Of a stretch of DNA of 59,297 nucleotides, positions 1 to 59,297 are shown one piece after another (positions within the stretch are counted from its first letter, which is position 1; each line of letters opens with the position of its first letter). The notes under the pieces are model-generated. The model made no database searches, had not been told where the DNA came from, and was given only the letters and a program-made list of their open reading frames with translations. The DNA lies in IMG/VR virus record IMGVR_UViG_3300045988_117970; one strand, given 5' to 3'. This stretch comes from a virus. The position numbers were made by a program, and so were the translations under genes.

Positions 1-99
1 ATTTTTTTGCTCTAGCTGTTCTGCCTCGTTTACAATTTCAATCGCTCTGTCGATTGCAACTTTTTCACCCATTTCTCCAGTTTCACATTGTGAAGTATA
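1..99. repeat. Terminal direct repeat, copy A (assembly overlap of a circular molecule)
   Basis: Bases 1-99 are identical to 59199-59297. Confidence 0.95.
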
Positions 100-345
100 T
101 TTGCACAATAAACATGACATATTCTTGCAAATATCTTCCTCTTTCAGTTCTTCTAATTGGTCTATAATCTTATCAGTATCAAATGCTGTTGGCTGTTCTT
201 CTACTGCTTTCATGCAACACTGAATCGCAGAATATACTGCGCTTGATATTCTTCTTTCACCTGCACTTTCTCTTTCGTCCGGTGCTTCTGTCAGTGCATA
301 ATCGTTCAAATGCAAAATTAGTTTGTCCGCATCAATCAGTCGCAT
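1..345 (-). CDS. 5' part of a wrap-around gene (continues at 59198-58974): DUF551-like phage protein, 189 aa after circularisation
   Basis: ATG at 345-343. The frame is open to base 1 and in frame with the MGEKVAIDRAIE ORF at the other window end. N-terminus MRLIDADKLILHLNDY. Confidence 0.7.
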   Translation of the reverse strand, partial: MRLIDADKLILHLNDYALTEAPDERESAGERRISSAVYSAIQCCMKAVEEQPTAFDTDKIIDQLEELKEEDICKNMSCLLCKYTSQCETGEMGEKVAIDRAIEIVNEAEQLEQKN

Positions 346-1082
346 AATGTTCCCCCTTCTCCAACAATCGGCATACCATCCATCTTATAAATCCATTCAG
401 GATGTCCCTGTTCTTCATTCAGTTCGTCGCAAATCTTCTGACACTCTTCCTTGTTATCAAATAAGGCATTTTCAATTCCTTCCTCTTTATGCCGTTTTAA
501 TTTCCCCATTGCCTTTTTACTATTTCCGTCACATATCGTGAGATATCCATCTGAAATAGTATAATATTTTCCTCCATCGGAAGAAGTACATTCTTTATAC
601 CACCCCATCAGCCCATTCCTATCAGAAATTTCATACAATGCACGTGGAGCCGGGTAAAACAACCGTCGGCTTTTTGTATTGCACTTGCAGCTATCTTCAA
701 CCACTCTCCCAGACGGAAGTGTTATCTTTATGTGTCTGGAATCATCGCACATATCGCATTTCACTCCATATGCCAATTTCCAGTCCACTTTCCAGCGTAT
801 TACTTTGTGATCTTTCATCAGTTCACTAAATCTGGCTGTTCTTGCATTATATTCTGCGTTTGCAATAATCCGGTCACATTCTGATTTTTTTCTTTCATAA
901 TCTCTCTTTACACTCTCGAAATGTTCCTTGATCCCCTGAAGCTTTTTATTTTCCTCCTGCAACCGGTTCATTTCTTCCAGAACTTCTTTTCTTATCGAGC
1001 TACGAATCGCTGATTGCAACGCTTCAATTTCATCTGCATATTGGCTGCTTTCGTAAAATTCCTGATCTTCCCAATCGTACAT
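336..1082 (-). CDS. Hypothetical phage protein (coiled-coil N-half, Cys-containing C-half)
   Basis: 248-aa ORF. Its stop overlaps the next gene's start. Confidence 0.6.
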   Translation of the reverse strand: MYDWEDQEFYESSQYADEIEALQSAIRSSIRKEVLEEMNRLQEENKKLQGIKEHFESVKRDYERKKSECDRIIANAEYNARTARFSELMKDHKVIRWKVDWKLAYGVKCDMCDDSRHIKITLPSGRVVEDSCKCNTKSRRLFYPAPRALYEISDRNGLMGWYKECTSSDGGKYYTISDGYLTICDGNSKKAMGKLKRHKEEGIENALFDNKEECQKICDELNEEQGHPEWIYKMDGMPIVGEGGTLCD

Positions 1083-1095
1083 ACAGTCTTTCCTC

Positions 1096-2121
1096 CTATG
1101 CTAAAAAATCCGTTATATTCATTTGTCCGTTCTGTTCCCACGTTTCTGTCTCTATTCCGCATGTTTCCAATGCATCCTGATATCTTACTCCATTATTTTT
1201 CAGTTCCATGCAGATCTGATAATGTCGCGGGTGTGCCATTGCCATACGCTGGAATCTGTTGGGACATTTTTCCATATGTGCGCCAAAAGCACAGAACATA
1301 CAGCCAGTACGCTGTTCGCCTGTGGTGTAGTATATGCCGCTTGGTGTTTGCTTTATATCGCCATATACAGAACATATCTCAACATCATTTTCCACTATGT
1401 ATCTAAGTACGTCCTGCCTTGTCCATGGACCGAGGGGCTGGCTCTTGATTGTTTTTCCATCATATACATTGCAGCCAGTATGAGCATATTGGTGTTCACG
1501 TCTGAAACCCTCGTCCTGTGTTGTCCCTATATATGGCACCCGCCCGGTTCTTTTCACATAATCTTTAAATGGTCCTTTCTTGGTAATGTCACAGCACTGT
1601 TCACTGATATCAAATTTGGTATCCAGCAAAAATCTCCACTTTTTAGGGAGCATACCGAACTTTCCTCTTTCATCGCCATTCAGCAAATAGTTTCTGTATC
1701 TGTCTGATAGATTCCCATGCCGCAGTTTTCTTATCTTTGGCGCGGTCTCTTTGCTGATTAAAGGAAATCCGTATTTCTCAACTACCTGTTTAAATGTAAC
1801 TCTGCTTCCATCTTTCCATTTGGGATAGATTTCGACAAATTCTCCGCTGGCCCGACGTGCAAATCTTACTATCTCAGGAAATTCCAAACCAGTATTTGAG
1901 AATACTGCCGGAACTTCCTGCCCAACGGTTTTTCTTATCATATGCAGTAATGCTGTGCTGTCCAAACCGCCAGAATAGCTCAAATACACTTGACCGCCCC
2001 AGTTGTCATACCATTCCTCAATGCGCTTTCGTGAGAGACGCAACTTAGTTTCATATGGCAGGTATTTTCTCTGCGCAAACTGCCAATCATTTAATTTCAA
2101 ATCATCTTCCTGTATGAACAT
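1096..2121 (-). CDS. PAPS-reductase / PP-loop ATP-pyrophosphatase family protein (DndC/IbrA-like)
   Basis: SYSGGLDS PP-loop motif; C-terminal Cys cluster (TGCMFCAFG); 341 aa. Confidence 0.75.
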   Translation of the reverse strand: MFIQEDDLKLNDWQFAQRKYLPYETKLRLSRKRIEEWYDNWGGQVYLSYSGGLDSTALLHMIRKTVGQEVPAVFSNTGLEFPEIVRFARRASGEFVEIYPKWKDGSRVTFKQVVEKYGFPLISKETAPKIRKLRHGNLSDRYRNYLLNGDERGKFGMLPKKWRFLLDTKFDISEQCCDITKKGPFKDYVKRTGRVPYIGTTQDEGFRREHQYAHTGCNVYDGKTIKSQPLGPWTRQDVLRYIVENDVEICSVYGDIKQTPSGIYYTTGEQRTGCMFCAFGAHMEKCPNRFQRMAMAHPRHYQICMELKNNGVRYQDALETCGIETETWEQNGQMNITDFLA

Positions 2122-2131
2122 AGTTCAATCT

Positions 2132-2485
2132 CTATTCCTCCCATTTTTTCATAAGCTGTTGCACAAATTCCTTTATTTTCTGCTTGTCTTCATTATCGAT
2201 TGTATCAATATATTCGTCTTCAAAAACTTCCTGCAAGAAATCTCTGGCTGATTTCTCTCTTATTTCAGCATTGTTTTGGTATTCCAATGCTTTAGAATAA
2301 TCGTCCTGCAAGTCTATAACTGCTTTCATGCCACGTCGTAATGATATGCTCAAAGCTCTGTATCCAAGCCCCAGCTCATCTAAATATGGCTTGTCTTTTT
2401 CGCCATGTCGGTCTACAATATTCGCAATGTCCAGACAAATCTTCACAAGGTAGTTTATTTCTTCTGTCGTGCATTTCTTTCTCAT
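2132..2485 (-). CDS. Hypothetical helical protein
   Basis: ORF with an AGGTGAG RBS before the ATG at 2485. The track start at 2500 would overlap the upstream stop. Confidence 0.55.
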   Translation of the reverse strand: MRKKCTTEEINYLVKICLDIANIVDRHGEKDKPYLDELGLGYRALSISLRRGMKAVIDLQDDYSKALEYQNNAEIREKSARDFLQEVFEDEYIDTIDNEDKQKIKEFVQQLMKKWEE

Positions 2486-2493
2486 GTTCTCAC

Positions 2494-2760
2494 CTACCAC
2501 TCAATATGCTCTGTTCTCTGCCATACACCGTCGATATATCCGGTAGGTTTGATTCTGTATCCGTAGCTTTCAAATCTTTCTCTAACCTCCTTGTAAAAAG
2601 GAGCTTCAGAGTAGCTGTCTTTTGAACAGGCAAAATAGCATTCGTGCAGTCCCTGTTCTGAAGCTCGCCGTATATTCCTGTTGACATTTTCAATAATTTT
2701 GCTAACTTTCTCCGCTCTGTCATTTCTCATATTTTTTGTAATCATCATTGGTTCTGTCAT
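2494..2760 (-). CDS. Hypothetical protein
   Basis: 88-aa ORF; ATGA start/stop overlap with the upstream small ORF. Confidence 0.6.
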   Translation of the reverse strand: MTEPMMITKNMRNDRAEKVSKIIENVNRNIRRASEQGLHECYFACSKDSYSEAPFYKEVRERFESYGYRIKPTGYIDGVWQRTEHIEW

Positions 2761-2930
2761 GTTTCATTCTCCTTTTCAATTTCTGGTACCCAATAATAAG
2801 GGCAGCTCTCCGCATATTCGTGTTCGTCTTTTTCTCCGCACTGAGCATTGCAACTCTCATTCTCCGGGCAGCATATGCAGCAATCATCATGTCCGCAAAA
2901 CTCCGATGGTAAAGCACATTTTCCTATCAT
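2757..2930 (-). CDS. Small Cys-rich protein (57 aa, below the track cutoff)
   Basis: Hand-translated MIGKCALPSEFCGHDDCCICCPENESCNAQCGEK... ATGA overlaps with both neighbours. It fills the gap better than track ORF 2720-2917. Confidence 0.55.
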   Translation of the reverse strand: MIGKCALPSEFCGHDDCCICCPENESCNAQCGEKDEHEYAESCPYYWVPEIEKENET

Positions 2931-3166
2931 TTCTTTGTCTCACTTTCTGGATCAATTTCTATTGCATAATCAAAGAGCCAGCGAAACGCTTCCAAAATCG
3001 TATCCTTGGTGATGCCATTATGTGTTGGCATGTCCAGTACAGCCCAAATCGCCCGAAGTTTTTCGTCCTCGCTGTACTTGTCACTCTTGATCTGCTGGAA
3101 AACAGCACACGCCTTCCCTATGGTTATTCCATATTCTTGTATATCTCTTTTTTCGCTCTCATTCAT
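2927..3166 (-). CDS. Hypothetical protein
   Basis: 79-aa ORF in the operon context. Confidence 0.6.
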   Translation of the reverse strand: MNESEKRDIQEYGITIGKACAVFQQIKSDKYSEDEKLRAIWAVLDMPTHNGITKDTILEAFRWLFDYAIEIDPESETKK

Positions 3167-3168
3167 TT

Positions 3169-3960
3169 TTATTCCTCCATAATCTCATTTGCTCTATCGC
3201 TTTGATTTCTGTCAATATAATATCCGTACAGAAAGTTCTGCTGTGCTTTCGTGTAGCGTTTCGTTGGGTCTTTAGTCGGAATAGCGATGCCCTGCGCTGG
3301 GTTATGAAGCAGCACCCAGCCTCTCTGCGTCAAATAATCTCCTGAATTATAAATCTCGTTTTCCAGCCATTCATCATCAGTCATATGCTCGCGCATATAA
3401 TCATCAGCCCATTTGGTATGCTCTCCCCACTCCACTTCATGGAATGTACCGTCTGGCTCCAACCAACCATAGTCAGCCGTTTCGTGTGATTCATTGTCAG
3501 CAGCTCTGTCCAAAAATTCTCGCAGAATTGTTGGCATCATTTCTTCTGGTGCTTCGCCTATTGATTGCAGGAAATTATTTCTCTGAGAATAATACATTGC
3601 TTCCAATGCTGCAGAATATTTTCCCTTATAAGCAGCCACCTGATCTTCCAGAAGTTTATTTTTCTTCATAATTTCCGCAATTTTTCCAAGCATATCCCAA
3701 TCGCTAGGTTCTTCCCCTGCTGGAAAAATAGCAAGGCACCATGAACCATCTCTGGGATTTCCTCTAAATTCCGCCCTTCCAAGCAGCACATCTTCTGCCT
3801 GTCTGTCGATTTCTGCCTCTGTCTGATCTGTTCCGCACATAAATCCACGCATAATTTCGATCATGTGTTTCGGATCTTTTCCCTCAGAAAATACCTGTTC
3901 CCGTACAAATGCAGTCAACCATGCGCCCTCTATGCCAAACCTTAAAGTTTTACCTTCCAT
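3169..3960 (-). CDS. Hypothetical phage protein
   Basis: 263-aa ORF, tightly packed with its neighbours. Confidence 0.6.
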   Translation of the reverse strand: MEGKTLRFGIEGAWLTAFVREQVFSEGKDPKHMIEIMRGFMCGTDQTEAEIDRQAEDVLLGRAEFRGNPRDGSWCLAIFPAGEEPSDWDMLGKIAEIMKKNKLLEDQVAAYKGKYSAALEAMYYSQRNNFLQSIGEAPEEMMPTILREFLDRAADNESHETADYGWLEPDGTFHEVEWGEHTKWADDYMREHMTDDEWLENEIYNSGDYLTQRGWVLLHNPAQGIAIPTKDPTKRYTKAQQNFLYGYYIDRNQSDRANEIMEE

Positions 3961-4219
3961 CCTTGTTGCCCCCTGTCTTTCCCTCTAAAATGTCAGCTAC
4001 CTTATCCAGCCATTCGCAGCCATCATCAATACAAGTCTCGTATTTATTCTGATAATATGGACAGCCGATCCAGTTATTTTCCTTGTTTGCTTCTCCACAG
4101 CACATGTATGCAGCTTTCACGTCGAATCTGTTTTTGTAGTTATATACATCAGCATAGCAGTCTCCCATACAACTCTGGCTTCCAAGACACCGCAGGGCTT
4201 TTATCATTTCTTTGTCCAT
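3950..4219 (-). CDS. Small Cys-rich hypothetical protein
   Basis: GGAGG RBS before the ATG at 4219 (MDKEMIKALRCLG...). The longer track start overlaps the upstream gene. Confidence 0.55.
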   Translation of the reverse strand: MDKEMIKALRCLGSQSCMGDCYADVYNYKNRFDVKAAYMCCGEANKENNWIGCPYYQNKYETCIDDGCEWLDKVADILEGKTGGNKDGR

Positions 4220-4220
4220 G

Positions 4221-4898
4221 CTATGCCTCCAGTCTTTTTGTCGGATCAAATTTCTTTCCATCCGTGTACCCAATGCCAAAAGCGTTAGTGTCAAGTTTGC
4301 TGCCAGCATTTTTGTTGAAGTTTTCGGTTCTGAAATCTTTCACATGCTCTACAACTTCCTGAGGCATAACCATTACCAGTCCCCAGCCTTTTTCCTCATT
4401 CTCTTCCTGCTGCTTTTCAAAAGCTTCCTGCACGCCGATCATAAATCCATATCCATAACCATCGCACAGCTTCTTTCGGTACTGAGCGTTATAGCAGCTA
4501 TTTTCTTTCTTGATTTCTTTCAGTTTTGATTCCACACAGTTCACAGCATATCGGAACACCTGCTCGCAGATCTGCACATCTTCCTCAAATCCAACGAACC
4601 CTATTGTTCTGAGCTGCTTTCCGCTGTATTTGTTATTAAAGGCTTTACAACAATAGTTTTCTCCGATAACTGTACTCAGCGGAATGATCCAAGGATTATA
4701 TCTTGTGCTGGCCTGCATACCTTCCAGCAGAACTTCTTTTACTTCTTTCTTTCCTACGTCCTTCACGTCCATCTCGGAAAGTTTGTGTTCTGCCATCAGC
4801 TCTTTTGCTTTCAGCAGTGCTGCCTTGGCTTCATGCTCATTCGGGCTTTCCGCCAGTGCCAACAGTTTCTTAATCTTCTCTCTGTAATCTTTCTCCAT
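4221..4898 (-). CDS. DUF2786-like domain protein
   Basis: N-terminal KIKKLLALAESPNEHEAKAALLKAKELMAEH motif. Confidence 0.65.
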   Translation of the reverse strand: MEKDYREKIKKLLALAESPNEHEAKAALLKAKELMAEHKLSEMDVKDVGKKEVKEVLLEGMQASTRYNPWIIPLSTVIGENYCCKAFNNKYSGKQLRTIGFVGFEEDVQICEQVFRYAVNCVESKLKEIKKENSCYNAQYRKKLCDGYGYGFMIGVQEAFEKQQEENEEKGWGLVMVMPQEVVEHVKDFRTENFNKNAGSKLDTNAFGIGYTDGKKFDPTKRLEA

Positions 4899-4912
4899 GC
4901 TCGTTCCCTCTC

Positions 4913-5212
4913 TTAAAGCATCCCAGCCAGTTCGCTTGCAACAAAATCCTCAAGCTGGTAACAATACTCTTCCAGATACTCATTTCTGGCTTCTTTATCT
5001 TTCCAGTTTTCTCTTGAAAGTCCAATGCTGTCGATCAGCAGGTAGCCGCTTTCATCAATGTCCCATAAAGGCTTACCGAATTTTGCAATCCATTCCTCAT
5101 TATCTTTCTTTTCCTGTGCTTTTGCCTTGGACACATACTCTACGATTGCATGTTCGTAATCATATCTGAAGCACTTACCGTTATACTTGTAGATACCAGA
5201 TTTCTTTCTCAT
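4913..5212 (-). CDS. Hypothetical protein (first gene after early promoter P1)
   Basis: 99-aa ORF with a GGAGGG RBS. Confidence 0.6.
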   Translation of the reverse strand: MRKKSGIYKYNGKCFRYDYEHAIVEYVSKAKAQEKKDNEEWIAKFGKPLWDIDESGYLLIDSIGLSRENWKDKEARNEYLEEYCYQLEDFVASELAGML

Positions 5213-5244
5213 GCCTTGTACCCTCCTTTGTTTTATCTGTCTCT

Positions 5245-5273
5245 ACTCTAGCATACATATGTAAGTTTGTAAA
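5245..5273 (-). promoter_or_regulatory. Early promoter P1 with an operator in the spacer
   Basis: Minus strand TTTACA (5273-5268), 17-nt spacer, TAGAGT (5250-5245). Operator ATACATATGTAA at 5253-5264. Part of a cassette repeated three times. Confidence 0.6.
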
Positions 5274-5318
5274 TAGATAAAACGCATTTTTGTAAGTTAT
5301 TTGTCAACATTTGTGAGT

Positions 5319-5349
5319 AAATCAAAAGCCGCTGCATACACAACGGCTC
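5319..5349 (-). terminator. Possible intrinsic terminator after ssb
   Basis: Minus strand AGCCG...CGGCT hairpin followed by TTTTGATTT. The stem is short. Confidence 0.4.
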
Positions 5350-5363
5350 TGGTTTCTTCGTGT

Positions 5364-5810
5364 TTAATTAAAAGGCAATTCTTCATCAATTCCATCCGGG
5401 ATCTGCATAAATCCATCCTTATCAGTTGGCATTGATGGCGGTGGCTGCTGCCGGCTTCCGGCACTGGTCTGCGAATTATTCTGGCTCGCTGTTTTGCTCT
5501 CTGCAAACTCCTGATCTTCCACAACAATCTCTGTCGTATATACCTTTTGTCCTTCCCGATTGGTGTAGCTTCCAGTCTGGATTCTACCTGTGACTACGAC
5601 TTTGGTTCCCTGTCTCAGATACTTTTCCGCAAATTCTCCGCCTTTTCCAAACGCAACACAGGCAATGAAGTCCGCAGACGCTTCATTGTCCTTATGAAAT
5701 CTTCGATCAACCGCCAAAGTATATCTCGCTATCGCAAGCGCATTTTCGCCAGAAGAATACCGGACCTCTGGATCTCTGGTAAGTCGTCCCATCAAAATAA
5801 CTTTATTCAT
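5364..5810 (-). CDS. ssb: Single-stranded DNA-binding protein
   Basis: MNKVILMGRLTRDPEVRY OB-fold N-terminus; acidic C-terminal tail DGIDEELPF. Confidence 0.9.
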   Translation of the reverse strand: MNKVILMGRLTRDPEVRYSSGENALAIARYTLAVDRRFHKDNEASADFIACVAFGKGGEFAEKYLRQGTKVVVTGRIQTGSYTNREGQKVYTTEIVVEDQEFAESKTASQNNSQTSAGSRQQPPPSMPTDKDGFMQIPDGIDEELPFN

Positions 5811-5847
5811 CTTCGCAATTCCTCCTGTTAAAATCTTCTTTCGTCCA

Positions 5848-6072
5848 TCAGATCTGTTCGATCACGCTATTTGCGTCGTCCAGATAGCCACTGGCCTCTT
5901 CCAGCATTTCTATGTAATTCTGCATTTCTTCTCCCTTGTCACCATCTCGGAAATTATCTGGAAGATTGTCATAGCTTTCCTCTTCCTCAGATTTTACCTC
6001 TTCCAAAATATCCATTGCTTCCGTTACCAGATCAAATGCTTTACCTAATCTCTTTCTTCTCTGCTTATTCAC
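5848..6072 (-). CDS. Small acidic hypothetical protein
   Basis: GTG start at 6072 with a GGAGG RBS; GTGA overlap with the upstream stop. Confidence 0.55.
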   Translation of the reverse strand: MNKQRRKRLGKAFDLVTEAMDILEEVKSEEEESYDNLPDNFRDGDKGEEMQNYIEMLEEASGYLDDANSVIEQI

Positions 6073-6455
6073 TTTTCTGCCTCCACATACGGTTCCGGCA
6101 ATTCTCGCCATGCAACTACCTCATAGTCTCTCACAGGATAGCTCTGCGTGCCAATATCATAAGTCTTCAGGAACCAGCACCCATTATCCTGCGATCCCAG
6201 AATATAGGTTTCGACTCCTGCAATGGTCTTGTCTCTGACCCAGCATAAAACCGTCTTAAATTTCTCTGGTAGCTTATCTTTTGTCGCAATCCACCCGGAA
6301 AGATTTAGATTTGTGAGAATTGCTCTTATCTTTTCATTTTCCTGTTCATCTCTGCAATGAATTGTAATGTCCCAAGTATCGTCGTATTTCTCCCATTCCC
6401 CGGCTTCATTGCATACCAATTTGATTCCATCACACATACCAACCACCTCACTCAA
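6069..6455 (-). CDS. DUF551-like protein (paralog of the wrap-around gene's C-terminus)
   Basis: C-terminal WIATKDKLPE...VVAWRELPEPY pattern. Confidence 0.6.
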   Translation of the reverse strand: MSEVVGMCDGIKLVCNEAGEWEKYDDTWDITIHCRDEQENEKIRAILTNLNLSGWIATKDKLPEKFKTVLCWVRDKTIAGVETYILGSQDNGCWFLKTYDIGTQSYPVRDYEVVAWRELPEPYVEAEK

Positions 6456-6858
6456 AGTACATATCCACTCGGAATTTCCAACAATGCAGGAACATCATTT
6501 TGAATCGCTCCAGCATATTGTACGGTTTCATGTCACCATAGTTATGTCCCGGCATATCCATTTTCAGATCTTTAATTGCCTTATAGATTCTTTTGCATTC
6601 CTTCGGTGTCAGTTTTCCGTCACAGTCCGAATGAAACAGCAATATGTCTAAATCCGGATTGCACAGCTCATTGTATCTTGCAATTTCCGTATCTGTTAAT
6701 TTCGGATAAAGCGGCATCGCTGATTTGAAATATTTTTCATATATCTCTCCCATTTCTTGATTGTATGCTGTTGCCAATTTCATAAGAAATACGCCATATG
6801 TAATATATCCGCAATTATAAGTATCTCGCATTCCCGGAATTCTGATTGTCAGTCCCAT
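6448..6858 (-). CDS. Hypothetical protein
   Basis: 136-aa ORF containing LLFHSDCDGKLTPKEC. I could not assign a family. Confidence 0.55.
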   Translation of the reverse strand: MGLTIRIPGMRDTYNCGYITYGVFLMKLATAYNQEMGEIYEKYFKSAMPLYPKLTDTEIARYNELCNPDLDILLFHSDCDGKLTPKECKRIYKAIKDLKMDMPGHNYGDMKPYNMLERFKMMFLHCWKFRVDMYFE

Positions 6859-6859
6859 G

Positions 6860-7582
6860 CTATGCCTCCTCTCGCAGCCATTTCAGTAAATCGCCATAGC
6901 TATCATGGATTTCCTCTTCTTCATTTCTGTCAATATTGTAAATTGATTTATACGGTTCATCGTCTTTCTCAAAGCAGCACATATTACTCAGCCAGTCCGC
7001 CAGCTCTTCATCTGTCATGGATCTGATTCGGTCGGCATTCGTCTTTACATCCACTTTTCCCAGCGGATCACTTCCGTTTTTCAGATAATCTTCCGCCACC
7101 GCATACGTCATATGACCCTGTGCTGTCATTTTTTCAGTAATGATGTGCATTATATTTTGCCCGACAGTCTCCTCGATCACAATATATTCTTCGCCATTTT
7201 TCTTGACAACAGCAACATCTTCATCTGTGACACCGCACTTCACAAAAAATTCCTGCAGGTCACGATTCAATTCTTTCATACTGCCGCATTTGCTTTTCAT
7301 GTTCACGATGTTTTCTTTTTTTGCCAGATACACCGCATACGCTCCAATATTCTTCTCAATAGTTTTTTCTGCTCCCTGTTTCAATGCACACTCTGTACAC
7401 AATGCAGAAGCCCCCTGTGCCTTTACCACGTCCAGCAGGGGCATTTCCCAGCACTCCCTTCCACAATTAGGACATGTGGTTAACTTCCAACCTTCTCGCC
7501 CCTCTGGGACGTTTCTACGGAGCGGCATACACGCCACCCCGCCTCGGTCATTTTTACTTCTCGGACTTATTTTCAGATCCAT
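6860..7582 (-). CDS. Hypothetical Zn-ribbon-containing protein
   Basis: AAGGAG RBS before the ATG at 7582; CPNCGRECW...CTEC motif. Confidence 0.55.
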   Translation of the reverse strand: MDLKISPRSKNDRGGVACMPLRRNVPEGREGWKLTTCPNCGRECWEMPLLDVVKAQGASALCTECALKQGAEKTIEKNIGAYAVYLAKKENIVNMKSKCGSMKELNRDLQEFFVKCGVTDEDVAVVKKNGEEYIVIEETVGQNIMHIITEKMTAQGHMTYAVAEDYLKNGSDPLGKVDVKTNADRIRSMTDEELADWLSNMCCFEKDDEPYKSIYNIDRNEEEEIHDSYGDLLKWLREEA

Positions 7583-8219
7583 CGTTATCTCCTTTCGTAC
7601 CATTTGCCATCATAAACAGCTCCTTGTAAACATCACGTTCTGCTTCCAGTCGGATAATGCTGGTCTTCAACTTTTCTACATTCTCCTGCGGTGCTTCCGG
7701 CTGCATATCGTCCAGTTTCTTGCAGCAATTCGCAACCTGCTTGCACAACATTTCCAGTTCTTCCGGCACCGTAGATTCGCTGCCCTGTGGAACATATTCT
7801 GGTGCCGGTGCTGTTTCCCGGTCAATTACCAATCCCATAGCTTTTGCAATGCTGGCCTGAATATCTGTAAATTCCTGATCCTTAATGGTTTTTACATAGC
7901 CACTGATTTTGTCATAGTAAACATAAGCCGGTCTGCCAGCGTCTGCATACATTATAGATCTACCAATAATCTTGACATTGTTTTCTCTGTATTTCTTCTC
8001 TCTCAGTAGCAAAGCGGTAGCATAGTCTTCATGGCATTTCAGCAGTAAGAAGTCCTGCGTACCATTTGTGCATTCAACAGTTACGATGTCTTTTTCAAAA
8101 AATTCTCCATTATTCATGGTGGATCCCCCCCCCGTTGGATTTTTCATTGTATTTTTGATTGCCTTATAAGCAGTTTCATCATAATAGCCAGAGCCATTTT
8201 TTCTCAGATCATCAATCAT
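7554..8219 (-). CDS. Hypothetical phage protein containing a G9 tract
   Basis: 221-aa ORF with N-terminal GSGYYDETAYKAIKN motif. C9 on the plus strand at 8125-8133 encodes TGGGS. Confidence 0.6.
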   Translation of the reverse strand: MIDDLRKNGSGYYDETAYKAIKNTMKNPTGGGSTMNNGEFFEKDIVTVECTNGTQDFLLLKCHEDYATALLLREKKYRENNVKIIGRSIMYADAGRPAYVYYDKISGYVKTIKDQEFTDIQASIAKAMGLVIDRETAPAPEYVPQGSESTVPEELEMLCKQVANCCKKLDDMQPEAPQENVEKLKTSIIRLEAERDVYKELFMMANGTKGDNDGSENKSEK

Positions 8220-8900
8220 CTTTCATTTTCTCTTTTCTCAGTTTTTCCATCAGTTCCTCTGCTTTGGTATATGGAATCAGCGGATCATTCTCTGTAAAGT
8301 CTGGTGCAAACTCTTCATATCCTGTCGGTGTACATTCATCATTGGAAACCTCTATGTATCTCGTAGAGCTGCACCAGCTTCCAACCAGATTAAAATTCTC
8401 TCCATTTCTTCTACGGTAATCGCCGCCACCTCTGTCATTTCCCATTGCCAGCAGCAAGCCCAGCGGCGCAACGCTTGAAAGAACAGGTTTCTTTGCTTCG
8501 TCGTCCCACCACACCCATTCAACCGGGCATTTACTCAGATCAATAAACTGTTTCTTACGGTGGTTGTAAATCCTCTTCCAGTCATGGAACTCTGCGTCCA
8601 CTTCCTCTGTAATATCCTTGAAATTCTCTGTGGCATGCCATACACATTATCAGTTCCAAGTTCATCTGCCATTTCCTTATACTCGGCAAACCAGTTTTCA
8701 TTGCTATATTCCAGATCCGCATAATCTCCAACCGCATACACCCTGTCGCCCTTCCAGCTTCCAGCGATCAGGTTCATAAGAGCGCAGGCCATGCCAGCTC
8801 TGCAATACGACCATTCCATCAACTTTGCGCCGCAATCCAGCGGCCAAGACTCTACAAATTCTCTTTTATCAAAATTTACCAGCTTATAATACTGTCCCAT
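8212..8900 (-). pseudogene. Single gene split by a 1-nt frameshift (track ORFs 8535-8942 and 8212-8601)
   Basis: MGQYYKLVNFDKREF... reads sensibly to ...ELGTDNVYG. A second frame opens at 8646 and reads ATENFKDITEEVDAEFHDW...GNDRGGGDYRRR. Confidence 0.55.
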
Positions 8901-8942
8901 AGTTTTCCCCCTTCTTAATTGCGCCCTGCGTGATCTTTGCAA

Positions 8943-9725
8943 TCATACTGTACCCAAACCGCACCCTGTGCAGCCTTTACAGTCATGCTGTACCCAGTTA
9001 CCGTTCTCGTCCTTGTGGTAGCATTTTGACATTTCACCCCAGCACAACTCATAGCAGCTATAGGCTTCTTTTGAGCAATTTTCATAATATCCAACAGATT
9101 CCTCTGTCTCTTTGCCTTCCTCAAAAATTCTATATCCGGTATTGTTTCCAGTATCTTCATCAGCCCACCAATGCTCAATCTTTACTCTCGGATACATTTC
9201 TGCCAGCTTTCTGATTACCGGTTCTGGATTCGCCCATGCTGTGCTGAACTTAATACAGTCCGTTCCTTCTGTCTCGTTGTCGTAAGCGTTCCATTTTGTA
9301 TCCCAGTTTGCAATGCACCAGTCATACCATGAGGCGTAGCCATAATTCTGGAGATTTTCCACATAGGCTTTTCCATCCTCGTACATTTTCTTACACTTTG
9401 CCTCTGTTTCATCAAACGCACGCTCCATAACCTTGTTGAATATCCTCTGAATCCATTCTTCGCTTCCAAACATGTTGTTTGCGATCATTTTTGTAATTAC
9501 AGCTTTCTTCTCTGCAGAAACCCTGCTTACTGGCACTGTGCATCTATCGGTCAAATAATAGATTGCATAGTCGTCTATCATAGATCCGCTATCCATATTC
9601 AGGCTCTCTGGCATTGGAATCATTTTATTGAAATCAAATCCCTTGCTTCCGTCGTCGTATGTTCGAAATAATGGAAGCTCTGTTATTCCCTGCATTTTAA
9701 TTACATTTCTTACATGATTTGGCAT
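8943..9725 (-). CDS. DUF1281 / Api92-like protein
   Basis: MPNHVRN...ANWDTKWNAYD...FSTAWANPEPV motifs; Cys-rich C-terminus. Confidence 0.55.
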   Translation of the reverse strand: MPNHVRNVIKMQGITELPLFRTYDDGSKGFDFNKMIPMPESLNMDSGSMIDDYAIYYLTDRCTVPVSRVSAEKKAVITKMIANNMFGSEEWIQRIFNKVMERAFDETEAKCKKMYEDGKAYVENLQNYGYASWYDWCIANWDTKWNAYDNETEGTDCIKFSTAWANPEPVIRKLAEMYPRVKIEHWWADEDTGNNTGYRIFEEGKETEESVGYYENCSKEAYSCYELCWGEMSKCYHKDENGNWVQHDCKGCTGCGLGTV

Positions 9726-9929
9726 TTATTCTTCGTCCTCCCTTGTCCAATATCCAACTTTATTTCCGTTGATATCCATAATTGCTCCAGATTCTTTTCC
9801 CTTTCGCAGCTCTGCCACTACTTTTCTCATGATTCTGGAAATTTCATTTCCTTCAAAAGCCTTATCTTCGCCGCCGGTTTCTGGATTTTTAAATGCAGCG
9901 CCGCCGGTTTCAATCTCCATTCTGAACAT
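9726..9929 (-). CDS. Small hypothetical protein
   Basis: AAGGGAGAG RBS before the ATG at 9929 (MFRMEIETGGAAF...). Confidence 0.55.
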   Translation of the reverse strand: MFRMEIETGGAAFKNPETGGEDKAFEGNEISRIMRKVVAELRKGKESGAIMDINGNKVGYWTREDEE

Positions 9930-10001
9930 ATTTTCTCTCCCTTCTGCTCGTTTTTGTATGCTTGCGCAGTTTTTTAACTTACATTTGTTAGTCATTGCCG
10001 T

Positions 10002-10030
10002 AAAAAAATAGACCGCTGCATTACTGCGGT
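10002..10030 (-). terminator. Intrinsic terminator
   Basis: Minus strand ACCGC-N9-GCGGT hairpin followed by CTATTTTTTT, directly after the stop at 10032. Confidence 0.5.
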
Positions 10031-10031
10031 A

Positions 10032-10442
10032 TTACCATATTCTTTCAAGCCCTCCGGCTGCGGTTCTTTTTATCCCAATGCTACCAAATTCGCTGCAATC
10101 ATCAGCATTCATATTTTTCACATACACCAGCTGCTGGCCTGCCATCAGATCATCGTTATCCAATGTCCATTCCTCAATCTCAGCTCCAACATACAGGATA
10201 TTGTACAACATTCCAATGCTCGTCGGAGTTTTAATCAAGTGATACACTACCTTGTTATGGTCTTTTTCAAACCTTTTTACAATCTGCTGTTCTTCGTCCG
10301 TCAGTCAGTAAAGCAGTCCCGGTCCTTCGGATCTGTTCAGCTTGCCTTCCTCTTTGAACTCACGCACCACATTCGGGTGCAGTCCCCATTTCAGCAGTCT
10401 ACTGACCGCTTCCTCTTTCATCTTCTTTCTGCTTGTTTCCAT
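10032..10442 (-). pseudogene. ORF interrupted by a single in-frame TGA (10305-10307)
   Basis: AGGAGG RBS and ATG at 10442. METSRKKMKEEAVSRLLKWGLHPNVVREFKEEGKLNRSEGPGLLY-TGA-LTDEEQQIVKRFEKDHNKVVYHLIK... continues in the same frame to 10032. Confidence 0.6.
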
Positions 10443-10454
10443 CTGTTCTGCCTC

Positions 10455-10700
10455 CTAAAATATATTGTTTAAAGTATAAAAGTAACCTCGGTTCCATACC
10501 TTTGTAATATGTTCTATTCTTTCATCAATAGTCTTATCGTCCAGCACTTCCACTTCTTCTAAATGACAACTGCAACTTTCACACCCAACCATAAAATTGC
10601 CATCGGGTTTAATTTCAAAATGTGCAGCTCCTCCGCAGAATTCGCACCGATGTAATTTTGAATCGTCAAAAATGATTCGTTTGAAGCAACCGCAACTCAT
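10455..10700 (-). CDS. Lar-like Zn-ribbon protein (possible restriction alleviation)
   Basis: CEFCGGAAHF...VGCESCSC...VWNRG pattern; 81 aa. Confidence 0.45.
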   Translation of the reverse strand: MSCGCFKRIIFDDSKLHRCEFCGGAAHFEIKPDGNFMVGCESCSCHLEEVEVLDDKTIDERIEHITKVWNRGYFYTLNNIF

Positions 10701-10732
10701 ATATCAGCACCTCTTTCTGTTGTCAATGTAGC

Positions 10733-11320
10733 TTACGCCGCCTTGACAACATTTCTTAATGATTTCAGAAATTCTTTCCACTTTGCTTCATGGATAATAT
10801 CGTCATACTCACCTTTTCCGGTTTCTACAATGAAGCCATTACCAATTCTACACCAGTAGCCCTCGTCGTCCTTTCGGAGCATTAAGATTGCCGGCTGTTT
10901 TTTCTTTGGGATATATCCCATAAGCCACATATTGATCTCCGGCTCTTCAGCAGATTCTTCCGCTGCCGCCTCGCTGGTTTCCACTTCGGTAATTTCTTCC
11001 TTTTCCTCTTCGGAAATAAATACCTGTGTTTCTTCCTCAACAACTTCCGGCTGCTCTGTCACCTGCTGTTTCGCTGCCTGTTCTTCGACAACTTCGCTGG
11101 CTTCTACTGTTTCAGCAGCTTCATTGACTTCATGCACATAAGTTCTGGCTGCTGAAATACATTTCTTCTTGTTCTCGCCAGTAACCACCTGCTCACCATC
11201 CGGCGTTTTTGCTACCCAGTAAGAAACCATGCCGTTCTTGTCCGCTGCTGTGTTTTCAGGATCATAGTTTTCAACCTTTTCAAAAGTCATATCCTTAAAT
11301 CTTAATGTTGTATTTGCCAT
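10733..11320 (-). CDS. Highly acidic early protein
   Basis: 195 aa with a Glu-rich segment of about 60 aa. First gene after the near-consensus promoter P2. Confidence 0.6.
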   Translation of the reverse strand: MANTTLRFKDMTFEKVENYDPENTAADKNGMVSYWVAKTPDGEQVVTGENKKKCISAARTYVHEVNEAAETVEASEVVEEQAAKQQVTEQPEVVEEETQVFISEEEKEEITEVETSEAAAEESAEEPEINMWLMGYIPKKKQPAILMLRKDDEGYWCRIGNGFIVETGKGEYDDIIHEAKWKEFLKSLRNVVKAA

Positions 11321-11365
11321 GCTCGTATCCTCCTTGTAAAAGCTCTCTTGTTTTTATCTGTCTCT

Positions 11366-11394
11366 ATTCTAGCTTACATATGTAAGTTTGTCAA
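11366..11394 (-). promoter_or_regulatory. Early promoter P2 (near-consensus) with an operator
   Basis: Minus strand TTGACA (11394-11389), 17-nt spacer, TAGAAT (11371-11366). Operator TTACATATGTAA at 11374-11385. Confidence 0.7.
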
Positions 11395-11478
11395 TACTTT
11401 TCACATACTTTTTTAAGTTATTTTTGTGAATTTACTTACATTTGTTGGTCGCGCAAGCATAGCAAATACAGCCTGCAT

Positions 11479-11727
11479 TTATTCCAGCAATTTTCTTCTA
11501 ATCGTGCAGCGAAGATCAGGGCCATCTTCCGGCGAAATCTGAACCAATTCCCAGTCACAATCGCTCGGATCGAAGCTAACATAGCCGTCCGCTGATACCG
11601 ATAATGTGATTGTCTTTTCCACGCCATGCTTTACCAGCAGCTCACGGATTCCTGTAATGTGCGGCCACAGATCCTTGCACAGCGCTTCCATTTCCTGTTC
11701 GTTAATTTTTTTCTTTTCTTCTGCCAT
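11479..11727 (-). CDS. Hypothetical protein
   Basis: 82-aa ORF. Confidence 0.55.
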   Translation of the reverse strand: MAEEKKKINEQEMEALCKDLWPHITGIRELLVKHGVEKTITLSVSADGYVSFDPSDCDWELVQISPEDGPDLRCTIRRKLLE

Positions 11728-11743
11728 AGTCTTTTCCTCCTTG

Positions 11744-11929
11744 TTATGCCGTTATCGGCTTTCTATGCTTTTCCATTCTAACATCTGCTCTTCCTGCCAA
11801 GTTCTCCCGGTATTCACGCAGGCTTCTCTTCGCATCTTTTCTGGTGTACTCGCTGTTTTCGCATTCCCAGCCATAGCCCCAGTCTGTCATAATATCCCAT
11901 CTGTCTCTGGTTTTTCTCTGATATGCCAT
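11744..11929 (-). CDS. Small hypothetical protein
   Basis: GGGAGG RBS before the ATG at 11929 (MAYQRKTRDRWDIMTDWGYGWECE...). Confidence 0.55.
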   Translation of the reverse strand: MAYQRKTRDRWDIMTDWGYGWECENSEYTRKDAKRSLREYRENLAGRADVRMEKHRKPITA

Positions 11930-11939
11930 AATTGCCTCC

Positions 11940-12317
11940 CTATTCCCCGATGTAGAATCTGTCTTCGTAGCCATCCTCATAGATCGCAACATCATGGTAT
12001 GGATCCATACGGTATCCTGCGATTTTTCCATGTTCCTTTTCCATCGGTGTTTTATGCTCCTTTGTCGGGATCACACTACCATCCAAGAACCCCAGCGCAA
12101 TATCAATATCAGACATTCCAGCTTTTTCGGCTTCATCTTCTGTAATCGGTACATCTTCCTCACGCTGGATTCCCATTGCCTCCATGCACTCCAATCTCGT
12201 CAGCTCATCGTATGCCTTATTCAGATCTGTTTTTACATCAAAGCCCTGCTGCTTTTTCTCAAAGAGCTTTTCAATATGCTTCTGCAGATTCTTTTTCTTC
12301 TTTGCTATCTCTGTCAT
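11940..12317 (-). CDS. Hypothetical protein
   Basis: 125-aa ORF. Confidence 0.55.
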   Translation of the reverse strand: MTEIAKKKKNLQKHIEKLFEKKQQGFDVKTDLNKAYDELTRLECMEAMGIQREEDVPITEDEAEKAGMSDIDIALGFLDGSVIPTKEHKTPMEKEHGKIAGYRMDPYHDVAIYEDGYEDRFYIGE

Positions 12318-12607
12318 ACTGCCTCCCCATGCCGGTGAACCGCATATACAATAACCTGATTCGCTTTCCCGGTGATTCTCTCAAATTCTTCATCGTCCAT
12401 TGGTATCATGTAGAGCTGCACAGCAGCCAGCACATCTCCTGAATATATCTTGCATCCGTAGAGAACGTGCTGCGCTCCGGTTTCTTTCAACAGCTTCGCC
12501 GCTTTCTTTCCTCGTTCAACAAGGATCGCCTGTGCAGCTTTTACGCTTGATACGCACCGCCCAATTACCCGGTGATCTTCATAAAACTGCATTGAAACCT
12601 GTGCCAT
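12314..12607 (-). CDS. Hypothetical protein (first gene after P3)
   Basis: 97-aa ORF with a GGGAGGG RBS. Confidence 0.6.
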   Translation of the reverse strand: MAQVSMQFYEDHRVIGRCVSSVKAAQAILVERGKKAAKLLKETGAQHVLYGCKIYSGDVLAAVQLYMIPMDDEEFERITGKANQVIVYAVHRHGEAV

Positions 12608-12642
12608 TTTCTGTACCCTCCCTTCTGTTTTTATCTGTCTCT

Positions 12643-12671
12643 ACTCTAGCATACATTTGTAAGTTTGTAAA
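12643..12671 (-). promoter_or_regulatory. Early promoter P3 with an operator
   Basis: Minus strand TTTACA (12671-12666), 17-nt spacer, TAGAGT (12648-12643). Operator ATACATTTGTAA at 12651-12662. Confidence 0.6.
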
Positions 12672-12712
12672 TAGAAATAACTTACTTTTGTGATTTATTT
12701 TTGATTATTTAC

Positions 12713-12883
12713 TTACAAAGATAAGTTGATGTCCTTGTCGGTATCTGTACCTGTTTCTGTATCTGTGACCGTATCTGTATCTGTATCTGTTTCCGTATCC
12801 GTATCGGGTTTTTTGGGTTTTCTAAAATATCCCAGAAAACCGAGTGGTTTTTCAATCGCATAAATCATACCGTCCGGTTTTTC
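12713..12883 (-). other. In-frame 56-codon extension after the TAA stop of ORF 12884-13312
   Basis: Reads EKPDGMIYAIEKPLGFLGYFRKPKKPDTDTETDTDTDTVTDTETGTDTDKDINLSL, then TAA at 12713-12715. Confidence 0.6.
12741..12848. repeat. Tandem GTATCT-like hexamers plus flank; copy 1 of a dispersed repeat
   Basis: About 11 tandem hexamers. 12789-12848 matches 16421-16487 apart from one extra hexamer and a few substitutions. Confidence 0.8.
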
Positions 12884-13312
12884 TTATCCAACTTCCTGCA
12901 AGGTCAGCAAATAGCTTTTCTCTGGTATATTTACTGCTTTCGGTATATCGTTGCCACTGCCAGTAGACACCTGTGCTGTAGCTGCGCCACAGTCCGCAGG
13001 AACGCTCTTTTCTGCATTTGTGGTCTCTAATACCCCTTCAATCTTCTTCGCTCCCTTTCGTGGCCTGCCGCCTTTCATGCCGTTCTTTCTGTTCTGCTCG
13101 CAGCGACGCTCATATTTCTCGCAGTCATAATCCATCTGCTGTCTGATAAACAGAAACGCAATCTGCTCCATACCACTAAGGTTCTTCGGTTCCTCACCAT
13201 TCTTATAATTCACCAACGCTTTAAATAATCTGCCTGCCTCACTGTCGGTCAGTGCGTTGACCTGTTCCGCATAGCTGCCATAAATCTTGAAAGCGCTTTT
13301 CTTATCTACCAT
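12884..13312 (-). CDS. Paralog of the N-terminal domain of replication protein 51263-51949
   Basis: KSAFKIYGSYAEQVNALTDSEAGRLFKAL...NRKNGMKGGRPRK aligns by eye with KKAFYLYNDYIDHVKLMSDEDAGKLFKAI...NRANGMKGGRPRK. Confidence 0.65.
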   Translation of the reverse strand: MVDKKSAFKIYGSYAEQVNALTDSEAGRLFKALVNYKNGEEPKNLSGMEQIAFLFIRQQMDYDCEKYERRCEQNRKNGMKGGRPRKGAKKIEGVLETTNAEKSVPADCGAATAQVSTGSGNDIPKAVNIPEKSYLLTLQEVG

Positions 13313-13521
13313 CAGCCCATCTCCTTTCCGCTCTGCATTTTTTCATAGGCCTGCGCCGCTGCTGCCACAAATTCCTGCTGATCTGATTCGCAGAATGTAT
13401 CATAAATGCACCAAACCAGATCCTGAACACCAAACATCTTTACCATAGCCCCCAGCACACACTCTGCGCCCTCCGGGCTCTTCATCAACATTTCCAGCAT
13501 CCTTTGTCTCCTTTCAATCAA
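13312..13521 (-). CDS. Hypothetical protein
   Basis: 69-aa ORF with overlapping start and stop. Confidence 0.5.
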   Translation of the reverse strand: MIERRQRMLEMLMKSPEGAECVLGAMVKMFGVQDLVWCIYDTFCESDQQEFVAAAAQAYEKMQSGKEMG

Positions 13522-13787
13522 GCAATTCTGTCTTTATGCTTGCTAAAGTCAATGCTTTCTTTATCCCATCCCCAATTCGCTTTTTCTCTTTCACGAATAT
13601 ATTCCTGCTGCACCAAAATTTCTGTCATCACCTGATTTATAATGCTTTCGCCAGCAACTCCCTTAATCTCCTCGTAAATCCCTGTCGCCACAAGGTACAT
13701 CATGTTGTCAAGTGACTTCTGGTTGTTTCTGTATTTTTCTCTTGTCTGTGCTACTGTAATTGTATTCAGTGATTCTGGCTTTTTCAT
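13518..13787 (-). CDS. Hypothetical protein
   Basis: 89-aa ORF. Confidence 0.5.
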   Translation of the reverse strand: MKKPESLNTITVAQTREKYRNNQKSLDNMMYLVATGIYEEIKGVAGESIINQVMTEILVQQEYIREREKANWGWDKESIDFSKHKDRIA

Positions 13788-13806
13788 TGTTCGCAGTCCC
13801 CTTTCT

Positions 13807-14001
13807 TTATCGCAAAATTGTTACCTTGCACTTGTTGCAAGCTCCATCTAAATCCGCTTCTACCATTTTTTCCGCAGCGTACCCAAGAATCTGATCCTGA
13901 AACCAATTACCTTTAGCCAGTAATGCGCCATCTTTGTAAATCTTAATCTCCGTTCTATCATTGACCGCTGCAATAACCTGTCTCATTGTCATAACTGCCA
14001 T
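13807..14001 (-). CDS. Hypothetical protein
   Basis: 64-aa ORF. Confidence 0.5.
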   Translation of the reverse strand: MAVMTMRQVIAAVNDRTEIKIYKDGALLAKGNWFQDQILGYAAEKMVEADLDGACNKCKVTILR

Positions 14002-14357
14002 TGCTGACTCCTTTCTGAGAAGCAGCTCTTACCTGCCTCTCCAACCTTTCTTGCACTTACTTTCTTCATAGCCTTGTAAATCATCTCGTCGCTTACGTCT
14101 CTATGAATTTTGCTCCAAAGCATGTATACCATTTCAAATACTGTTTCGTCGCTTCCCTCATACATTACAGTAACGCAATACTCTCTGCCTGATTCCTCGA
14201 TAGCTTCAACCTCCTGCGTACCGGTCAGTGAAAAGCAATGTGACACTCCAAACTCATTGAGCATTTCATCTAATTTCTCCAGCTTTTCTTCTGTGCATTC
14301 CTGCACGCCCTCACGGTTTGTAATATTTAAGTAGCAATCATAAATTTTTAACTTCAT
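13989..14357 (-). CDS. Hypothetical protein
   Basis: GGAGGG RBS before the ATG at 14357 (MKLKIYDCYLN...). Confidence 0.55.
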   Translation of the reverse strand: MKLKIYDCYLNITNREGVQECTEEKLEKLDEMLNEFGVSHCFSLTGTQEVEAIEESGREYCVTVMYEGSDETVFEMVYMLWSKIHRDVSDEMIYKAMKKVSARKVGEAGKSCFSERSQQWQL

Positions 14358-14470
14358 GTTTATGCCCTCCATTTCTTTTTCCTTATGTCTCTACTCTACA
14401 CTAGATTGAGTGCCGAGTCCATAGGTGACATGCACAAAGTTAAGTGTCTAAACTTGTCAAAATTATACAC

Positions 14471-14499
14471 TTGTTTGAGTGCATATTTTGTGTTAGAAT
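14471..14499 (+). promoter_or_regulatory. Promoter of the plus-strand accessory cassette
   Basis: TTGTTT (14471-14476), 17-nt spacer, TAGAAT (14494-14499), with an extended -10 TGTTAGAAT. Confidence 0.55.
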
Positions 14500-14547
14500 C
14501 TGTAGTATAGAAAAGTCATTCATTCACATTGAAGGGAGAAAATCACC

Positions 14548-14775
14548 ATGATAAGCTATCAGAAACTTTTTGATAAATTGAAAGAAGAAGGCTGGTCTTT
14601 CTACCGGGTGCGCCAAGAGAAACTGATCGGACAGGGAACTCTTACCCGCCTGCGGAACCAGTCCGGCGGACTTGACAGCAAGACTCTGAATAAAATCTGT
14701 CGGACATTTAATTGCCAGCCCGGGGATCTTATGGAATATATTCCAGACGAAGGCAGCGAATCTGATTCAGAATAA
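14548..14775 (+). CDS. XRE/Cro-type HTH DNA-binding protein
   Basis: 75 aa; GQGTLTRLRNQSGGLDSKTLNKICRTFNCQPGDLMEY is a typical HTH_26-like pattern; GGGAGA RBS. Confidence 0.7.
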   Translation: MISYQKLFDKLKEEGWSFYRVRQEKLIGQGTLTRLRNQSGGLDSKTLNKICRTFNCQPGDLMEYIPDEGSESDSE

Positions 14776-14853
14776 TATGCGCTTTTCTCCTTGTAGAGTT
14801 TCTGTTTTTGGGATATGATGATAGAAAAAGTGAACTCACAAAGGAGAGAGTGT

Positions 14854-15495
14854 ATGAAAAAAATATCACATTTTATTTTACCCCCCCCCCGGAAATTTTT
14901 GCACAATTCTCTGAATATAGCAAAAATTTCCTTATTTCTCTGTTTTGCTGGCTGTTCAACGGTATCTGCTGAACCCGCCACTGAAATATCCCAGATTGAT
15001 TCCTTCCGAGGGTATGACTGGGGAACAACATTTGACGATATAAAGGGCAAAGAAATCACATCAGATATGCTGGAATACAGAGATTATAGAATTGATGAAG
15101 TAGGAAGCGTGGATGGGCTTACAGACCTGTGCATATACAATGGTTCTGTGGATACATATGATACCAACGTCGAATATCTGTTTCTGAACGATAAGTTGGT
15201 ATCTGGCGGATATGATATGGATATTGACGATTCCAATTATGAGGATATATGCGATGGAATCTCGGAAAAGTATGGAGATCCAGATATTGAGAAATCGTCA
15301 ACCGGTTGGGGCGACTGCTCTATGTGGATTGACGATAGTCAGAATGTGATTCTTGTCTCAGAAATGTTAGGACTCTTGTACTTCCAGAATGATAAATCCA
15401 TAATAGATCTATTTTCGGAAAGTTTGGAGAAATTCCACGAAATTGATATTGATAGAGAATTACAGAAAGCCGGTGATGGATATGTCGGATATTAA
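14854..15495 (+). CDS. Putative secreted lipoprotein
   Basis: AAAGGAGAG RBS; MKKISHFILPPPRKF...ISLFLCFAGC has a lipobox-like FAGC. C10 tract at 14881-14890. Confidence 0.6.
   Translation: MKKISHFILPPPRKFLHNSLNIAKISLFLCFAGCSTVSAEPATEISQIDSFRGYDWGTTFDDIKGKEITSDMLEYRDYRIDEVGSVDGLTDLCIYNGSVDTYDTNVEYLFLNDKLVSGGYDMDIDDSNYEDICDGISEKYGDPDIEKSSTGWGDCSMWIDDSQNVILVSEMLGLLYFQNDKSIIDLFSESLEKFHEIDIDRELQKAGDGYVGY
14881..14890 (+). repeat. Poly-C (C10) homopolymer inside the lipoprotein signal-peptide region
   Basis: Ten consecutive C, encoding PPP(R). Confidence 0.95.
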
Positions 15496-16393
15496 GCTCT
15501 TTTCCGTCCACCCAGAGGTCCGGCAAATGGTCGCTTCCGAAGTGCTTCTCGAAAGAGATTTGCAGACTTTGATTGAAAATAACATGGACGCATTCTTTGG
15601 TGTGCGTTTCCTGAAAAGTGAATACGTCATTACCAATGGCAGAATGGACAGTATCGGCATTGATGAAAATAATTGCCCGGTCATATTTGAATATAAGCGA
15701 AGCAGCAATGAAAATGTCATAAATCAGGGGCTTTTCTATTTGGACTGGCTGCTGGATCACAAGGCAGATTTTCAGCTCCTTGTTGCGGATATTCTCGGAC
15801 AGGACACGGCCACTTCCATAGACTGGTCAATGCCATGCGTGATCTGTATCGCAAGCGGCTTCACGAAATATGATCTCCATGCAGTAAATCAAATGCAGCG
15901 CAATATTAAATTGGTGCGGTACCAGAAATACGGAAATGATCTGGTTCTGTTTGAACATCTGAATGCTCCTGCTGTGCCGCCTATTCCGGTCAACAATTCG
16001 GATTTTCCGAACAGTTCCGCTATCAAGAAGTCCGGCGATCAGAAAACACATCTGGAAAAGCTGTCTGCCGCGCCGCGCGAATTGCAAGATATATACCACT
16101 CTCTTTGCGACTACATAGAATCTCTCGGGGACGATATTGTTCCTAACCAGTTAAAATTATATCTCGCATACCGCAAGACAAAGAATATTATCTGTATTGA
16201 GATTTTTAGGAAAATGATTCTGCTGCACCTTAAAATAAATCCAGATGATATAGAGCTGGAAGATGGATTTACCAGAGATATGAGAAACATCGGACATTAT
16301 GGAACCGGCGACCTGCAGGTTACGATCAGGACGGCAAGGGACTATGAAAAGGCAAAGCTACTTTTAAATCTGGCGTATAATGCAGCTCAATAA
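15476..16393 (+). CDS. PD-(D/E)xK (NucS/RecB-like) nuclease-fold protein with a DUF5655-like C-terminal domain
   Basis: GRMDSIGIDENNCPVIFEYKR (D...ExK) and C-terminal RDMRNIGHYGTGDLQV motif. The start overlaps the lipoprotein stop. Confidence 0.6.
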   Translation: MDMSDIKLFSVHPEVRQMVASEVLLERDLQTLIENNMDAFFGVRFLKSEYVITNGRMDSIGIDENNCPVIFEYKRSSNENVINQGLFYLDWLLDHKADFQLLVADILGQDTATSIDWSMPCVICIASGFTKYDLHAVNQMQRNIKLVRYQKYGNDLVLFEHLNAPAVPPIPVNNSDFPNSSAIKKSGDQKTHLEKLSAAPRELQDIYHSLCDYIESLGDDIVPNQLKLYLAYRKTKNIICIEIFRKMILLHLKINPDDIELEDGFTRDMRNIGHYGTGDLQVTIRTARDYEKAKLLLNLAYNAAQ

Positions 16394-16490
16394 TTGATTT
16401 CCGTACCTGTATCCTTATCCGTTTCCGTATCCGTATCTGTATCGGGTTTTTTGGGTTTTTTGAATTATCCCAGAAAACCGAACGGTTATC
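16394..16490. repeat. Copy 2 of the Asp-Thr-repeat-coding segment (gene remnant)
   Basis: The minus strand reads PFGFLG-TAA-FKKPKKPDTDTDTETDKDTGTEINY, preceded by stops. It is homologous to 12741-12848. Confidence 0.8.
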
Positions 16491-16495
16491 ACAAC

Positions 16496-16530
16496 GTCAA
16501 AAAGCCCCGGAAGCACATTGCCTCCGGGGG
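16496..16530. terminator. Bidirectional intrinsic terminator (endolysin operon / plus-strand cassette)
   Basis: CCCCGGAAG...CTCCGGGG hairpin flanked by A5 and T5 runs. Confidence 0.7.
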
Positions 16531-16540
16531 TACATTTTTC

Positions 16541-18103
16541 TCACTGGACATATTTTTTCTTTTTGTAATACGCCGCAATCCAGCCAGACGGAATCCGCAT
16601 CCAGATATTTCCTGCACTGTCATTTTTGATTTCAAGACAGGAAACTTCTGTTCCCTTTTTCAGTTCGCCGGTTGTGTACGCATGTTTTCTGGCATTTTCA
16701 GTGAGGTCCTGCCATTTCTTTGCGGAATAATCTGTGCCAGCCCCCTTGCGGACTCTCAGATTATCTACCGCAGTAGTATAAACCTTTCCGACGGTATATG
16801 TAGGAGCCTTGCTGGCTGAACTTCCAGTGCCGGAAGTCTTTGCATTATGCAGCGCAACCAGTTTTGCTTTTGAAGCTGGGCCGTATTTTCCATCAACTTC
16901 AAGACCGTTTGCTTTCTGGAACTTTTTGAGTGCTTTATCTGTATTGGTTCCGAAATCTCCATCCGCTCCGGCAGTTCCGCAGGAATATCCGAGATCAATC
17001 AACATGAACTGCATAGTTTTGACTGCTGCCCCTGTGTCGCCTTTCATCAGATAATTTCTTTCGGCGTTCTGTGCAGTTTCTCCGCCGGTATATCTCAGAA
17101 CGTGAGTCCAAGGATAATTCCTGTAACTACGGATCAGGAACTCCTTACCAGTCTGATCCCCCGGTCGTCCGCCATGCGCCGTTCCTTTTTCGTTGATAGA
17201 AGCCTCAACCTCTTTACCATTTCCACAGTACATAGCAACATGATAAATCTCATTTAAAAGGACGTCGCTTCGTTCCAGTCCCTCTCCGGTTGCAAGGTTG
17301 ACTTTTGCTGTAATATCTTCAAAGCCATTTTTCAGGAACACCGGTCTCATATTCCCGGTATATGTGGCTCCTTTTGTTTTTACTGGAACTCCTGCCTGTT
17401 CCCACGCTTCAATCGTAGCGGAAGAACAGTCATAATCCGGTCCCCATCTATTGTCCTGATCGTATCCATGACTATTATCATTCGCCGTGTTCTCCATCCA
17501 CGAAATGGCGCTCTCTTTCTTCTGCTGTACTTCCGACACTTTCTTTTCCCCTTTCGCATAACTGTCATAAAACTTCTGTCCTCTGGCAGCTCTACCAGCA
17601 CACACGCTCTCTCTCGTATTTGCCGGAATCTCGAACTTTTTCAGAACAATGTCCGACGCTTCACGAATTGAGGTGGCTGTCTTCAGCACCTTCAAGACAG
17701 ATCCGTAGCTCTCCTGTAATTCTTTCAGCAGGTATTCAATCTGCATATCTTCATTGGCAATGGATACGCCTTTCTGCTTTGCCAGATTCCACAGTCCTGC
17801 TTTTCGTCCCGGGCTTGTCCACTGCGCCAGACCATATCCATACTGCTTGCCAGCCAGCGGGTGAAGAAATTCTTCGCAAGAGATTTTTCCATTGTCAACC
17901 GCTGCTGTATAGGTTTCATGCGTATAGACCTTTCCAACTTCTTTCAGTCTGTTCAGACACAGATACTCTACTCTGTTCGGGTAAAAGCCATCACTTTCCG
18001 CTTCCAGATTTCCGATCAGTCCGCAAGCCCCAGCCGGTGTCATGCCTGCCTGAATAAATTTCTTATAAGCTCTTTTCTCTGCTTCAAAGTTAATCGTCGT
18101 CAT
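16541..18103 (-). CDS. Multidomain endolysin
   Basis: N-terminal lysozyme-like domain (GYGLAQWTSPGRK), central NlpC/P60- or amidase-like domain, PG_binding_1-like repeat (GDFGTNTDKALKKFQKANGLEVDG), C-terminal SH3-like domain. Confidence 0.85.
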   Translation of the reverse strand: MTTINFEAEKRAYKKFIQAGMTPAGACGLIGNLEAESDGFYPNRVEYLCLNRLKEVGKVYTHETYTAAVDNGKISCEEFLHPLAGKQYGYGLAQWTSPGRKAGLWNLAKQKGVSIANEDMQIEYLLKELQESYGSVLKVLKTATSIREASDIVLKKFEIPANTRESVCAGRAARGQKFYDSYAKGEKKVSEVQQKKESAISWMENTANDNSHGYDQDNRWGPDYDCSSATIEAWEQAGVPVKTKGATYTGNMRPVFLKNGFEDITAKVNLATGEGLERSDVLLNEIYHVAMYCGNGKEVEASINEKGTAHGGRPGDQTGKEFLIRSYRNYPWTHVLRYTGGETAQNAERNYLMKGDTGAAVKTMQFMLIDLGYSCGTAGADGDFGTNTDKALKKFQKANGLEVDGKYGPASKAKLVALHNAKTSGTGSSASKAPTYTVGKVYTTAVDNLRVRKGAGTDYSAKKWQDLTENARKHAYTTGELKKGTEVSCLEIKNDSAGNIWMRIPSGWIAAYYKKKKYVQ

Positions 18104-18230
18104 CTTCTACTCCTTTCCTCCCATAAGGGCATACATCATCTATAAATCGTCCGAACTCCCGGACAAATAAAAAAGCGGCACCGCCTCCAAGAGCCAGCAC
18201 CACCAGAATAATCATTGCAAGTGTTTTCAT
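18090..18230 (-). CDS. Small single-pass membrane protein (46 aa) in the lysis cassette
   Basis: Hand-translated MKTLAMIILVVLALGGGAAFLFVREFGRFIDDVCPYGRKGVEDDDD. Its 3' end overlaps the endolysin start. Confidence 0.45.
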   Translation of the reverse strand: MKTLAMIILVVLALGGGAAFLFVREFGRFIDDVCPYGRKGVEDDDD

Positions 18231-18299
18231 ATTCTTCTCCAAAAAGAAGGACGGTTTCCCGCCCTTCCCAGTTGACTTATGAATTGATAATTCAACTCG

Positions 18300-18503
18300 T
18301 CATTCGGTTTCATCAATTTCCGGAAGTCCGGCCAGTGATGTGAGTATAGACGCTACGCCTGCCAGCGCAGCGGTTCCGACTACCACTTTCCAGTCCACGG
18401 CGGAAATTGTAGCGGACGCCGGCAGTAATGCTACTGCGGTCTGTGCCATTGTTTTCGCTGCGCGAATGCCTGCTGCTTTGATCCATACTTTAAAATTCTT
18501 CAT
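18300..18503 (-). CDS. Holin
   Basis: 67 aa with two hydrophobic helices and an acidic C-terminus, just upstream of the endolysin. Confidence 0.7.
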   Translation of the reverse strand: MKNFKVWIKAAGIRAAKTMAQTAVALLPASATISAVDWKVVVGTAALAGVASILTSLAGLPEIDETE

Positions 18504-18640
18504 AGATATGTTCCTCCTGTTTATAATGCTGCTGTGAGCTTGTCACAGCCCACAGCGCAGTTCTTTTGCCTTTTGGCGCATAAATTATCACCTACAATAG
18601 AACTAACGAATTTGAGCTGTTCTGCACGTTCCTGTAAGTT

Positions 18641-19021
18641 TTACAGAAAAGAGTTCTCAGCTTTGCATTTTTCGTAAGTCCTTTTTACATTGTCTGTTGC
18701 AGATACCGCCTTTCCGTTTGGAAATCTGGGGTGATCCCGACAGTAACGCTCGTAAGTATCAACATCTTCGATAATCTGGTCGAAATGTTCTTTTGAATGC
18801 CGTGTCTTGTGGCGTATTTCATCATCAAACCGAAGAATACGATACCGGGCAGTTTTCGCCTCGTTTGCTTCCATCTTTTCGTTGAGATCCGCATTCAGCG
18901 CCTTTCCAATCGCCCTTGCGATTGCGCTCCAAGGATTGATCCTAATGGGAGCAACCTGTACCAGCGTGAGGGCAATCAGCAGGACACTTCCGCCAGTCTC
19001 TACGAACTCTTTCATGCTCAT
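18641..19021 (-). CDS. Membrane-anchored phage protein of the lysis region
   Basis: N-terminal TM helix (GGSVLLIALTLVQVAP); GGAGAGGAGG RBS. Confidence 0.6.
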   Translation of the reverse strand: MSMKEFVETGGSVLLIALTLVQVAPIRINPWSAIARAIGKALNADLNEKMEANEAKTARYRILRFDDEIRHKTRHSKEHFDQIIEDVDTYERYCRDHPRFPNGKAVSATDNVKRTYEKCKAENSFL

Positions 19022-19205
19022 TGGCTTTTACCTCCTCTCCTAAGAATATATCCTCAGCCTCGTCAACGCCTGCGTATGGGCGGCAGAGCATTTCGAGTAC
19101 ATCAAGGTCTTGTTCAATCTGTTCGAGAGTCTTATTCCCCTGTCCTTTCGCAAGAAGCAGAAGATCATAAATGCTCGACCAGAGCCGGGAGATTATCTTA
19201 ATCAT
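18942..19205 (-). CDS. Hypothetical protein (long overlap with the next gene; true 3' end uncertain)
   Basis: 87-aa ORF overlapping 18641-19021 by 80 nt. Confidence 0.35.
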   Translation of the reverse strand: MIKIISRLWSSIYDLLLLAKGQGNKTLEQIEQDLDVLEMLCRPYAGVDEAEDIFLGEEVKANEHERVRRDWRKCPADCPHAGTGCSH

Positions 19206-19639
19206 TTCTTCCTCCAGAAATAATAATGCGGCTTTTCTTCCCCAAACATGTTATATCTCAATTCGTCGTCCAGTACGATTGCCACCCCTGACAGGAAAAA
19301 CCACAGGCATGAAAATGGCAAGCAGATCTGCCCCCACAAATTCAGCGGCATATTGCTGTAGTCCCAGATATTCAGACCAAGCCACATATTCAGAACAATG
19401 CCTGCAATCAGTTCTGTGCCGGTAATAATCAGGCAGCCAATCAACATCTGCAACGGAAATGGCATATCCCATCCGATATGCTCATTCAAAAGCCCACACA
19501 TAACGAAGCAGAAGCCCCCGACGGCAAACATCGTCCAGTGCGTATGCCCTCTAAAAAGCAATTCAAAAAGGCAATAAAGAAGTCCTCCTATCGCCCACAG
19601 ATACATGGTCTTATACAACTTCTTCAGAAATAACTTCAT
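19202..19639 (-). CDS. Polytopic membrane protein (resembles the family annotated as putative ABC-transporter type IV)
   Basis: 145 aa with 4 predicted TM helices. Confidence 0.55.
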   Translation of the reverse strand: MKLFLKKLYKTMYLWAIGGLLYCLFELLFRGHTHWTMFAVGGFCFVMCGLLNEHIGWDMPFPLQMLIGCLIITGTELIAGIVLNMWLGLNIWDYSNMPLNLWGQICLPFSCLWFFLSGVAIVLDDELRYNMFGEEKPHYYFWRKK

Positions 19640-20313
19640 TTTACCTCCGCCTCCTTCAAATATTCTTTCAGAACTTCCGACTGATACTCTCCCGGAATTT
19701 CATCGCCGTACTGGATTGCTTCAATCTCGGAAGCTTTCGTACATGATTTTACCCAGTCATACATACTATTGCAGTAGGTGGTCTGGACAGACACATGCTC
19801 CATCGCAGCCTTTACGACAAGCCCCATTTCTTCGGCAGTATAGAACTTGCATGGATTGCCGTCATTGTGGTATTCGCATTTTTCAGCGCCGGCGTTGAGC
19901 TGAGCCTGTTTACCAAAGAGATTGAGCTGATCGTGAATAGTCAGGCTGAAATGCTGCGTTTCTTCCCCAATTATAACGTCGATGCCGGAAACAATTTTTT
20001 CTTCACACGCTGCTGATACTTCCGACAACTTTGCAGCTCTTCTTGCTTCAATCCCAAGTTCATTTGCATCTAAGTCGGGAATCTGTTCCAACATAGAAAA
20101 CCAGAAACCAAAATCAGCAGCAATTTCCTTTTCTGAAATCACTGCTGCATCTACCCTACAAAAAATCTCGTCAGCCTCATATCCTGTCGGGCCATCTTCT
20201 ATTTCCTGTACAATTTCATGCTGGTTGTTCCTGAGCCACACATCTGCTACGCCATTCGGCTTTGCCTTGTACACTACCTTTTCCATTTTTTCGGGACTTT
20301 GAACCTTGTGCAT
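19636..20313 (-). CDS. Tail-fibre-associated protein (XkdW/DUF4376-like, tentative)
   Basis: GGAGG RBS before the ATG at 20313. Located after the fibre gene and the DGR. Confidence 0.5.
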   Translation of the reverse strand: MHKVQSPEKMEKVVYKAKPNGVADVWLRNNQHEIVQEIEDGPTGYEADEIFCRVDAAVISEKEIAADFGFWFSMLEQIPDLDANELGIEARRAAKLSEVSAACEEKIVSGIDVIIGEETQHFSLTIHDQLNLFGKQAQLNAGAEKCEYHNDGNPCKFYTAEEMGLVVKAAMEHVSVQTTYCNSMYDWVKSCTKASEIEAIQYGDEIPGEYQSEVLKEYLKEAEVK

Positions 20314-21721
20314 AATATCGCCTCCACATATTGAAATATTTTTTCTCAACATAGCCATTTCCTTTGTCGTAATCGCTTGCTATTTTCCTTGCGATCCGCA
20401 TAAGTTCATCTACCTTGTTTCTGATCCGGTATTTCACCATATTGGTATTTTTGAACCAGCCATATGCAGATATGACTGATCTCACAAATTTGATTTTTAC
20501 AGTAACATGGTGTTTTACCAGCTTCAGAAATTTATTCATCTTCCGTCGTGCGGTAAGAAAAATGTTCCTGCGGATTGTTACCCATACTTTCTTGTGCTTT
20601 TTCTGTCTCCCAAAATATGACTTCGTTTCTACATCTCCGCCATGAAACCGAAATCCCATGAAATCCAGTAGGGCACCCTTTGTTTTTCCGACCTGATCCT
20701 CATACATGGTTTTCTGCATAATCCAGTCCGGCTTGATTCTCAGGTCAAGGAAATTCAACATGTAGGCAATCATCATTTTAACTGCCTGCTTCAAATGGGT
20801 TTTATTTGCTGCATACATTGTTATGTCGTCCATATAGAAAATGATATGTGAGATTAACCTTTTGATTTTCGTCTGCCCTCTCCGGCAGGTTTCTTTAACC
20901 AGTCGCTCGCTTGCATAATGATAAGCGTATGAGAGAAAATAATTGCATAAATCCTTTGATACAGGAGAGCCTATCAGAATACCTCTGTCCGGTGCCAACG
21001 CTTCCGGTGACGGCCATTCCTCATATAACTCAATAAATACAGTAAACAGATATAGTAGCTCGTCCGATTTGTGCAGATCTCTTTTCAGCAGCTCCAATAG
21101 TTTTCCATGCCGGATTGACGGATAGCATTTCTTCACGTCCGCCTTTGCACTATATCTTGTACCCTCAACATCATTAGAGAGCCAACGCAGGACTGCTTTC
21201 TTGCCATAGTTCTGGCCTCTTCCTTTGATGGAAGCACACTGGTATGTTCCAAGCTTTGCTTTGAACAACGGCTCTGCCGCCTTTGCTGCAACCTGCTCAT
21301 ATAGGCGAAACAATATCGTTTCAAGCCCAAGCATACGTTCCTTTCCACTTCCCGGGTCGTTGATCTTTGTATAACGGATCAATGGCTGTCCGTAAGTGTT
21401 CGCCAGCAAATGTTCTCTAACGGTTCTGGTGCGGATATGATACGCCATTTCCAACGCCAGCTTGTAATGCGCCGCCCTCCAGAAATCATTCTCAGGAAGA
21501 TTGCCAACACTCAGTGCCGCAAACTCTTTACGGTCTACCGGCTCTAGGTTCGTCAGTTGCGGTTTTAGATACTGTTTTACATACTCCCGGCTTTCCCCGG
21601 TATAGCAGGCAAAGAACTTCACAGAGCTATTCTTTCTGTATTTATCGTGCATATAATCTGTGATTACGTCGTAAATTCTATCTGCGTCCGAAACCACAAG
21701 TCTCTTGCAATATGTTTTCAT
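20216..21721 (-). CDS. DGR-type reverse transcriptase
   Basis: Motifs ADVKKCYPSI, GILIGSPVSKDLCNYFL, IIFYMDDITMYA, LDFMGFRF. The start is probably the ATG at 21721 (MKTYCKRL); the track start at 21814 adds a Cys/Trp-rich leader. Confidence 0.85.
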   Translation of the reverse strand: MKTYCKRLVVSDADRIYDVITDYMHDKYRKNSSVKFFACYTGESREYVKQYLKPQLTNLEPVDRKEFAALSVGNLPENDFWRAAHYKLALEMAYHIRTRTVREHLLANTYGQPLIRYTKINDPGSGKERMLGLETILFRLYEQVAAKAAEPLFKAKLGTYQCASIKGRGQNYGKKAVLRWLSNDVEGTRYSAKADVKKCYPSIRHGKLLELLKRDLHKSDELLYLFTVFIELYEEWPSPEALAPDRGILIGSPVSKDLCNYFLSYAYHYASERLVKETCRRGQTKIKRLISHIIFYMDDITMYAANKTHLKQAVKMMIAYMLNFLDLRIKPDWIMQKTMYEDQVGKTKGALLDFMGFRFHGGDVETKSYFGRQKKHKKVWVTIRRNIFLTARRKMNKFLKLVKHHVTVKIKFVRSVISAYGWFKNTNMVKYRIRNKVDELMRIARKIASDYDKGNGYVEKKYFNMWRRYYAQGSKSRKNGKGSVQGKAEWRSRCVAQEQPA

Positions 21722-22016
21722 GTTTCTCTTTCTTTCTGCTTCAAGGACGTTCGGGTTTACTACTAGCCCCCATCTGTGTCCACTTCCGCCACAGAGCCAG
21801 AGACATGTTGCCATGCCTCCGGTGCTGGTTCGTCAATTTCGGGCATTCCGCCCCAGCTCTTTCGGGGTTCCCTTTAAGGGAACGAAATACAGCACATCTA
21901 AGTTATGCAGAAATTCGAGCGGCATAGTTCCAGTTCCAGTTGGAAAGCCCATTGTTCAGGTTCGCATTCCGACGGCCGTCAATCGTGCCATTGTTCAGGT
22001 TGCCCGAGCCAAGAAC
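21722..22016 (-). ncRNA. DGR template RNA (TR plus structured spacer)
   Basis: Non-coding. Spacer hairpin GTTCCC-TTAAA-GGGAAC (21867-21883) and a CCCC...GGGG stem (21851-21867). Confidence 0.6.
21903..22016 (-). repeat. DGR template repeat (TR)
   Basis: Matches 22155-22268 at an offset of 252 bp. In the target frame it reads VLGSGNLNNGTIDGRRNANLNNGLSNWNWNYAARISA, with 10 AAY codons. Confidence 0.85.
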
Positions 22017-22081
22017 GGAAGCCACTGTGCTGTAAGTCCTGTTGAAATATCGTTGATAGTTACATTTTCTTATGCTGCCTT

Positions 22082-22101
22082 AAAAGGGGAGATCCCCTCT
22101 T
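22082..22101 (-). promoter_or_regulatory. Hairpin downstream of the VR (DGR target-recognition cruciform and/or terminator)
   Basis: Minus strand AAGAGGGG-ATCT-CCCCTTTT: 8-bp stem including one G-U pair, 4-nt loop, 24 nt after the stop. Confidence 0.55.
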
Positions 22102-22124
22102 GCTGTCGCAATTCACCCCCGGCG

Positions 22125-23879
22125 TTATGCAGCCGCTTTGCGCCCGCAACGCCCACAGGCAGAAAGACGAGCGGCAGAGGTCCAGTACCAGGCGGAAAGC
22201 CCATCGGACAGGGACGCAACCCGACGGCCGTCAATCGCGCCACTGCCCAGGTGGCACGAGCCAAGAACCTCTCGCTGGCCGTCGCCAGCGTTTTCGAGGT
22301 TCTCTGTATAAAGCCCATCAGCATAACCAGTGCTGGAAGTTGCTGCGGCCTCAACTGGATAACGTACTTCTGGATCATCAGCCGAATAGCCAAGCTTGCT
22401 GATATATTTCCAGTTGCCTTTGTTATCCGGAATTGCATAGCCAAGAGCAACCCAATCATCTGTTGTCGCTCCTGCTGTAGTCATTTTGGTACAGTCATAG
22501 CAGATATACGGACGCATAACATGGTTTTCGATCTTCATAACTGTGTTTCCCTTTGGCTCCCAGAAGCCAGAAGACATTTCCACGCCAAACAGAATATATG
22601 GTTCTTTATTGCTGGTATTGCTTACCGGAGAGCCACAAGAACCTAATACATCATCGCAACCGCCAGTATTCCACGGCATTGTTGTGATATAGGTTTCGCA
22701 GGTCACGCCGGATACAGTTGTCGGAGCTGTTGAAAACTTCTGCCCGCCATTATCAACATACACAGCGGAATTGTTATCGTCATAGTCCTCAATTTTCGTA
22801 ATGCGAACTCTATTAGCTTTTGCATGAATCCCACTCTGTCCTCTGTCGTTGTTTGGCTTTCCTTCACCATTCAGTGCATTTGCATTTCCGATGGATACTG
22901 TGCTTCCAGCAACAAGGTTCTTGGCATTGTTTTTGGAAATAATGATCCTTTCCACATCCGTTTCCTGTACTGTCGCAGCATACTGCAAATAGTAGTTTGT
23001 GCAGCCTGCCATCACCGACTGGCTGTGTCTGGTGGCAAAAGCAATCTCCATAAGCCTTGTCATTCTCTCAGAATCCTGTGAGGTTTCAGCACAATACTGA
23101 GTACCTTTTTCTCGCATATGAGTCAATGCAGAAGCAAAACTGTAGTTTCTAAATTCAAGCCACGACTCCAAGGCTTCATCTGGCTTTGCACTATTACTTT
23201 TCCTTTCATACCAGCCAGGAATTCCACCACTAACAGAAGCAGCCCTTCCTCCCCATTCTTCGCTAGCCATATATTTTGCAATCGCCACAAATGGTCGGAT
23301 TGTTCCATCCGGTCTGATTGCGCCACCCTCTGGCAGCCATTCTGCAGAGTGTCTGGTATCAGAAATAACGGTATCCTCACCGTTGACATCAAATTTACGA
23401 TACACATACTGAGTCAGATACAGACACCATGTATCGTACTTTGTCCGGGAGAACTCATTATCAATATCCTTGATGTACTGAACCTGAAAATCTCCATTCT
23501 CGTCAACAGATCCATTGACTTCCAGATAAGCAAAACAGCCTCTTCCATCGAAATCATTCTTTGCCCGGACAGTGTTAGTTGAAGGTGCTGCGTTCATTCC
23601 AACAGCGTCGTATAATCTGGTTCCGGTACTGGCAGGTGTCACATCGTAATTATCAAAGTGAACGCCATACTTCTTTCCGTCTTTATGCAGATTCAGAAGG
23701 AATAACGCCTGCTCATTTTTTGTGCCGGCAAAATTTGTGACCGCTTCTTTCAGGGCAACATCATTTTGAATGAGCTGTCCAAACAGTTCATTGAAAACGT
23801 CTGCATGATTACGGTCAGTTGTTTCCAGCATTCGCAAATATTCGTTGAATACCGCATTGTTCACATCAAAAAAGCTCAT
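22125..23879 (-). CDS. Tail fibre / receptor-binding protein; DGR target with a C-terminal variable region
   Basis: 584 aa, positioned after the baseplate genes. The C-terminus ...VLGSCHLGSGAIDGRRVASLSDGLSAWYWTSAARLSACGRCGRKAAA carries the VR. Confidence 0.8.
   Translation of the reverse strand: MSFFDVNNAVFNEYLRMLETTDRNHADVFNELFGQLIQNDVALKEAVTNFAGTKNEQALFLLNLHKDGKKYGVHFDNYDVTPASTGTRLYDAVGMNAAPSTNTVRAKNDFDGRGCFAYLEVNGSVDENGDFQVQYIKDIDNEFSRTKYDTWCLYLTQYVYRKFDVNGEDTVISDTRHSAEWLPEGGAIRPDGTIRPFVAIAKYMASEEWGGRAASVSGGIPGWYERKSNSAKPDEALESWLEFRNYSFASALTHMREKGTQYCAETSQDSERMTRLMEIAFATRHSQSVMAGCTNYYLQYAATVQETDVERIIISKNNAKNLVAGSTVSIGNANALNGEGKPNNDRGQSGIHAKANRVRITKIEDYDDNNSAVYVDNGGQKFSTAPTTVSGVTCETYITTMPWNTGGCDDVLGSCGSPVSNTSNKEPYILFGVEMSSGFWEPKGNTVMKIENHVMRPYICYDCTKMTTAGATTDDWVALGYAIPDNKGNWKYISKLGYSADDPEVRYPVEAAATSSTGYADGLYTENLENAGDGQREVLGSCHLGSGAIDGRRVASLSDGLSAWYWTSAARLSACGRCGRKAAA
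22155..22268 (-). repeat. DGR variable repeat (VR) in the fibre-gene 3' end
   Basis: 22 of 23 mismatches to the TR lie at TR adenines on the coding strand. Confidence 0.85.
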
Positions 23880-23896
23880 TTCATAGCCTCCTTATT

Positions 23897-24277
23897 TTAG
23901 AATGTATCGTCGCATTCAAAGATTGCTTCCATATCGCCGTCTTTGCCTTTTTTCATAAATGCCTTAAAGGCTACAAAGTCGCCCTGTGCGTCATACAGAC
24001 CAACTTCGGAAATATATTCTCCAGCAAGCTCACTGGCTGTCAGTGTACAGCTATACCGGATTTTGGTATCAGACACTACGGTATAGCCGTCGATGTTCTT
24101 TCTCAGGACTTCTTTGTGAAGTGCGTTCTGATCCGGTGAATGTACCACAATTTCACCAGCGGAATTTACGCCGCCGGTACCAAATGCCATTCCTACGATT
24201 TTGGGAAGCGCAGCGATACCAGCTCTTGCTTCCAGCATTTTCTTCTTTGCTCTTGTCGTAACGGTTGTTCCTGCCAT
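23897..24277 (-). CDS. Tail-collar / fibre-proximal protein
   Basis: 126 aa; EYISEVGLYDAQGDFVAFKAF motif and position. Confidence 0.5.
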   Translation of the reverse strand: MAGTTVTTRAKKKMLEARAGIAALPKIVGMAFGTGGVNSAGEIVVHSPDQNALHKEVLRKNIDGYTVVSDTKIRYSCTLTASELAGEYISEVGLYDAQGDFVAFKAFMKKGKDGDMEAIFECDDTF

Positions 24278-25254
24278 TACAGTTCCTCCCTTCCAGAGTT
24301 AAGATTTATAGTTCCGTCCAGCGCAAAATCTCCATTCAACGGCTTTGCGTGCGCTGGAATTAAAAGATTTACTCCAATGTCTTCCTGTGCGCCTATATCC
24401 ATGCGGTATGTTTCCTTAACAGCAGGTGGCATTGTATGATTCAACAATAGACTGCCGTCCAGATTTGTCATTCCGTCCAGAGTTCCATAGCCTTCCCACC
24501 AGTTAAGCAACACACGATGAACTGGGAATATTTCCGCCTGCATTTCATGCTGGATTCCTGCCCGGTATTTCATCTTTGGAAATTCAATTTCATTTCCATT
24601 TTCCACAGTAACCGGATATTTGAACGTAAAAAATGGCGGAAGCTCCGCTGAAAGCTCTACTGCCCCATCAAGAGCATTAGAACCATTCAGCGTTCCGTCC
24701 CACCATGTGATCTGTGTCCTGTGTCTTATTCTGTTGTAAATAATCTGTTCTTCCAGAACGAATGTGCAGATCATATCTCGGATCGTGAACGAAAGGTGCG
24801 CCGGGTATCTCCTGCTGATAATGTTATGGATCTTCCGTTGTGAAAACTGTCCGTCCTCGTCGCAGAAAATTCGGATTTGCAGCTTAATACCATTCCACCA
24901 CAACTCACTCTCGCAGCCAGTATAGGCTTTGATGATCGACTGGATAACCGTCTTTGACAGTTTTCCTGTCCCAGACCAGTATGCAGCTACCGTCTTTCGC
25001 CGTTCTTCCAGTGTTTCGTCTGCCTCCGGCTCTATTCCGAGTGCTGGTTCAAATATCGTCGTAATGGTTCTTTCGTCCGCATTTGCCGGAAACTGGTTGT
25101 TCACAACTCTTTCCAGCCAGTATGCCATCAGATCCAGTGTCCAACCTGCGAACCGGTAATTTGCGTCCATTTCCCTGAACTCAGTCCACCATTTCGGGCC
25201 ATAGCTCACGATTTCCTCATATCCGCTTCGCTGCTGATTATTAAAGACTTCCAT
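24277..25254 (-). CDS. Baseplate wedge protein (XkdU/DUF2313-like) with three L(N/D)G repeat units
   Basis: N-terminal YGPKWWTEFREMDANYRF pattern. Repeats TLNGSNALDGAVEL, TLDGMTNLDGSLLL, PLNGDFALDGTINL. Confidence 0.6.
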   Translation of the reverse strand: MEVFNNQQRSGYEEIVSYGPKWWTEFREMDANYRFAGWTLDLMAYWLERVVNNQFPANADERTITTIFEPALGIEPEADETLEERRKTVAAYWSGTGKLSKTVIQSIIKAYTGCESELWWNGIKLQIRIFCDEDGQFSQRKIHNIISRRYPAHLSFTIRDMICTFVLEEQIIYNRIRHRTQITWWDGTLNGSNALDGAVELSAELPPFFTFKYPVTVENGNEIEFPKMKYRAGIQHEMQAEIFPVHRVLLNWWEGYGTLDGMTNLDGSLLLNHTMPPAVKETYRMDIGAQEDIGVNLLIPAHAKPLNGDFALDGTINLNSGREEL

Positions 25255-26341
25255 TGACCTCCACCTCCCCGATTACTGGAACATGGTATTTATCACAGGT
25301 CACATTTCCTTTCCCGCCGTTTACCAGTAAGTTGTCAAAATCAACAATATCGGAAATGTTGGAAATCAAGGCGCTCACATTATTGTATCGGATAACAATT
25401 TCGTCCGAAGTTGAATTCAATGCCAGTTCCTTCAGATATGCTTTTACCGCATTTGATACTTCCGTCTGGATACCGTTGTAGGTGCTTTCTGCCTTTTTTG
25501 TTACGTCCAGTTTCACGCTGATTTCCTGCTTCTTTGCAGCAACCGCAGTGAAAAAGCACCCGAATGTTGCCTTTCCCTCTCCGAAGCCCTGCGCTCCCGG
25601 ATCAATGGTATCCTGCACCAGTTTTACAACTTCCTCTGTCGGCTCAGCTCCCTCAGTAGAAATAATAATCCCAAGAACAGTACAATCACCATTCCACAGC
25701 GGAACGATTCTTGCACGCCCTACTCCCTGAATTTCCTCGCACCACGAACGAACCTGAACCGCATTTCCGTTTTCCGCTGGCCCGGACAACTTATCAATAT
25801 ATCTGGATCTTGCTGAGTCGTCCTCTTCCATATCCACCGCCGGTACCGCAAGTTCTTTCAATGTGGCACTGATAAGGTTATCAACGTCCTGATCTGGAAT
25901 TACCGGAAGCCCCGGAACCAGAGCATTCATATCCGTACCAGTTTCTTCAGATACGATTACCCATTTGTCGTCAAGCTTTTGTGCTGTAAAGAAATGATCG
26001 TCACAGCTCATAAGGTCTCCAACCTGCGGCTCAGCTCCCACAAATTCCACATAATATGTAGCTGCGGTATCTGCCGGAGGATTTCGTGCCATTCCACGTT
26101 CCATCATTTTCTCGGTCAAAACGTCGCCGGTACATGTCGTGATAGAAAGAATCTCATTTACAGTGGCAAGGTCATTGAAAAACTTTGCCGCCCGGATAAT
26201 GTGTCCGTCGGAAGCGTCCCTGTATATGCTGCCTTGGTTTGTGTCAACACCAAGTTCGGCTCCCATATCTTCGCACTCTGCCATCAGATAATCTTCCGTA
26301 ATTTCATCAAGCTCAAGCTCTCCGATATTTTTAATCGCCAT
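25241..26341 (-). CDS. Baseplate J-like protein (XkdT-like)
   Basis: 366 aa; synteny. Confidence 0.7.
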   Translation of the reverse strand: MAIKNIGELELDEITEDYLMAECEDMGAELGVDTNQGSIYRDASDGHIIRAAKFFNDLATVNEILSITTCTGDVLTEKMMERGMARNPPADTAATYYVEFVGAEPQVGDLMSCDDHFFTAQKLDDKWVIVSEETGTDMNALVPGLPVIPDQDVDNLISATLKELAVPAVDMEEDDSARSRYIDKLSGPAENGNAVQVRSWCEEIQGVGRARIVPLWNGDCTVLGIIISTEGAEPTEEVVKLVQDTIDPGAQGFGEGKATFGCFFTAVAAKKQEISVKLDVTKKAESTYNGIQTEVSNAVKAYLKELALNSTSDEIVIRYNNVSALISNISDIVDFDNLLVNGGKGNVTCDKYHVPVIGEVEVNGSL

Positions 26342-26765
26342 CTGCTATCGCCCCCTCTATCTCAATATCTCCATAAATGGTACTTGCTGTAAATGACACA
26401 TGAACGCTATCGTGAGAAATGATCTCATACGAAAAATCGGAAACGCCTGTAACCCTTTCGTCGTAAAGCAACGCTTCCTCCAGCATTGCCGGCATGTCGG
26501 ATTCCAGAAAATCTTCCGTAAGCCCACTGTCATTTATCTTGTTGAAAAAATCACACCCATACTGATCGTCATAGATCAAATGAGCGAACCGGGTTGTTGA
26601 CAGGATTTTCCAGATAGCCTGTACCGCAGCTTCCTTCCCATCTATCATTCCACCGATTCGTTTCCTCTCAAAATCCATCTTATAGGTGCGATATACCTGA
26701 TTTGATTCGTCTATATCGTCCTCGTCAAAAGGAACGCTGACAATTTCATCTAATTCTTCGTCCAT
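26331..26765 (-). CDS. Baseplate protein (XkdS/DUF2634-like)
   Basis: 144 aa; synteny. Confidence 0.6.
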   Translation of the reverse strand: MDEELDEIVSVPFDEDDIDESNQVYRTYKMDFERKRIGGMIDGKEAAVQAIWKILSTTRFAHLIYDDQYGCDFFNKINDSGLTEDFLESDMPAMLEEALLYDERVTGVSDFSYEIISHDSVHVSFTASTIYGDIEIEGAIADGD

Positions 26766-26769
26766 ATTC

Positions 26770-27015
26770 TCACACCCTGTCCATCATGTAGTATGATTTT
26801 CCATTATTAAAGGCGAACATATAGAAATGCTCGCCCACATTTAAAGGTTCCAGCCTGTCGGGTACCGTTAAGGAAATAGCCGACAAGCTTATATTTATGT
26901 CATTTTGCAACGTCACCTGCAAGGGATCAACGCTCGTCACTGCACCGATTACCATTTTCGGAACATACGGCTGCACCATCTGCTGGATCAGTTGCTTAAT
27001 TGATGTAGCTGCCAT
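26770..27015 (-). CDS. Baseplate spike/plug protein (XkdR/DUF2577-like)
   Basis: 81 aa; synteny. Confidence 0.55.
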   Translation of the reverse strand: MAATSIKQLIQQMVQPYVPKMVIGAVTSVDPLQVTLQNDINISLSAISLTVPDRLEPLNVGEHFYMFAFNNGKSYYMMDRV

Positions 27016-27026
27016 AACGCCTCCTG

Positions 27027-28238
27027 TCAGATTTCTTTCAGATAACCAGAATAAGAATATCCTGTAGTGCCTTTATACCTCACATGGAGCCAGCCATTCT
27101 TGGATTTTCCATCCCCCTCCGCAGTTTTTCCATATGGGATCGCTGTAAGTTTTGTGCCATTTGGCTCTTTTCTGATAAACAATCCGCTTCTCGCCGTCAC
27201 CCGATACTTTTTGTTCCATGAGCTGCCAGATCCGCTACCAGAAGAGCCGCCGCTGGTTTTATAGTCAGGTACATAATTCAATTTCAGTTTCATCTGGTGC
27301 TTTCCGTCTTCAAATGTATGGGTATCTTCATCAACATACATTACTTTTGTCAGCCCCAATGCACTGATTTTTACATGAACACAGCCCCCGGAAATAACAG
27401 AAATATCCCCGGTGCCCGTCCATGTTAAGGACTGCGCCACTATGCTCTTCTCTTCTTTGAAGGTTGCGATTTTCTGGTTCAGCTCCGTTGCGCTTGCGTC
27501 ATTGTCCACTGATTGAACATCTGCAAACTTGCCAATTTTCTTCTCCAATTCTTTATTGGTATAAGATTTCTTGGTTTTGTTTTTGGACGTAATCAGTTTT
27601 ATCCGGGTTCTGGTATCATAAATGGAACGTGTCTGCTCATAGCTTTCTGTGTTGGTTGTCACGCTCAGCTCCGGCATGGTATTCACATCTTTTCTCTGCC
27701 AGAGATATATTTTCCCCTTTTCAGATCTGACGTAATACCGCCTACCGGTTGATTTGTATGTCTCGCTCAGAGCCTCTTGAATCACGTCCCAGTATGTGGA
27801 ATTGGATTTTACAAGCTCCGAGATTTTCTTTCCGGTATCTACTGCGCTGCCAACCGTCAGGCCAGCACGCTTGCAGCAATCTTTAAAAATCTGAGTTGCC
27901 GTTTTCTTCTTATAGCTGAAAGAATCTTTGCTGTTGCTGAGATATATGCAGTTGTCCCACGCCTTTAGGGTGAGCTTCCGGGCGCTGCTCTTTGTTTCCG
28001 TCATAAGCAGCCCCCTGAAAATCTCTTTGCCATCCAGATACAGTACACAGGTCTGACCGCTTCCGCAATCCACGGAAGCTCTTTTCATTGCATACCCTTC
28101 CGAATCAAACAGGACAACTGAAATACTCCTTGGTGCTGCCCCTTTCCTGCCAGATACCGTAACCGAAGAAACCAGTTCGCTATAATCGTAAAAGGTTCGC
28201 CCTCTGCCTATCATAAATTTCAAGGTATAATCTGCCAT
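27027..28238 (-). CDS. Baseplate hub protein (XkdQ / gpD-like) with a C-terminal SH3-like domain
   Basis: 403 aa; C-terminal YRVTARSGLFIRKEPNGTKL...GWLHVRYKGTTGY. Confidence 0.65.
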   Translation of the reverse strand: MADYTLKFMIGRGRTFYDYSELVSSVTVSGRKGAAPRSISVVLFDSEGYAMKRASVDCGSGQTCVLYLDGKEIFRGLLMTETKSSARKLTLKAWDNCIYLSNSKDSFSYKKKTATQIFKDCCKRAGLTVGSAVDTGKKISELVKSNSTYWDVIQEALSETYKSTGRRYYVRSEKGKIYLWQRKDVNTMPELSVTTNTESYEQTRSIYDTRTRIKLITSKNKTKKSYTNKELEKKIGKFADVQSVDNDASATELNQKIATFKEEKSIVAQSLTWTGTGDISVISGGCVHVKISALGLTKVMYVDEDTHTFEDGKHQMKLKLNYVPDYKTSGGSSGSGSGSSWNKKYRVTARSGLFIRKEPNGTKLTAIPYGKTAEGDGKSKNGWLHVRYKGTTGYSYSGYLKEI

Positions 28239-28246
28239 AACGCCTC

Positions 28247-28963
28247 CTACGGTATTGTGATCGTCGTGCCGGGAAAAATCAGATTTCCATTCCGGCAGTT
28301 AGAGTATCCATGTTTCTTTGCGGCTTTGTTCAGCACACTCTTATTGGCATTATAGATTTTGGTGCATTTTTTGCCGTCTCCATAATACTTTTTCGCAATA
28401 TTCCACAGGCAGTCACCCTGTTTGATTTTGTAAGTCTTTTTCTTCTGGGTGTTATTTACCCTTTTCTTTGTTTTTGTCTGTTTTGCCGGAGCTTTTTTCT
28501 TGGTGTTCGGCTTCGTGTATTTCTTTATGGTTACTGACCGATACTCTTTCAGCGTGATGGAATAGCTGATTGTTCCAACATCACCACCCTCTTCCGTAGC
28601 GGTATAGCTGGTTATCACAGCATATATGTTCAAGCTGAATGCCCCAGAAAAGACTAAATGCAGTGGATTTGCTGCATTCATAAGTGCCAGAATCCATTTG
28701 TGCATGGTCTGTGGCGATTTGAAATTCTTTTTCTGGCAAGTGCAATAACTGCCATAGGTTGCCGGAAAGTAAGAAGACCAGCTTATTTGCATCGGTCCTC
28801 TCTTCCCCTTGTGAAGTAAAGTGCCAAGACGGTCAATGTCAGAAGTGACCGCCTTGCCATCTATTTTGATCTGTATTGATTCCGGATTCATCGGGACTTG
28901 ATACTTCTTCTTATCGTTGTCGTAATTCATCCAGATCGTATACTTGGAAGCTTTAAAACTCAT
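28247..28963 (-). CDS. LysM-domain tail protein (XkdP-like)
   Basis: C-terminal YKIKQGDCLWNIAKKYYGDG...LIFPGTTITIP LysM motif. The start at 28963 has a GGAG RBS. Confidence 0.7.
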   Translation of the reverse strand: MSFKASKYTIWMNYDNDKKKYQVPMNPESIQIKIDGKAVTSDIDRLGTLLHKGKRGPMQISWSSYFPATYGSYCTCQKKNFKSPQTMHKWILALMNAANPLHLVFSGAFSLNIYAVITSYTATEEGGDVGTISYSITLKEYRSVTIKKYTKPNTKKKAPAKQTKTKKRVNNTQKKKTYKIKQGDCLWNIAKKYYGDGKKCTKIYNANKSVLNKAAKKHGYSNCRNGNLIFPGTTITIP

Positions 28964-31900
28964 ACGCCCCTTCTCCTTCCTCAATAATTTCCTGCTGCAC
29001 GATATTCATAAATACGTCTCGCAGGTTTTCTATCATAGCATCTACAATCTTCTCTTTTGAAACTCCGCTTCCAGAAACGTTTATACTGCCCTGTCCGCCT
29101 ATCTCTAACCTAATTACCCTTTCACTGGTTTGAGGGCTTCCTACAGGCTGTGACACGCTCTGAGGTGCATTTACTGTTTGCACTGGTGCTTCCACACTCT
29201 TTCCCTCGCCACTATTCAGAACGCCAAGCATTTCGCCAGTCTGCTCAAACAGTGATAAGGAACGGTCTGAACCGTCCAGAGGGATAATGGATTCTGGCCC
29301 AGCTTCTGCCACAATACCCAAATGCGGTTCATCAAAGATACCGCCAAGAGCATGAAGCGAAGCAGATACCGTTGCAGATCCAGTTGCCCCGCCGCCAAAG
29401 CTGATTGTCTTTGTCGGGTTCGCAAGAGAATAATTTGCTGTAAGTGTTACATTTACTACTCCAGACGCAGAATAAGGTGAAGCCCATGCACTCCGCACAA
29501 GTCCGCCAACTTCCGCATACAGTGCAGCAATATTGTCCGCTCCTTTTGCGAGGGTAACATCAACTGTTCCGTCTGCCGGAAGTGCTGTCGCAAATGCAGA
29601 GATTACATCTGTCTGCGCCGCTTCTACTGCCGGAGAACTGTTGATGGATCCAGCGGTCATTGTAATGTCTGCCGGTACTGTCACCGGAACAGGGTTCTGC
29701 TCTCCCAGTTTGGAGCCAATCTCAGAGGATAATGCTCCATCGTCAATCGTTCCTGCCTGAATCGTAACATTTGCCGGGACGGTAACTGGTACTGCCTCGC
29801 CCTGCTGCAATTTTTCAGAAATAGCAGACGCAAGGGCGCTATCATCAAGGCTTGCGACCTCGAATTTGATAGTGGTTGGAACCTGTGTTTCTTTTGGTTC
29901 CGCCTGTGTTTCCTGTTCTTGTGCTGCCTGTGTGACTTGCGAATCATCAACACCAGCATTTGTCATGTTGGTTTTCACAGGTTGCTCGCGTTCCAGAACT
30001 TCTCCTGTCTCATTCTTTGCCGCTGCTTCTGCCGCTTGTCCCACTTCGGAAGATTCCACGCCCTCATTTTTCAGAGTGGTTTTTACTGACTGCTCTTCCT
30101 CAATAGTCTGCCCGGTTTCATTTTCCGCAGCTTCTTTGGCAGCTTCGCCAACTTGGCTTGCGTCCACGCTTGCTGCTTCAACGATTGCCTCCGGGATATT
30201 GATAACCTGATCTGGATAAATCAGATTGAGATCTTTTATCTCAGGGTTTGCTTCGCGGATCTGCTGCTCTACTTCCGACCAGACAACGCCATACTGCTCC
30301 ATGATCCCCGAAAGTGTCTCACCCTCATTGACGGTGTACTGCAATGCAATTTCCCCGCCATCAAGAGTTGTGGTTCCCACATAGGTGAGACCTTCAAACG
30401 CAGTGTCGATCAGTTCTTGGACATGAGCCTCATTGACTTCTATATCCTCAACGTCTGCCTGCATACCTTCGATTGTCACCGGATCAGTGGTGGTTTCCGC
30501 AGTAGCTCTCTCGATTGCTGTCCGCAATTCGTCCGGTACATTTACAGTTCCTTCCTGAATAGCCTGTACCAGTGCGGCATTTGCCGGATCAGCTACCATC
30601 TGATTTGCGAATACCTGCCATGCAGCGTCTGCGTCACCTGCCGCAGCACCGACCATCATAGCGTCATTGAACGCCTGCATAACATCTTGTGGGATAGCCT
30701 GCCCCATTTCTCGGTATTCGTCAATCAGCCCTGTCATACTGTCAACGTCCGGTTTCATGGCTTGGTAGATGTCCTGCATTGCCGCTTGGTCGCTACCCAT
30801 AATCTCTCCATACAGACTTGCAGACTGCATGGAAGCGTTAAAGCCCAACGCCAACGAATCTGTCAGTGATGTATAGTCCTGATTTTGCAGATAGGTGTTC
30901 GCATTCTTCAGAAAGTTATCCGTATTCTTCTGAATAGCTGAATAGTTCTCCTGAAGCTTTTCTCCATAAGCGTCCGACAGTGTGTTTGTTTCAAACTGAA
31001 CGCTGTTTCCAAGCATGGAGGCTTCATTGTTTCTGGCTGCATAACCCGCCTGCTCTTTGTAATTTGCCAGCTCTGAATCAGAAATCCTCTGAACGCCGTT
31101 TGCGTCTGGCCTGTTCAGTGCGTTAAGCGTGGTGTACAGTTTCTTTTCGGATTCTTCCAGTGCCGCCGTTGCCGTTTCTCTCTGCTTTCCGACTTCCTCC
31201 ACAACTTTTGTAAAGGTGTCGTCCGTCAGGTCTTTGCCGGACAGTCTTCCGTATTTCTGCGTCAGCACGTCCATTTCAGCTTGCGCTTCTGCTTCCTGCC
31301 AGCCCTGCATGATATTGTTGATCTTGGTCTGCAATTCATCAATGGCAGCCTGCTCGTCAACGTCAATGATTCCATCCTGCAAAGCATTCTGAACCAGATT
31401 CGTAAGACCGGCTGACAGATACTGCATATCCCCGAGATCCTGTTCCGCCCATTTCTCAATCTGAGATCCAAGGCTGGAACCATCCGCCATTTTGATGTCA
31501 AACTCTTTGACGGTCATTTCCGCTGCAAGCGTCTGTTCCGAAAGAGCCTGTTCAATGTTGGTCGTAAAGGTCTCGATATTGGACATATATGTGGATTGCT
31601 CGTCTTCGGTCAGTGAAATACCAACCCTCGCTCTCCACTCAAGCGTATCGTTCTGCTTCAAGGCATCCTCTGCCTGCTGCACCAGTTCTTCCGCATTGTC
31701 AAAATGTCCCAGTGCCGTATTGATATTTACAAGCCACTCCGCATTGATTACACGAGAAGCAAAATCTTTAATCTGAGAATCATCCAGCTCTACAGTGCCA
31801 AAATGTGCCTGTAGGTTGCTGTCAATATTCATTTCGCTGTATTCGTGGAGTGCCACTCCTACAGCAGTAACCGCCGCAACCGCTGCCGCTGCGCCCGCCG

Positions 31901-33653
31901 CCCAAGGATTGCTGAAAAGTGATCCAGCAAATTTTCCCAGTGCACCTGTCAGACTGCCTGCGTCAGTAACGGCCTTTGCAATATTCATTCCGGTAGATAC
32001 CGTTTTCATTGCAAGAAAGCCAGCCCCAAGGCTTGTGAGTGCCCCGGTGATTGCCTGCGGATTTTTTAATATGGTTTCAAATAAAGGTTTCAGTGCATTT
32101 CCGAGCTTATTCGCACCGGAAGCAAAGGACTCAAATGCAGTCGGTACCCATTCCGTAAGAATCGGGATAATGGTATTGGTTAGATACTGAACGCCCTCTC
32201 TCATTGGCTCTTCCATAGCTTCAAATGTCTGTAGCTCCATTTCTTCAAATGCGCTGTTCATATTCGCCATGTCGCCGTTCAGATTGTCGTTCATGGTGTC
32301 AGCCATATCCTCTGCTGCGCCTGTAGATCCACGCAACGCCTCTTCGTATCTGGCAATGTTCTCAACGCCTTCATTCAGCATTAAGTTCAAGCCCTTTGTA
32401 GAATCGGCAGTAAATGTGGCTCCCAGTGCCGCAGCTCTGTCAGCTTCTCCCATTCCATTTGTGGCCTTTTCCACATCAAGAAGAATATCCGTAAGATCTC
32501 GGAAATTACCTTGTGCGTCAGATACCGCCACCGATGTTTCACCAATCTTGATTGCACCATCTTCCATGTTATTCGTGATGTCACGCATAACTGCGGTAAG
32601 TGCGGTACCAGCTTCCGAACCCTTATAACCTTGGTTTGCCATTGCTTCCAACATGGAAGTTACCGTTTCTGCGTCCTGTCCGGCTGCATTTAAGTTTGCC
32701 GCACTGTTTCGGTAGGCTTCTCCAAGCTGCGCTGCGGAAGTGTTGCTGTTTGCCTGTGCATATGCAAGCATATCGGCGAAATACGCCGAATCCTGAGCCT
32801 GCATTCCAAAAGCAGATAAGTAATCGGTGACCATGTCCGAAGCCTGTCCCAGTTCCATTCCACTTGCAGCGGCAAGGTTCAGCACGCCTCCCAATGCGGA
32901 AGATGATTGCTGCGCATCCCAACCAGCAAGGCTCATGTATTTGAGGGCTTCGGCTGCCTCTGTTGCGCTGAAAACCGTTGTTGCGCCGTACTCTCTGGCA
33001 GTATTTTGTAAAAGAGCCAGATCGCTACCGGTAGCTCCAGACAACGCCTGTACCTCTGACATCATGGCAGTATAATCTTTGCCGATGTCTATAGCGTCCG
33101 AAGCATACTTTCCGACCTGGCTTAATACGGCAGCCATTGAAACGACTGCAAATAATTTCTTTAGGGAATCTGCGAGGCTGTTCGCCTTTCCTTCCGCTTC
33201 TCCCATACTGGCTCCGGCTTCGTCTGCGCTCTCTCCTAAATTCCCAAGACCGTCTCCGTCGCCCAAACCATCTACGCTATCTCCAAGGCTTTCGGTGGAT
33301 TCTGATAGGCTGCCAATACTCTCCCCTGCATCCTCCGCCGCCCTTGTAAGCTCATCGGCACCATCAGCAGCACTTTCAAATCCCTCGGAAAAATCAACAG
33401 CGGAGCTTTGCTCCAGCTCTTCCATTGCCTGTCCAACGGAATCTCCGAGAGAATCCATGCTGCTTGCTGCCCTATCCATTGCATTTCCAAGACTGCTGGC
33501 AAATTGCTCAGGTGAATTGCTGCTGAATGCCCGGTCAATCTGTTGCCCCACCTGCTGTAATTGTGTCGCAGATGTTCGTGCCGCAGAGGAAACACGGGAA
33601 AGTTTTGAACTCACATCATCTTGCAATGTAAGCCTAACAGAAACATCACTCAT
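28953..33653 (-). CDS. Tape measure protein
   Basis: 1566 aa, Ala/Ser/Glu-rich and helical, with an internal LysM-like segment and tandem repeats. Positioned after the tail chaperones. Confidence 0.9.
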   Translation of the reverse strand: MSDVSVRLTLQDDVSSKLSRVSSAARTSATQLQQVGQQIDRAFSSNSPEQFASSLGNAMDRAASSMDSLGDSVGQAMEELEQSSAVDFSEGFESAADGADELTRAAEDAGESIGSLSESTESLGDSVDGLGDGDGLGNLGESADEAGASMGEAEGKANSLADSLKKLFAVVSMAAVLSQVGKYASDAIDIGKDYTAMMSEVQALSGATGSDLALLQNTAREYGATTVFSATEAAEALKYMSLAGWDAQQSSSALGGVLNLAAASGMELGQASDMVTDYLSAFGMQAQDSAYFADMLAYAQANSNTSAAQLGEAYRNSAANLNAAGQDAETVTSMLEAMANQGYKGSEAGTALTAVMRDITNNMEDGAIKIGETSVAVSDAQGNFRDLTDILLDVEKATNGMGEADRAAALGATFTADSTKGLNLMLNEGVENIARYEEALRGSTGAAEDMADTMNDNLNGDMANMNSAFEEMELQTFEAMEEPMREGVQYLTNTIIPILTEWVPTAFESFASGANKLGNALKPLFETILKNPQAITGALTSLGAGFLAMKTVSTGMNIAKAVTDAGSLTGALGKFAGSLFSNPWAAGAAAAVAAVTAVGVALHEYSEMNIDSNLQAHFGTVELDDSQIKDFASRVINAEWLVNINTALGHFDNAEELVQQAEDALKQNDTLEWRARVGISLTEDEQSTYMSNIETFTTNIEQALSEQTLAAEMTVKEFDIKMADGSSLGSQIEKWAEQDLGDMQYLSAGLTNLVQNALQDGIIDVDEQAAIDELQTKINNIMQGWQEAEAQAEMDVLTQKYGRLSGKDLTDDTFTKVVEEVGKQRETATAALEESEKKLYTTLNALNRPDANGVQRISDSELANYKEQAGYAARNNEASMLGNSVQFETNTLSDAYGEKLQENYSAIQKNTDNFLKNANTYLQNQDYTSLTDSLALGFNASMQSASLYGEIMGSDQAAMQDIYQAMKPDVDSMTGLIDEYREMGQAIPQDVMQAFNDAMMVGAAAGDADAAWQVFANQMVADPANAALVQAIQEGTVNVPDELRTAIERATAETTTDPVTIEGMQADVEDIEVNEAHVQELIDTAFEGLTYVGTTTLDGGEIALQYTVNEGETLSGIMEQYGVVWSEVEQQIREANPEIKDLNLIYPDQVINIPEAIVEAASVDASQVGEAAKEAAENETGQTIEEEQSVKTTLKNEGVESSEVGQAAEAAAKNETGEVLEREQPVKTNMTNAGVDDSQVTQAAQEQETQAEPKETQVPTTIKFEVASLDDSALASAISEKLQQGEAVPVTVPANVTIQAGTIDDGALSSEIGSKLGEQNPVPVTVPADITMTAGSINSSPAVEAAQTDVISAFATALPADGTVDVTLAKGADNIAALYAEVGGLVRSAWASPYSASGVVNVTLTANYSLANPTKTISFGGGATGSATVSASLHALGGIFDEPHLGIVAEAGPESIIPLDGSDRSLSLFEQTGEMLGVLNSGEGKSVEAPVQTVNAPQSVSQPVGSPQTSERVIRLEIGGQGSINVSGSGVSKEKIVDAMIENLRDVFMNIVQQEIIEEGEGAYEF

Positions 33654-33665
33654 GCCATACCTCCA

Positions 33666-33869
33666 CTATGTGGTCTTTATGTAGACCTTTGCCAATCTGT
33701 CGGAGGATTCAATAGGATAATCGTTTGCAAGCCTTTCTGATGCGATATAGGCCAGTTGCACATTTCTTGGCATTTCGGCAAATTCTTCCATGCGCAACCC
33801 TCTCTTTTGCCAGAGGATATGAGCATACTGCCAGTCTGTGCCATCTGGTGTCTGTACCGCACCAGACAT
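33666..33869 (-). CDS. Tail assembly chaperone, downstream (-1 frame) segment
   Basis: 67-aa ORF starting in a TAATG overlap with the upstream chaperone. Slippery heptamer just upstream. Confidence 0.55.
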   Translation of the reverse strand: MSGAVQTPDGTDWQYAHILWQKRGLRMEEFAEMPRNVQLAYIASERLANDYPIESSDRLAKVYIKTT

Positions 33870-34342
33870 TAGTTTTTTATTTTTTTAACAGTCTCTTCCT
33901 CGTCCTGTTTCGCTGCAAGACCGCACGCTTCCATGACACACTTATTTGCATAGCGGAAATCATCTCTATCTGCAAAAAGTGTTTCCGGCATATCCAGACG
34001 GTCATTCACCTTATAAAACTCCATAAGCTCAGGATCATCAAGTTTCGGCTGAACAAAAGCGTCAACCATGATATGCAAGCCTGCTCTCTCGGCATCATAA
34101 TCCTTGCGAACAACAACCTGTCCATTCTCAATAACCGGTCTGTTGCCATTCTTTTTGTCTCTGAAAACTTCTGTGGTTTTATACAGGTTTCGGATCTCTT
34201 TGATCTCTTTCATGGAGAGCTGTTTAATGATGAAAGGTACCGGATTCCCTTTGCTGTCTGTGAATGTAGCCACGCCCGGGAACTCCACAGTTCCTCTCTC
34301 TTTTAACTCTGCTTTCATAAATGCTTTTAAATTCATATCCAT
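33869..34342 (-). CDS. Tail assembly chaperone (XkdN-like)
   Basis: 157 aa, between the tube and tape measure genes. Confidence 0.65.
   Translation of the reverse strand: MDMNLKAFMKAELKERGTVEFPGVATFTDSKGNPVPFIIKQLSMKEIKEIRNLYKTTEVFRDKKNGNRPVIENGQVVVRKDYDAERAGLHIMVDAFVQPKLDDPELMEFYKVNDRLDMPETLFADRDDFRYANKCVMEACGLAAKQDEEETVKKIKN
33872..33878 (-). promoter_or_regulatory. Candidate -1 programmed frameshift site A_AAA_AAC
   Basis: Minus strand AAAAAAC occupies the last two sense codons of ORF 33869-34342. The -1 frame is open into ORF 33666-33869. Confidence 0.45.
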
Positions 34343-34421
34343 ATCTGTTGTCCTCCATATGATTGATTTTCCAAAAATTTAAGGGAGAGCCACTGCTCTC
34401 CCCATGCTTCATGCCCTTGTA

Positions 34422-34859
34422 TTACGCTGCCAGATCCTTTGCACCGAACTCGATAGAATCCTTTACAACATCTCCGTCGGTATCCAGATCCATAAGTGCA
34501 ATCTTTCCTGTGATTACACAGCCGATTGCAGTGATGGAATCTCCTTTGTTGATGTCATAATAGTCGGAATGTTCATCCTCGCAGATTCCCTGAATTTTAA
34601 GCTCCGGTGTAGCACCAGTTTTGATGTATTCCAGAACTTTTCTCTTCCACATATTCGTGGTTTTCCACTGTTCCAGAGTGCCTGTGATGTCGTAACCGAT
34701 CCAACGACGGTTTGTACCTTTTTCGCTCAGCGTCTTTCCTTCCCAAACTTTAGGAGTGAAATATAACTGGAACTTACAGGAATCAGCTACAAGAGTACCG
34801 TCAATATAAATCTTTCCCTCTCTTGCACAGAGAGGGCTTTTATTTACACGTCCTGCCAT
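34422..34859 (-). CDS. Tail tube protein (XkdM-like)
   Basis: 145 aa, directly after the sheath gene. Confidence 0.75.
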   Translation of the reverse strand: MAGRVNKSPLCAREGKIYIDGTLVADSCKFQLYFTPKVWEGKTLSEKGTNRRWIGYDITGTLEQWKTTNMWKRKVLEYIKTGATPELKIQGICEDEHSDYYDINKGDSITAIGCVITGKIALMDLDTDGDVVKDSIEFGAKDLAA

Positions 34860-34874
34860 AATAATCTCCTTTCT

Positions 34875-36209
34875 TTACCGGGCAATTACTGTGAAGTAAT
34901 ATTTCTCAGCAGAATCCACCGGCTGAATACCGCAGGTGATATAAACGCATTCTCCCGAAGAAGCGCCTCTGTTTACGACAAAGTCATTTTCTTCGTCTAC
35001 ATTCTGGATTGCTCCGTCGTTCTGGTAAGCCTTTAAGATTGCTCGTCCAAGTCCCTCCATAACAGACCAGCCAGTAGCGTCATTGTTGAATCTGCCCGGT
35101 ACAAACGTAAGAAGCAGATCATTTGCAAAGCTGTCATATACTCTGCAAGGACGGCCTTTCAGAATGTCTGTCGGATCATCCTGAGTAAATGTAACTTTGG
35201 AGTTCACATCATATTCAAGGATTACATTGCCGGATTCGCTAACGGTGAAGAATGTTTCGCCTTTCTTGATTGCCTGAATTGCCTCTTCATTTGTCTTTGC
35301 TCCTACGACACCAGTTGCTCCGGTAACGGTTGCGTATGTAAGAGAAGTGGTATAGCCAGCTGCCGCAAGTGCCCCTGCAAGCCATGCTGTTGACTGTGGA
35401 ATAGTCAGCTCCTCACCTGCATACTCAATAGCATTTGTCAGATTATAAATATTCTCATAATCTGCGGTAGAATTTGCAACTACGAGGCCACATTTCCAGC
35501 CGATAGAATTACGAATATATTTAATCTTTGTCACAGCGGCAGTAATCAAAGAGGCTTCGCTGGTCGGCAACGCCATGTAGTTGAACTTGATTTTCTCTGC
35601 CATATCAAGGAAAGTTGCTACCGAAGCATTCACTTTGGAATCTTCGTTAGTGCCGCCGGTCAGAGATGCAGATGCAAACGCCGCCAGTTCTCCTTCTCCT
35701 GCAAAATCCACATAATCAGATTTCAAATCAGTAACCTTCGTCGCTCCTTCGATAAGTTCAACCTCTGATCCATCAAGAACTACGGAAACATCAAATCCAC
35801 CCTCCGGGTTTGCCACGGAAACAACCTTTAATTTATTTCCAAGGGTTCCCGGATACTTTGCGGTAACATTGCCAGTACCGCTCTTTAAGGTGATAGTTCC
35901 TTTTGCCTTTTCTCCGCCGCCTGCGATATATGTATATACCTCAGTAGCATTCAGGAACATGAGCTGAAGCATAACCATACATTCATTGTCGTCGTAAATG
36001 GAACGTCCGAATTTCACCTTTGCAGCGTCCGGGGATTCATTGGTAAGATGGATCATCTCTCCTCTCGGTCCCCAGTCATATCCGATCAGCGGAATAATTG
36101 CGATACCAGACGGCGCATTGGAAGCTGTCGGCTGTTTTCCGTTTTTGGTAACGACATATGTTCCCGGTCTTACTTTCGGTGAAGATAATTTAAAAGTACC
36201 TCCTGCCAT
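34875..36209 (-). CDS. Contractile tail sheath protein (XkdK-like)
   Basis: 444 aa; synteny and size. Confidence 0.8.
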   Translation of the reverse strand: MAGGTFKLSSPKVRPGTYVVTKNGKQPTASNAPSGIAIIPLIGYDWGPRGEMIHLTNESPDAAKVKFGRSIYDDNECMVMLQLMFLNATEVYTYIAGGGEKAKGTITLKSGTGNVTAKYPGTLGNKLKVVSVANPEGGFDVSVVLDGSEVELIEGATKVTDLKSDYVDFAGEGELAAFASASLTGGTNEDSKVNASVATFLDMAEKIKFNYMALPTSEASLITAAVTKIKYIRNSIGWKCGLVVANSTADYENIYNLTNAIEYAGEELTIPQSTAWLAGALAAAGYTTSLTYATVTGATGVVGAKTNEEAIQAIKKGETFFTVSESGNVILEYDVNSKVTFTQDDPTDILKGRPCRVYDSFANDLLLTFVPGRFNNDATGWSVMEGLGRAILKAYQNDGAIQNVDEENDFVVNRGASSGECVYITCGIQPVDSAEKYYFTVIAR

Positions 36210-36215
36210 GCTTTA

Positions 36216-36446
36216 TCACTCCTTTCCAAGCCATTTGTTGATTCTGGCCTGCGCTTCACTAATGGTCATTTCGGTTGCTGTGCAACCATACATAGCACCA
36301 TCAAAGGTGCTGGTTGTGATATGAAAAAGCTGCATACACTTGGTACGCAGCTTGTCCATTCTGTATTTAGTTTCCGGCTCTTTGTTTTCCTGCTTCACAG
36401 TTTCCACAGGCTCCACTACAGCCGGTTCAGTACGTCTTGTAGGCAT
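36216..36446 (-). CDS. Small hypothetical structural-module protein
   Basis: 76-aa ORF. Confidence 0.5.
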   Translation of the reverse strand: MPTRRTEPAVVEPVETVKQENKEPETKYRMDKLRTKCMQLFHITTSTFDGAMYGCTATEMTISEAQARINKWLGKE

Positions 36447-36985
36447 TTATGTTGTACCTCCTGTTCTTTGCGTAGCTCTTCGGTTGCCTTGTACCACGCC
36501 TCATACGTTGCATCGGTGCCAAAAAGCCCAGATATATTGAATTTTGATACTGCCCTGCCGCCTTCCCGGTTCAGTGAGTAGTAATGTTTGATTCCACAGG
36601 TCATTTTCACAATGCCTGCATCTACTGATGAAGTAGTCGGATTCGTGAGACGGATATACTTTCCGTCCAGTGTTCCGTCCTTATTCATCAGGTTTACTTT
36701 GCACTCATCCATCATCAGACTGTCTCGCACTGTAGCAGCGTCGGCATATGCCAGCCAGTCTGTAGATTCCATGAACCATGTGTCCAGATACAGGGTCGTA
36801 AGGTAAGTATCAAACGTAACCTTTTGGGTGTCTGTCCTTGGAACTGGAAAATATAAAGACGGAACAGCAAAGGCTTCCGGCAGATCATTAAAATACAATG
36901 CAGCATTGTTATCCGCTTTGTTCTGGACATACCGGATTACAGAAGCGATGCTCTGTTCAAGCTCTAATATAATTTCTGATTCCAT
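36416..36985 (-). CDS. Tail completion / neck protein (by position)
   Basis: 189-aa ORF. Confidence 0.5.
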   Translation of the reverse strand: MESEIILELEQSIASVIRYVQNKADNNAALYFNDLPEAFAVPSLYFPVPRTDTQKVTFDTYLTTLYLDTWFMESTDWLAYADAATVRDSLMMDECKVNLMNKDGTLDGKYIRLTNPTTSSVDAGIVKMTCGIKHYYSLNREGGRAVSKFNISGLFGTDATYEAWYKATEELRKEQEVQHKCLQDVLNRL

Positions 36986-36995
36986 TGCTCACCTC

Positions 36996-37481
36996 TTATG
37001 AAAAATATCGGCTGAAGAACTGCTCGAATGCTGACTGTGCCATTTCCGGGAACATACGCTCAAGCACTTCTACAGATTTATCAAAGAAATGGGAGCCTCG
37101 AACCGCTGATGCTTTCAGTACCATTCCGGTCTTTGCACCGGGAATATACCTGAAATGTGAACCTTCCCATACGCCCGGAATGAACCGGCCAGGTTGCTGT
37201 CCATGACCTTTATTCACCCATTTTGCGTAATAGACATCGGTTCCTATCGTCAACGTCAATGCTCCCATATCCAACTGGAAAATATTACCGGCTCCGCCTT
37301 TCGTAAATGATCCCAGCAGCGTACCCTTATCAACATTGTGAGCGCTCTGTATCTGTGCCTGCACAATATCAAGAAATTCTTCGCCGATCTCTTCCAGTGT
37401 TTTTCCTGCATACGGTTTCAAATCTGCCTGCATTGCTTCACACTTTCTGGCAAATGCTTCCAGCTCGCTAACATCAATCAT
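36996..37481 (-). CDS. HK97 gp10-like tail/neck protein
   Basis: 161 aa; N-terminal pattern IDVSELEAFARK...LEEIGEEFLDIVQAQI. Confidence 0.6.
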   Translation of the reverse strand: MIDVSELEAFARKCEAMQADLKPYAGKTLEEIGEEFLDIVQAQIQSAHNVDKGTLLGSFTKGGAGNIFQLDMGALTLTIGTDVYYAKWVNKGHGQQPGRFIPGVWEGSHFRYIPGAKTGMVLKASAVRGSHFFDKSVEVLERMFPEMAQSAFEQFFSRYFS

Positions 37482-37849
37482 AATGCTGCCTTAATTCCTC
37501 CTTCCCGGTACAGTTCCACGATAATGTGGTGGTTTCCATGCACCGTGCGAGGGATTCCGGCCCGGTATTTCAATCCGTTGCCACAGTCCTCCACCGTATC
37601 ATTTTTGCGAATGTCTACGCCTGCTGGCAGAGATAACTTAATTTCTCCGTCAGCAGAGCTGAAAGGTTTGTTTTGAACTATGCGAACCGTATCTCCGACC
37701 TTTGTATGGAAATGGCATGGCTGCTCTATAATTGCCGCTGTGCTTCCAGCCTCTTTGACGGTTCTTTCTTTGATTCCGTATCCAACGTCCACAGTGCCAT
37801 CTTCCAGATGGTAAATATTGCACCTGTGATTCATAAATTCTTCAAACAC
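37478..37849 (-). CDS. Head closure / head-tail adaptor protein
   Basis: 123 aa; synteny. Confidence 0.55.
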   Translation of the reverse strand: MFEEFMNHRCNIYHLEDGTVDVGYGIKERTVKEAGSTAAIIEQPCHFHTKVGDTVRIVQNKPFSSADGEIKLSLPAGVDIRKNDTVEDCGNGLKYRAGIPRTVHGNHHIIVELYREGGIKAAL

Positions 37850-37862
37850 AGAACCCCTCCTC

Positions 37863-38252
37863 TCATAAAGCTCTCATCCGCATTACTGTCTTTCCGCGCC
37901 CTTTCGCAAGGACATATTCTGCCAGCAGATCATCTATATCCAATCCATCAATATCCACCGTGCCAGATTCCACAGAATAGGAATAATCATCGAAAGTCTC
38001 ACTCCTTATCTGCTTCTTTGTAGCTTCAATCGAATTTTTGGCATATGCCTCTGTCAGCAGGATCACTGCCATCTTTACCGGTTCTGGTATTTCCGGGTAT
38101 TCTTCTCCGAAAGAATTATTCGTTTTGGCAATTACCTTTAACTCTGCCCGGGATATATCAAAGACCAGCTTTTCAACCGGTCTTTTTAATACGTCCTCAT
38201 GGCTTGTGTACTGAATAACTTCCTCAGGAGTAACCCAAGGGCGGGCAGCCAT
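37863..38252 (-). CDS. gp6-like head-tail connector protein
   Basis: 129 aa; synteny. Confidence 0.55.
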   Translation of the reverse strand: MAARPWVTPEEVIQYTSHEDVLKRPVEKLVFDISRAELKVIAKTNNSFGEEYPEIPEPVKMAVILLTEAYAKNSIEATKKQIRSETFDDYSYSVESGTVDIDGLDIDDLLAEYVLAKGRGKTVMRMRAL

Positions 38253-38692
38253 TACTCACCTCGAAGCAGCGCTCTTGCTTCATCAGCTTTCTTCTGCTCG
38301 GAAGAAATATGCTGCACGAGGTCAGCTTTCTTGCTTAACCCAGCGGTATCAATACCTCTGGCACTGGCATATTCTTTCAGCTCCGCAACGGTTTTGGAAT
38401 TTAATTCCTTCTTCAGGACATCATCTTCCGCAGTGTCGGTTCCGGCTTCCACCACAGGTTCCGATTCCTCGTCTTCCGGCGGAGTAAACAGATCTGCTGG
38501 AAATTCATTTTCCAATGCTGCGCTCAGTGCCGCGGTGTCGGTTCCGGCTTCACCAAGGATTTTAAAAAAGCCGGTGTTTTCGTAGTGTTTGGCAACGTCC
38601 ATATCATCTACTAAAACTTCCGACTTTTCCTTTGTTACAAATATTCGGCTGTCTCTATAGGACATGCCATGAATCAATCCGATTTTTACCAT
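38252..38692 (-). CDS. Head-associated protein with a Rho-N/SAP-like motif
   Basis: TVAELKEYASARGIDTAGLSKKADLVQHI. Confidence 0.5.
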   Translation of the reverse strand: MVKIGLIHGMSYRDSRIFVTKEKSEVLVDDMDVAKHYENTGFFKILGEAGTDTAALSAALENEFPADLFTPPEDEESEPVVEAGTDTAEDDVLKKELNSKTVAELKEYASARGIDTAGLSKKADLVQHISSEQKKADEARALLRGE

Positions 38693-38708
38693 AGCAGTTC
38701 CCTCCTGC

Positions 38709-39770
38709 TTACCGCTTCAGAAGTAAGATGCCTGTCGCATCCTTTTCCTCGATGATCGGGTCGTAATCCAGATGTGCCACATAGAAACGCTTGTCCATCA
38801 TGATAGATTCCTTATCAGTGTTGGTGCTGCGGATCTTTACGGTATAGCTGTTTACTACGATCAGGTTCTTCGGATCAGTAAGAAGAATCACATCGTCGCT
38901 CATGCTCGGGCATTCAACAGTCGCGATTTTTACCGGTGCTGTGTACATGTTATCCGGCACTGCGCCGCCATGATGTGCAACCAGATTCAGCAGGAACAGT
39001 TCCCACTGCTGCGCTCTTCTTGGTGACATCAGCCAACGGAGTTTTCCGTTATTGTATTTGTTCGGGATGGACGCAACCATCTGATAGAACATATCTAAGC
39101 TCATTTCGTCCTCTGTGGATTTATCGAGGATATGTCCGCCTTCTTTGATCTGTTTGATCCAGCCATCATTGACTTTCAGGAAATCTGCATCTCCATCTTC
39201 TCCGATCAGTGTAGCGTCCGTACCAGTCCATGCTCCAGCAGAATGTGCAATATCAAATTTGTAGAGCTTTTTGTTGTAAGTTACGATGTCACCGGCAGAG
39301 TATGTGTCGGACTGGCTAAATGTTTTTGCCTTACCCGCATTTTCGTCACCATTCAGGTACAGATCCTCAAGGTCAACACCGAGCTGCGCAGTCATAAGGT
39401 CTGTAATTACCTTATTCATGTTCTCGCCTTCGATGTTCTGGCGAAGTGTTTCCTCTGTTACTTCCCATGGAAGTCTAACAGGTGTAGTAGAGAAGCTGAT
39501 CTGGCTGGTTGCAACGGAAGCTCTGTATCCGTCGTCTGTATTCTCTTTCTTCTCTCTCAGCAGTCTTGGAGCGATACCGATTTTATCAATCTCGCCTCTG
39601 CGCTCTACACGCATTTCATGTCTTACCAGCGGCGCGAGGTTTGTGGCCTCGAAAGTCTGCTGAATGAACTGTCTCGCCTGATACGGCTGTAAGAGTCCGC
39701 CGCCGGTCAGTGAACCGGTGCTGATTGCAGTACCGGCAGCTCTCATAAGAAGTTCTCTATTTGTCGGCAT
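38709..39770 (-). CDS. Major capsid protein
   Basis: 353 aa, after the protease/scaffold gene. Confidence 0.75.
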   Translation of the reverse strand: MPTNRELLMRAAGTAISTGSLTGGGLLQPYQARQFIQQTFEATNLAPLVRHEMRVERRGEIDKIGIAPRLLREKKENTDDGYRASVATSQISFSTTPVRLPWEVTEETLRQNIEGENMNKVITDLMTAQLGVDLEDLYLNGDENAGKAKTFSQSDTYSAGDIVTYNKKLYKFDIAHSAGAWTGTDATLIGEDGDADFLKVNDGWIKQIKEGGHILDKSTEDEMSLDMFYQMVASIPNKYNNGKLRWLMSPRRAQQWELFLLNLVAHHGGAVPDNMYTAPVKIATVECPSMSDDVILLTDPKNLIVVNSYTVKIRSTNTDKESIMMDKRFYVAHLDYDPIIEEKDATGILLLKR

Positions 39771-39793
39771 AATCTATTCCTCCTTATTTTTGA

Positions 39794-41128
39794 TTAAAAG
39801 AAAACTCCGTCCATAAAGTGGCTCTCCGGCGCACTTTTCTGAACGGAGCTGTCAGCATTGTTTAAATTACTCGGAAGACCAGCGCTCTTGATAATCGGAT
39901 CAAGTGCCTTTGCTACAGCAGCTTCTACAAACTCCTGCGCTTTTGCCATTGTCATAGGTTCTTCCGGCGGATTTACTGCTTTCTGAATTGCTGCATTTAC
40001 CATTTTCTCAATGGTTTCCGCTGTAATAGGCTCCTCTGCACCCTCACAGCCGCCAGCAGCTTTCTGAACGTCGTTAGTGGTAATTGCTGCACCTTCTGCG
40101 TTCTGAGGCGGATTTGCAGCATTCTGGCTCGCTCCCATAGCTTTCTGAACTGCGCCAGCTACGATACTTTCTAATTCGGCTTTGGTAATCTCCACTTCCA
40201 TTTCCTCCTGTTCTTCTGATTTCTCAATGAATGTCCCGAGATTCTGATAGATACTTTTCAGAACATTCAAATTTTCATTGCCTGTGCCTGCTGCCTTTTC
40301 GACAGTTGCGGCATTAAGGGCTTTCACAACCGGCTGATCTCCGGTAAGAAGCTGTGTGACAATCTGGTTGAAATCTTCCAGTGCCGCGCGGATCACTTCT
40401 TCGTCGTGCTGAATTTCCCATTTCCCGGTTTCGGGATTGTAAGAATCCAGCAAATAATCAGACAGCGCATAATAGGCGTTCCAGAAATTATCGTGGATAC
40501 TGGTTCTCTTGTAGGTATCCATGACAGCTCCCTTTTTCACCGGCTTCGGTGTGGTAAATGCCTTTGCCATTTTCTGGAAGATATTCAGCCCGGATTTCTG
40601 AACGGAATCCCCTTCGCTGGAAATGTCAACATCTTCTGTCGCATAAATGCCGCTGCCACCCATGCTGAATCCTGTGATCTCGCCCTTTTCAATGGCATCA
40701 AAAATACCGGGATCCGTGACCTCAACGGTCATAAGCCATGTGCCTTCCTTTACGTCCTGTCCGTTGATCTGGCAGTCGCATTTTGCAATCCAGTTCTCGA
40801 CCACAGAAGCGCTTTCCATCTTCTCGAAGTTATGCTGAAGATCAACATTATTGGCATTCTTTGCAAACCAACGCTGCGCCTTTTCGATTTCTTCCGCAGT
40901 CATGTAGTTTCCCTGTGTGTCCTCGACCATAGGTTCATACACAATTCCGGTAACGTAGTGTGCTTCACTGTCTGCTTTCAGAATGCGTCCGTATGTCTGG
41001 AAAATCGCTCTGCCGTCCTCTGCTTTAGTGATCAGAAACTGTCGCTGGTTCGCAGCCTTATCCACAAGAGATACAAAAAGAGCCTTAACATCGCTCATGG
41101 CAATGGCTTTTGCTACTTTGTTTCGCAT
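39794..41128 (-). CDS. Prohead protease / scaffold fusion (XkdF-like)
   Basis: N-terminal VSLVDKAANQRQFLITK...GFSMGGSG pattern; Ala/Glu-rich C-terminal half. Confidence 0.6.
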   Translation of the reverse strand: MRNKVAKAIAMSDVKALFVSLVDKAANQRQFLITKAEDGRAIFQTYGRILKADSEAHYVTGIVYEPMVEDTQGNYMTAEEIEKAQRWFAKNANNVDLQHNFEKMESASVVENWIAKCDCQINGQDVKEGTWLMTVEVTDPGIFDAIEKGEITGFSMGGSGIYATEDVDISSEGDSVQKSGLNIFQKMAKAFTTPKPVKKGAVMDTYKRTSIHDNFWNAYYALSDYLLDSYNPETGKWEIQHDEEVIRAALEDFNQIVTQLLTGDQPVVKALNAATVEKAAGTGNENLNVLKSIYQNLGTFIEKSEEQEEMEVEITKAELESIVAGAVQKAMGASQNAANPPQNAEGAAITTNDVQKAAGGCEGAEEPITAETIEKMVNAAIQKAVNPPEEPMTMAKAQEFVEAAVAKALDPIIKSAGLPSNLNNADSSVQKSAPESHFMDGVFF

Positions 41129-41219
41129 TGCCGTACTCCTTTCTTTAGATTTTCAGTAATTCATGGCACAAAAAAGCAGCAAGGCGCTCTTGTCCCATGC
41201 TGCATATCAGACTTTTTCA

Positions 41220-42257
41220 TTAAATTTCTCCATTTCTACAGGCTTCGTAGTAGGAATTGTAAATATCCCAAGTGATACTCGGATCATCTCTCAATTCCTC
41301 GATTCCATGTTCCTCATTGAATTTCTGCTCCCATGCGTCATACTCCGCATTTACCTCATTCATATATTTCTCGCGCAACGCCACGCGGTCTTCCAGTGAC
41401 ATTCCAAGGATTTCCTGATCCGTAATGTCCTTCGTGGTGCAATGACAGTTAATACTCTCTTCCGCAGGAAGTGACGTATCTCTCGGACACATAGGATAAT
41501 ATGTGCCGCCGTTCCTGCCCGTGAGTGTAAACGGCTCCCTCTTGAATACCTGCTGTCCGTTTATGGCAACATGATTTTCCCTCGGGTGTGCTGCGCCAGT
41601 ATGCACCCATTCTTTTTTATAGCAGGATGGGTTCTGTATCCGGGCTTCCTGATGTGCATACTCTTCCACGCGGAGGACTTCTGTTACCGCAACTCTGCGG
41701 CTACGGTAACCGCACTCACGAATACCACTGTCTGCAATGGCCTGTGTCACTTCATCAATGGTCTGCTTCTGCTCCTGTGCGTTCAGCAAGATTTTCTCAA
41801 TGCCGTCTTTCGTGTTCAAGTGCATAATATCGGCAAGCTGCTGGCTCCACCCTTTGATAAAAGCCTCTGCCGGTCTTGTAATCCTATCATCAACATTTTC
41901 CCCCAACTCCACGTCTGTGGATATGATCCACTGCTTTGTAAATCTGTGAAGCAGTTCATCGAATTGCTGATAAAACAGATCATGCAAAGCTTTTTCCATT
42001 TCATCTGAGTTGCTGATTTCGGGCCATACAGTTTCAATGAAATCGTCTACACCAGATGCGCTCTGCAATCTCGCCAACACTTCGTCCACGTTGTTCTCCA
42101 CTGCCGCTGTCACGCCGTCCTCAATGGTTCCCATATGAGCTACCGCTACGCCAGCCTCTACATACCCCTCTTCGTTGAGCTGTTCTTCCAGATCATCATC
42201 CGCTTTTGCAATGTACCGTTCAATCGCTTCCAGCAGGGGATCCACATTCAGTTTCAT
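41220..42257 (-). CDS. Minor head / head morphogenesis protein (Mu F / SPP1 gp7-like)
   Basis: 345 aa, after the portal gene; RSRRVAVTEVLRVEEYAHQEAR...HPRENHVAINGQQV. Confidence 0.65.
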   Translation of the reverse strand: MKLNVDPLLEAIERYIAKADDDLEEQLNEEGYVEAGVAVAHMGTIEDGVTAAVENNVDEVLARLQSASGVDDFIETVWPEISNSDEMEKALHDLFYQQFDELLHRFTKQWIISTDVELGENVDDRITRPAEAFIKGWSQQLADIMHLNTKDGIEKILLNAQEQKQTIDEVTQAIADSGIRECGYRSRRVAVTEVLRVEEYAHQEARIQNPSCYKKEWVHTGAAHPRENHVAINGQQVFKREPFTLTGRNGGTYYPMCPRDTSLPAEESINCHCTTKDITDQEILGMSLEDRVALREKYMNEVNAEYDAWEQKFNEEHGIEELRDDPSITWDIYNSYYEACRNGEI

Positions 42258-42468
42258 GCTCCTTGCCCTCCTGTCTTACGATCACACAGCCTTCCGGCAG
42301 ATCAATATCCATATCCGTCACAGGAATGTCCACACTGAGTACCGGTATCTCCCCGGGTTCCTGCTTGAGATGATATCTACTGGCATACATTCCAATGTCA
42401 ATGCCATTTACAACGATGTGAGTCATGTATTTGTTTTTCTTATCGCTGGTTTTGATACTGATTTTCAT
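42220..42468 (-). CDS. Small hypothetical protein
   Basis: 82-aa ORF. Confidence 0.45.
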   Translation of the reverse strand: MKISIKTSDKKNKYMTHIVVNGIDIGMYASRYHLKQEPGEIPVLSVDIPVTDMDIDLPEGCVIVRQEGKEHETECGSPAGSD

Positions 42469-44054
42469 TGCTTGCCCTCCTGCTCTTTGATCTCTTTCAA
42501 CAGCTTCTGGACGGATTTCATTACGGAAACCACTTCGTCCGGCGTATTATTGCTCTGAGCTTTCTGAATCTGCTGCGTAAGCTGCGCCGCGATACCGTTC
42601 ACATCAGCAACGGAAGAGTTCCGCTCAGCGTATATCTTCAATGGAATGTCGCCCCATTCCTCTTCGTAATCCTCTGAGGTTTCGCCCAGCATACGATAAA
42701 CAACATCTTTTGCCTTATTCGGAGTCAGTCCGCCTGCATTGTTGCTTACTGTAAGAATCTTGTACAGATCATCTGGGTTCGTGATATTCGGTGCAAGGAA
42801 GTATGCCTCCACATGTTTGAACTGGTAGCCATTCAGCAGCTTATTGTTTATCACCCATGCCAGAGATATTCGCTCTGGCTGGAAGACCTGCTCTTCTGTG
42901 ACCTCTTTCGCTGTCTGCGCTGTAGCACGATTGAAGTCTGTGGTGTAGCCCACATACAGATCTGGCAGTAAGAACGCTGACTGCACTCTTTTCCGGTTAT
43001 TTTCCAAGTATTCCTGAAACAGCTCGTCTTTTTGGAGAATACTGGCAATGTCCTTGATCTCAATTTCCGGCTTTTCGCTGGTGTCAAAATCGGTGCGCTG
43101 CTCTGCATTTTCCGCTTCCAAAACAATAAATGCGTGCTGCCCCTGCTCGCCCTTAATTCCGTTCATATACTCTTGAAGCTTTGTGTAGCTGTCCTCTGTC
43201 AGAGTGCCGCCCTTAATCATAATCAGCAGTGGCGTGTGCCGTCCGTTGATGAAATAATTATTGTTCAGGCTCTCCGCTCTCCGGCTGCCGTCTACTCCTA
43301 AAAGCTGTCCTATCCACCGGACCTCACCGTATGGCTTGGTTCCAATGGCAAACTCAAGTATTTCATTGGCCTGCCATTTACGATCCAGAGCTTCACCAGC
43401 TTCCAGATACTTGCCATTGCGCCTGTCCATGATTCTTGGATCTCCAAATTCTTTGTAATACACCGTTTTCCCGCCAATGTCCTGTCGGTATTTACGGAAC
43501 TTCCGCTGTCTTACAAGGCTGGTTCCATGATGGTAATAGGTAAATGGCACATATGGTTCCAGTGGTTCGGTCTTCATTATGCTTGGAGTGTTACGGATAA
43601 ACTCTATCTGTACCACTTCATTTGCAAGATTGCGGATAACTTCAACATAAGCTATGCCGTAGGTTTCCCGCGCTTCGATAATGTCCTCGAAGATTTCCTT
43701 TGTGTCCTGCTCAATGGTAAGCAGCTCTATGATTTCTTCCGCTTTGTTGAACTCATCTACCATATCCGGTGTTTCCTCAACATCTTCAATGTAGCGGACT
43801 CCAATACCAAATCCCGGAATATTATTGCGGTATGAATGAATACACTGAGGCAGGATAGAGCTTTCAGACACATAACGTTCCAGCACATGCAGATCCATAG
43901 GCTGCTGAATCCACTCGCTGCCATTAAAGGCTTCCTGAATTTCAATCTGTGTGGAAGTCTCTGCTTTCTGCACCGGCTTCTGTACTGGCTGCATTTCCTT
44001 GATAACTCTCGCATGGACTGGACGTGGCTTTGCTATTTTTGCTGAATCACTCAT
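42465..44054 (-). CDS. Portal protein
   Basis: 529 aa, immediately after TerL. Confidence 0.8.
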   Translation of the reverse strand: MSDSAKIAKPRPVHARVIKEMQPVQKPVQKAETSTQIEIQEAFNGSEWIQQPMDLHVLERYVSESSILPQCIHSYRNNIPGFGIGVRYIEDVEETPDMVDEFNKAEEIIELLTIEQDTKEIFEDIIEARETYGIAYVEVIRNLANEVVQIEFIRNTPSIMKTEPLEPYVPFTYYHHGTSLVRQRKFRKYRQDIGGKTVYYKEFGDPRIMDRRNGKYLEAGEALDRKWQANEILEFAIGTKPYGEVRWIGQLLGVDGSRRAESLNNNYFINGRHTPLLIMIKGGTLTEDSYTKLQEYMNGIKGEQGQHAFIVLEAENAEQRTDFDTSEKPEIEIKDIASILQKDELFQEYLENNRKRVQSAFLLPDLYVGYTTDFNRATAQTAKEVTEEQVFQPERISLAWVINNKLLNGYQFKHVEAYFLAPNITNPDDLYKILTVSNNAGGLTPNKAKDVVYRMLGETSEDYEEEWGDIPLKIYAERNSSVADVNGIAAQLTQQIQKAQSNNTPDEVVSVMKSVQKLLKEIKEQEGKQ

Positions 44055-45529
44055 TTCTTCTCACCTCTCTTCTTTGATTTGACCGGCAATACTGCAAGCA
44101 GTACGCTGTCAGCTTCGTCCGGGGAGCTTAATCCCCTCTTTTTCATTTCCGCTTTCGATTCCACCTTTTGCCGGGTTTCCACGAAATCATATTTACGGCA
44201 GGATAGCTGTCCCACCATATCGTTGTCATTTGGAAGAATCAGCTGCGACTTCCGGGGCTTTCCCTCTTCGTCAAACGGCTGTATCATATCCCGGACAACT
44301 CCCATCATATATGTGGTGCTGTCGTAGAATCTTTTATGCTTGATCCTTTGCCCGAAATTCACAGGCACAACGTCCATATCCCCATATACTTCCGGGTTTG
44401 CTTTCTTCGCAGCTTTGAGCTGATCCGTAACACCTCCGCCAACTCCGCCATCGTCTACCTTTACAGGGATAACTCCTGAAAAGCAGAATATCTTTTTCAA
44501 CTCGTTGTAAAGCTGGCAGATGGTTCCGGTTGTCCAGACAGTATTTTTGCCGTTGTACTTCTTGTAGATCTGTACCACCTCATTGACCTTGAATGTGACA
44601 CAGGTTCTATCATCTCCGAATCGGGCAACGTCGCACCCAATATCAATCGTCAGCACGCCGCGCACATCTCGGATTTTCTCGCCGCTTTCAGAAACATATA
44701 CTCCAAAAGCAAGTGCCGTTTCCTTTTCCATCTCAGTAGAAATGGAGTCCTCAATCCATGAAGCTGGAATGAATACATCATCTTCCTGCTCTGGAAATTT
44801 ACCGTCCACTCGGACTCGAACCACATTACTATTCTTGCCATACTTCCGATCAAGTGAAGCAATGTTGTCTTTGTTGGTTCGCTTGCTGTCCCGGGAGGAT
44901 ACGGTCTGTAACGCAAAAATGGCACGGTCTACGGTAAAAGCATCATAGAACGTGCCTGTTGTTTTTGTTGGGTTGCCGCACATCAGCAGCTTATTATTGT
45001 CACCGGACAGTGTACCCATTATGGCTTCCATAATTGGATCTGCAACACCGGAAGCCTCGTCCACGATGAACAGCATGTTATCCTCATGGAAGCCCTGCAT
45101 ATTCTCTGGCTTGTTTGCTGTCCTCGCTACAGCGAACCAGCGTTTCTCATAGCCTTTGACATACACATAGGTCTTTGTCCATTTCAGCAATGCCGGAAGT
45201 AGTGGAGAATTATTCATCCACTTTGCAACCTCGCTCCACAGAACGTCGTGAAGCTGCTGCTGAGTAGGCGCAGTCGCTACCACTCTGGCATTGTAATAGC
45301 AGGTCAGAAACCATAGGAAGATGCCAGCCTCAAATGCTGTCTTCCCAACACCCTGTCCAGACTTGATTGCCACCCGGTTGTGAGTCCGAATATTATGAGC
45401 CGCTTCCACCTGCCAGTCGTCCGGCTCAAATTCAAGAACTTCCCGGAAGAACAGCACTGGATCATTCAGCCACAGCGGTATGGATTCTTCTATGAAGTCG
45501 GTCAGCCACTTATCATCCACTGTCGCCAC
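44051..45529 (-). CDS. terL: Terminase large subunit
   Basis: Walker A AIKSGQGVGKT; 492 aa. Confidence 0.9.
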   Translation of the reverse strand: MATVDDKWLTDFIEESIPLWLNDPVLFFREVLEFEPDDWQVEAAHNIRTHNRVAIKSGQGVGKTAFEAGIFLWFLTCYYNARVVATAPTQQQLHDVLWSEVAKWMNNSPLLPALLKWTKTYVYVKGYEKRWFAVARTANKPENMQGFHEDNMLFIVDEASGVADPIMEAIMGTLSGDNNKLLMCGNPTKTTGTFYDAFTVDRAIFALQTVSSRDSKRTNKDNIASLDRKYGKNSNVVRVRVDGKFPEQEDDVFIPASWIEDSISTEMEKETALAFGVYVSESGEKIRDVRGVLTIDIGCDVARFGDDRTCVTFKVNEVVQIYKKYNGKNTVWTTGTICQLYNELKKIFCFSGVIPVKVDDGGVGGGVTDQLKAAKKANPEVYGDMDVVPVNFGQRIKHKRFYDSTTYMMGVVRDMIQPFDEEGKPRKSQLILPNDNDMVGQLSCRKYDFVETRQKVESKAEMKKRGLSSPDEADSVLLAVLPVKSKKRGEKK

Positions 45530-45974
45530 CTTCTCTCATAGATTTGACCTTTTCCGCCCATGCTTTCAGTGCATCATTCTCAGTTCCTCCTGCCTGTTCC
45601 CGGTCTTTCTGTTTCTGATATTCAAATTCACGCTTGCGCTGCTTCAGCTCTTCCATCTTGTACAGAGTTTCTGGATTCTCACCCATCGTATCCCGAATGA
45701 ACTCTGCTGCCCGGACGTTTCCCTTTGTGGCCTGCACGAACATGGAAACAAGGACTGCCATCTGGTTATTCACGTCTTCATCTTCCAGCCCATAGCCTTT
45801 CACCTGCTCCTGCAATTTGGGACTTTTTATATCCAACCCCATGAGCAGCTGAGCTGCCTTTTTCATGTCTCTCTTGCGCCTGCGTGACTCCCCAGATTTG
45901 ATTCCGCCCCTCCTCCCCTTCTCTCTTGCTTCTTCCTCGGTTCGGACAGGCTTTAGATTGCCCTCATTTTCCAC
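45513..45974 (-). CDS. terS: Terminase small subunit
   Basis: 153 aa, basic N-terminus (KGRRGGIKSGESRRRKR), upstream of terL. Confidence 0.6.
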   Translation of the reverse strand: MENEGNLKPVRTEEEAREKGRRGGIKSGESRRRKRDMKKAAQLLMGLDIKSPKLQEQVKGYGLEDEDVNNQMAVLVSMFVQATKGNVRAAEFIRDTMGENPETLYKMEELKQRKREFEYQKQKDREQAGGTENDALKAWAEKVKSMREGGDSG

Positions 45975-46039
45975 ATCCTCACCTCACTTTCCTACCTTTG
46001 TTTTCGGTCTGTATTTTGCTTTATGTATCCCCTCGGATA

Positions 46040-46048
46040 TGTTAGAAT
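46040..46048 (+). promoter_or_regulatory. Extended -10 element TGTTAGAAT for the orphan plus-strand gene
   Basis: Same 9-mer as at 14491-14499. No good -35 element. Confidence 0.4.
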
Positions 46049-46073
46049 ATACAGTGAAAGGAGGCCATGTATC

Positions 46074-46484
46074 ATGCGTATTAAAAACATGACGGTCACA
46101 TCGACATTCAAATATCTGTGGTTGAAAACTGTAACGGATGTCGATCTATCACAGCATTGTGCCAAATGTCTTATCGGTGAATATGATACTCGAATCAACA
46201 ACCGTATCACCGAAGCTGCAGACATCCCCCTCTCGAACAGTGTCTACTACCTGTGTGGCGTAGCCTATCCGTATAACTGGTCGAAAAACTTTCATCTCGC
46301 ATTTCGACCATGTGAAGGAAATGTACTCACTTACAAAAGCAATGGCATATCCATCACAATAGAGGATGCCATTGAGTTACCTATCGACCCTCGTTTTAAT
46401 CATCACCCGAAGATGATTTATAAATCTTACAGCACTTGCCGGAACTGGCAGTTTGCTAACTGGTTCAATGATAACTTAAAATAG
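46074..46484 (+). CDS. Orphan plus-strand hypothetical protein (moron-like)
   Basis: AAGGAGG RBS 9 nt before the ATG; 136 aa. Antisense island between terS and the ParB-like genes. Confidence 0.55.
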   Translation: MRIKNMTVTSTFKYLWLKTVTDVDLSQHCAKCLIGEYDTRINNRITEAADIPLSNSVYYLCGVAYPYNWSKNFHLAFRPCEGNVLTYKSNGISITIEDAIELPIDPRFNHHPKMIYKSYSTCRNWQFANWFNDNLK

Positions 46485-47829
46485 TCTCAACCAAGCGCTC
46501 ATGTTGATTGTGTCTGTATCCTCCGGGATATTCCAGATTGAATTCAATATTGAGCGCTTTCTCGTATCTTTCTTTTCCGAGGTCTTTTGGCTTTCTGCAT
46601 ACCGCCCAGATCTGTGTTGCTCCCTTATCAACGACCTGCACATCTTCAAAATATCTTTTCAGTGTGCGTGTCAGGGATTCCTTATCATGGAATTTCTGCA
46701 TAGTCCATGTTCCCTTACGGAATGTGGCACTGAAATTATCCTTATCCAGAAATTCAATATATCTTACAGAATCTGTGCTTGTGTTCAGATTGCCTCTGTC
46801 CTGTACGACCTGCAGGTTTCGTGTACCGGTGAAGAATGTTCCGTCTTCTGACATTAGGGCATTGCAGCATGTCAGCACCCAGTCTTCATACTCATTGCTC
46901 GTAATGGAATTGATTACCGAATCCAGCACAACCACATTGTAAAGCCCCTTCTCCTTTATATCCCGGTTAAGAGCTTTTATCATGCGGACGACTTCGCTTA
47001 CATTCAGCTTTTCAGTTCCTTCCGTTTTGTAGAACGGCTCGTACCAGTGTGTGTCGTAGCCCTTCTGCCGCAGGTTCTTGCTGTAGAAACATTTACCTGC
47101 GCCAAAATCCACAAGCCTGTCCTGTTTGGTTAAGCTCGGGATCACATAATTCTCATACAGTGTGCTTTTGATACTGGAACCGTTGCGGCTCATTTGACAA
47201 TGTGTCTGCACATAGGGCTTGATTCCCAGCGTTTCATAATTGTACTCGCCGTAATCAATTCCCAAATACATGAGAAATTCCCTCACATGCTCATTGTGCA
47301 TTTTATAAACCACACAATCATTTCCCAGCAACTTGCAGCAATACGCATAATCTGCATTGTGGATCACATTGCCATCCTCGTCCACGATAATGTTTCCGTA
47401 ATCTCCATATTTTGAGATCAGACGGCTGATTTCCTTTATGATTGATCCTTTGCCCTTATGTACCGCTTCCAGATGAGTGTTCTCAATCAGCGTGAATCCG
47501 AACGGAAGATCCGCAGCATTATCAATCCGCATTTTTGCCGTTTCTGTTTCCACGCTGTTGTGCATAAGGTTGAATTTGATTTCATCCTGCAAAGACACAT
47601 TCTTTTCCAGAATGAAGATCGGGCAGTGATTTATGCCTACTGCTTTCATAGCCTTTGTCCTCTGGTGCCCTGCAACGATTGTACCGTCAAGGTTTGCGAT
47701 AACAGCTTTGCACACGCCAAACTTTAAAAGGCTTTCTTGCAGCTTTTCAAAAGCATTCTCTTTGATTTTTCTAGGGTTGTAATCTGCCGGTGTGATCTGG
47801 TCTATCGGATAGTTCTCAATAAACCGCAT
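46465..47829 (-). CDS. ParB/Srx N-terminal domain fused to a Rossmann SAM-methyltransferase-like domain
   Basis: N-terminal ITPADYNPRKI...IVAGHQRTKA; C-terminal RLVDFGAGKCF and VVVLDSVINSI. No (D/N/S)PP(Y/F) motif seen. Confidence 0.6.
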   Translation of the reverse strand: MRFIENYPIDQITPADYNPRKIKENAFEKLQESLLKFGVCKAVIANLDGTIVAGHQRTKAMKAVGINHCPIFILEKNVSLQDEIKFNLMHNSVETETAKMRIDNAADLPFGFTLIENTHLEAVHKGKGSIIKEISRLISKYGDYGNIIVDEDGNVIHNADYAYCCKLLGNDCVVYKMHNEHVREFLMYLGIDYGEYNYETLGIKPYVQTHCQMSRNGSSIKSTLYENYVIPSLTKQDRLVDFGAGKCFYSKNLRQKGYDTHWYEPFYKTEGTEKLNVSEVVRMIKALNRDIKEKGLYNVVVLDSVINSITSNEYEDWVLTCCNALMSEDGTFFTGTRNLQVVQDRGNLNTSTDSVRYIEFLDKDNFSATFRKGTWTMQKFHDKESLTRTLKRYFEDVQVVDKGATQIWAVCRKPKDLGKERYEKALNIEFNLEYPGGYRHNQHERLVETILSYH

Positions 47830-48407
47830 TACTCGCCCAGAATATGCCGGATAAATCCATAAGCGGTACCGGCTTCCTCGGTGTATTCAGCCAGCCGCTT
47901 TTCCAGCAGCTCCACTTCATAATCGCTCATGGGTACATTATGACCGGCAAACTTCATGTACTCCTGTGTCTCAAGGCTCTCGCTGTCGTCCTTGCTGTCT
48001 TTTGGAATATCCAGCTCCACATCATCGTCCTCAAATCCATAGTCGGACATATCCAGATCTTCCACAGCGTCCAGTTCCAATTCCAGCAAGCCTGCGTCCC
48101 ATTCGGAAAACTCATTGGTCTTGTTGTCTGCAAGTCTGTACGCCCTGGCCTGCTCTTCTGAGAGATGCGCTGCAACATATACAGGCACTTCCTCTAATCC
48201 CAGTTCCAACGCCGCCAGATACCGGGTATGCCCCACGATGATCACATTGTTTTTGTCAACAACGATAGGCTGGTTGAATCCGAACTCCATAATGCTGTTC
48301 TTTACCGGCTCAATCGCACGATCATTCTTTCGCGGGTTGTTCGCATACGGCGTAATGTCAGTCAGCTTCATCAGCTCGGATTTTTCCATCATTACAGTAT
48401 TGTCCAT
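47829..48407 (-). CDS. ParB N-terminal-domain protein
   Basis: ITPYANNPRKNDRAIEPVKNSIMEFGFNQPIVVDKNNVIIVGHTRYLAA. Confidence 0.75.
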   Translation of the reverse strand: MDNTVMMEKSELMKLTDITPYANNPRKNDRAIEPVKNSIMEFGFNQPIVVDKNNVIIVGHTRYLAALELGLEEVPVYVAAHLSEEQARAYRLADNKTNEFSEWDAGLLELELDAVEDLDMSDYGFEDDDVELDIPKDSKDDSESLETQEYMKFAGHNVPMSDYEVELLEKRLAEYTEEAGTAYGFIRHILGE

Positions 48408-48438
48408 TCATTTTCTCCTTTCCCTTATTTTTGGGTAT

Positions 48439-48461
48439 AAAAAAACCGCCTTTTCGGCGGT
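48439..48461 (-). terminator. Intrinsic terminator 30 nt upstream of the ParB-like gene's RBS
   Basis: Minus strand ACCGCC-GAAAA-GGCGGT followed by T7. Confidence 0.75.
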
Positions 48462-48721
48462 CTGCATTTTTCCTCAGGGCATTGGTGACTGGCGGTAAGT
48501 CCAGCCACCTGCTTTTTCTGGTGTCCTTGCGATTGGAGGATACAAGAACAGAAATACTTGCCCCTGCTATGGTCGAAACCATGGGAACTCGCACTACCAT
48601 ATTACCGCAGTACGTTTCTAAGGTAAACCTAAACATTTTGAAATGCTCCCACAAGCCCTCACAGCCATAGGGAGCGTCCGAATTGTAATGCGTGGTAAAA
48701 TGTCCATAAAGCCTGTAAAAC
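48462..48721 (-). ncRNA. Candidate structured leader RNA or small RNA
   Basis: About 260 nt with no credible ORF. ATGGT-UUCG-ACCAT hairpin (48569-48582) and a 9-bp stem (48484-48509). Ends at the terminator. Confidence 0.4.
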
Positions 48722-49279
48722 TCAGGCTCCAAGCAAATACACAGAGATGGCGGCACATGCAATTCTGAAATCATTGTACACAGTCTTGTCGCTGACATTT
48801 TCTAATTCAGAAATCTGCTGCACGGTCTTTGGTTCATCAGCAATGTACATGGCATGTACCTCTCTGTACCGACGAACATCTTCCTCGTAAGGCGAACTTT
48901 CGCACTCCTGTTTATACAGCTTCATGGCGCGATCAATAATCTGCACATAGAACAAATTCTGTTTCCGCTTTGTCTCATATTTCTCAATGTCCTTTTCGGT
49001 CCGGTCGCAATTACTCACAGCCGTTCCCATAAGATCTTCGATGAACCGCCAGCGGAACTCTCTCTTTTCTGCCTCTGTCAGCTCCTCTGTGTCCGCAATA
49101 TCCGTTTTCATCCTGCGGTATGCGGTCAGCAGCTTCTTTGTCTTTGCCGGTTTGCTTTCAGTACGTTCCCGCTTTTTTCGCTCCGAATCTTCCTTTTTTC
49201 TGTACGCCTCAATCGCTTTCTCCGCAGCTACGCTTGCGATCATTGCAACATCCTCGTCAGTCAATCCTTTCTTTCCCAC
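48722..49279 (-). CDS. Putative late-gene transcription regulator (sigma-70 region-4-like HTH)
   Basis: C-terminal TVQQISELENVSDKTVYNDFRIACAAISVYL. GTG start with a GGAGGG RBS. Confidence 0.45.
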   Translation of the reverse strand: MGKKGLTDEDVAMIASVAAEKAIEAYRKKEDSERKKRERTESKPAKTKKLLTAYRRMKTDIADTEELTEAEKREFRWRFIEDLMGTAVSNCDRTEKDIEKYETKRKQNLFYVQIIDRAMKLYKQECESSPYEEDVRRYREVHAMYIADEPKTVQQISELENVSDKTVYNDFRIACAAISVYLLGA

Positions 49280-49292
49280 GCATTTGCCCTCC

Positions 49293-49712
49293 TTATTGTC
49301 CGATTTCTTCCAGTGTGATTTCTACTCTTGGCATTTCACCATATATCTTATCAACGACCAGCATTGAAATTCCCGAATCATCATCATAAGCAATTTTATT
49401 CAGTGAATCCAGAATAGCTTTTGCCAGATTATCGCAGTCTATTTTCTTTGTATGTAGAATCTCGCCTGCCAGCATTTTCACCCTTTTATATTTCGGTGTG
49501 CTTTTCGGTATAGGGAATACGCCAGTTATGGTAGCTCTGATCGGTGCCTGCAATTTTATTCTTCCTACCTGATTGATATAGCAGCACTTTACCCAATCCT
49601 CATAATTTTTTGTCTGCCTCGGTGTGTATGCTACGGATCCATGGTCTGTCTGTACAACTCTTGGCCTCTGCTTTGCCTTTGGCTCTCCATCCACAATAAA
49701 TGCTACTTTCAT
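49293..49712 (-). CDS. rusA: RusA-like Holliday junction resolvase
   Basis: GEPKAKQRPR...DCDNLAKAILDSLNKIAYDDDS. Confidence 0.8.
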   Translation of the reverse strand: MKVAFIVDGEPKAKQRPRVVQTDHGSVAYTPRQTKNYEDWVKCCYINQVGRIKLQAPIRATITGVFPIPKSTPKYKRVKMLAGEILHTKKIDCDNLAKAILDSLNKIAYDDDSGISMLVVDKIYGEMPRVEITLEEIGQ

Positions 49713-49993
49713 GTTTTCACCCTTTCATACTGTGTTCTGAATATGTTCTTCTTAACCGGAAAAATGCTGCCATTCGCAGCACGCACAATATAATCACCAT
49801 TTTTCGCTCTTTGTTTTCCATAAGCCGTCGTGATCGTGCATCCGTAAACTTTGGTCGCTCCGTCTGTGATTACCCGGTTAATGAAAATCTGTTCTTTTTC
49901 CAGTTCTTTCATAAACCAGCTCGGGGCTGATACTTCTGCATCTGCCCCAAACTGAAATACATCCACCGTTTCCGGCTTTCTTATATACCGCAT
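49709..49993 (-). CDS. Hypothetical protein
   Basis: 94-aa ORF with an AGGAGA RBS. Confidence 0.55.
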   Translation of the reverse strand: MRYIRKPETVDVFQFGADAEVSAPSWFMKELEKEQIFINRVITDGATKVYGCTITTAYGKQRAKNGDYIVRAANGSIFPVKKNIFRTQYERVKT

Positions 49994-50001
49994 ATCGTCT
50001 C

Positions 50002-50412
50002 CTACTTATCATTTCTGGACGTATCGGCGTTATCTTCCAGCAATGTTGCGTGTACATAATAGCTCAGTGTCTTGCTGTCTGGACTCGGGTAACGTTTGTT
50101 CTGCCCCACCTCATATCCGTTCTTTGCAAGAATCTGAATCATTGTCAATCTGTCCTGCTGATGGAATATTTTCAACTCCGCATCCCACTTCTTTTCTGGC
50201 TTTTCCTGTTTACCAGTAATCAGTTCCTCTGGGGCACATTTCAGGCAAGCTGCAATTTTGAACAATACGCTCAGTGGCATATCCACTGATCCATTCTCAT
50301 AAGCACCAATCTGGCTCTCGCTTCTGCCAATCGCCTGCGCAACTTCTTTCTGTGAAAGACCGCTTTCCGTCCGAAGCTTCTTGATGTTTTCTCCTACTTT
50401 GTTCGTTCCCAT
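50002..50412 (-). CDS. XRE-family HTH protein
   Basis: IKKLRTESGLSQKEVAQAIGRSESQIGAYENG. Confidence 0.7.
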   Translation of the reverse strand: MGTNKVGENIKKLRTESGLSQKEVAQAIGRSESQIGAYENGSVDMPLSVLFKIAACLKCAPEELITGKQEKPEKKWDAELKIFHQQDRLTMIQILAKNGYEVGQNKRYPSPDSKTLSYYVHATLLEDNADTSRNDK

Positions 50413-50424
50413 GCTTTTCCTCCT

Positions 50425-51261
50425 TTAAGCAAATAACATTTTCATCTGTGCCTGTCGCCTTGCCGCTTCCTCCAAACGGAAGGACGTTCCAAGCATTTCC
50501 ACCGGATAGCACTTTTCAAAAATCCGGTCGTATATTCTGCGTAAGCTCAGATCCGCACACCCAACCATATCCTGCACCTTTAAATTGGTTGTCAGAATCA
50601 TTGGTTTCCCGGAGCGTACCCGCCGATCAATTACGCTATATACCTTTTCTACTGCATACGCTGAATCACGCTCTGCGCCCAGATCATCAATAATCAACAG
50701 GGTAGCTGCATTCAGTGCGTCCATATATTCAGCTTCTTTGCTTCCCCTGCCCTGAATATCCTTCAGGATCTCTACAAAGGATGTCATTATTACCGGCACG
50801 CTCTGTTCCATGAGTGCATTTGCAATACACGCCGCTGTATAGGACTTCCCGGTTCCCAGCGGGCCATACAGCAAAAGGCCCTGTGCTTCCTGTTTCATAG
50901 TCCCAAAGCGTTCCACATACCGTTTTGCAATATTGAACGCCTTCTCATTTTCCTTGCGGACTCTGTACTCAGAAAAGCTCGCTTCCATGCAATCCCTGGG
51001 CATACAGCTTGCCATTTTCAACCGCTGCACATACCGCATTCGTTCCTCGTAATCATCCTTTTCCTTTCTTTCCTGTAACCGGTCAGCGTCACACTGGCAT
51101 ATACACCATACTATCCGCTTGAACGATCCCAGCTCTATCCGGTGCTGCTTCGGCCTGTGGCAAACGCCACAGTACCAAAGTCCATCTTTCTGATAATCTC
51201 CATCTTTTATGTTTTCTGCATTTTTACTCTGTTCAATCGGAAGATAACCTGTTACGTCCAT
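50425..51261 (-). CDS. DnaC/IstB-like AAA+ helicase loader
   Basis: Walker A GPLGTGKSY, Walker B LLIIDDLG. The start at 51261 has a GGAGG RBS. Confidence 0.8.
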   Translation of the reverse strand: MDVTGYLPIEQSKNAENIKDGDYQKDGLWYCGVCHRPKQHRIELGSFKRIVWCICQCDADRLQERKEKDDYEERMRYVQRLKMASCMPRDCMEASFSEYRVRKENEKAFNIAKRYVERFGTMKQEAQGLLLYGPLGTGKSYTAACIANALMEQSVPVIMTSFVEILKDIQGRGSKEAEYMDALNAATLLIIDDLGAERDSAYAVEKVYSVIDRRVRSGKPMILTTNLKVQDMVGCADLSLRRIYDRIFEKCYPVEMLGTSFRLEEAARRQAQMKMLFA

Positions 51262-51262
51262 G

Positions 51263-51949
51263 CTATACCTCCACCAGTTTTGAGAAGTCCACTTCTCCAT
51301 AGCCATCGTTTTCGGGTTCCTGCTTAATGTCGCTCTTTAAAAAATCTGCAAACGGTGCCTTGTCGGATAAAAATGTCTTTGCCTGCTTTGTGAACTGTTT
51401 CTCTGTTTTCAACCGTTTGCACTGATCTGCATAAGCTGTTGCCGCTTGCAGCAATTCCTCCGGGCTGTAGCCGTCCTTGATTCTTGCTGCATACTTCGCA
51501 TAGGCAACACCTTTTTCATCTTTCCGTGGATATACAGCCCAAAACTCTTCAAAATTCTTAGGATATGAATTCACTTTCTTCGCAGGCTTCTCGTTCTGTT
51601 TCTCTTCTGTCCCCTGTTCCAAAACCGTCCGGTTTTCTGGGTTTTCTTCCGCAACCGTTCGGTTTGGCTGTTCCTCTGCATTCTTTCGTGGTCTGCCGCC
51701 TTTCATGCCGTTTGCCCGGTTCTTTTTGCATATTTCCTCATATTTACTAGAATCCCTGTCCAGTTGATTCTTAATAAAGGAAAATGCCATAGCTGCAACC
51801 CCTGAAAGTTCCTGTACTTCCAAGTCGTTCTCATATTCCAAGATCGCCTTGAACAGTTTCCCTGCGTCCTCGTCAGACATCAGTTTCACATGGTCTATGT
51901 AATCATTGTATAAGTAAAATGCCTTTTTATCGTCTGACGTTCTTACCAT
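51263..51949 (-). CDS. Replication initiation / DnaD-like protein
   Basis: The start at 51949 has a GGAGG RBS. The N-terminal domain is paralogous to 12884-13312. Confidence 0.55.
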   Translation of the reverse strand: MVRTSDDKKAFYLYNDYIDHVKLMSDEDAGKLFKAILEYENDLEVQELSGVAAMAFSFIKNQLDRDSSKYEEICKKNRANGMKGGRPRKNAEEQPNRTVAEENPENRTVLEQGTEEKQNEKPAKKVNSYPKNFEEFWAVYPRKDEKGVAYAKYAARIKDGYSPEELLQAATAYADQCKRLKTEKQFTKQAKTFLSDKAPFADFLKSDIKQEPENDGYGEVDFSKLVEV

Positions 51950-51965
51950 CTCTGACCTCCGTCCG

Positions 51966-52628
51966 CTATGCTTTGTCTGGATACTTACCCAAAAGCTGCA
52001 TAGCATTATTCCACATTCCAAAGGACATTGCCTCAAAGCTCTTGACTCCGTAGTGTTCCAGAATGCTGCTTTCTTTCAGCCCCTTGCTGGCAATCGTATT
52101 ACGGATCACTGAAATCTTTGTCTTATCAATCGGGGAGTTATTTGCCGCGTCAATTTCCTTCTGCTGCGCTTCCTGTGACGGTTCAATAGGATCTGGCGTA
52201 TCGCCGTCTGGATCATTCATTTCTACCGTAGGTATGCAGAATACTTGGAAGCAAGCATATTTAAACGCCACAGCCATAGCCTTGTTGGTAGCTTTATCTC
52301 CGCTGTCCATGCCCTCGCCGATTGTAACGGCATCCACATAACTTCCATCGTCCGTATAGAACCGGAAGCGTATCTGGCAAATAGAATACAGAAGTACATT
52401 TCCTGAGTTCGTACGCCGTTCTTCTCTTTTCTGCTCAATGATCTGCGGCACTATAAACACATGGTATTCGGACAGCGCCGGATACAGGGCATTCATCACA
52501 TCATCAACGCCGCGGTACATAAATCCCTGATTCTTATTCTTCTGGTTCTTGCCTACCGCATTGATTGCAGCCATCACATTTGATATTGCTGCATAGATTT
52601 TTCCTGCTTTTACCTCTGTATCAGCCAT
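51966..52628 (-). CDS. erf: ERF-family single-strand annealing recombinase
   Basis: FMYRGVDDVMNALYPALSEYHVFIVP pattern. Confidence 0.65.
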   Translation of the reverse strand: MADTEVKAGKIYAAISNVMAAINAVGKNQKNKNQGFMYRGVDDVMNALYPALSEYHVFIVPQIIEQKREERRTNSGNVLLYSICQIRFRFYTDDGSYVDAVTIGEGMDSGDKATNKAMAVAFKYACFQVFCIPTVEMNDPDGDTPDPIEPSQEAQQKEIDAANNSPIDKTKISVIRNTIASKGLKESSILEHYGVKSFEAMSFGMWNNAMQLLGKYPDKA

Positions 52629-53569
52629 CAGATCACCTCATATCTCATAAACAGATCCTGCATTGCCTGCTCAAACTCTTCCATTCGGCTTTCAGGTACC
52701 ATAACTCGCACAACAATTTCCTTTTCTGCTTCAAAAGCTCCTACGCTTGGTTCTCCAAATGGCATTTCTGGCTCTTTTACAGGTTCCTGCTTCGGCGGGA
52801 ATACCGGGGCATCCTGTGCCTGCATTTCCTGCTCTTCCTTTTGCCGCGCCGCAACTTCCGCCTGTGCCTTTTCTCTGGCAGCTTTCTCCTGTTCAAGCCG
52901 TTCCTGTTCCGCCTTGCGTCTGCGCTCATTTTCCAGAACAATTTCTTTCTGCTTCTGAAGTTCCTGTGCCTTCGCCATAGCGTCCTGCAAGCTCAAATCT
53001 TTGATATATGCCTGCATTGCAGCTTCCTTGTAATCCGGATCAACGCCTTCCAAAATCGCAAGATCAGATTTTGTAGCCTGATAAGCACTGGTGATAGCGT
53101 CTTTATATGCTTTCTTCGTAGCTGTCGCATTTTCCCATTTTGGATCATATACTTTGAAGCGCAGCTTCGCAGAAACATTGTCTGGCAGATCTGCAAAGGT
53201 ATCTCGCATAAAAGCCAAAATTTCTTCTTTCTTTTCCTGTTTCCTTTTCTCAGTGTATTCCTCTACCTGTTCAGAAATCTTGGCTATCGGCTTGTCAATC
53301 ATGCCTGTAAGGATTTTGGCCTGTTCTTCAATTACGCCGTATGGTTCCAGACATTTGTTTCTGATCTCTTTTCTCCGGCTCTCAACTTCGCTGCGCAGCT
53401 TTCTCAGTGCCGCCACATCTGCTTTTGCGTCTTTTACGGTATCTTCTGTATATACCATAGCCTCATACTGCTGCATTTGAGCCTGCAAAGCATTTACCAG
53501 CTCTTCAAAATTCCACTGCACAGCACCCGGTTTCTGTGTTACGTTTACCTGTAATTCGTTCATTCCCAT
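52628..53569 (-). CDS. DUF1351-like protein (recombination module)
   Basis: 313 aa, coiled-coil rich, adjacent to erf. Confidence 0.55.
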   Translation of the reverse strand: MGMNELQVNVTQKPGAVQWNFEELVNALQAQMQQYEAMVYTEDTVKDAKADVAALRKLRSEVESRRKEIRNKCLEPYGVIEEQAKILTGMIDKPIAKISEQVEEYTEKRKQEKKEEILAFMRDTFADLPDNVSAKLRFKVYDPKWENATATKKAYKDAITSAYQATKSDLAILEGVDPDYKEAAMQAYIKDLSLQDAMAKAQELQKQKEIVLENERRRKAEQERLEQEKAAREKAQAEVAARQKEEQEMQAQDAPVFPPKQEPVKEPEMPFGEPSVGAFEAEKEIVVRVMVPESRMEEFEQAMQDLFMRYEVI

Positions 53570-53588
53570 ATTCCTCCATATCTTGTAT

Positions 53589-53804
53589 TTATGCTGTTTT
53601 CAGTTCATCACCCAGCAGCTCAACCAGTTCTTTAACTGACATATCTTCCAGACATTCTTCGCAGTAATATCCGTCCGGTCCGTCGTAATAATGGTCACCC
53701 TCATAAATGCCATAGCCACATTCCTTGCAAATATGTATCGGTTTTGGTTCCTCTGCATTCGGGCAACCTGCTGCACAGGGATTTCTTCTACATACACTGC
53801 ACAT
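53589..53804 (-). CDS. Small Zn-ribbon protein
   Basis: Cys motifs CSVC...C...C, CKEC and CEEC. Confidence 0.55.
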   Translation of the reverse strand: MCSVCRRNPCAAGCPNAEEPKPIHICKECGYGIYEGDHYYDGPDGYYCEECLEDMSVKELVELLGDELKTA

Positions 53805-53806
53805 AA

Positions 53807-54055
53807 TTAAGCTCCCATCCTTTCTCTCGAATCTGTTTCTGCCGCCTTGTGGATTTTTAAATTCTTTCTTCTGGCCTGCCGTCTTTTCTTTCTTACAAAA
53901 TCATAAATATCTTCCTGTACAAAAAGTGTGATCGCAAACCATGTAAGTACGCCAAACACAGTGTCAAAATCTCCTGTCATTAAAGTCCATGTTGCCGCTG
54001 TGATTACACTACCAATTAACAGTCTGTAAATAACTTTCTCTGCATTTACCATCAT
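53807..54055 (-). CDS. Small membrane protein
   Basis: Two hydrophobic helices and a basic C-terminus. Confidence 0.5.
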   Translation of the reverse strand: MMVNAEKVIYRLLIGSVITAATWTLMTGDFDTVFGVLTWFAITLFVQEDIYDFVRKKRRQARRKNLKIHKAAETDSRERMGA

Positions 54056-54196
54056 TTTCCGTTACCTCCCCTACCGGTGTAATAAAAATGCCAATGTCCA
54101 GCCCTGTGAAATTCTTTCACGCTGCCTCAAATTCTTCTCTGTTATTTATCCCAAAATCCCTTTTCAGGACTTCCAACATTGCCTCCGCATTCATGC

Positions 54197-54706
54197 TTAC
54201 ACCTTCCCTCCGAGTTCCTTTTCTGTCAGCAACACCACTTCACTGATTGCGTACTGTATATTTTTTAATTGCTGGACAACCTCTCGCAGTCCGTCCCTTT
54301 CATCTGCACTGATCTTTCCGTCTGCCGCAATATCAATCACAGATTCCTTTAGTTCCTGAAGCTTATCAGCATTCTGTTCCTTAATCAGCCGCAGTGCAGT
54401 TCCCTCCAATCTCGGAACCTCTGTGGCTATTGGTCTATTTCTGCCTATCGGGCATTCATGCTTACAATACCCATTTTCCAGCTCGGGGCATTTATACAGC
54501 TCTGCCATCTGCACTACATTTTCTACCGGCACTACTTTCGTGATCCCACGCTCATAGTCCGTCAATGTTGCCGCAGATATTCCAAGCAGCCTTGCAGCCC
54601 CTTCCCTGCTACTTAGGGTATCGTTATACATCGCAGCCTTTTTTCTGGCTTCAAAATATACATTCTTACCGTCTTTCCTATAGCCGTTACCCATGCTGTC
54701 CTCCAT
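54197..54706 (-). CDS. XRE-family HTH regulator
   Basis: SREGAARLLGISAATLTDYERG. Confidence 0.65.
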   Translation of the reverse strand: MEDSMGNGYRKDGKNVYFEARKKAAMYNDTLSSREGAARLLGISAATLTDYERGITKVVPVENVVQMAELYKCPELENGYCKHECPIGRNRPIATEVPRLEGTALRLIKEQNADKLQELKESVIDIAADGKISADERDGLREVVQQLKNIQYAISEVVLLTEKELGGKV

Positions 54707-54731
54707 AGTTTCATGTTACAATAGTTACAAA

Positions 54732-55133
54732 TCAAAGAGCATTACATGCAATATTCAAAAAATCGCTGATCTTCTGGATAGCAGGCTGTGAAACCACACG
54801 TCCGTTGAGGATTGAAGATACATACTCTCTTCTCATGCCAGTGCTATCCGCAAGCTGATTTGTAGAAATCCCCTGTGACAGCATTGCAATCTTCGCGTTT
54901 TTGCACCATACAGATAGCTCTTTCTTATCACGTTTGGCAACACCCTCTATTCCAAGGTAGTCACTTACTCGCTGGATCATTGGCTGTGAGAAAACTCTGC
55001 CGCTCATAATGCCATACAGATAATTGGTCGCTGTCCCAAGCTCTTCAGCAATTTCTACAATCGTTACGCCTTTTTCTGTAGTTGCAACTTTCGCTCTTTT
55101 TACCCAGTCAGAAAACTCCTTGTTTTCTCCCAC
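54732..55133 (-). CDS. Cro-like / antirepressor protein with two tandem HTH units
   Basis: GTG start at 55133 after AAAGGAGGG. Duplicated motif ...YLYGIMSGRVFSQPMIQRVSDYL / ...YVSSILNGRVVSQPAIQKISDFL. Confidence 0.6.
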   Translation of the reverse strand: MGENKEFSDWVKRAKVATTEKGVTIVEIAEELGTATNYLYGIMSGRVFSQPMIQRVSDYLGIEGVAKRDKKELSVWCKNAKIAMLSQGISTNQLADSTGMRREYVSSILNGRVVSQPAIQKISDFLNIACNAL

Positions 55134-55163
55134 GTTTGTCCCTCCTTTATTCTGGAATTTCAA

Positions 55164-55330
55164 TCTTTACATTTGTAAGTTAAGATTGTAAAATAGTTCT
55201 AAGGTTCGTCCCGGAACCTGTGTTTCTGCTTACGTTCGTGTGCTTGTTAGCATACATTTGTAAGTTATTATGATGATAGCATACGTTTGTAAGTTTGTAA
55301 AGCTCTTTTTATACATTTTTAAGTTATTGG
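55164..55330. promoter_or_regulatory. Immunity-region divergent promoters with four operator sites
   Basis: (T/A)TACA-NN-TGTAA-like sites at 55167-55178, 55252-55263, 55281-55292 and 55311-55322. Leftward TTTACA-17-TAAAGA (55192-55164). Confidence 0.6.
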
Positions 55331-55340
55331 AGTAGATATT

Positions 55341-55691
55341 ATGACGATATGTGAAAGAATGTTCTCCATTATGGAAGAACAAGGAAAAAGACCTGCTGAT
55401 CTTTGCAAACTTCTAAAGATCGGAACCGCACAGACAACCGCATGGAAACAGCGAAACAGCGATCCGCCCGCAAAATACATTATGCAGATTGCTCAGTTTC
55501 TAGGGGTAACGCCAGAATTTTTGCTGACAGGAGAAACTTCGTTCCCGACAACACGTACCAGAGAGAGTGAAATGTTGGCAATGTACCAGCAGCTCCCGCC
55601 AGCCAATCAGGATTTCATCTATGATTCCATCAAGGTGGCGTATGAACGTGAAATGGCAGCCAAGATAAATGAAAGTAAGTTGTCCGGCTGA
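55341..55691 (+). CDS. CI-like repressor (XRE HTH)
   Basis: RPADLCKLLKIGTAQTTAWKQRNSDPPAKYIMQIAQFLGVTPEFLLTGE. Divergent from the cro-like gene. Confidence 0.75.
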   Translation: MTICERMFSIMEEQGKRPADLCKLLKIGTAQTTAWKQRNSDPPAKYIMQIAQFLGVTPEFLLTGETSFPTTRTRESEMLAMYQQLPPANQDFIYDSIKVAYEREMAAKINESKLSG

Positions 55692-55718
55692 GTGATTATT
55701 CCAAGAGGAGGCGTTGAC

Positions 55719-56069
55719 ATGGCTTATTTTGAAAGCAAACAGATAGGCAGATATTCCTTTGGGATCAGTGTGGCTTCACTTGATAAATCTTACGATCCCA
55801 CATACCCTGCTCATGCTGTGCTACCGCTGCAAGCAGCCCACAGCAGCTATATACACAGTATTTATATCTTCTGTGTAAAAGGAAGCTCAGAGTGGCGTTC
55901 TGGTCCTTCAGGAAGTAAGTGGAAATATTATGTGTTGAAATCCTCTTCCATACCGCTTGCCGTTCAAAGGCTTGGGTATATCTCATACGATTGGCTTCTT
56001 ACTTTGAAGCCACGGCAATGCCGCCGAAAAAGATTGGATAAAACAATATTGGAAGTGATGGCCGCTTGA
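55719..56069 (+). CDS. Hypothetical lysogeny-module protein
   Basis: AGAGGAGG RBS before the ATG at 55719; 116 aa, between the repressor and integrase genes. Confidence 0.5.
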   Translation: MAYFESKQIGRYSFGISVASLDKSYDPTYPAHAVLPLQAAHSSYIHSIYIFCVKGSSEWRSGPSGSKWKYYVLKSSSIPLAVQRLGYISYDWLLTLKPRQCRRKRLDKTILEVMAA

Positions 56070-56104
56070 TCTCAGGCGGCTTTCATTTTACGAAAGGAGC
56101 ATTG

Positions 56105-57847
56105 ATGGAATTTTCAAAATTGACAAGAGTAGCGATATACATTCGTGTTTCCACCACTATGCAGGCGGAAAACGGCGAGTCTCTTAACGTGCAACGCACC
56201 CAGCTCACGACCTACGCTCAAATGATGCTGAATGCATCGCCTGAGAATATCGTTATTTTTGAAGATGCCGGGTATTCCGGTAAGAATATGGACAGGCCTA
56301 AATTTCAGGATATGATGTCGCAAATCAGAGCTGGCAAATTTTCTCACCTTCTCGTTTGGAAAATTGATCGTATCTCCCGAAATCTACTGGACTTTTCCAT
56401 GATGTATAAAGAGTTAAAAGAATTGGGTGTTACCTTTGTCAGCAAAAACGAACAGTTTGACACCAGCACAGCTATGGGTGAAGCCATGCTCAAAATTATC
56501 CTTGTGTTTGCAGAACTTGAAAGGAATATGACCTCAGAACGTGTTACCCATACTATGATCGCTATGGCTCAGAGTGGGCGTTGGAACGGCGGGCGTGTTC
56601 CTTTCGGATACACATACCGGACAGAAGGCGAAAAGAAGGAAAAGCAGATTTTTGAGATTGACAAAGGTGAGGCTGCATTGGTACAGGAAATATTTGATCT
56701 CTATGAGCAGGAGCGCAGCATAGTCCGTGAAGCCAAAATTCTGAATGACAGGAACGCAATCTCTCGTTATGGACATGAATGGTCGCCTGTGACCGTTCAT
56801 CTGGTTCTCAGAAATATTTTTTACGTAGGAGATTATCGGTACAATGCTCTTCGTGAAGGTGATCGTTCAAAACCTAAACCTGAAAGTGAATGGATCATAG
56901 TCAAGGATCACCACCCGGCAATCATTTCAAGAGAACAGTTCGCCAGAGTGCAAGCCATTCTAAAAGCAAATAAGCGATACCGAAAAGATATGGCTCCTGC
57001 TTCGTCCCGGGAACGTGTTCATATCTTTGGTGGTCTGCTGTTCTGTGGAAACTGTGGAAAACCATTGAATAACTCTGTATCTAACAAAAAGGCGGACGGC
57101 TGGCAATATTCTAATTACCCTTGCCCTACCCGCCGTAGATCTTCGAATAAATGTACAGGAAAATCTACATCGGATCCGGTGGTCGGTGAGTTCGTATTCA
57201 ACTACATTTTGAATATGCTGAATGCTCAGAAAGGATTTAAAGATATACAGACTCCGGTGCAGCTACAAGACCGGCTGCTCTTCGGTGACGCTTTCCACAA
57301 TGTCATATCCATTGACAGTGACGGCCTGAACAGTTTCTTCAATCTACTTTCCTCTGGAAATATCAGCGGTGCAATTTACGGAAAAGATGTGGCTGTAAGT
57401 AAGCCCAAGACCGCCAAAGTAGATCCAGAACTTGTGCGGCTCCGCAAAGAGAAAAAGCGTCTGGAACGTGCGCTGGATCGTCTGCTCAACACTTATATTA
57501 TGAGCGACCGCCCAATTTCTGAGAATGAATATGTCCGAAAGCGAACAGATCTGGAAACCCTGCTCTCCGACGTCAATGACAAACTTGGCATAGCTCAGTC
57601 TGAAGAAGTGCAAATGGCACTGACTGACAGCGAATTTCTTACTAAGGCTTCTCAGTTCATCATTGGGCAAAAACTTTCCAACCGACTATATATCAATTAT
57701 AAGAATCTCGCCCAGTCTGTAGATCCATCTGTACTAAAGACTTTCGTTGTCAGTGTTATTGATAACATTGTGATCTACAACGGAAAAGTCAAGTCCATTG
57801 TCTTCCGAAATGGTCTTGCTGCAACATTTGAATATTCCAGTATATAA
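56105..57847 (+). CDS. int: Large serine recombinase (integrase)
   Basis: RVAIYIRVSTTMQAENGESL resolvase catalytic motif; recombinase domain; Zn-ribbon CGNCGKPL...C; coiled-coil C-terminus. Confidence 0.9.
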   Translation: MEFSKLTRVAIYIRVSTTMQAENGESLNVQRTQLTTYAQMMLNASPENIVIFEDAGYSGKNMDRPKFQDMMSQIRAGKFSHLLVWKIDRISRNLLDFSMMYKELKELGVTFVSKNEQFDTSTAMGEAMLKIILVFAELERNMTSERVTHTMIAMAQSGRWNGGRVPFGYTYRTEGEKKEKQIFEIDKGEAALVQEIFDLYEQERSIVREAKILNDRNAISRYGHEWSPVTVHLVLRNIFYVGDYRYNALREGDRSKPKPESEWIIVKDHHPAIISREQFARVQAILKANKRYRKDMAPASSRERVHIFGGLLFCGNCGKPLNNSVSNKKADGWQYSNYPCPTRRRSSNKCTGKSTSDPVVGEFVFNYILNMLNAQKGFKDIQTPVQLQDRLLFGDAFHNVISIDSDGLNSFFNLLSSGNISGAIYGKDVAVSKPKTAKVDPELVRLRKEKKRLERALDRLLNTYIMSDRPISENEYVRKRTDLETLLSDVNDKLGIAQSEEVQMALTDSEFLTKASQFIIGQKLSNRLYINYKNLAQSVDPSVLKTFVVSVIDNIVIYNGKVKSIVFRNGLAATFEYSSI

Positions 57848-57851
57848 AAAC

Positions 57852-57884
57852 ACCCGGCAGGCATACACCTGTCGGGTATTTTTT
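57852..57884 (+). terminator. Intrinsic terminator after int
   Basis: ACCCGGCAGG-CATACA-CCTGTCGGGT followed by ATTTTTT. Confidence 0.75.
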
Positions 57885-58036
57885 GTGGCCGACATTTATG
57901 ACGGTCAGTTACATTTGTAAGAATTTGGTCTACAAAATGATCATCGCATCCGGCATGATTCTTTTTACAATCAAAAACTTACTTATATAAGGTAGGTTCT
58001 CGATCAAAAAATATCGGCTCAATGCCGATGCACATT
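57885..58036. other. Probable attP-containing region
   Basis: Non-coding stretch between two terminators next to int. Short inverted repeats (ATGATCAT; ATCGGC-N5-GCCGAT) and an operator-like TTACATTTGTAA at 57909-57920. The core is not identifiable without attB. Confidence 0.35.
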
Positions 58037-58085
58037 AAAATTCCCTGTTGTGTAATGCTATTCTATCACAGCAGGGAATTTTTTC
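58037..58085. terminator. Bidirectional terminator
   Basis: 14-bp stem AATTCCCTGTTGTG / CACAGCAGGGAATT with one mismatch, flanked by A4 and T7. Confidence 0.7.
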
Positions 58086-58091
58086 AATGTT

Positions 58092-58340
58092 TTATTTCAT
58101 TTTTTGCCAGCCCGTATTGCGTATAATTTCATTCCGTATGTTCTGTAACGCACTTATGATTCTCTCAATATCATACAGATCATCAATCACTATAGAACAG
58201 CTTTTAAGTCGTTCTGTTCCACTTCTCTCACGCAGTGCTCGTGCCACATAACACGCATATTCCATTTCGTATCCACAATGTTTGACTTTTAAAATATCTA
58301 CTCTTTCGCCATTTATATTCATTTTTATCTCCTCATTCAC
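58092..58340 (-). CDS. Hypothetical protein
   Basis: 82-aa ORF. Confidence 0.5.
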   Translation of the reverse strand: MNEEIKMNINGERVDILKVKHCGYEMEYACYVARALRERSGTERLKSCSIVIDDLYDIERIISALQNIRNEIIRNTGWQKMK

Positions 58341-58767
58341 AAAACAGATCTATAATTTTGCCTGCCTCTGCTGCTCGCTGATTTCTTATCCTGTTCCATA
58401 CTTCCGTATCTTTTGCGCCCGGCACACTTATCTCTCGCTTCCATTCTTCCCAGTTCGCTGGAACAAATTCTTTCCAGTCTGCTTCTGGAAGTGTTATTGT
58501 CAGATCATCGTGTGCTTTATCGTCAACATTCAGTGGTGGCTTATACTTATTGATAAAATATATCTCATACAGGAACATATCTGCTTCCGTCTGAAACTCT
58601 GCATATTCTATCTTTGTGACATTATGTATGCTGATTGCTCTGTGCATAGGTTTCTGGAACATATGTCCCCTGATCCTTGCTTGAAGCGGCTGCTTTGTTC
58701 TCCCGAGATATGCCATACATTCGCCATACCATATCCGGTACAATATAAAGCCTTTAGGGCTTGCCAT
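58333..58767 (-). CDS. GIY-YIG-like nuclease domain protein (tentative)
   Basis: GFILYRIWYGECMAYLGRT...YEIYFINKYKPPLN. The start at 58767 has a GGAGG RBS. Confidence 0.45.
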   Translation of the reverse strand: MASPKGFILYRIWYGECMAYLGRTKQPLQARIRGHMFQKPMHRAISIHNVTKIEYAEFQTEADMFLYEIYFINKYKPPLNVDDKAHDDLTITLPEADWKEFVPANWEEWKREISVPGAKDTEVWNRIRNQRAAEAGKIIDLFCE

Positions 58768-58771
58768 ATCT

Positions 58772-58981
58772 CTACCTCCACAGCCGATCATAAATCCAAT
58801 CAGCTAAATTCAGCATCAATATTCCCGGTAGCAGCATCATTGTTATCACAAACACGAAAAACGCTGCCATAATAGTTGCCAAGAATTCTCCTTTTCTGGT
58901 CTTTTCGCACCATTCAACACATGGGCACATTTTATCAGGCGCATAGCAAATACCGTCACATTTTTCTTCCTGCTTATCCAT
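58772..58981 (-). CDS. Small Cys-rich membrane protein
   Basis: 69 aa with one TM helix. Confidence 0.5.
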   Translation of the reverse strand: MDKQEEKCDGICYAPDKMCPCVEWCEKTRKGEFLATIMAAFFVFVITMMLLPGILMLNLADWIYDRLWR

Positions 58982-59297
58982 TTTCTTTTTCCTCCTTGTA
59001 GCATTCTGGCAGTGGCATCCAAGCGTTCACATATAAATCGTGCTCAATAAAACTCTCGTCCTCGTCACCGATTCTAAACGTGCCACCGCCATCGCCATCA
59101 ACTGTATATCTTCCGATCATCGGAAGTGAGCAGTTTTTGAATGATACTAAAATAAGCTTATCTGGCTCTGGCAGTCTTTCTGTTACCAGAATCCAATGAT
59201 TTTTTTGCTCTAGCTGTTCTGCCTCGTTTACAATTTCAATCGCTCTGTCGATTGCAACTTTTTCACCCATTTCTCCAGTTTCACATTGTGAAGTATA
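58974..59297 (-). CDS. 3' part of the wrap-around DUF551-like gene (open to the window end)
   Basis: HWILVTERLPEPDK...VNAWMPLPECY. The frame stays open through 59297 and continues at 100-345. Confidence 0.7.
   Translation of the reverse strand, partial: YTSQCETGEMGEKVAIDRAIEIVNEAEQLEQKNHWILVTERLPEPDKLILVSFKNCSLPMIGRYTVDGDGGGTFRIGDEDESFIEHDLYVNAWMPLPECYKEEKENG
59199..59297. repeat. Terminal direct repeat, copy B
   Basis: Identical to 1-99. Confidence 0.95.

Follow-up and report, generated by a model that had tools for sequence, protein, structure and literature searches.

A probable composite accessory locus in a gut Lachnospiraceae prophage: a repressor-like switch, a probable lipoprotein and a PDC-S18-family nuclease

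Our analysis of a 59,297-nt stretch of viral DNA (the window) suggests that three plus-strand genes at 14373-16540 form a composite moron of separable modules, namely a repressor switch, a probable exclusion lipoprotein and a restriction-like nuclease, and not one three-component machine; we favour this reading with moderate confidence. From sequence, a role of the locus in defence or exclusion is the most reasonable guess.

The locus and its setting

Gene calls across the window bore out the layout drawn in a preliminary description made from the letters alone: within 14373-16540, three plus-strand genes run antisense to the genes around them. They are flanked by a minus-strand gene starting at 14372 and by an endolysin gene with its stop at 16541, which places the locus of this gut Lachnospiraceae prophage between the lysis genes (holin and endolysin, 16.5-18.5 kb) and an early-type operon. 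The true lysogeny module of the phage, with CI-like, Cro-like and serine integrase genes, lies at 54.2-57.8 kb, and the proposal of a prophage accessory locus, oriented as is typical of morons expressed in the lysogen, agrees with this arrangement. We infer that the plus-strand genes are expressed in the lysogen. Median pairwise dN/dS values of 0.07 for the helix-turn-helix (HTH) gene, 0.15 for the lipoprotein gene and 0.06 for the nuclease gene indicate that all three open reading frames are real genes under purifying selection. Region 12500-18200 had no megablast match among GenBank phages.

A nuclease of the PDC-S18 family

The last gene (15476..16393, plus strand) encodes a 305-aa protein that matches the PADLOC model PDLC04946 (PDC-S18) at E=3.4e-130 over residues 2-303 of 305, and PDLC04945 at E=2.2e-65. 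The protein comprises a NucS/RecB-like PD-(D/E)xK domain (1-161), a flexible linker (162-190) and a DUF5655 domain (191-305), and has no membrane or signal segment, as expected of a cytoplasmic protein. Pfam NucS_C and DUF5655 score 27.8 and 24.2 bits, each against a cut-off of 24. The D...ExK core and DUF5655-like C-terminus that had been read from the sequence are thus both present; in a set of 82 diverse homologues, all of which share the NucS_C plus DUF5655 architecture, D58, E72 and K74 are nearly invariant, together with E49, Q84 and Y88. The preliminary description recognised no named system here, which holds for the trio but not for the nuclease, a full-length PADLOC candidate in its own right.

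The resemblance to PDC-S18 extends from the full-length model match and the domain architecture to a stand-alone distribution and an occurrence at type I restriction-modification (R-M) and prophage sites; as suits a single-gene unit, homologues occur without fixed partners. No structural difference was seen, and the window copy is distinguished by being prophage-borne and by following a lipoprotein gene with which it overlaps. We found no published experimental test of PDC-S18 in the searchable literature (PDC-S18, DUF5655 or NucS combined with anti-phage terms), so that the term ‘defence’ rests, for this nuclease, on guilt by association; other PDC-S candidates tested elsewhere have given mixed results. 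A putative endonuclease adjoining a type I R-M cluster has been described as COG3586 (PMC1189080) and may belong to the present family.

The AlphaFold2 model of the nuclease (pLDDT 90.4) has its best Foldseek matches in EndoMS (5gke, E=1.2e-5; 2vld, also about 1e-5), with Shedu SduA (8ps5, E=4e-3) and a FokI-type fold also among the likenesses. The protein might accordingly be read as a DNA-metabolism enzyme, a repair or recombination endonuclease of the NucS/EndoMS type belonging to phage or host, with the locus as miscellaneous cargo. The closest solved folds are indeed those of mismatch endonucleases, relatives are named ‘endonuclease NucS’ in public annotations, and in Blautia and Staphylococcus the neighbours of the gene are unremarkable metabolic genes. 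However, what is shared with NucS/EndoMS is the PD-(D/E)xK catalytic fold with its D...ExK...QxxxY motifs, and nothing beyond the catalytic domain: against the NCBIfam NucS equivalogs the protein reaches 22.6 and 15.3 bits, over the catalytic core only, where the cut-offs are 216 and 252, the N-terminal DNA-binding/dimerisation domain of NucS is replaced by nothing, and DUF5655 is added. The homologues are also patchily distributed on mobile elements (prophages, plasmids and type I R-M operons), and the gene is antisense to the replication and lytic operons of the phage. We therefore regard a DNA-metabolism enzyme as distinctly improbable; the equivalog score of 22.6 bits against 216 likewise falls short of a hit to a housekeeping family, the outcome that would have spoken against the preliminary description. 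Whole-protein orthology to NucS was rejected on the same scores and on an E-value of 0.42 for NucS in the PDB; a profile of the nuclease family found nothing below E=0.19 among PDB sequences. Among phage records, tblastn with the nuclease returned just three matches, all in unannotated records.

The likeness to Shedu is limited to the fold of the nuclease domain. No Shedu model appeared among the PADLOC matches of the nuclease at E<=0.1, and the Pfam SduA_C domain is absent from the window nuclease, with weak matches (E>=0.013) to 6 of the 82 homologues.

A parallel in domain logic is offered by Madara (PDC-S11) and the END nucleases, in which a NucS-like nuclease fused to a DNA-modification sensor provides modification-dependent defence (bioRxiv 10.64898/2026.09.05.749240; PMC12191111). 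As in these, a single polypeptide carries an N-terminal NucS-like nuclease, a linker and a C-terminal putative DNA-recognition domain, but the latter is DUF5655 and not EVE-like or EndoIII-like. Membership in Madara was rejected on this ground and on the match to the PDC-S11 model, which is weak (E=0.0077) and covers residues 6-92, within the nuclease domain only. The best Foldseek match of the C-terminal domain, which is not statistically significant, is YjbR (2fki, E=0.14, TM 0.55). The ‘double-wing’ fold of YjbR is predicted to bind DNA and is akin in structure to McrB-N (PMC7641849, PMC3424535). A type IV (modification-dependent) restriction enzyme would be one way to picture the nuclease, by analogy only.

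A probable lipoprotein upstream

The middle gene (14854..15495, plus strand) encodes a 213-aa extracytoplasmic protein, counted from MKKISH, which is probably a lipoprotein with an acidic mature part of about 180 aa. Its predicted lipobox is F-A-G-C34, where relatives have L-V-G-C, L-T-G-C or L-T-A-C; the pattern that we used was a signal peptide ending in L-[ASTV]-[GAS]-C. This cysteine is at least 90% conserved, as would suit the earlier call of a lipoprotein, but the strict PROSITE-type rule is by inspection not exactly matched in the window, owing to K24 and C30. Two distant members (P0133 and P0140) keep the lipobox, and one branch (P0134 and P0139) has an ordinary signal peptide in its place.

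The family is tiny, with 22 clusters after the search was widened with a profile, and the protein matched no Pfam, NCBIfam, PHROGs or PADLOC model. The AlphaFold2 model, with a pLDDT of only 59.7, contains two alpha-beta3 repeats and had no Foldseek match at E<0.01 in the PDB or BFVD; BLIP/BamE-like or ‘lipoprotein’ folds were set aside, their matches being non-significant. Neither these profiles nor the model linked the protein to known exclusion proteins of the Ltp, Llp or Cor types. Gene-wide positive selection was rejected (dN/dS 0.15).

Gram-positive prophages are known to encode lipoproteins of the Ltp type, and ours shares with them a prophage origin in a Gram-positive host. The protein is fast-evolving, extracytoplasmic and probably membrane-anchored. 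In several Lachnospiraceae prophage lineages its gene recurs next to a lysin gene and in antisense, a position that hints at a role at the surface of the lysogen; superinfection exclusion would be the most likely such role.

The HTH protein and the divergent promoter region

The first gene (14548..14775, plus strand) encodes a 75-aa Cro/C1-type (XRE) HTH protein, as the preliminary description had it, with a match to Pfam HTH_26 (PF13443) at E=4.2e-14 (53 bits, cut-off 22). It is a probable repressor or autoregulator. Upstream, within the divergent promoter region, three boxes that resemble operators share the pattern CAC-N8-GTG and follow one another at a spacing of 34-35 bp: box 1 at 14399-14412 (CACTAGATTGAGTG), box 2 at 14433-14446 (CACAAAGTTAAGTG) and box 3 at 14468-14481 (CACTTGTTTGAGTG). 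The pattern CACWWNNTTNAGTG has three matches in 59 kb, all of them these boxes, with 0.2 expected, a count that is circular as the pattern was derived here. Independent support comes from the CAC and GTG columns, which are invariant in nine loci of different elements having only the HTH gene in common.

The promoter ascribed to the HTH gene, TTGTTT-17-TAGAAT with an extended -10, is literally present as the promoter-like site P1 (14471..14499, plus strand), read from the sequence, with TTGTTT at 14471-14476, TAGAAT at 14494-14499 and the extended -10 TGTG, its TG at 14491-14492. It scores 8/12 in a generic promoter scan that required 9/12, yet relatives that share only 52% identity in the lipoprotein keep it almost unchanged; GTGTTAGAAT is invariant in two loci (L012 and L016). 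Box 3 overlaps its -35 hexamer. On the minus strand, TGGACT, 17 nt and TAGAGT (14393..14421), read by eye, make a low-confidence candidate for the promoter of the divergent operon, with box 1 in its spacer; its -10 and leader resemble the promoter elements that recur at 11349-11440 and 12626-12717, a family that has TCTCTACTCTAG. A further promoter-like site, P2 (14791..14819, plus strand; TTGTAG, 17 nt, TATGAT), lies 5' of the lipoprotein gene and is kept in the window, in L012 and L016, and in a non-phage locus that is without the HTH gene (L001).

An alternative reading is that the HTH protein is a secondary switch of the phage for the divergent operon (14372 to 12884, minus strand), unrelated to a cargo that uses P2 only. 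The HTH gene and its three boxes do occur with unrelated or no downstream genes, the conserved P2 suffices in L001, and a locus of the same phage family that has the lipoprotein gene (L011) has neither the HTH gene nor divergent genes of the window type. Our scan found no terminator-like site between the HTH and lipoprotein genes, however, which makes co-transcription likely and read-through from P1 into the cargo possible as well. We judge a switch wholly unrelated to the cargo to be unlikely, and it differs from the composite moron in degree only.

A toxin-antitoxin or addiction module that stabilises the prophage, with the nuclease as toxin and the HTH protein acting against it as antitoxin or repressor, is very improbable indeed. 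Small XRE-HTH antitoxins paired with nuclease toxins exist, and the HTH protein has a weak match to PADLOC AbiEi (E=0.0016), but homologues of the nuclease are overwhelmingly without this or any adjacent HTH gene, and the lipoprotein gene lies between the two.

Separate distributions and histories of the three genes

The composite reading draws on where the genes are found. The trio is restricted to one Lachnospiraceae prophage lineage, which includes the isolate Jingyaoa shaoxingensis NSJ-46 and in which order, spacing and overlap are conserved (the window, L012-16, L023-25 and L048-50). The nuclease family is very large (at least 8000 clusters at 90% and 2709 representatives at 50%), and its members usually stand alone, as in Blautia chromosomes; the genes around them are unrelated in Blautia, on Staphylococcus plasmids and in other prophages, where they occupy lysogeny or lysis-adjacent sites. 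Homologues adjoin type I R-M genes in two loci (L026, L028), are flanked by lysin-like and recombinase genes in two others (L027, L031) and, in L029, by genes for a CI-like repressor and an integrase, and one is embedded in an hsdM-hsdS-DUF5655-hsdR operon of the A. baumannii plasmid pABA-1fe1. A lipoprotein partner is found in close relatives only.

The lipoprotein gene, for its part, is also present in other prophages at this lysin-adjacent site but with no nuclease gene. It stands alone beside the endolysin gene in L011 (65% identical) and occurs in L019-22; in L017 and L018 a different gene lies upstream of it. In other viral contigs, relatives of the HTH protein (63-73% identity) precede different cargo or no cargo at all, and they retain all three boxes. 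Between the window and L012, dS is 1.29 for the HTH gene, 1.18 for the lipoprotein gene and 0.44 for the nuclease gene, a roughly three-fold difference between neighbours that points to separate histories. The idea of a self-contained three-gene cassette is not supported by these comparisons, and co-conservation of the trio ends with the one phage lineage.

An integrated anti-phage or exclusion system with interdependent parts, for example a lipoprotein that senses or blocks entry, a nuclease that destroys the DNA getting through and a dedicated regulator, would account for the conserved order, spacing and overlap within that lineage and for the lipoprotein and nuclease genes travelling jointly. 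Their overlap, noted in the preliminary description, measures 20 nt (14 nt with the second ATG as start) and is conserved. Against such a system, each gene occurs without the other two, neighbouring genes differ in synonymous divergence as described, and the lipoprotein decays by internal deletions next to intact nuclease genes, as in L001. Moreover, direct contact between an extracytoplasmic lipoprotein and a nuclease without a membrane or signal segment is unlikely. We consider an integrated system quite unlikely.

The conserved 20-nt overlap, and the fact that the pair has carried its promoter and its 3' repeat along to a non-phage setting, would also fit a partnership of lipoprotein and nuclease, possibly as a trio regulated by the HTH protein, making up an undescribed mobile two-gene exclusion cassette of gut Lachnospiraceae prophages. 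Such a functional pair seems to us decidedly doubtful. If real, it would amount to a two-layer barrier of surface block and intracellular cleavage, or to a lipoprotein conditioning nuclease activity, delivered through conserved translational coupling together with the promoter and the 3' repeat element that both genes share.

A proposal for the action of the locus

For the composite moron that we favour, we can offer a rough scheme. The HTH protein would bind the three boxes between the divergent promoters, repressing its own promoter through the box over the -35 and the divergent minus-strand operon through the box in the promoter spacer, and would thereby sustain a controlled level of plus-strand transcription in the lysogen, in the manner of lambda cI-rexAB. 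Lambda cI-rexA-rexB and other prophage exclusion genes linked to a repressor have a comparable layout, with a repressor-type gene followed by accessory genes and with multiple operators and divergent promoters. The window cargo similarly follows a small HTH gene, with operators between divergent promoters and in antisense to lytic genes, but the main CI/Cro/integrase module of this phage is elsewhere, at 54-58 kb. The cargo itself would be a two-gene unit with its own promoter. The DUF5655 domain may recognise incoming DNA by a modification, a structure or a sequence that it carries. The nuclease domain, tethered to DUF5655 by the flexible linker, would then cut that DNA, much as in single-chain restriction enzymes of the kind represented by the NucS-like Madara and END nucleases.

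Current views are not overturned by this locus, which is a routine, well-documented case of prophage-borne accessory or defence cargo. It nevertheless places a PDC-S18 candidate in a lysogen-type prophage position of a cultured human-gut isolate, J. shaoxingensis NSJ-46, giving the family a concrete system, and it yields a structural hypothesis, that of DUF5655 as a DNA-recognition domain tethered to a nuclease. It also exemplifies how parts that move independently, here a repressor with its three operators, a lipoprotein gene and a nuclease gene, may come together at one moron site.

The 3' end of the locus

Downstream of the nuclease gene, an array of about seven hexamers (TCCGTA / GTATCY) is followed by a GGGTTTTTTGGG...CCCAGAAAACC hairpin (16398..16487; -19.4 kcal/mol, z -2.2). 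Wherever the lipoprotein and nuclease genes occur as a pair, this element lies 3' of the latter, and with P2 it accompanies the pair into the non-phage L001. A reading of the element as a small (DT)n-tailed open reading frame was rejected, since at 16398-16487 a start codon is lacking and a stop interrupts the frame, which is thus not conserved in that copy. An Rfam scan of 11-17 kb returned nothing credible and no family for the element.

Beyond it, the converging transcripts of the cassette and the endolysin gene share a G+C-rich hairpin (16505..16529), previously described as a bidirectional terminator. That description is apt for the minus strand, the only one with a terminator call, on which the hairpin is canonical (11 pairs, a CUUUUUG tail, -22.3 kcal/mol, z -4.1). 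On the plus strand the fold is weaker (-18.3 kcal/mol, z -2.1): the hairpin contains an A.C mismatch, and the U-run begins 5 nt beyond the stem; bidirectional termination is thus plausible, yet weaker for the strand of the cassette.

The repeat element between nuclease stop and terminator, the three operator-like boxes and the conserved P2 are features that the preliminary description did not contain. A second copy of the hexamer-repeat element lies at 12741-12849.

A probable composite site in a temperate phage or prophage

The most plausible reading of the locus at 14373-16540 is a composite moron site that combines a repressor-type switch, a predicted surface lipoprotein and a stand-alone nuclease of PDC-S18, a single-gene candidate defence family in PADLOC. 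Two minus-strand genes bound it, on one side the 5' end of the gene at 13989-14372 and on the other the stop codon of the endolysin gene at 16541-18103. The gene content given in the preliminary description was borne out, with three co-directional plus-strand genes encoding a 75-aa XRE HTH protein (14548-14775; Pfam HTH_26, Cro/C1-type, E=4e-14), a 213-aa predicted lipoprotein beginning MKKISH (14854-15495) and a 305-aa nuclease (15476-16393) that matches Pfam NucS_C and, as its described C-terminus implied, DUF5655, each barely over the gathering score. The overlap noted between the last two ORFs measures 20 nt. Pairwise dN/dS across eight related loci was 0.07 for the HTH gene, 0.15 for the lipoprotein gene and 0.06 for the nuclease gene, which marks all three ORFs as genuine genes kept by purifying selection.

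The window represents a temperate phage or prophage. Its lysogeny genes at 54.2-57.8 kb encode a large serine recombinase, a CI-like repressor and Cro-like HTH proteins; the holin and endolysin genes are at 16.5-18.5 kb. A leftward-transcribed region at 0.3-14.4 kb encodes SSB, PAPS-reductase-like, DUF2786/DUF7168, DUF1281_C and DUF6291 proteins; since this region runs leftward and the lysis genes flank the other side, the cassette is indeed antisense to both neighbours, as had been claimed. We call the leftward region early/DNA-metabolism although the lysis genes lie upstream of it, a label supported by the PAPS-reductase-domain protein and SSB (1096-2121 and 5364-5810, respectively, both minus strand) in this long stretch after the cassette.

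Cassettes nearly identical to this one were found in three IMG/VR contigs and three genome assemblies, one of them from the cultured Lachnospiraceae isolate Jingyaoa shaoxingensis NSJ-46 (90% nucleotide identity across 5.7 kb). One related locus with all three genes, L050 (contig CAVIGE010000061.1), is binned as 'Prevotella sp. CAG:279' and is probably a mis-binned phage contig; every other host belongs to the Lachnospiraceae (Jingyaoa, Blautia).

The HTH gene and its predicted operators

The promoter quoted for the cassette, here in front of the HTH gene (TTGTTT at 14471-14476, a 17-nt spacer and TAGAAT at 14494-14499, plus strand, with TGTG before the -10) is literally present and, though under the threshold of a generic promoter scan, almost invariant among relatives with strongly diverged coding sequences. 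Alignment of the upstream regions of nine loci with HTH relatives revealed three CAC-N8-GTG boxes (14399-14412, 14433-14446 and 14468-14481) spaced 34-35 bp apart, whose CAC and GTG columns are invariant across the nine; the window holds no further matches to this pattern, which was itself derived from these boxes. The -35 hexamer of the HTH gene promoter is overlapped by box three, and box one takes up the spacer of a putative promoter on the minus strand, read by eye; in its -10 and leader this putative promoter is similar to two other, repeated promoter elements at 11.4 and 12.7 kb. HTH relatives in other viral contigs (63-73% identity) have unrelated genes downstream, or none, and often sit close to an integrase gene, adjoin an endolysin gene or diverge from an operon. 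Because relatives with other or no cargo keep the boxes, the HTH gene and its putative operators appear to form a portable switch, independent of the cassette cargo.

A repeated promoter/5'-leader element, roughly 92 nt long with 83% identity (11349-11440, 12626-12717 and a partial copy at 14373-14407), sits upstream of three successive minus-strand operons. It holds TGTAAGT/ACTTACA palindromic motifs, unlike the CAC-N8-GTG boxes, and suggests a common regulator for the early-type region.

A transferable lipoprotein-nuclease cargo

A second promoter-like site precedes the lipoprotein gene on the plus strand (TTGTAG at 14791-14796 and TATGAT at 14814-14819, 17 nt apart) and is kept in the window, in the related loci L012 and L016, and in the non-phage locus L001, whose homology to the window starts at the final ~10 nt of the HTH gene. 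After the nuclease stop codon, a hexamer array with a hairpin (16398-16487) accompanies the lipoprotein-nuclease pair in every locus, L001 included. Since both this promoter-like site and the repeat travel into L001, the transferable cargo spans about 14766-16490, including both genes. Between the window and L012, dS was 1.29 for the HTH gene and 1.18 for the lipoprotein gene versus 0.44 for the nuclease gene, which argues that recombination separated the histories of adjacent genes.

The repeat element, built from 7-11 GTATCY hexamers and then a GGGTTTTTTGGG...CCCAGAAAACC hairpin, occurs in two copies, ~82% identical (12741-12849 and 16398-16487), that bracket a 3.6-kb block of the DUF6291 operon and the entire cassette. 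Read on the minus strand, the first copy gives an ORF of 51 aa with a (DT)n end; the second has an in-frame stop; the element had no Rfam match. The hairpin at 16505-16529, described as a bidirectional terminator, is canonical on the endolysin strand and weaker on the cassette strand.

The lipoprotein gene, antisense beside the endolysin, recurs in several prophage lineages with differing partners. In the window lineage (L012-16, L023-25, L048-50) both other genes accompany it; L001-6 have the nuclease gene but lack the HTH gene; it stands alone in L011, from the window's own phage family (lipoprotein 65%, endolysin 88% identical), and in L019-22; and in L017/18 it follows an unrelated 146-aa gene. 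The lipoproteins of L001 and of the relative P0132 carry internal deletions; the adjacent nuclease gene of L001 is intact. The three genes had been described as a self-contained cassette, and a single three-gene system would fit the conserved overlap of the lipoprotein and nuclease genes and the fact that these two move together; however, each of the three parts also occurs without the others, and the lipoprotein and nuclease are predicted to reside in different cell compartments, so that one integrated system is disfavoured relative to a composite site.

The predicted lipoprotein

The protein has no match in Pfam, NCBIfam, PHROGs or PADLOC, and its family comprises only 22 clusters, profile search included, with only three matches among 185,579 species genomes. 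The predicted lipobox cysteine is conserved (F-A-G-C34 in the window; L-V-G-C, L-T-G-C and L-T-A-C in relatives), but a single branch carries a standard signal peptide in its place; it is therefore the predicted extracytoplasmic location that is the conserved feature of the family. A low-confidence AF2 model suggested two alpha-beta3 repeats, and no significant structural match to it was found. Judged solely from location, position and a narrow, fast-evolving distribution, this predicted surface lipoprotein probably serves superinfection exclusion.

The nuclease

No named system had been recognised at this locus, but the PADLOC-DB model of PDC-S18 matches nuclease residues 2-303 (E=3.4e-130), which places the protein in an already catalogued candidate family. 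With at least 7999 members at E<=0.001 (8000 candidates scored, indexed search) and 2709 50%-identity representatives at that threshold, it ranks as a very large family. Across 82 aligned, diverse members, E49, D58, E72, K74, Q84 and Y88 are nearly invariant, a complete RecB/NucS-type PD-(D/E)xK set, and DUF5655 is present in 82/82. In a confident AlphaFold2 model (pLDDT 90.4), residues 1-161 form the nuclease domain and 162-190 a low-confidence linker, followed by an alpha/beta domain at the C-terminus. Foldseek matched the N-terminal domain to EndoMS/NucS (E=1e-5), the Shedu SduA nuclease (E=4e-3) and the FokI cleavage domain; matches to the C-terminal domain were weak, the best being E. coli YjbR (E=0.14, TM 0.55), a 'double-wing' fold that is predicted to bind DNA and is a structural relative of the McrB 5mC-reading domain (PMC7641849, PMC3424535).

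The protein does not belong to a well-characterised housekeeping family, NucS orthology being ruled out by a score of 22.6 bits against a cut-off of 216; PADLOC/Pfam HMM searches likewise ruled out membership of Shedu and PDC-S11. Its architecture is related to those of Madara/PDC-S11 (a NucS-like nuclease with an EVE-like domain) and the END nucleases (a NucS-like nuclease with an EndoIII-like domain), both shown to be modification-dependent anti-phage nucleases. Literature searches found no experimental study of PDC-S18.

Nuclease homologues stand alone in Blautia hydrogenotrophica chromosomes, directly follow type I R-M genes in two viral contigs (L026, L028), occupy an antisense position with a lysin-like gene on one side and serine recombinases on the other (L027, L031), are flanked by a CI-like repressor and an integrase (L029) or follow an unrelated XRE gene (L030). 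Staphylococcus and Acinetobacter plasmids also carry them, with the order hsdM-hsdS-DUF5655-hsdR in A. baumannii pABA-1fe1. These contexts match those expected of an autonomous defence gene, and the most plausible reading of the protein is as a restriction-like PDC-S18 nuclease that stands alone. The novelty is modest: the nuclease is a new member, carried by a prophage, of a family already catalogued as a candidate, and it comes with an uncharacterised lipoprotein and a neatly conserved set of predicted operators.

Other cargo in related loci

At sites equivalent to that of the cassette, the solo lipoprotein gene has a SocA_Panacea-domain gene pair as its neighbour (L021/L019 7200-8065), and DUF4160-type gene pairs (L001 4077-4617; L041 3122-3771) occur near the lipoprotein-nuclease pair and, in one case, immediately upstream of a homologue of the HTH gene. 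In relatives, the cassette site behaves as a hotspot for small cargo. Elsewhere in the window, an RVT_1 reverse transcriptase gene (20216-21814, minus strand; E=3e-14) adjoins a DUF4376 gene (19636-20358, minus strand) just downstream of tail-fibre-like genes, as in the relatives L011 and L012, and 19636-21814 (minus strand) is probably a diversity-generating retroelement.

Follow-up and report, generated by a model that had tools for sequence, protein, structure and literature searches.

The prototype of diversity-generating retroelements (DGRs) is that of Bordetella phage BPP-1 (mtd-avd-TR-brt), whose reverse transcriptase (RT), bRT, requires Avd for activity (Handa et al., bioRxiv 10.1101/2023.10.23.563531). 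DGRs without avd made up 26%, and DGRs of "architecture A" 29%, of a survey that also proposed an Avd-independent mechanism and reported C-terminal extensions in ~20% of the DGR RTs surveyed (Wu et al. 2018, PMC5758913). For gut phages, DGR activity has been argued from variation at A sites between nearly identical genomes (Benler 2021, PMC8008677), an argument also used here. The window, i.e., the whole stretch of 59,297 nt analyzed here (IMG/VR record IMGVR_UViG_3300045988_117970), represents a temperate myophage of ~59.2 kb with gut bacteria of the family Lachnospiraceae as hosts; no DNA similarity to any INPHARED record was found. It carries a cassette that we consider, with a probability of roughly 93%, to be a complete and probably active DGR with an Avd-less "target-TR-RT" architecture. 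The DGR is real and of a known kind (Avd-less architecture A), and the sequences of its relatives suggest that it is probably active in this very genome. DGRs of this kind are well known in gut phages, and the one described here is a simpler form in that Avd, the usual helper protein, is missing. A common plan is found in >50 related loci and consists, in this order, of a variable region (VR), a conserved GGGGUGAAU-hairpin element, a covarying helix bracketing the template region (TR), a structured spacer of ~170 nt, and an enlarged RT.

Template and variable repeats

All features of the cassette are located on the minus strand. A repeat finder returned a direct repeat (21907–22016 and 22159–22268) with a spacing of 252 and 82% identity, in agreement with the two co-oriented 114-nt copies 252 apart that were reported in a preliminary description made from the sequence. 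The TR (21903–22016) and the VR (22155–22268), the latter assigned by homology to the TR, are separated by 138 nt; an ungapped computed alignment of TR 22016→21903 with VR 22268→22155 contains 23 mismatches over 114 nt, 22 of which fall at a template A and one at a G (22004/22256). This alignment confirmed the previously described bias to template A, including its single exception, with 22 of the 29 template adenines changed in the VR (hypergeometric p = 1.8e-16); the translated TR and VR strings, with ten AAY codons, also read as previously given. The five most 3′ A-mismatches (TR positions 21915, 21914, 21906, 21904, and 21903) do not, however, appear to represent ongoing mutagenesis; because the same TR/VR differences are present in 16/16 related loci, they are, on comparative grounds, fixed and IMH/IMH*-like. 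The adenine bias therefore stands, while the count of mutagenic mismatches is reduced to 18 in the diversified zone without these five positions, 17 of them at A (p = 7e-13). The fixed differences distinguish the IMH*-like TR tail (21903–21924) from the IMH-like VR 3′ end (22155–22176; GCCGCTCG TCTTTCTGCCTGT).

The mutagenic core of the TR (21925–22001) contains 24 adenines in 14 codons, i.e., ten AAY codons plus ACG, ATT, GAC, and TAT; the diversified core of the VR (22177–22253) comprises codons 543–568 of the target gene. The TR had been described as non-coding, which holds for its function, although a 40-codon ORF (21903–22025) trivially overlaps it. The lone non-A mismatch, a G to T change at VR position 22256, results in Cys542, where 120/120 relatives have Gly; this counts against an active DGR.

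Reverse transcriptase and target protein

The RT gene (20216–21721; RVT_1, 3e-14) encodes a protein of 501 aa with the motif IGSPVSK and the YMDD box noted in the preliminary description. Its start had been placed at 21814; the ATG at this position lies inside a conserved non-coding spacer, and the conserved start is the ATG at 21721 (MKTYCK), which 36 homologues share and independent gene callers also chose. The last ~31 aa of the RT are a lineage-specific read-through tail overlapping the next gene, which is located directly downstream (19636–20358) and encodes a DUF4376/tail-fibre-family protein (PF14301, 7e-7; phrog_1348, 5e-11); independent gene callers start this gene at 20274 (212 aa), while an ATG at 20313, which is preceded by an RBS, would extend the product to 225 aa. 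The predicted folds of both the RT and the target have direct support from models. The AF2 model of the RT (pLDDT 90.3, with residues 475–501 < 50) superposes best on bRT (Foldseek TM 0.82), bRT is also the top PDB profile match (8ub7_A) with an hhalign probability of 99%, and the catalytic Asp residues as well as the equivalents of bRT R74, I181, and G182 are kept. Two observations count against an active DGR: (i) IGSPVSK in the window clade corresponds to IGSLTSQ in bRT, where the Q contacts the incoming dNTP (Handa et al., bioRxiv 10.1101/2023.10.23.563531); and (ii) no Avd gene was found, with 138 nt between VR and TR and no Avd-type family among the 123 ORFs of 85–200 aa. The preliminary description had missed the absence of Avd.

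Repeats produced by duplication and ordinary divergence or recombination, next to the RT of a nearby retron, group II intron, or Abi/DRT system, would be compatible with weak matches of the RT to several DRT/UG models (≤51 bits) and to a group II RT model (65 bits), and with the database name "retron-type RT" of some relatives. However, the group II score is far under the cut-off of 300 bits, an Rfam search found no group II intron or retron RNA, and the PDB profile search, with bRT at the top, returned no retron, Abi, or DRT structure at E ≤ 1e-3. In addition, the RT gene always adjoins a TR/VR pair across the >50 loci of its family, and the A-specific mismatches (p < 1e-12 here) recur in >50 loci. 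The probability of this explanation is thus negligible; it is effectively refuted, the A-bias in an ungapped computed alignment being no alignment artefact. The RT groups with none of the retron, group II intron, and Abi RTs that the preliminary description had raised as alternatives, and bRT is its closest solved RT.

The target gene (22125–23879) encodes a tail-fibre-type variable protein of 584 aa with a predicted C-terminal C-type-lectin (TaqVP-like) domain. The protein matches phrog_17147 over its full length (1e-147), and its residues ~62–584 represent a widespread module; homologues were found in 736 representative clusters, many with other N-termini (e.g., collagen repeats or BppU_N). 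The C-type-lectin structure proposed for checking in the preliminary description was examined with the AF2 model (pLDDT 89.1), for which the only significant Foldseek match in the PDB is TaqVP, a DGR variable protein from Thermus aquaticus (PDB 5vf4; E = 4e-7, probability 1.0). TaqVP is also the sole PDB sequence-profile match of the target, at an E of 0.025 that misses the search's default threshold of 0.001; this alignment places the VR on the C-terminal part of TaqVP (chain residues 343–380 of 385). Structural matches in BFVD are gut-phage tail collar fibre proteins and tail fibres, including fibres of crAss-like phages. As previously proposed, the target gene is located at the end of an Xkd-like myophage tail, i.e., a PBSX/Xkd-like contractile-tail module in which sheath, tube, XkdN-like, YqbQ-like, sheath-initiator, baseplate-J, and Mu-gp48-like genes precede the target and holin and endolysin genes follow it; directly upstream is a gene (23897–24277), the product of which has 126 aa and an N-terminal tail-collar fibre domain (PF12571, 4.5e-6; phrog_1780, 1e-20).

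This gene position and fold suggest that diversification may result in host-range or tropism switching. We consider it unlikely, though conceivable, that a genuine DGR diversifies an accessory adhesin (for mucus, glycans, or another surface) or a protein with another role, with no host-range switch. No Pfam domain was found in the target, its function is deduced from gene position and fold only, separate tail-fibre-family genes flank it (i.e., those for the 126-aa collar protein and the DUF4376 protein), and phages are known to have DGR targets that do not belong to structural modules (Benler 2021, PMC8008677), all of which would be consistent with such a role. A receptor-binding fibre is favored, in contrast, by the location of the gene inside the tail-fibre cluster, between baseplate genes and lysis cassette, by the annotation of its structural neighbours, and by the fusion of homologous modules to collagen-like or BppU_N fibre stalks.

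RNA elements and variation among relatives

In the interval that separates the stop codon of the target gene from the TR, we identified a post-VR element (22086–22120) consisting of GGGGGUGAAU, a putative hairpin (UUGC-GACA-GCAA), and then GAGGGG-AUCU-CCCC. This motif occurs once in the window and is found in 51/55 loci, representing every RT-family clade but one (L077 is without it). The first hairpin differs in sequence by clade and is self-complementary in each; the second is invariant across loci, its self-complementary reading being beyond the reach of covariation. The TR itself is bracketed by a predicted helix, the 5′ strand of which (UACAGCACA, 22034–22026) follows a GGACU motif (22039–22035), while the 3′ strand (UGUGCUGUA, 21896–21888) is followed by a conserved UUUCG (21887–21883). 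Covariation provides direct support for this putative helix, with double compensatory changes in 8/9 pairs and 93% paired cells, as compared to 72% in shuffles (0/500 reach 93%) and 12–51% when the strands are slid; the MFE fold of the single sequence contains this helix as well. The TR-RT spacer (21722–21887) likewise appears to be structured, with conserved hairpins and single-stranded motifs (e.g., GAAAUUGACGAACCAGCA and UAGUAGUAAA); an RNAalifold consensus of 17 loci, with RT identity down to ~33%, contains 29 pairs, 22 of which are still paired through changes on both sides. No Rfam family matched the spacer RNA. No site resembling a promoter for the TR RNA was detected, which counts against an active DGR.

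Among 120 homologues, variation is limited to the 14 A-bearing codons; in the 77 homologues of the same length, 9–14 residue types per column are found at these codons, as compared to 1–3 elsewhere, and no variation was seen in VR codons 569–575 among the homologues compared. In the 34 relatives with the most similar TR type, the residues fit NNY, NCG, NTT, GNC, and TNT codons, with K, E, Q, M, and W absent at A-bearing codons; the exception is codon 549, with S, N, and D, where the TR of these relatives has AAT. Sixteen related loci each have their own TR/VR pair with 8–24 mismatches, almost all at A, and loci L004–L008 share one identical TR but have four different VRs. Over 9.7 kb, two relatives (L118 and L119) share 99.5% identity with the window, and they show 1 difference from it in the 1,611-nt target-gene body, yet their VRs differ from that of the window at 18 and 12 of 114 positions, respectively, a divergence 20–30 times greater than elsewhere. 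These differences are all at TR-A sites, save 22256 and 22189, and the latter mirrors the sole TR difference (21937); in six related loci, non-A TR substitutions were matched in the VR of the same locus in 35/35 cases. This population evidence is strong: natural populations combine an invariant template with hypervariable VR codons, non-A changes in the TR are copied to the VR, and the VR is heterogeneous even among near-identical genomes, a variation whose absence would have spoken against the DGR interpretation made in the preliminary description.

There is only a slight chance that the cassette is a fossil or now-inactive DGR that was active in ancestors but shows no homing in this genome, its VR differences being historical and its loss of activity possibly due to the replacement of Q by K in the RT, the read-through extension at the RT C-terminus, or a missing accessory factor. 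Some relatives (L032, L034, L100, and L111) have A-poor, decayed TRs, the RT tail (residues 475–501) is disordered and overlaps the next gene, and the VR has its odd private non-A change. However, the TR retains 29/29 adenines and its complete AAY design, the RT is encoded by an intact ORF that preserves every catalytic residue, and the VRs differ in L118 and L119, which are 0.5% diverged and have the same SK-type 501-aa RT and tail. A TR point change was, furthermore, passed to the VR after these two diverged from the window, and the whole SK sub-clade is hypervariable, which argues for an active DGR.

Proposed mechanism and comparison with known DGRs

In the mechanism we propose, an RNA containing the 114-nt TR would be made, with a defined fold set by a helix of 8–9 bp between the sequence that follows GGACU, immediately 5′ of the TR, and the sequence that precedes UUUCG, immediately 3′ of it; the multi-hairpin spacer of ~170 nt would come next. 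The adjacent RT would convert the TR into cDNA, with misincorporation at adenines only, and this cDNA would take the place of its homologue, the VR at the 3′ end of the tail-fibre gene, in a one-way transfer (TR to VR); the five fixed 3′-tail differences (IMH vs. IMH*) would label the VR as the acceptor and shield the TR. Randomization of the 24 adenines in 14 codons could yield up to ~1.5e14 protein variants, with stop codons impossible; the changes would fall in the C-terminal domain of the fibre, which has a C-type-lectin fold, and may therefore alter ligand specificity. Cis-primed reverse transcription, the homing chemistry, and a receptor-binding/host-range consequence would follow by analogy with the Bordetella BPP-1 paradigm.

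Like the BPP-1 DGR, this phage cassette is located at the end of the tail genes, beside lysis genes, with the VR at the C-terminus of a C-type-lectin-fold tail protein and an AAC-rich TR (~110–134 nt) with adenine-specific mismatches just upstream of the RT. Both systems also have fixed 3′ differences between TR and VR tails, a structured TR-RT spacer, an RT of similar fold, and a duplex of TR-upstream sequence with the spacer (cf. "cPRT Stop"; Handa et al., bioRxiv 10.1101/2023.10.23.563531). In contrast to BPP-1, where avd lies between mtd and TR, there is no Avd gene here and no stem-loop where BPP-1 has its Avd-binding stem-loop, and the 3′ strand of the bracketing helix begins only 8 nt past the TR. 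The RT is longer (501 vs. 328 aa), with an N-terminal region extended by ~55 aa, internal insertions, a longer C-terminus, and IGSPVSK in place of IGSLTSQ; the target matches TaqVP rather than Mtd (1yu0, which ranks 33rd and is not significant), and the phage is a myophage of Firmicutes, while BPP-1 is a podophage of Bordetella. The target-TR-RT order without an accessory gene is shared with the Avd-less DGRs of "Architecture A" and Lineage 3; Lineage 3A is Bacteroides-specific by description, whereas this clade is found in Lachnospiraceae, and the survey text, as far as it was drawn on, contains no mention of the cis elements found in the present cassette (Wu et al. 2018, PMC5758913). TaqVP, although the sole significant structural match of the target model, is 11–13% identical to it (global TM 0.29–0.45), has 381 aa as compared to 584 aa with additional domains, and is a cellular rather than a phage tail protein. 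The DGRs of gut phages (i.e., Hankyphage, Quimbyvirus, crAss-like phages, and Faecalibacterium phages) differ in that the closest annotated phage RTs are only 23–32% identical and the closest annotated targets ≤40% identical, and in the Lachnospiraceae host of the phage described here; they share with it the human gut and a C-type-lectin target at a tail-fibre locus, and crAss-like phages provide both structural neighbours of the target, among their fibres, and tblastn matches of the RT.

Template and variable repeats

The repeat finder returned a single long direct repeat in the 19.5–24.5 kb region (21907-22016 and 22159-22268; spacing 252, identity 82%). The two 114-nt copies delimited in the preliminary description, i.e., the template repeat (TR, 21903-22016) and the variable repeat (VR, 22155-22268), were aligned without gaps on the coding (minus) strand. 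VR represents codons 538-575 of the 584-codon target gene (22125-23879). Among 23 mismatches, 22 were located at a template A and one at a G (TR 22004/VR 22256), so that the adenine-biased repeat pair proposed from the bare sequence was reproduced in a computed alignment; 22 of the 29 template adenines were changed in VR (hypergeometric p = 1.8e-16). The TR and VR translations proposed earlier proved correct, as did the YMDD box of the reverse transcriptase (RT) and the count of ten AAY codons. In the diversified core (VR 22177-22253, TR 21925-22001), 17 of 18 mismatches were at A (p = 7e-13). No second or remote VR was found anywhere in the window.

The sole non-A mismatch, at 22256 in VR (codon 542), is a G to T change that replaces Gly by Cys and is private to the window genome. 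TR carries G at this position and codon 542 encodes Gly in 120 of the 120 listed homologues; the change, which puts a Cys into a conserved scaffold position, could represent a rare non-A error of the RT, an ordinary mutation, or an assembly error.

The five most 3′ TR/VR differences were identical across 16 related loci. These differences come after the GC-rich GCCGCTCG / GCCGCUCG, with the 3′ tail reading ...CGAAUUUCUGCAUAA as TR and ...CGUCUUUCUGCCUGU as VR, and codons 569-575 were invariant across 120 homologues. The five fixed positions appear to behave like the Bordetella IMH (VR) and IMH* (TR) tails, and not like mutagenised sites. All 22 adenine mismatches counted in the preliminary description were present; its five most 3′ ones are fixed and lie outside the diversified core.

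Four related loci presented decayed templates. In two loci from GTDB genomes (L032 and L034), the 5′ two-thirds of TR lacked adenines and was identical to the locus's own VR; L034 also presented a VR-like TR tail (CGTCTTTCTGC...) and seems to illustrate how, in nature, a TR can be turned into a homing target and then itself be mutagenised. In two IMG/VR loci (L100 and L111), the decayed TR was poor in A and presented many mismatches at non-A positions.

More than 1,200 homologues of the target were found in a large protein collection, including 77 of the same length that were 89-98% identical. Among these 77, almost every column presented 1-3 residue types; columns 543, 545, 546, 554, 556, 558, 559, 563, 564, and 567 presented 9-14, and columns 548-550 and 568 presented 4-6. 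The hypervariable columns are the A-bearing codons, with an offset at columns 564/565 because the group at 92% has a different template (NNWW vs. NWNW/NSNW). When the 34 relatives with the closest TR type were considered, residues at A-bearing codons matched those expected from single-codon randomisation of A (ACDFGHILNPRSTVY for AAY), and K, E, Q, M, and W were absent; the exceptions (S, N, and D at codon 549) came from relatives whose template reads AAT, not ATT.

Variation among loci followed the same pattern. Each of 16 loci from IMG/VR and GTDB genomes contained its own TR/VR pair with 8-24 mismatches, nearly all at A, and the related loci L004-L008 presented one identical TR with four different VRs. 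Two further relatives (L118 and L119) showed 99.5% identity to the window across 9.7 kb and a single difference in the 1,611 nt of the target-gene body, as compared to 18/114 (L118) and 12/114 (L119) differences in VR, a 20-30-fold enrichment (Fisher 3e-20 and 4e-12). All of these VR differences were at TR-A sites except two, at 22256 and 22189; the latter mirrors the single TR difference (21937) between these two loci and the window. Likewise, non-A template substitutions in six related loci were mirrored in the locus's own VR in 35 of 35 cases. The anticipated confinement of variation to TR-adenine sites was thus observed among homologues as well as near-identical phages. By sequence comparison, natural relatives show an invariant template, A-specific variation, and apparent transfer from template to VR, a direction that we infer because TR is A-rich. 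The 24 adenines in 14 diversifiable codons allow 2.8e14 DNA and 1.5e14 protein sequences, with no possibility of a stop codon; hundreds of near-identical target genes that differ only at 14 predictable codons provide a clean natural display of diversity-generating retroelement (DGR) activity.

Reverse transcriptase and target protein

The RT gene starts at ATG 21721 (MKTYCK), 181 nt downstream of TR, and encodes 501 aa; this start is kept in 36 homologues and was also picked by independent gene calls. The start proposed earlier (ATG 21814) had to be abandoned, as it falls within a conserved non-coding RNA. While the RTs of most relatives stop at ...MWRRxYA, the RT of the window and of a few relatives continues for about 31 further residues, running into the following gene; this tail was disordered in the AF2 model (pLDDT below 50). 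At 20216-20358, the RT gene overlaps a DUF4376 tail-fibre-family gene by 59-143 nt, depending on the start of the latter.

The RT matched Pfam RVT_1 (3e-14), and a profile of 36 family members matched bRT, the RT of the prototype DGR of Bordetella phage BPP-1, with a probability of 99% (E = 9e-18, hhalign). In this comparison, bRT R74, D138, I181-G182, and D215/D216 correspond to R129, D195, I250-G251, and D298/D299 of the window RT, respectively, and bRT Q187 corresponds to K256 (codon 20954-20956). The palm motif, [I/L/V]GxxxSQ in DGR-type RTs, reads IGSPVSK in the window and its close relatives, aligned to IGSLTSQ in bRT; distant family members keep the Q (IGSHLSQ or IGSYLSQ). The substitution deserves attention because bRT Q187 touches the incoming dNTP in the cryo-EM structure (Handa et al., bioRxiv 10.1101/2023.10.23.563531). 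Judged from repeat sequences, the K-bearing RT sub-clade is evidently diversifying, with adenine mutagenesis apparently persisting despite the Q to K change.

The best PDB profile match of the RT was the bRT chain 8ub7_A (3.5e-10); group II RTs ranked lower. The AF2 model (pLDDT 90.3) gave its best superposition with bRT (TM 0.82 normalised to bRT); GsI-IIC presented a TM of 0.55, with an E-value slightly better than that of bRT. An assignment to the group II intron RTs was rejected, with TIGR04416 scoring 65 bits vs. a cut-off of 300; no group II intron RNA was matched in Rfam, either in the window at the gathering threshold or in 21650-22200 at E ≤ 1. A defence RT of the retron, Abi, or DRT-UG type was also considered, given PADLOC matches to UG4, UG26, and UG17; these matches were weak (51 bits or less), no retron, Abi, or DRT chain passed E ≤ 1e-3 in the PDB profile search of the RT, Rfam returned no retron RNA in the window, and this origin was rejected on score, context, and structural comparison. 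By bRT profile, PDB profile, and TM-score, the enzyme next to TR is a DGR-type RT; bRT, and not the retron, group II, or Abi enzymes, was its closest match among solved RTs by profile and TM-score.

The 584-aa target presented no Pfam or NCBIfam match, and its fold was therefore assigned from a structure model (AF2; pLDDT 89.1, pTM 0.87). phrog_17147 matched the target along its full length, and residues ~62-584 constitute a module shared by 736 representative clusters, where it frequently follows a different N-terminus (e.g., collagen repeats or BppU_N). DGR VRs sit in a C-type-lectin (or Ig) fold, usually at the C-terminus of the protein. The sole significant PDB structural match of the model was TaqVP, the Thermus aquaticus DGR variable protein (5vf4; three chains, E = 4e-7), which lends model-based support to the C-type-lectin fold suspected earlier at the target C-terminus; Mtd was at rank 33 and non-significant. 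The sole PDB match of the target sequence profile was also 5vf4, at an E of 0.025 that fails the default 0.001 threshold; in this sub-threshold alignment, VR lies opposite residues 343-380 of the 385-residue TaqVP chain, within the C-terminal part of the protein. Neighbours in a viral structure library included fibres of crAss-like phages, "tail collar fibre" proteins of gut phages, and one FGE-like and one TvpA-like protein.

A DGR running the standard cycle is the best explanation for this cassette: TR RNA would be reverse-transcribed with errors at A, the cDNA would take the place of VR, and the diversified codons are predicted to map to the lectin-fold tip of the tail-fibre protein, with a probable consequence for host range. 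The original proposal of a DGR is upheld by the A-specific mismatches, the invariant TR with hypervariable VR, and the match of the RT to bRT. DGRs acting on lectin-fold tail proteins are well known in gut phages (PMC8008677, PMC6199706); as this is an established theme of the gut virome, the existence of the window DGR is in itself unsurprising.

Tail module, genome, and hosts

The cassette is located at the end of a minus-strand tail block. This block contains, in order, genes for the sheath, tube (DUF2001), an XkdN-like chaperone, and the tape measure, followed by a LysM protein, a YqbQ-like protein, DUF2577, and the sheath initiator, and then by baseplate J, a Mu-gp48-like protein, and a 126-aa tail-collar N-terminal protein. 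The target, VR, TR, and RT come next on the same strand, followed by the DUF4376 tail-fibre-family protein, holin-like proteins, and a multidomain endolysin. Gene order and Pfam matches agree with the Xkd-like myophage tail recognised earlier, and the PBSX/Xkd-like contractile-tail set is represented, including YqbQ/XkdQ-like and XkdS-like (sheath initiator) proteins. The endolysin (16541-18103, minus strand) contains four domains (Phage_lysozyme2, an Amidase_5-like domain, ELLD, and PG_binding_1); genes for an r1t-type holin and a CmpB-like membrane protein come before it.

Positions 1-99 of the window are identical to 59199-59297, suggesting a circular assembly with a k-mer overlap and a complete genome of about 59.2 kb (59,198 bp). 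The 9.7-kb cassette locus is identical to ENA ERZ2112033 NODE_263 (59,260 bp), which presents a different permutation. A large serine recombinase/integrase (56066-57847, plus strand; phrog_95, 6e-125) is encoded beside HTH repressor-type genes; the integrase identifies a temperate phage, in agreement with the presence of related prophages in the genomes of Jingyaoa and Blautia. Lachnospiraceae genomes, including those of Jingyaoa shaoxingensis and Blautia spp., contain related cassettes, and the window phage is a temperate phage of gut Lachnospiraceae. Because cultured members of this family (Jingyaoa shaoxingensis NSJ-46 and Blautia sp. Sow4_E7) carry related prophages, experiments are feasible; the NSJ-46 locus is L030, and the Sow4_E7 locus is L034, whose TR is poor in A. 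A blastn search of INPHARED found no annotated phage DNA relatives, and protein relatives among phages were just distant matches in unannotated faecal phage contigs. No tRNA was found in the window. A PAPS-reductase-like gene (1096-2121, minus strand; phrog_424) and a gene for a 454-aa protein with a ParB-like N-terminal domain (46465-47829, minus strand), which also matches phage methyltransferase families, possibly have auxiliary or counter-defence roles.

Non-coding elements and the Avd-less plan

The accessory variability determinant, Avd, is frequent but not universal among DGRs. In the window, none was identified among the 123 ORFs of 85-200 aa (Pfam/NCBIfam families) or among neighbouring small ORFs, and the 138-nt gap between VR and TR contains no ORF. 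RT relatives were encoded on 396 IMG/VR stretches, from which 80 loci were fetched via the RT family alignment and more than 50 inspected for their plan. The plan in these >50 loci was constant (VR, 93-206 nt, TR of 107-114 nt, 170-217 nt, RT), with RT identity down to about 33%, and in none of them was there space for an accessory gene. Wu et al. 2018 (PMC5758913) found avd to be absent from 26% of DGRs, with architecture A in 29%, and postulated an Avd-independent mechanism; the window element belongs to this documented Avd-less "architecture A".

Three conserved non-coding regions were identified in these loci. The first brackets TR, in the order GGACU, a 9-nt strand, 3-20 nt, TR, 5-20 nt, the complementary strand, and UUUCG. 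This 9-bp helix presented compensatory double-side changes at eight of nine pairs across 16 distinct sequences; 93% of its cells were paired, as compared to 72% in shuffles (0/500 reached 93%) and 12-51% with a slid partner strand, where the best-pairing UUUCG-like site was chosen if there were several. Short clade-specific hairpins are located between TR and the 3′ strand of the helix. The second region, the spacer from UUUCG to the RT start, contains several hairpins (29 consensus pairs, 22 of which keep pairing via double changes) as well as conserved single-stranded motifs.

The third region, a post-VR element located between the target stop codon and TR (22086-22120, minus strand), consists of GGGG(G)UGAAU, a hairpin, and GAGGGG-N4-CCCC. 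The motif occurs once in the window and was present in 51 of 55 loci (related loci L041-L116), in all clades but one; L077 lacked it. The first hairpin differs in sequence by clade and keeps its self-complementarity; it was checked sequence by sequence because of its variable length, and MAFFT with RNAalifold found just the invariant second hairpin. Lacking a conserved T-run, the GGGG-N4-CCCC hairpin does not qualify as a canonical terminator. The element could mark a transcript boundary or form a 5′ portion of the DGR RNA; alternatively, it could be a target-recognition signal for homing. BPP-1 carries a hairpin or cruciform 3′ of its IMH, and by analogy the post-VR element could be its counterpart. 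None of the three regions has an Rfam family: searches of the whole window (gathering threshold) and of 21650-22200 (E ≤ 1) both came back empty. A scan of 21600-22300 yielded no promoter or terminator.

We give roughly two chances in five to the reading that the window's clade comprises single-protein, Avd-less DGRs in which the enlarged RT itself does the positioning with distinctive cis elements, i.e., a mechanistically distinct minimal DGR. An RT of 450-500 aa would then assume the positioning role of Avd, acting with a cis set of GGACU, the TR-bracketing helix, and UUUCG; the multi-hairpin spacer; and GGGGUGAAU, a hairpin, and GAGGGG(N4)CCCC just 3′ of VR. If this reading is true, an Avd-less minimal DGR with a defined RNA would be an attractive compact tool for targeted mutagenesis. 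The comparative data supply testable cis elements for the Avd-less class (the bracketing helix, the structured spacer, and the post-VR element) and indicate an enlarged RT.

A BPP-1-like TR:spacer primer duplex with a priming adenosine was sought, and no consistent candidate emerged. In BPP-1, an Avd-binding stem-loop is located directly 3′ of TR, whereas in the window the 3′ strand of the helix is found already 8 nt after TR; at 5-20 nt in related loci, this strand leaves no room for an 11-bp stem-loop at that position, consistent with the absence of Avd. The bracketing helix is itself analogous to the "cPRT Stop" duplex of BPP-1, in which sequence upstream of TR is paired with the spacer; Handa et al. 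(bioRxiv 10.1101/2023.10.23.563531) found this duplex in 207 DGRs, all with Avd, and did not analyse Avd-less DGRs. The window RT, in turn, is about 170 aa longer than bRT, the extra length being due to insertions and to extensions of the N-terminal region and the C-terminus.
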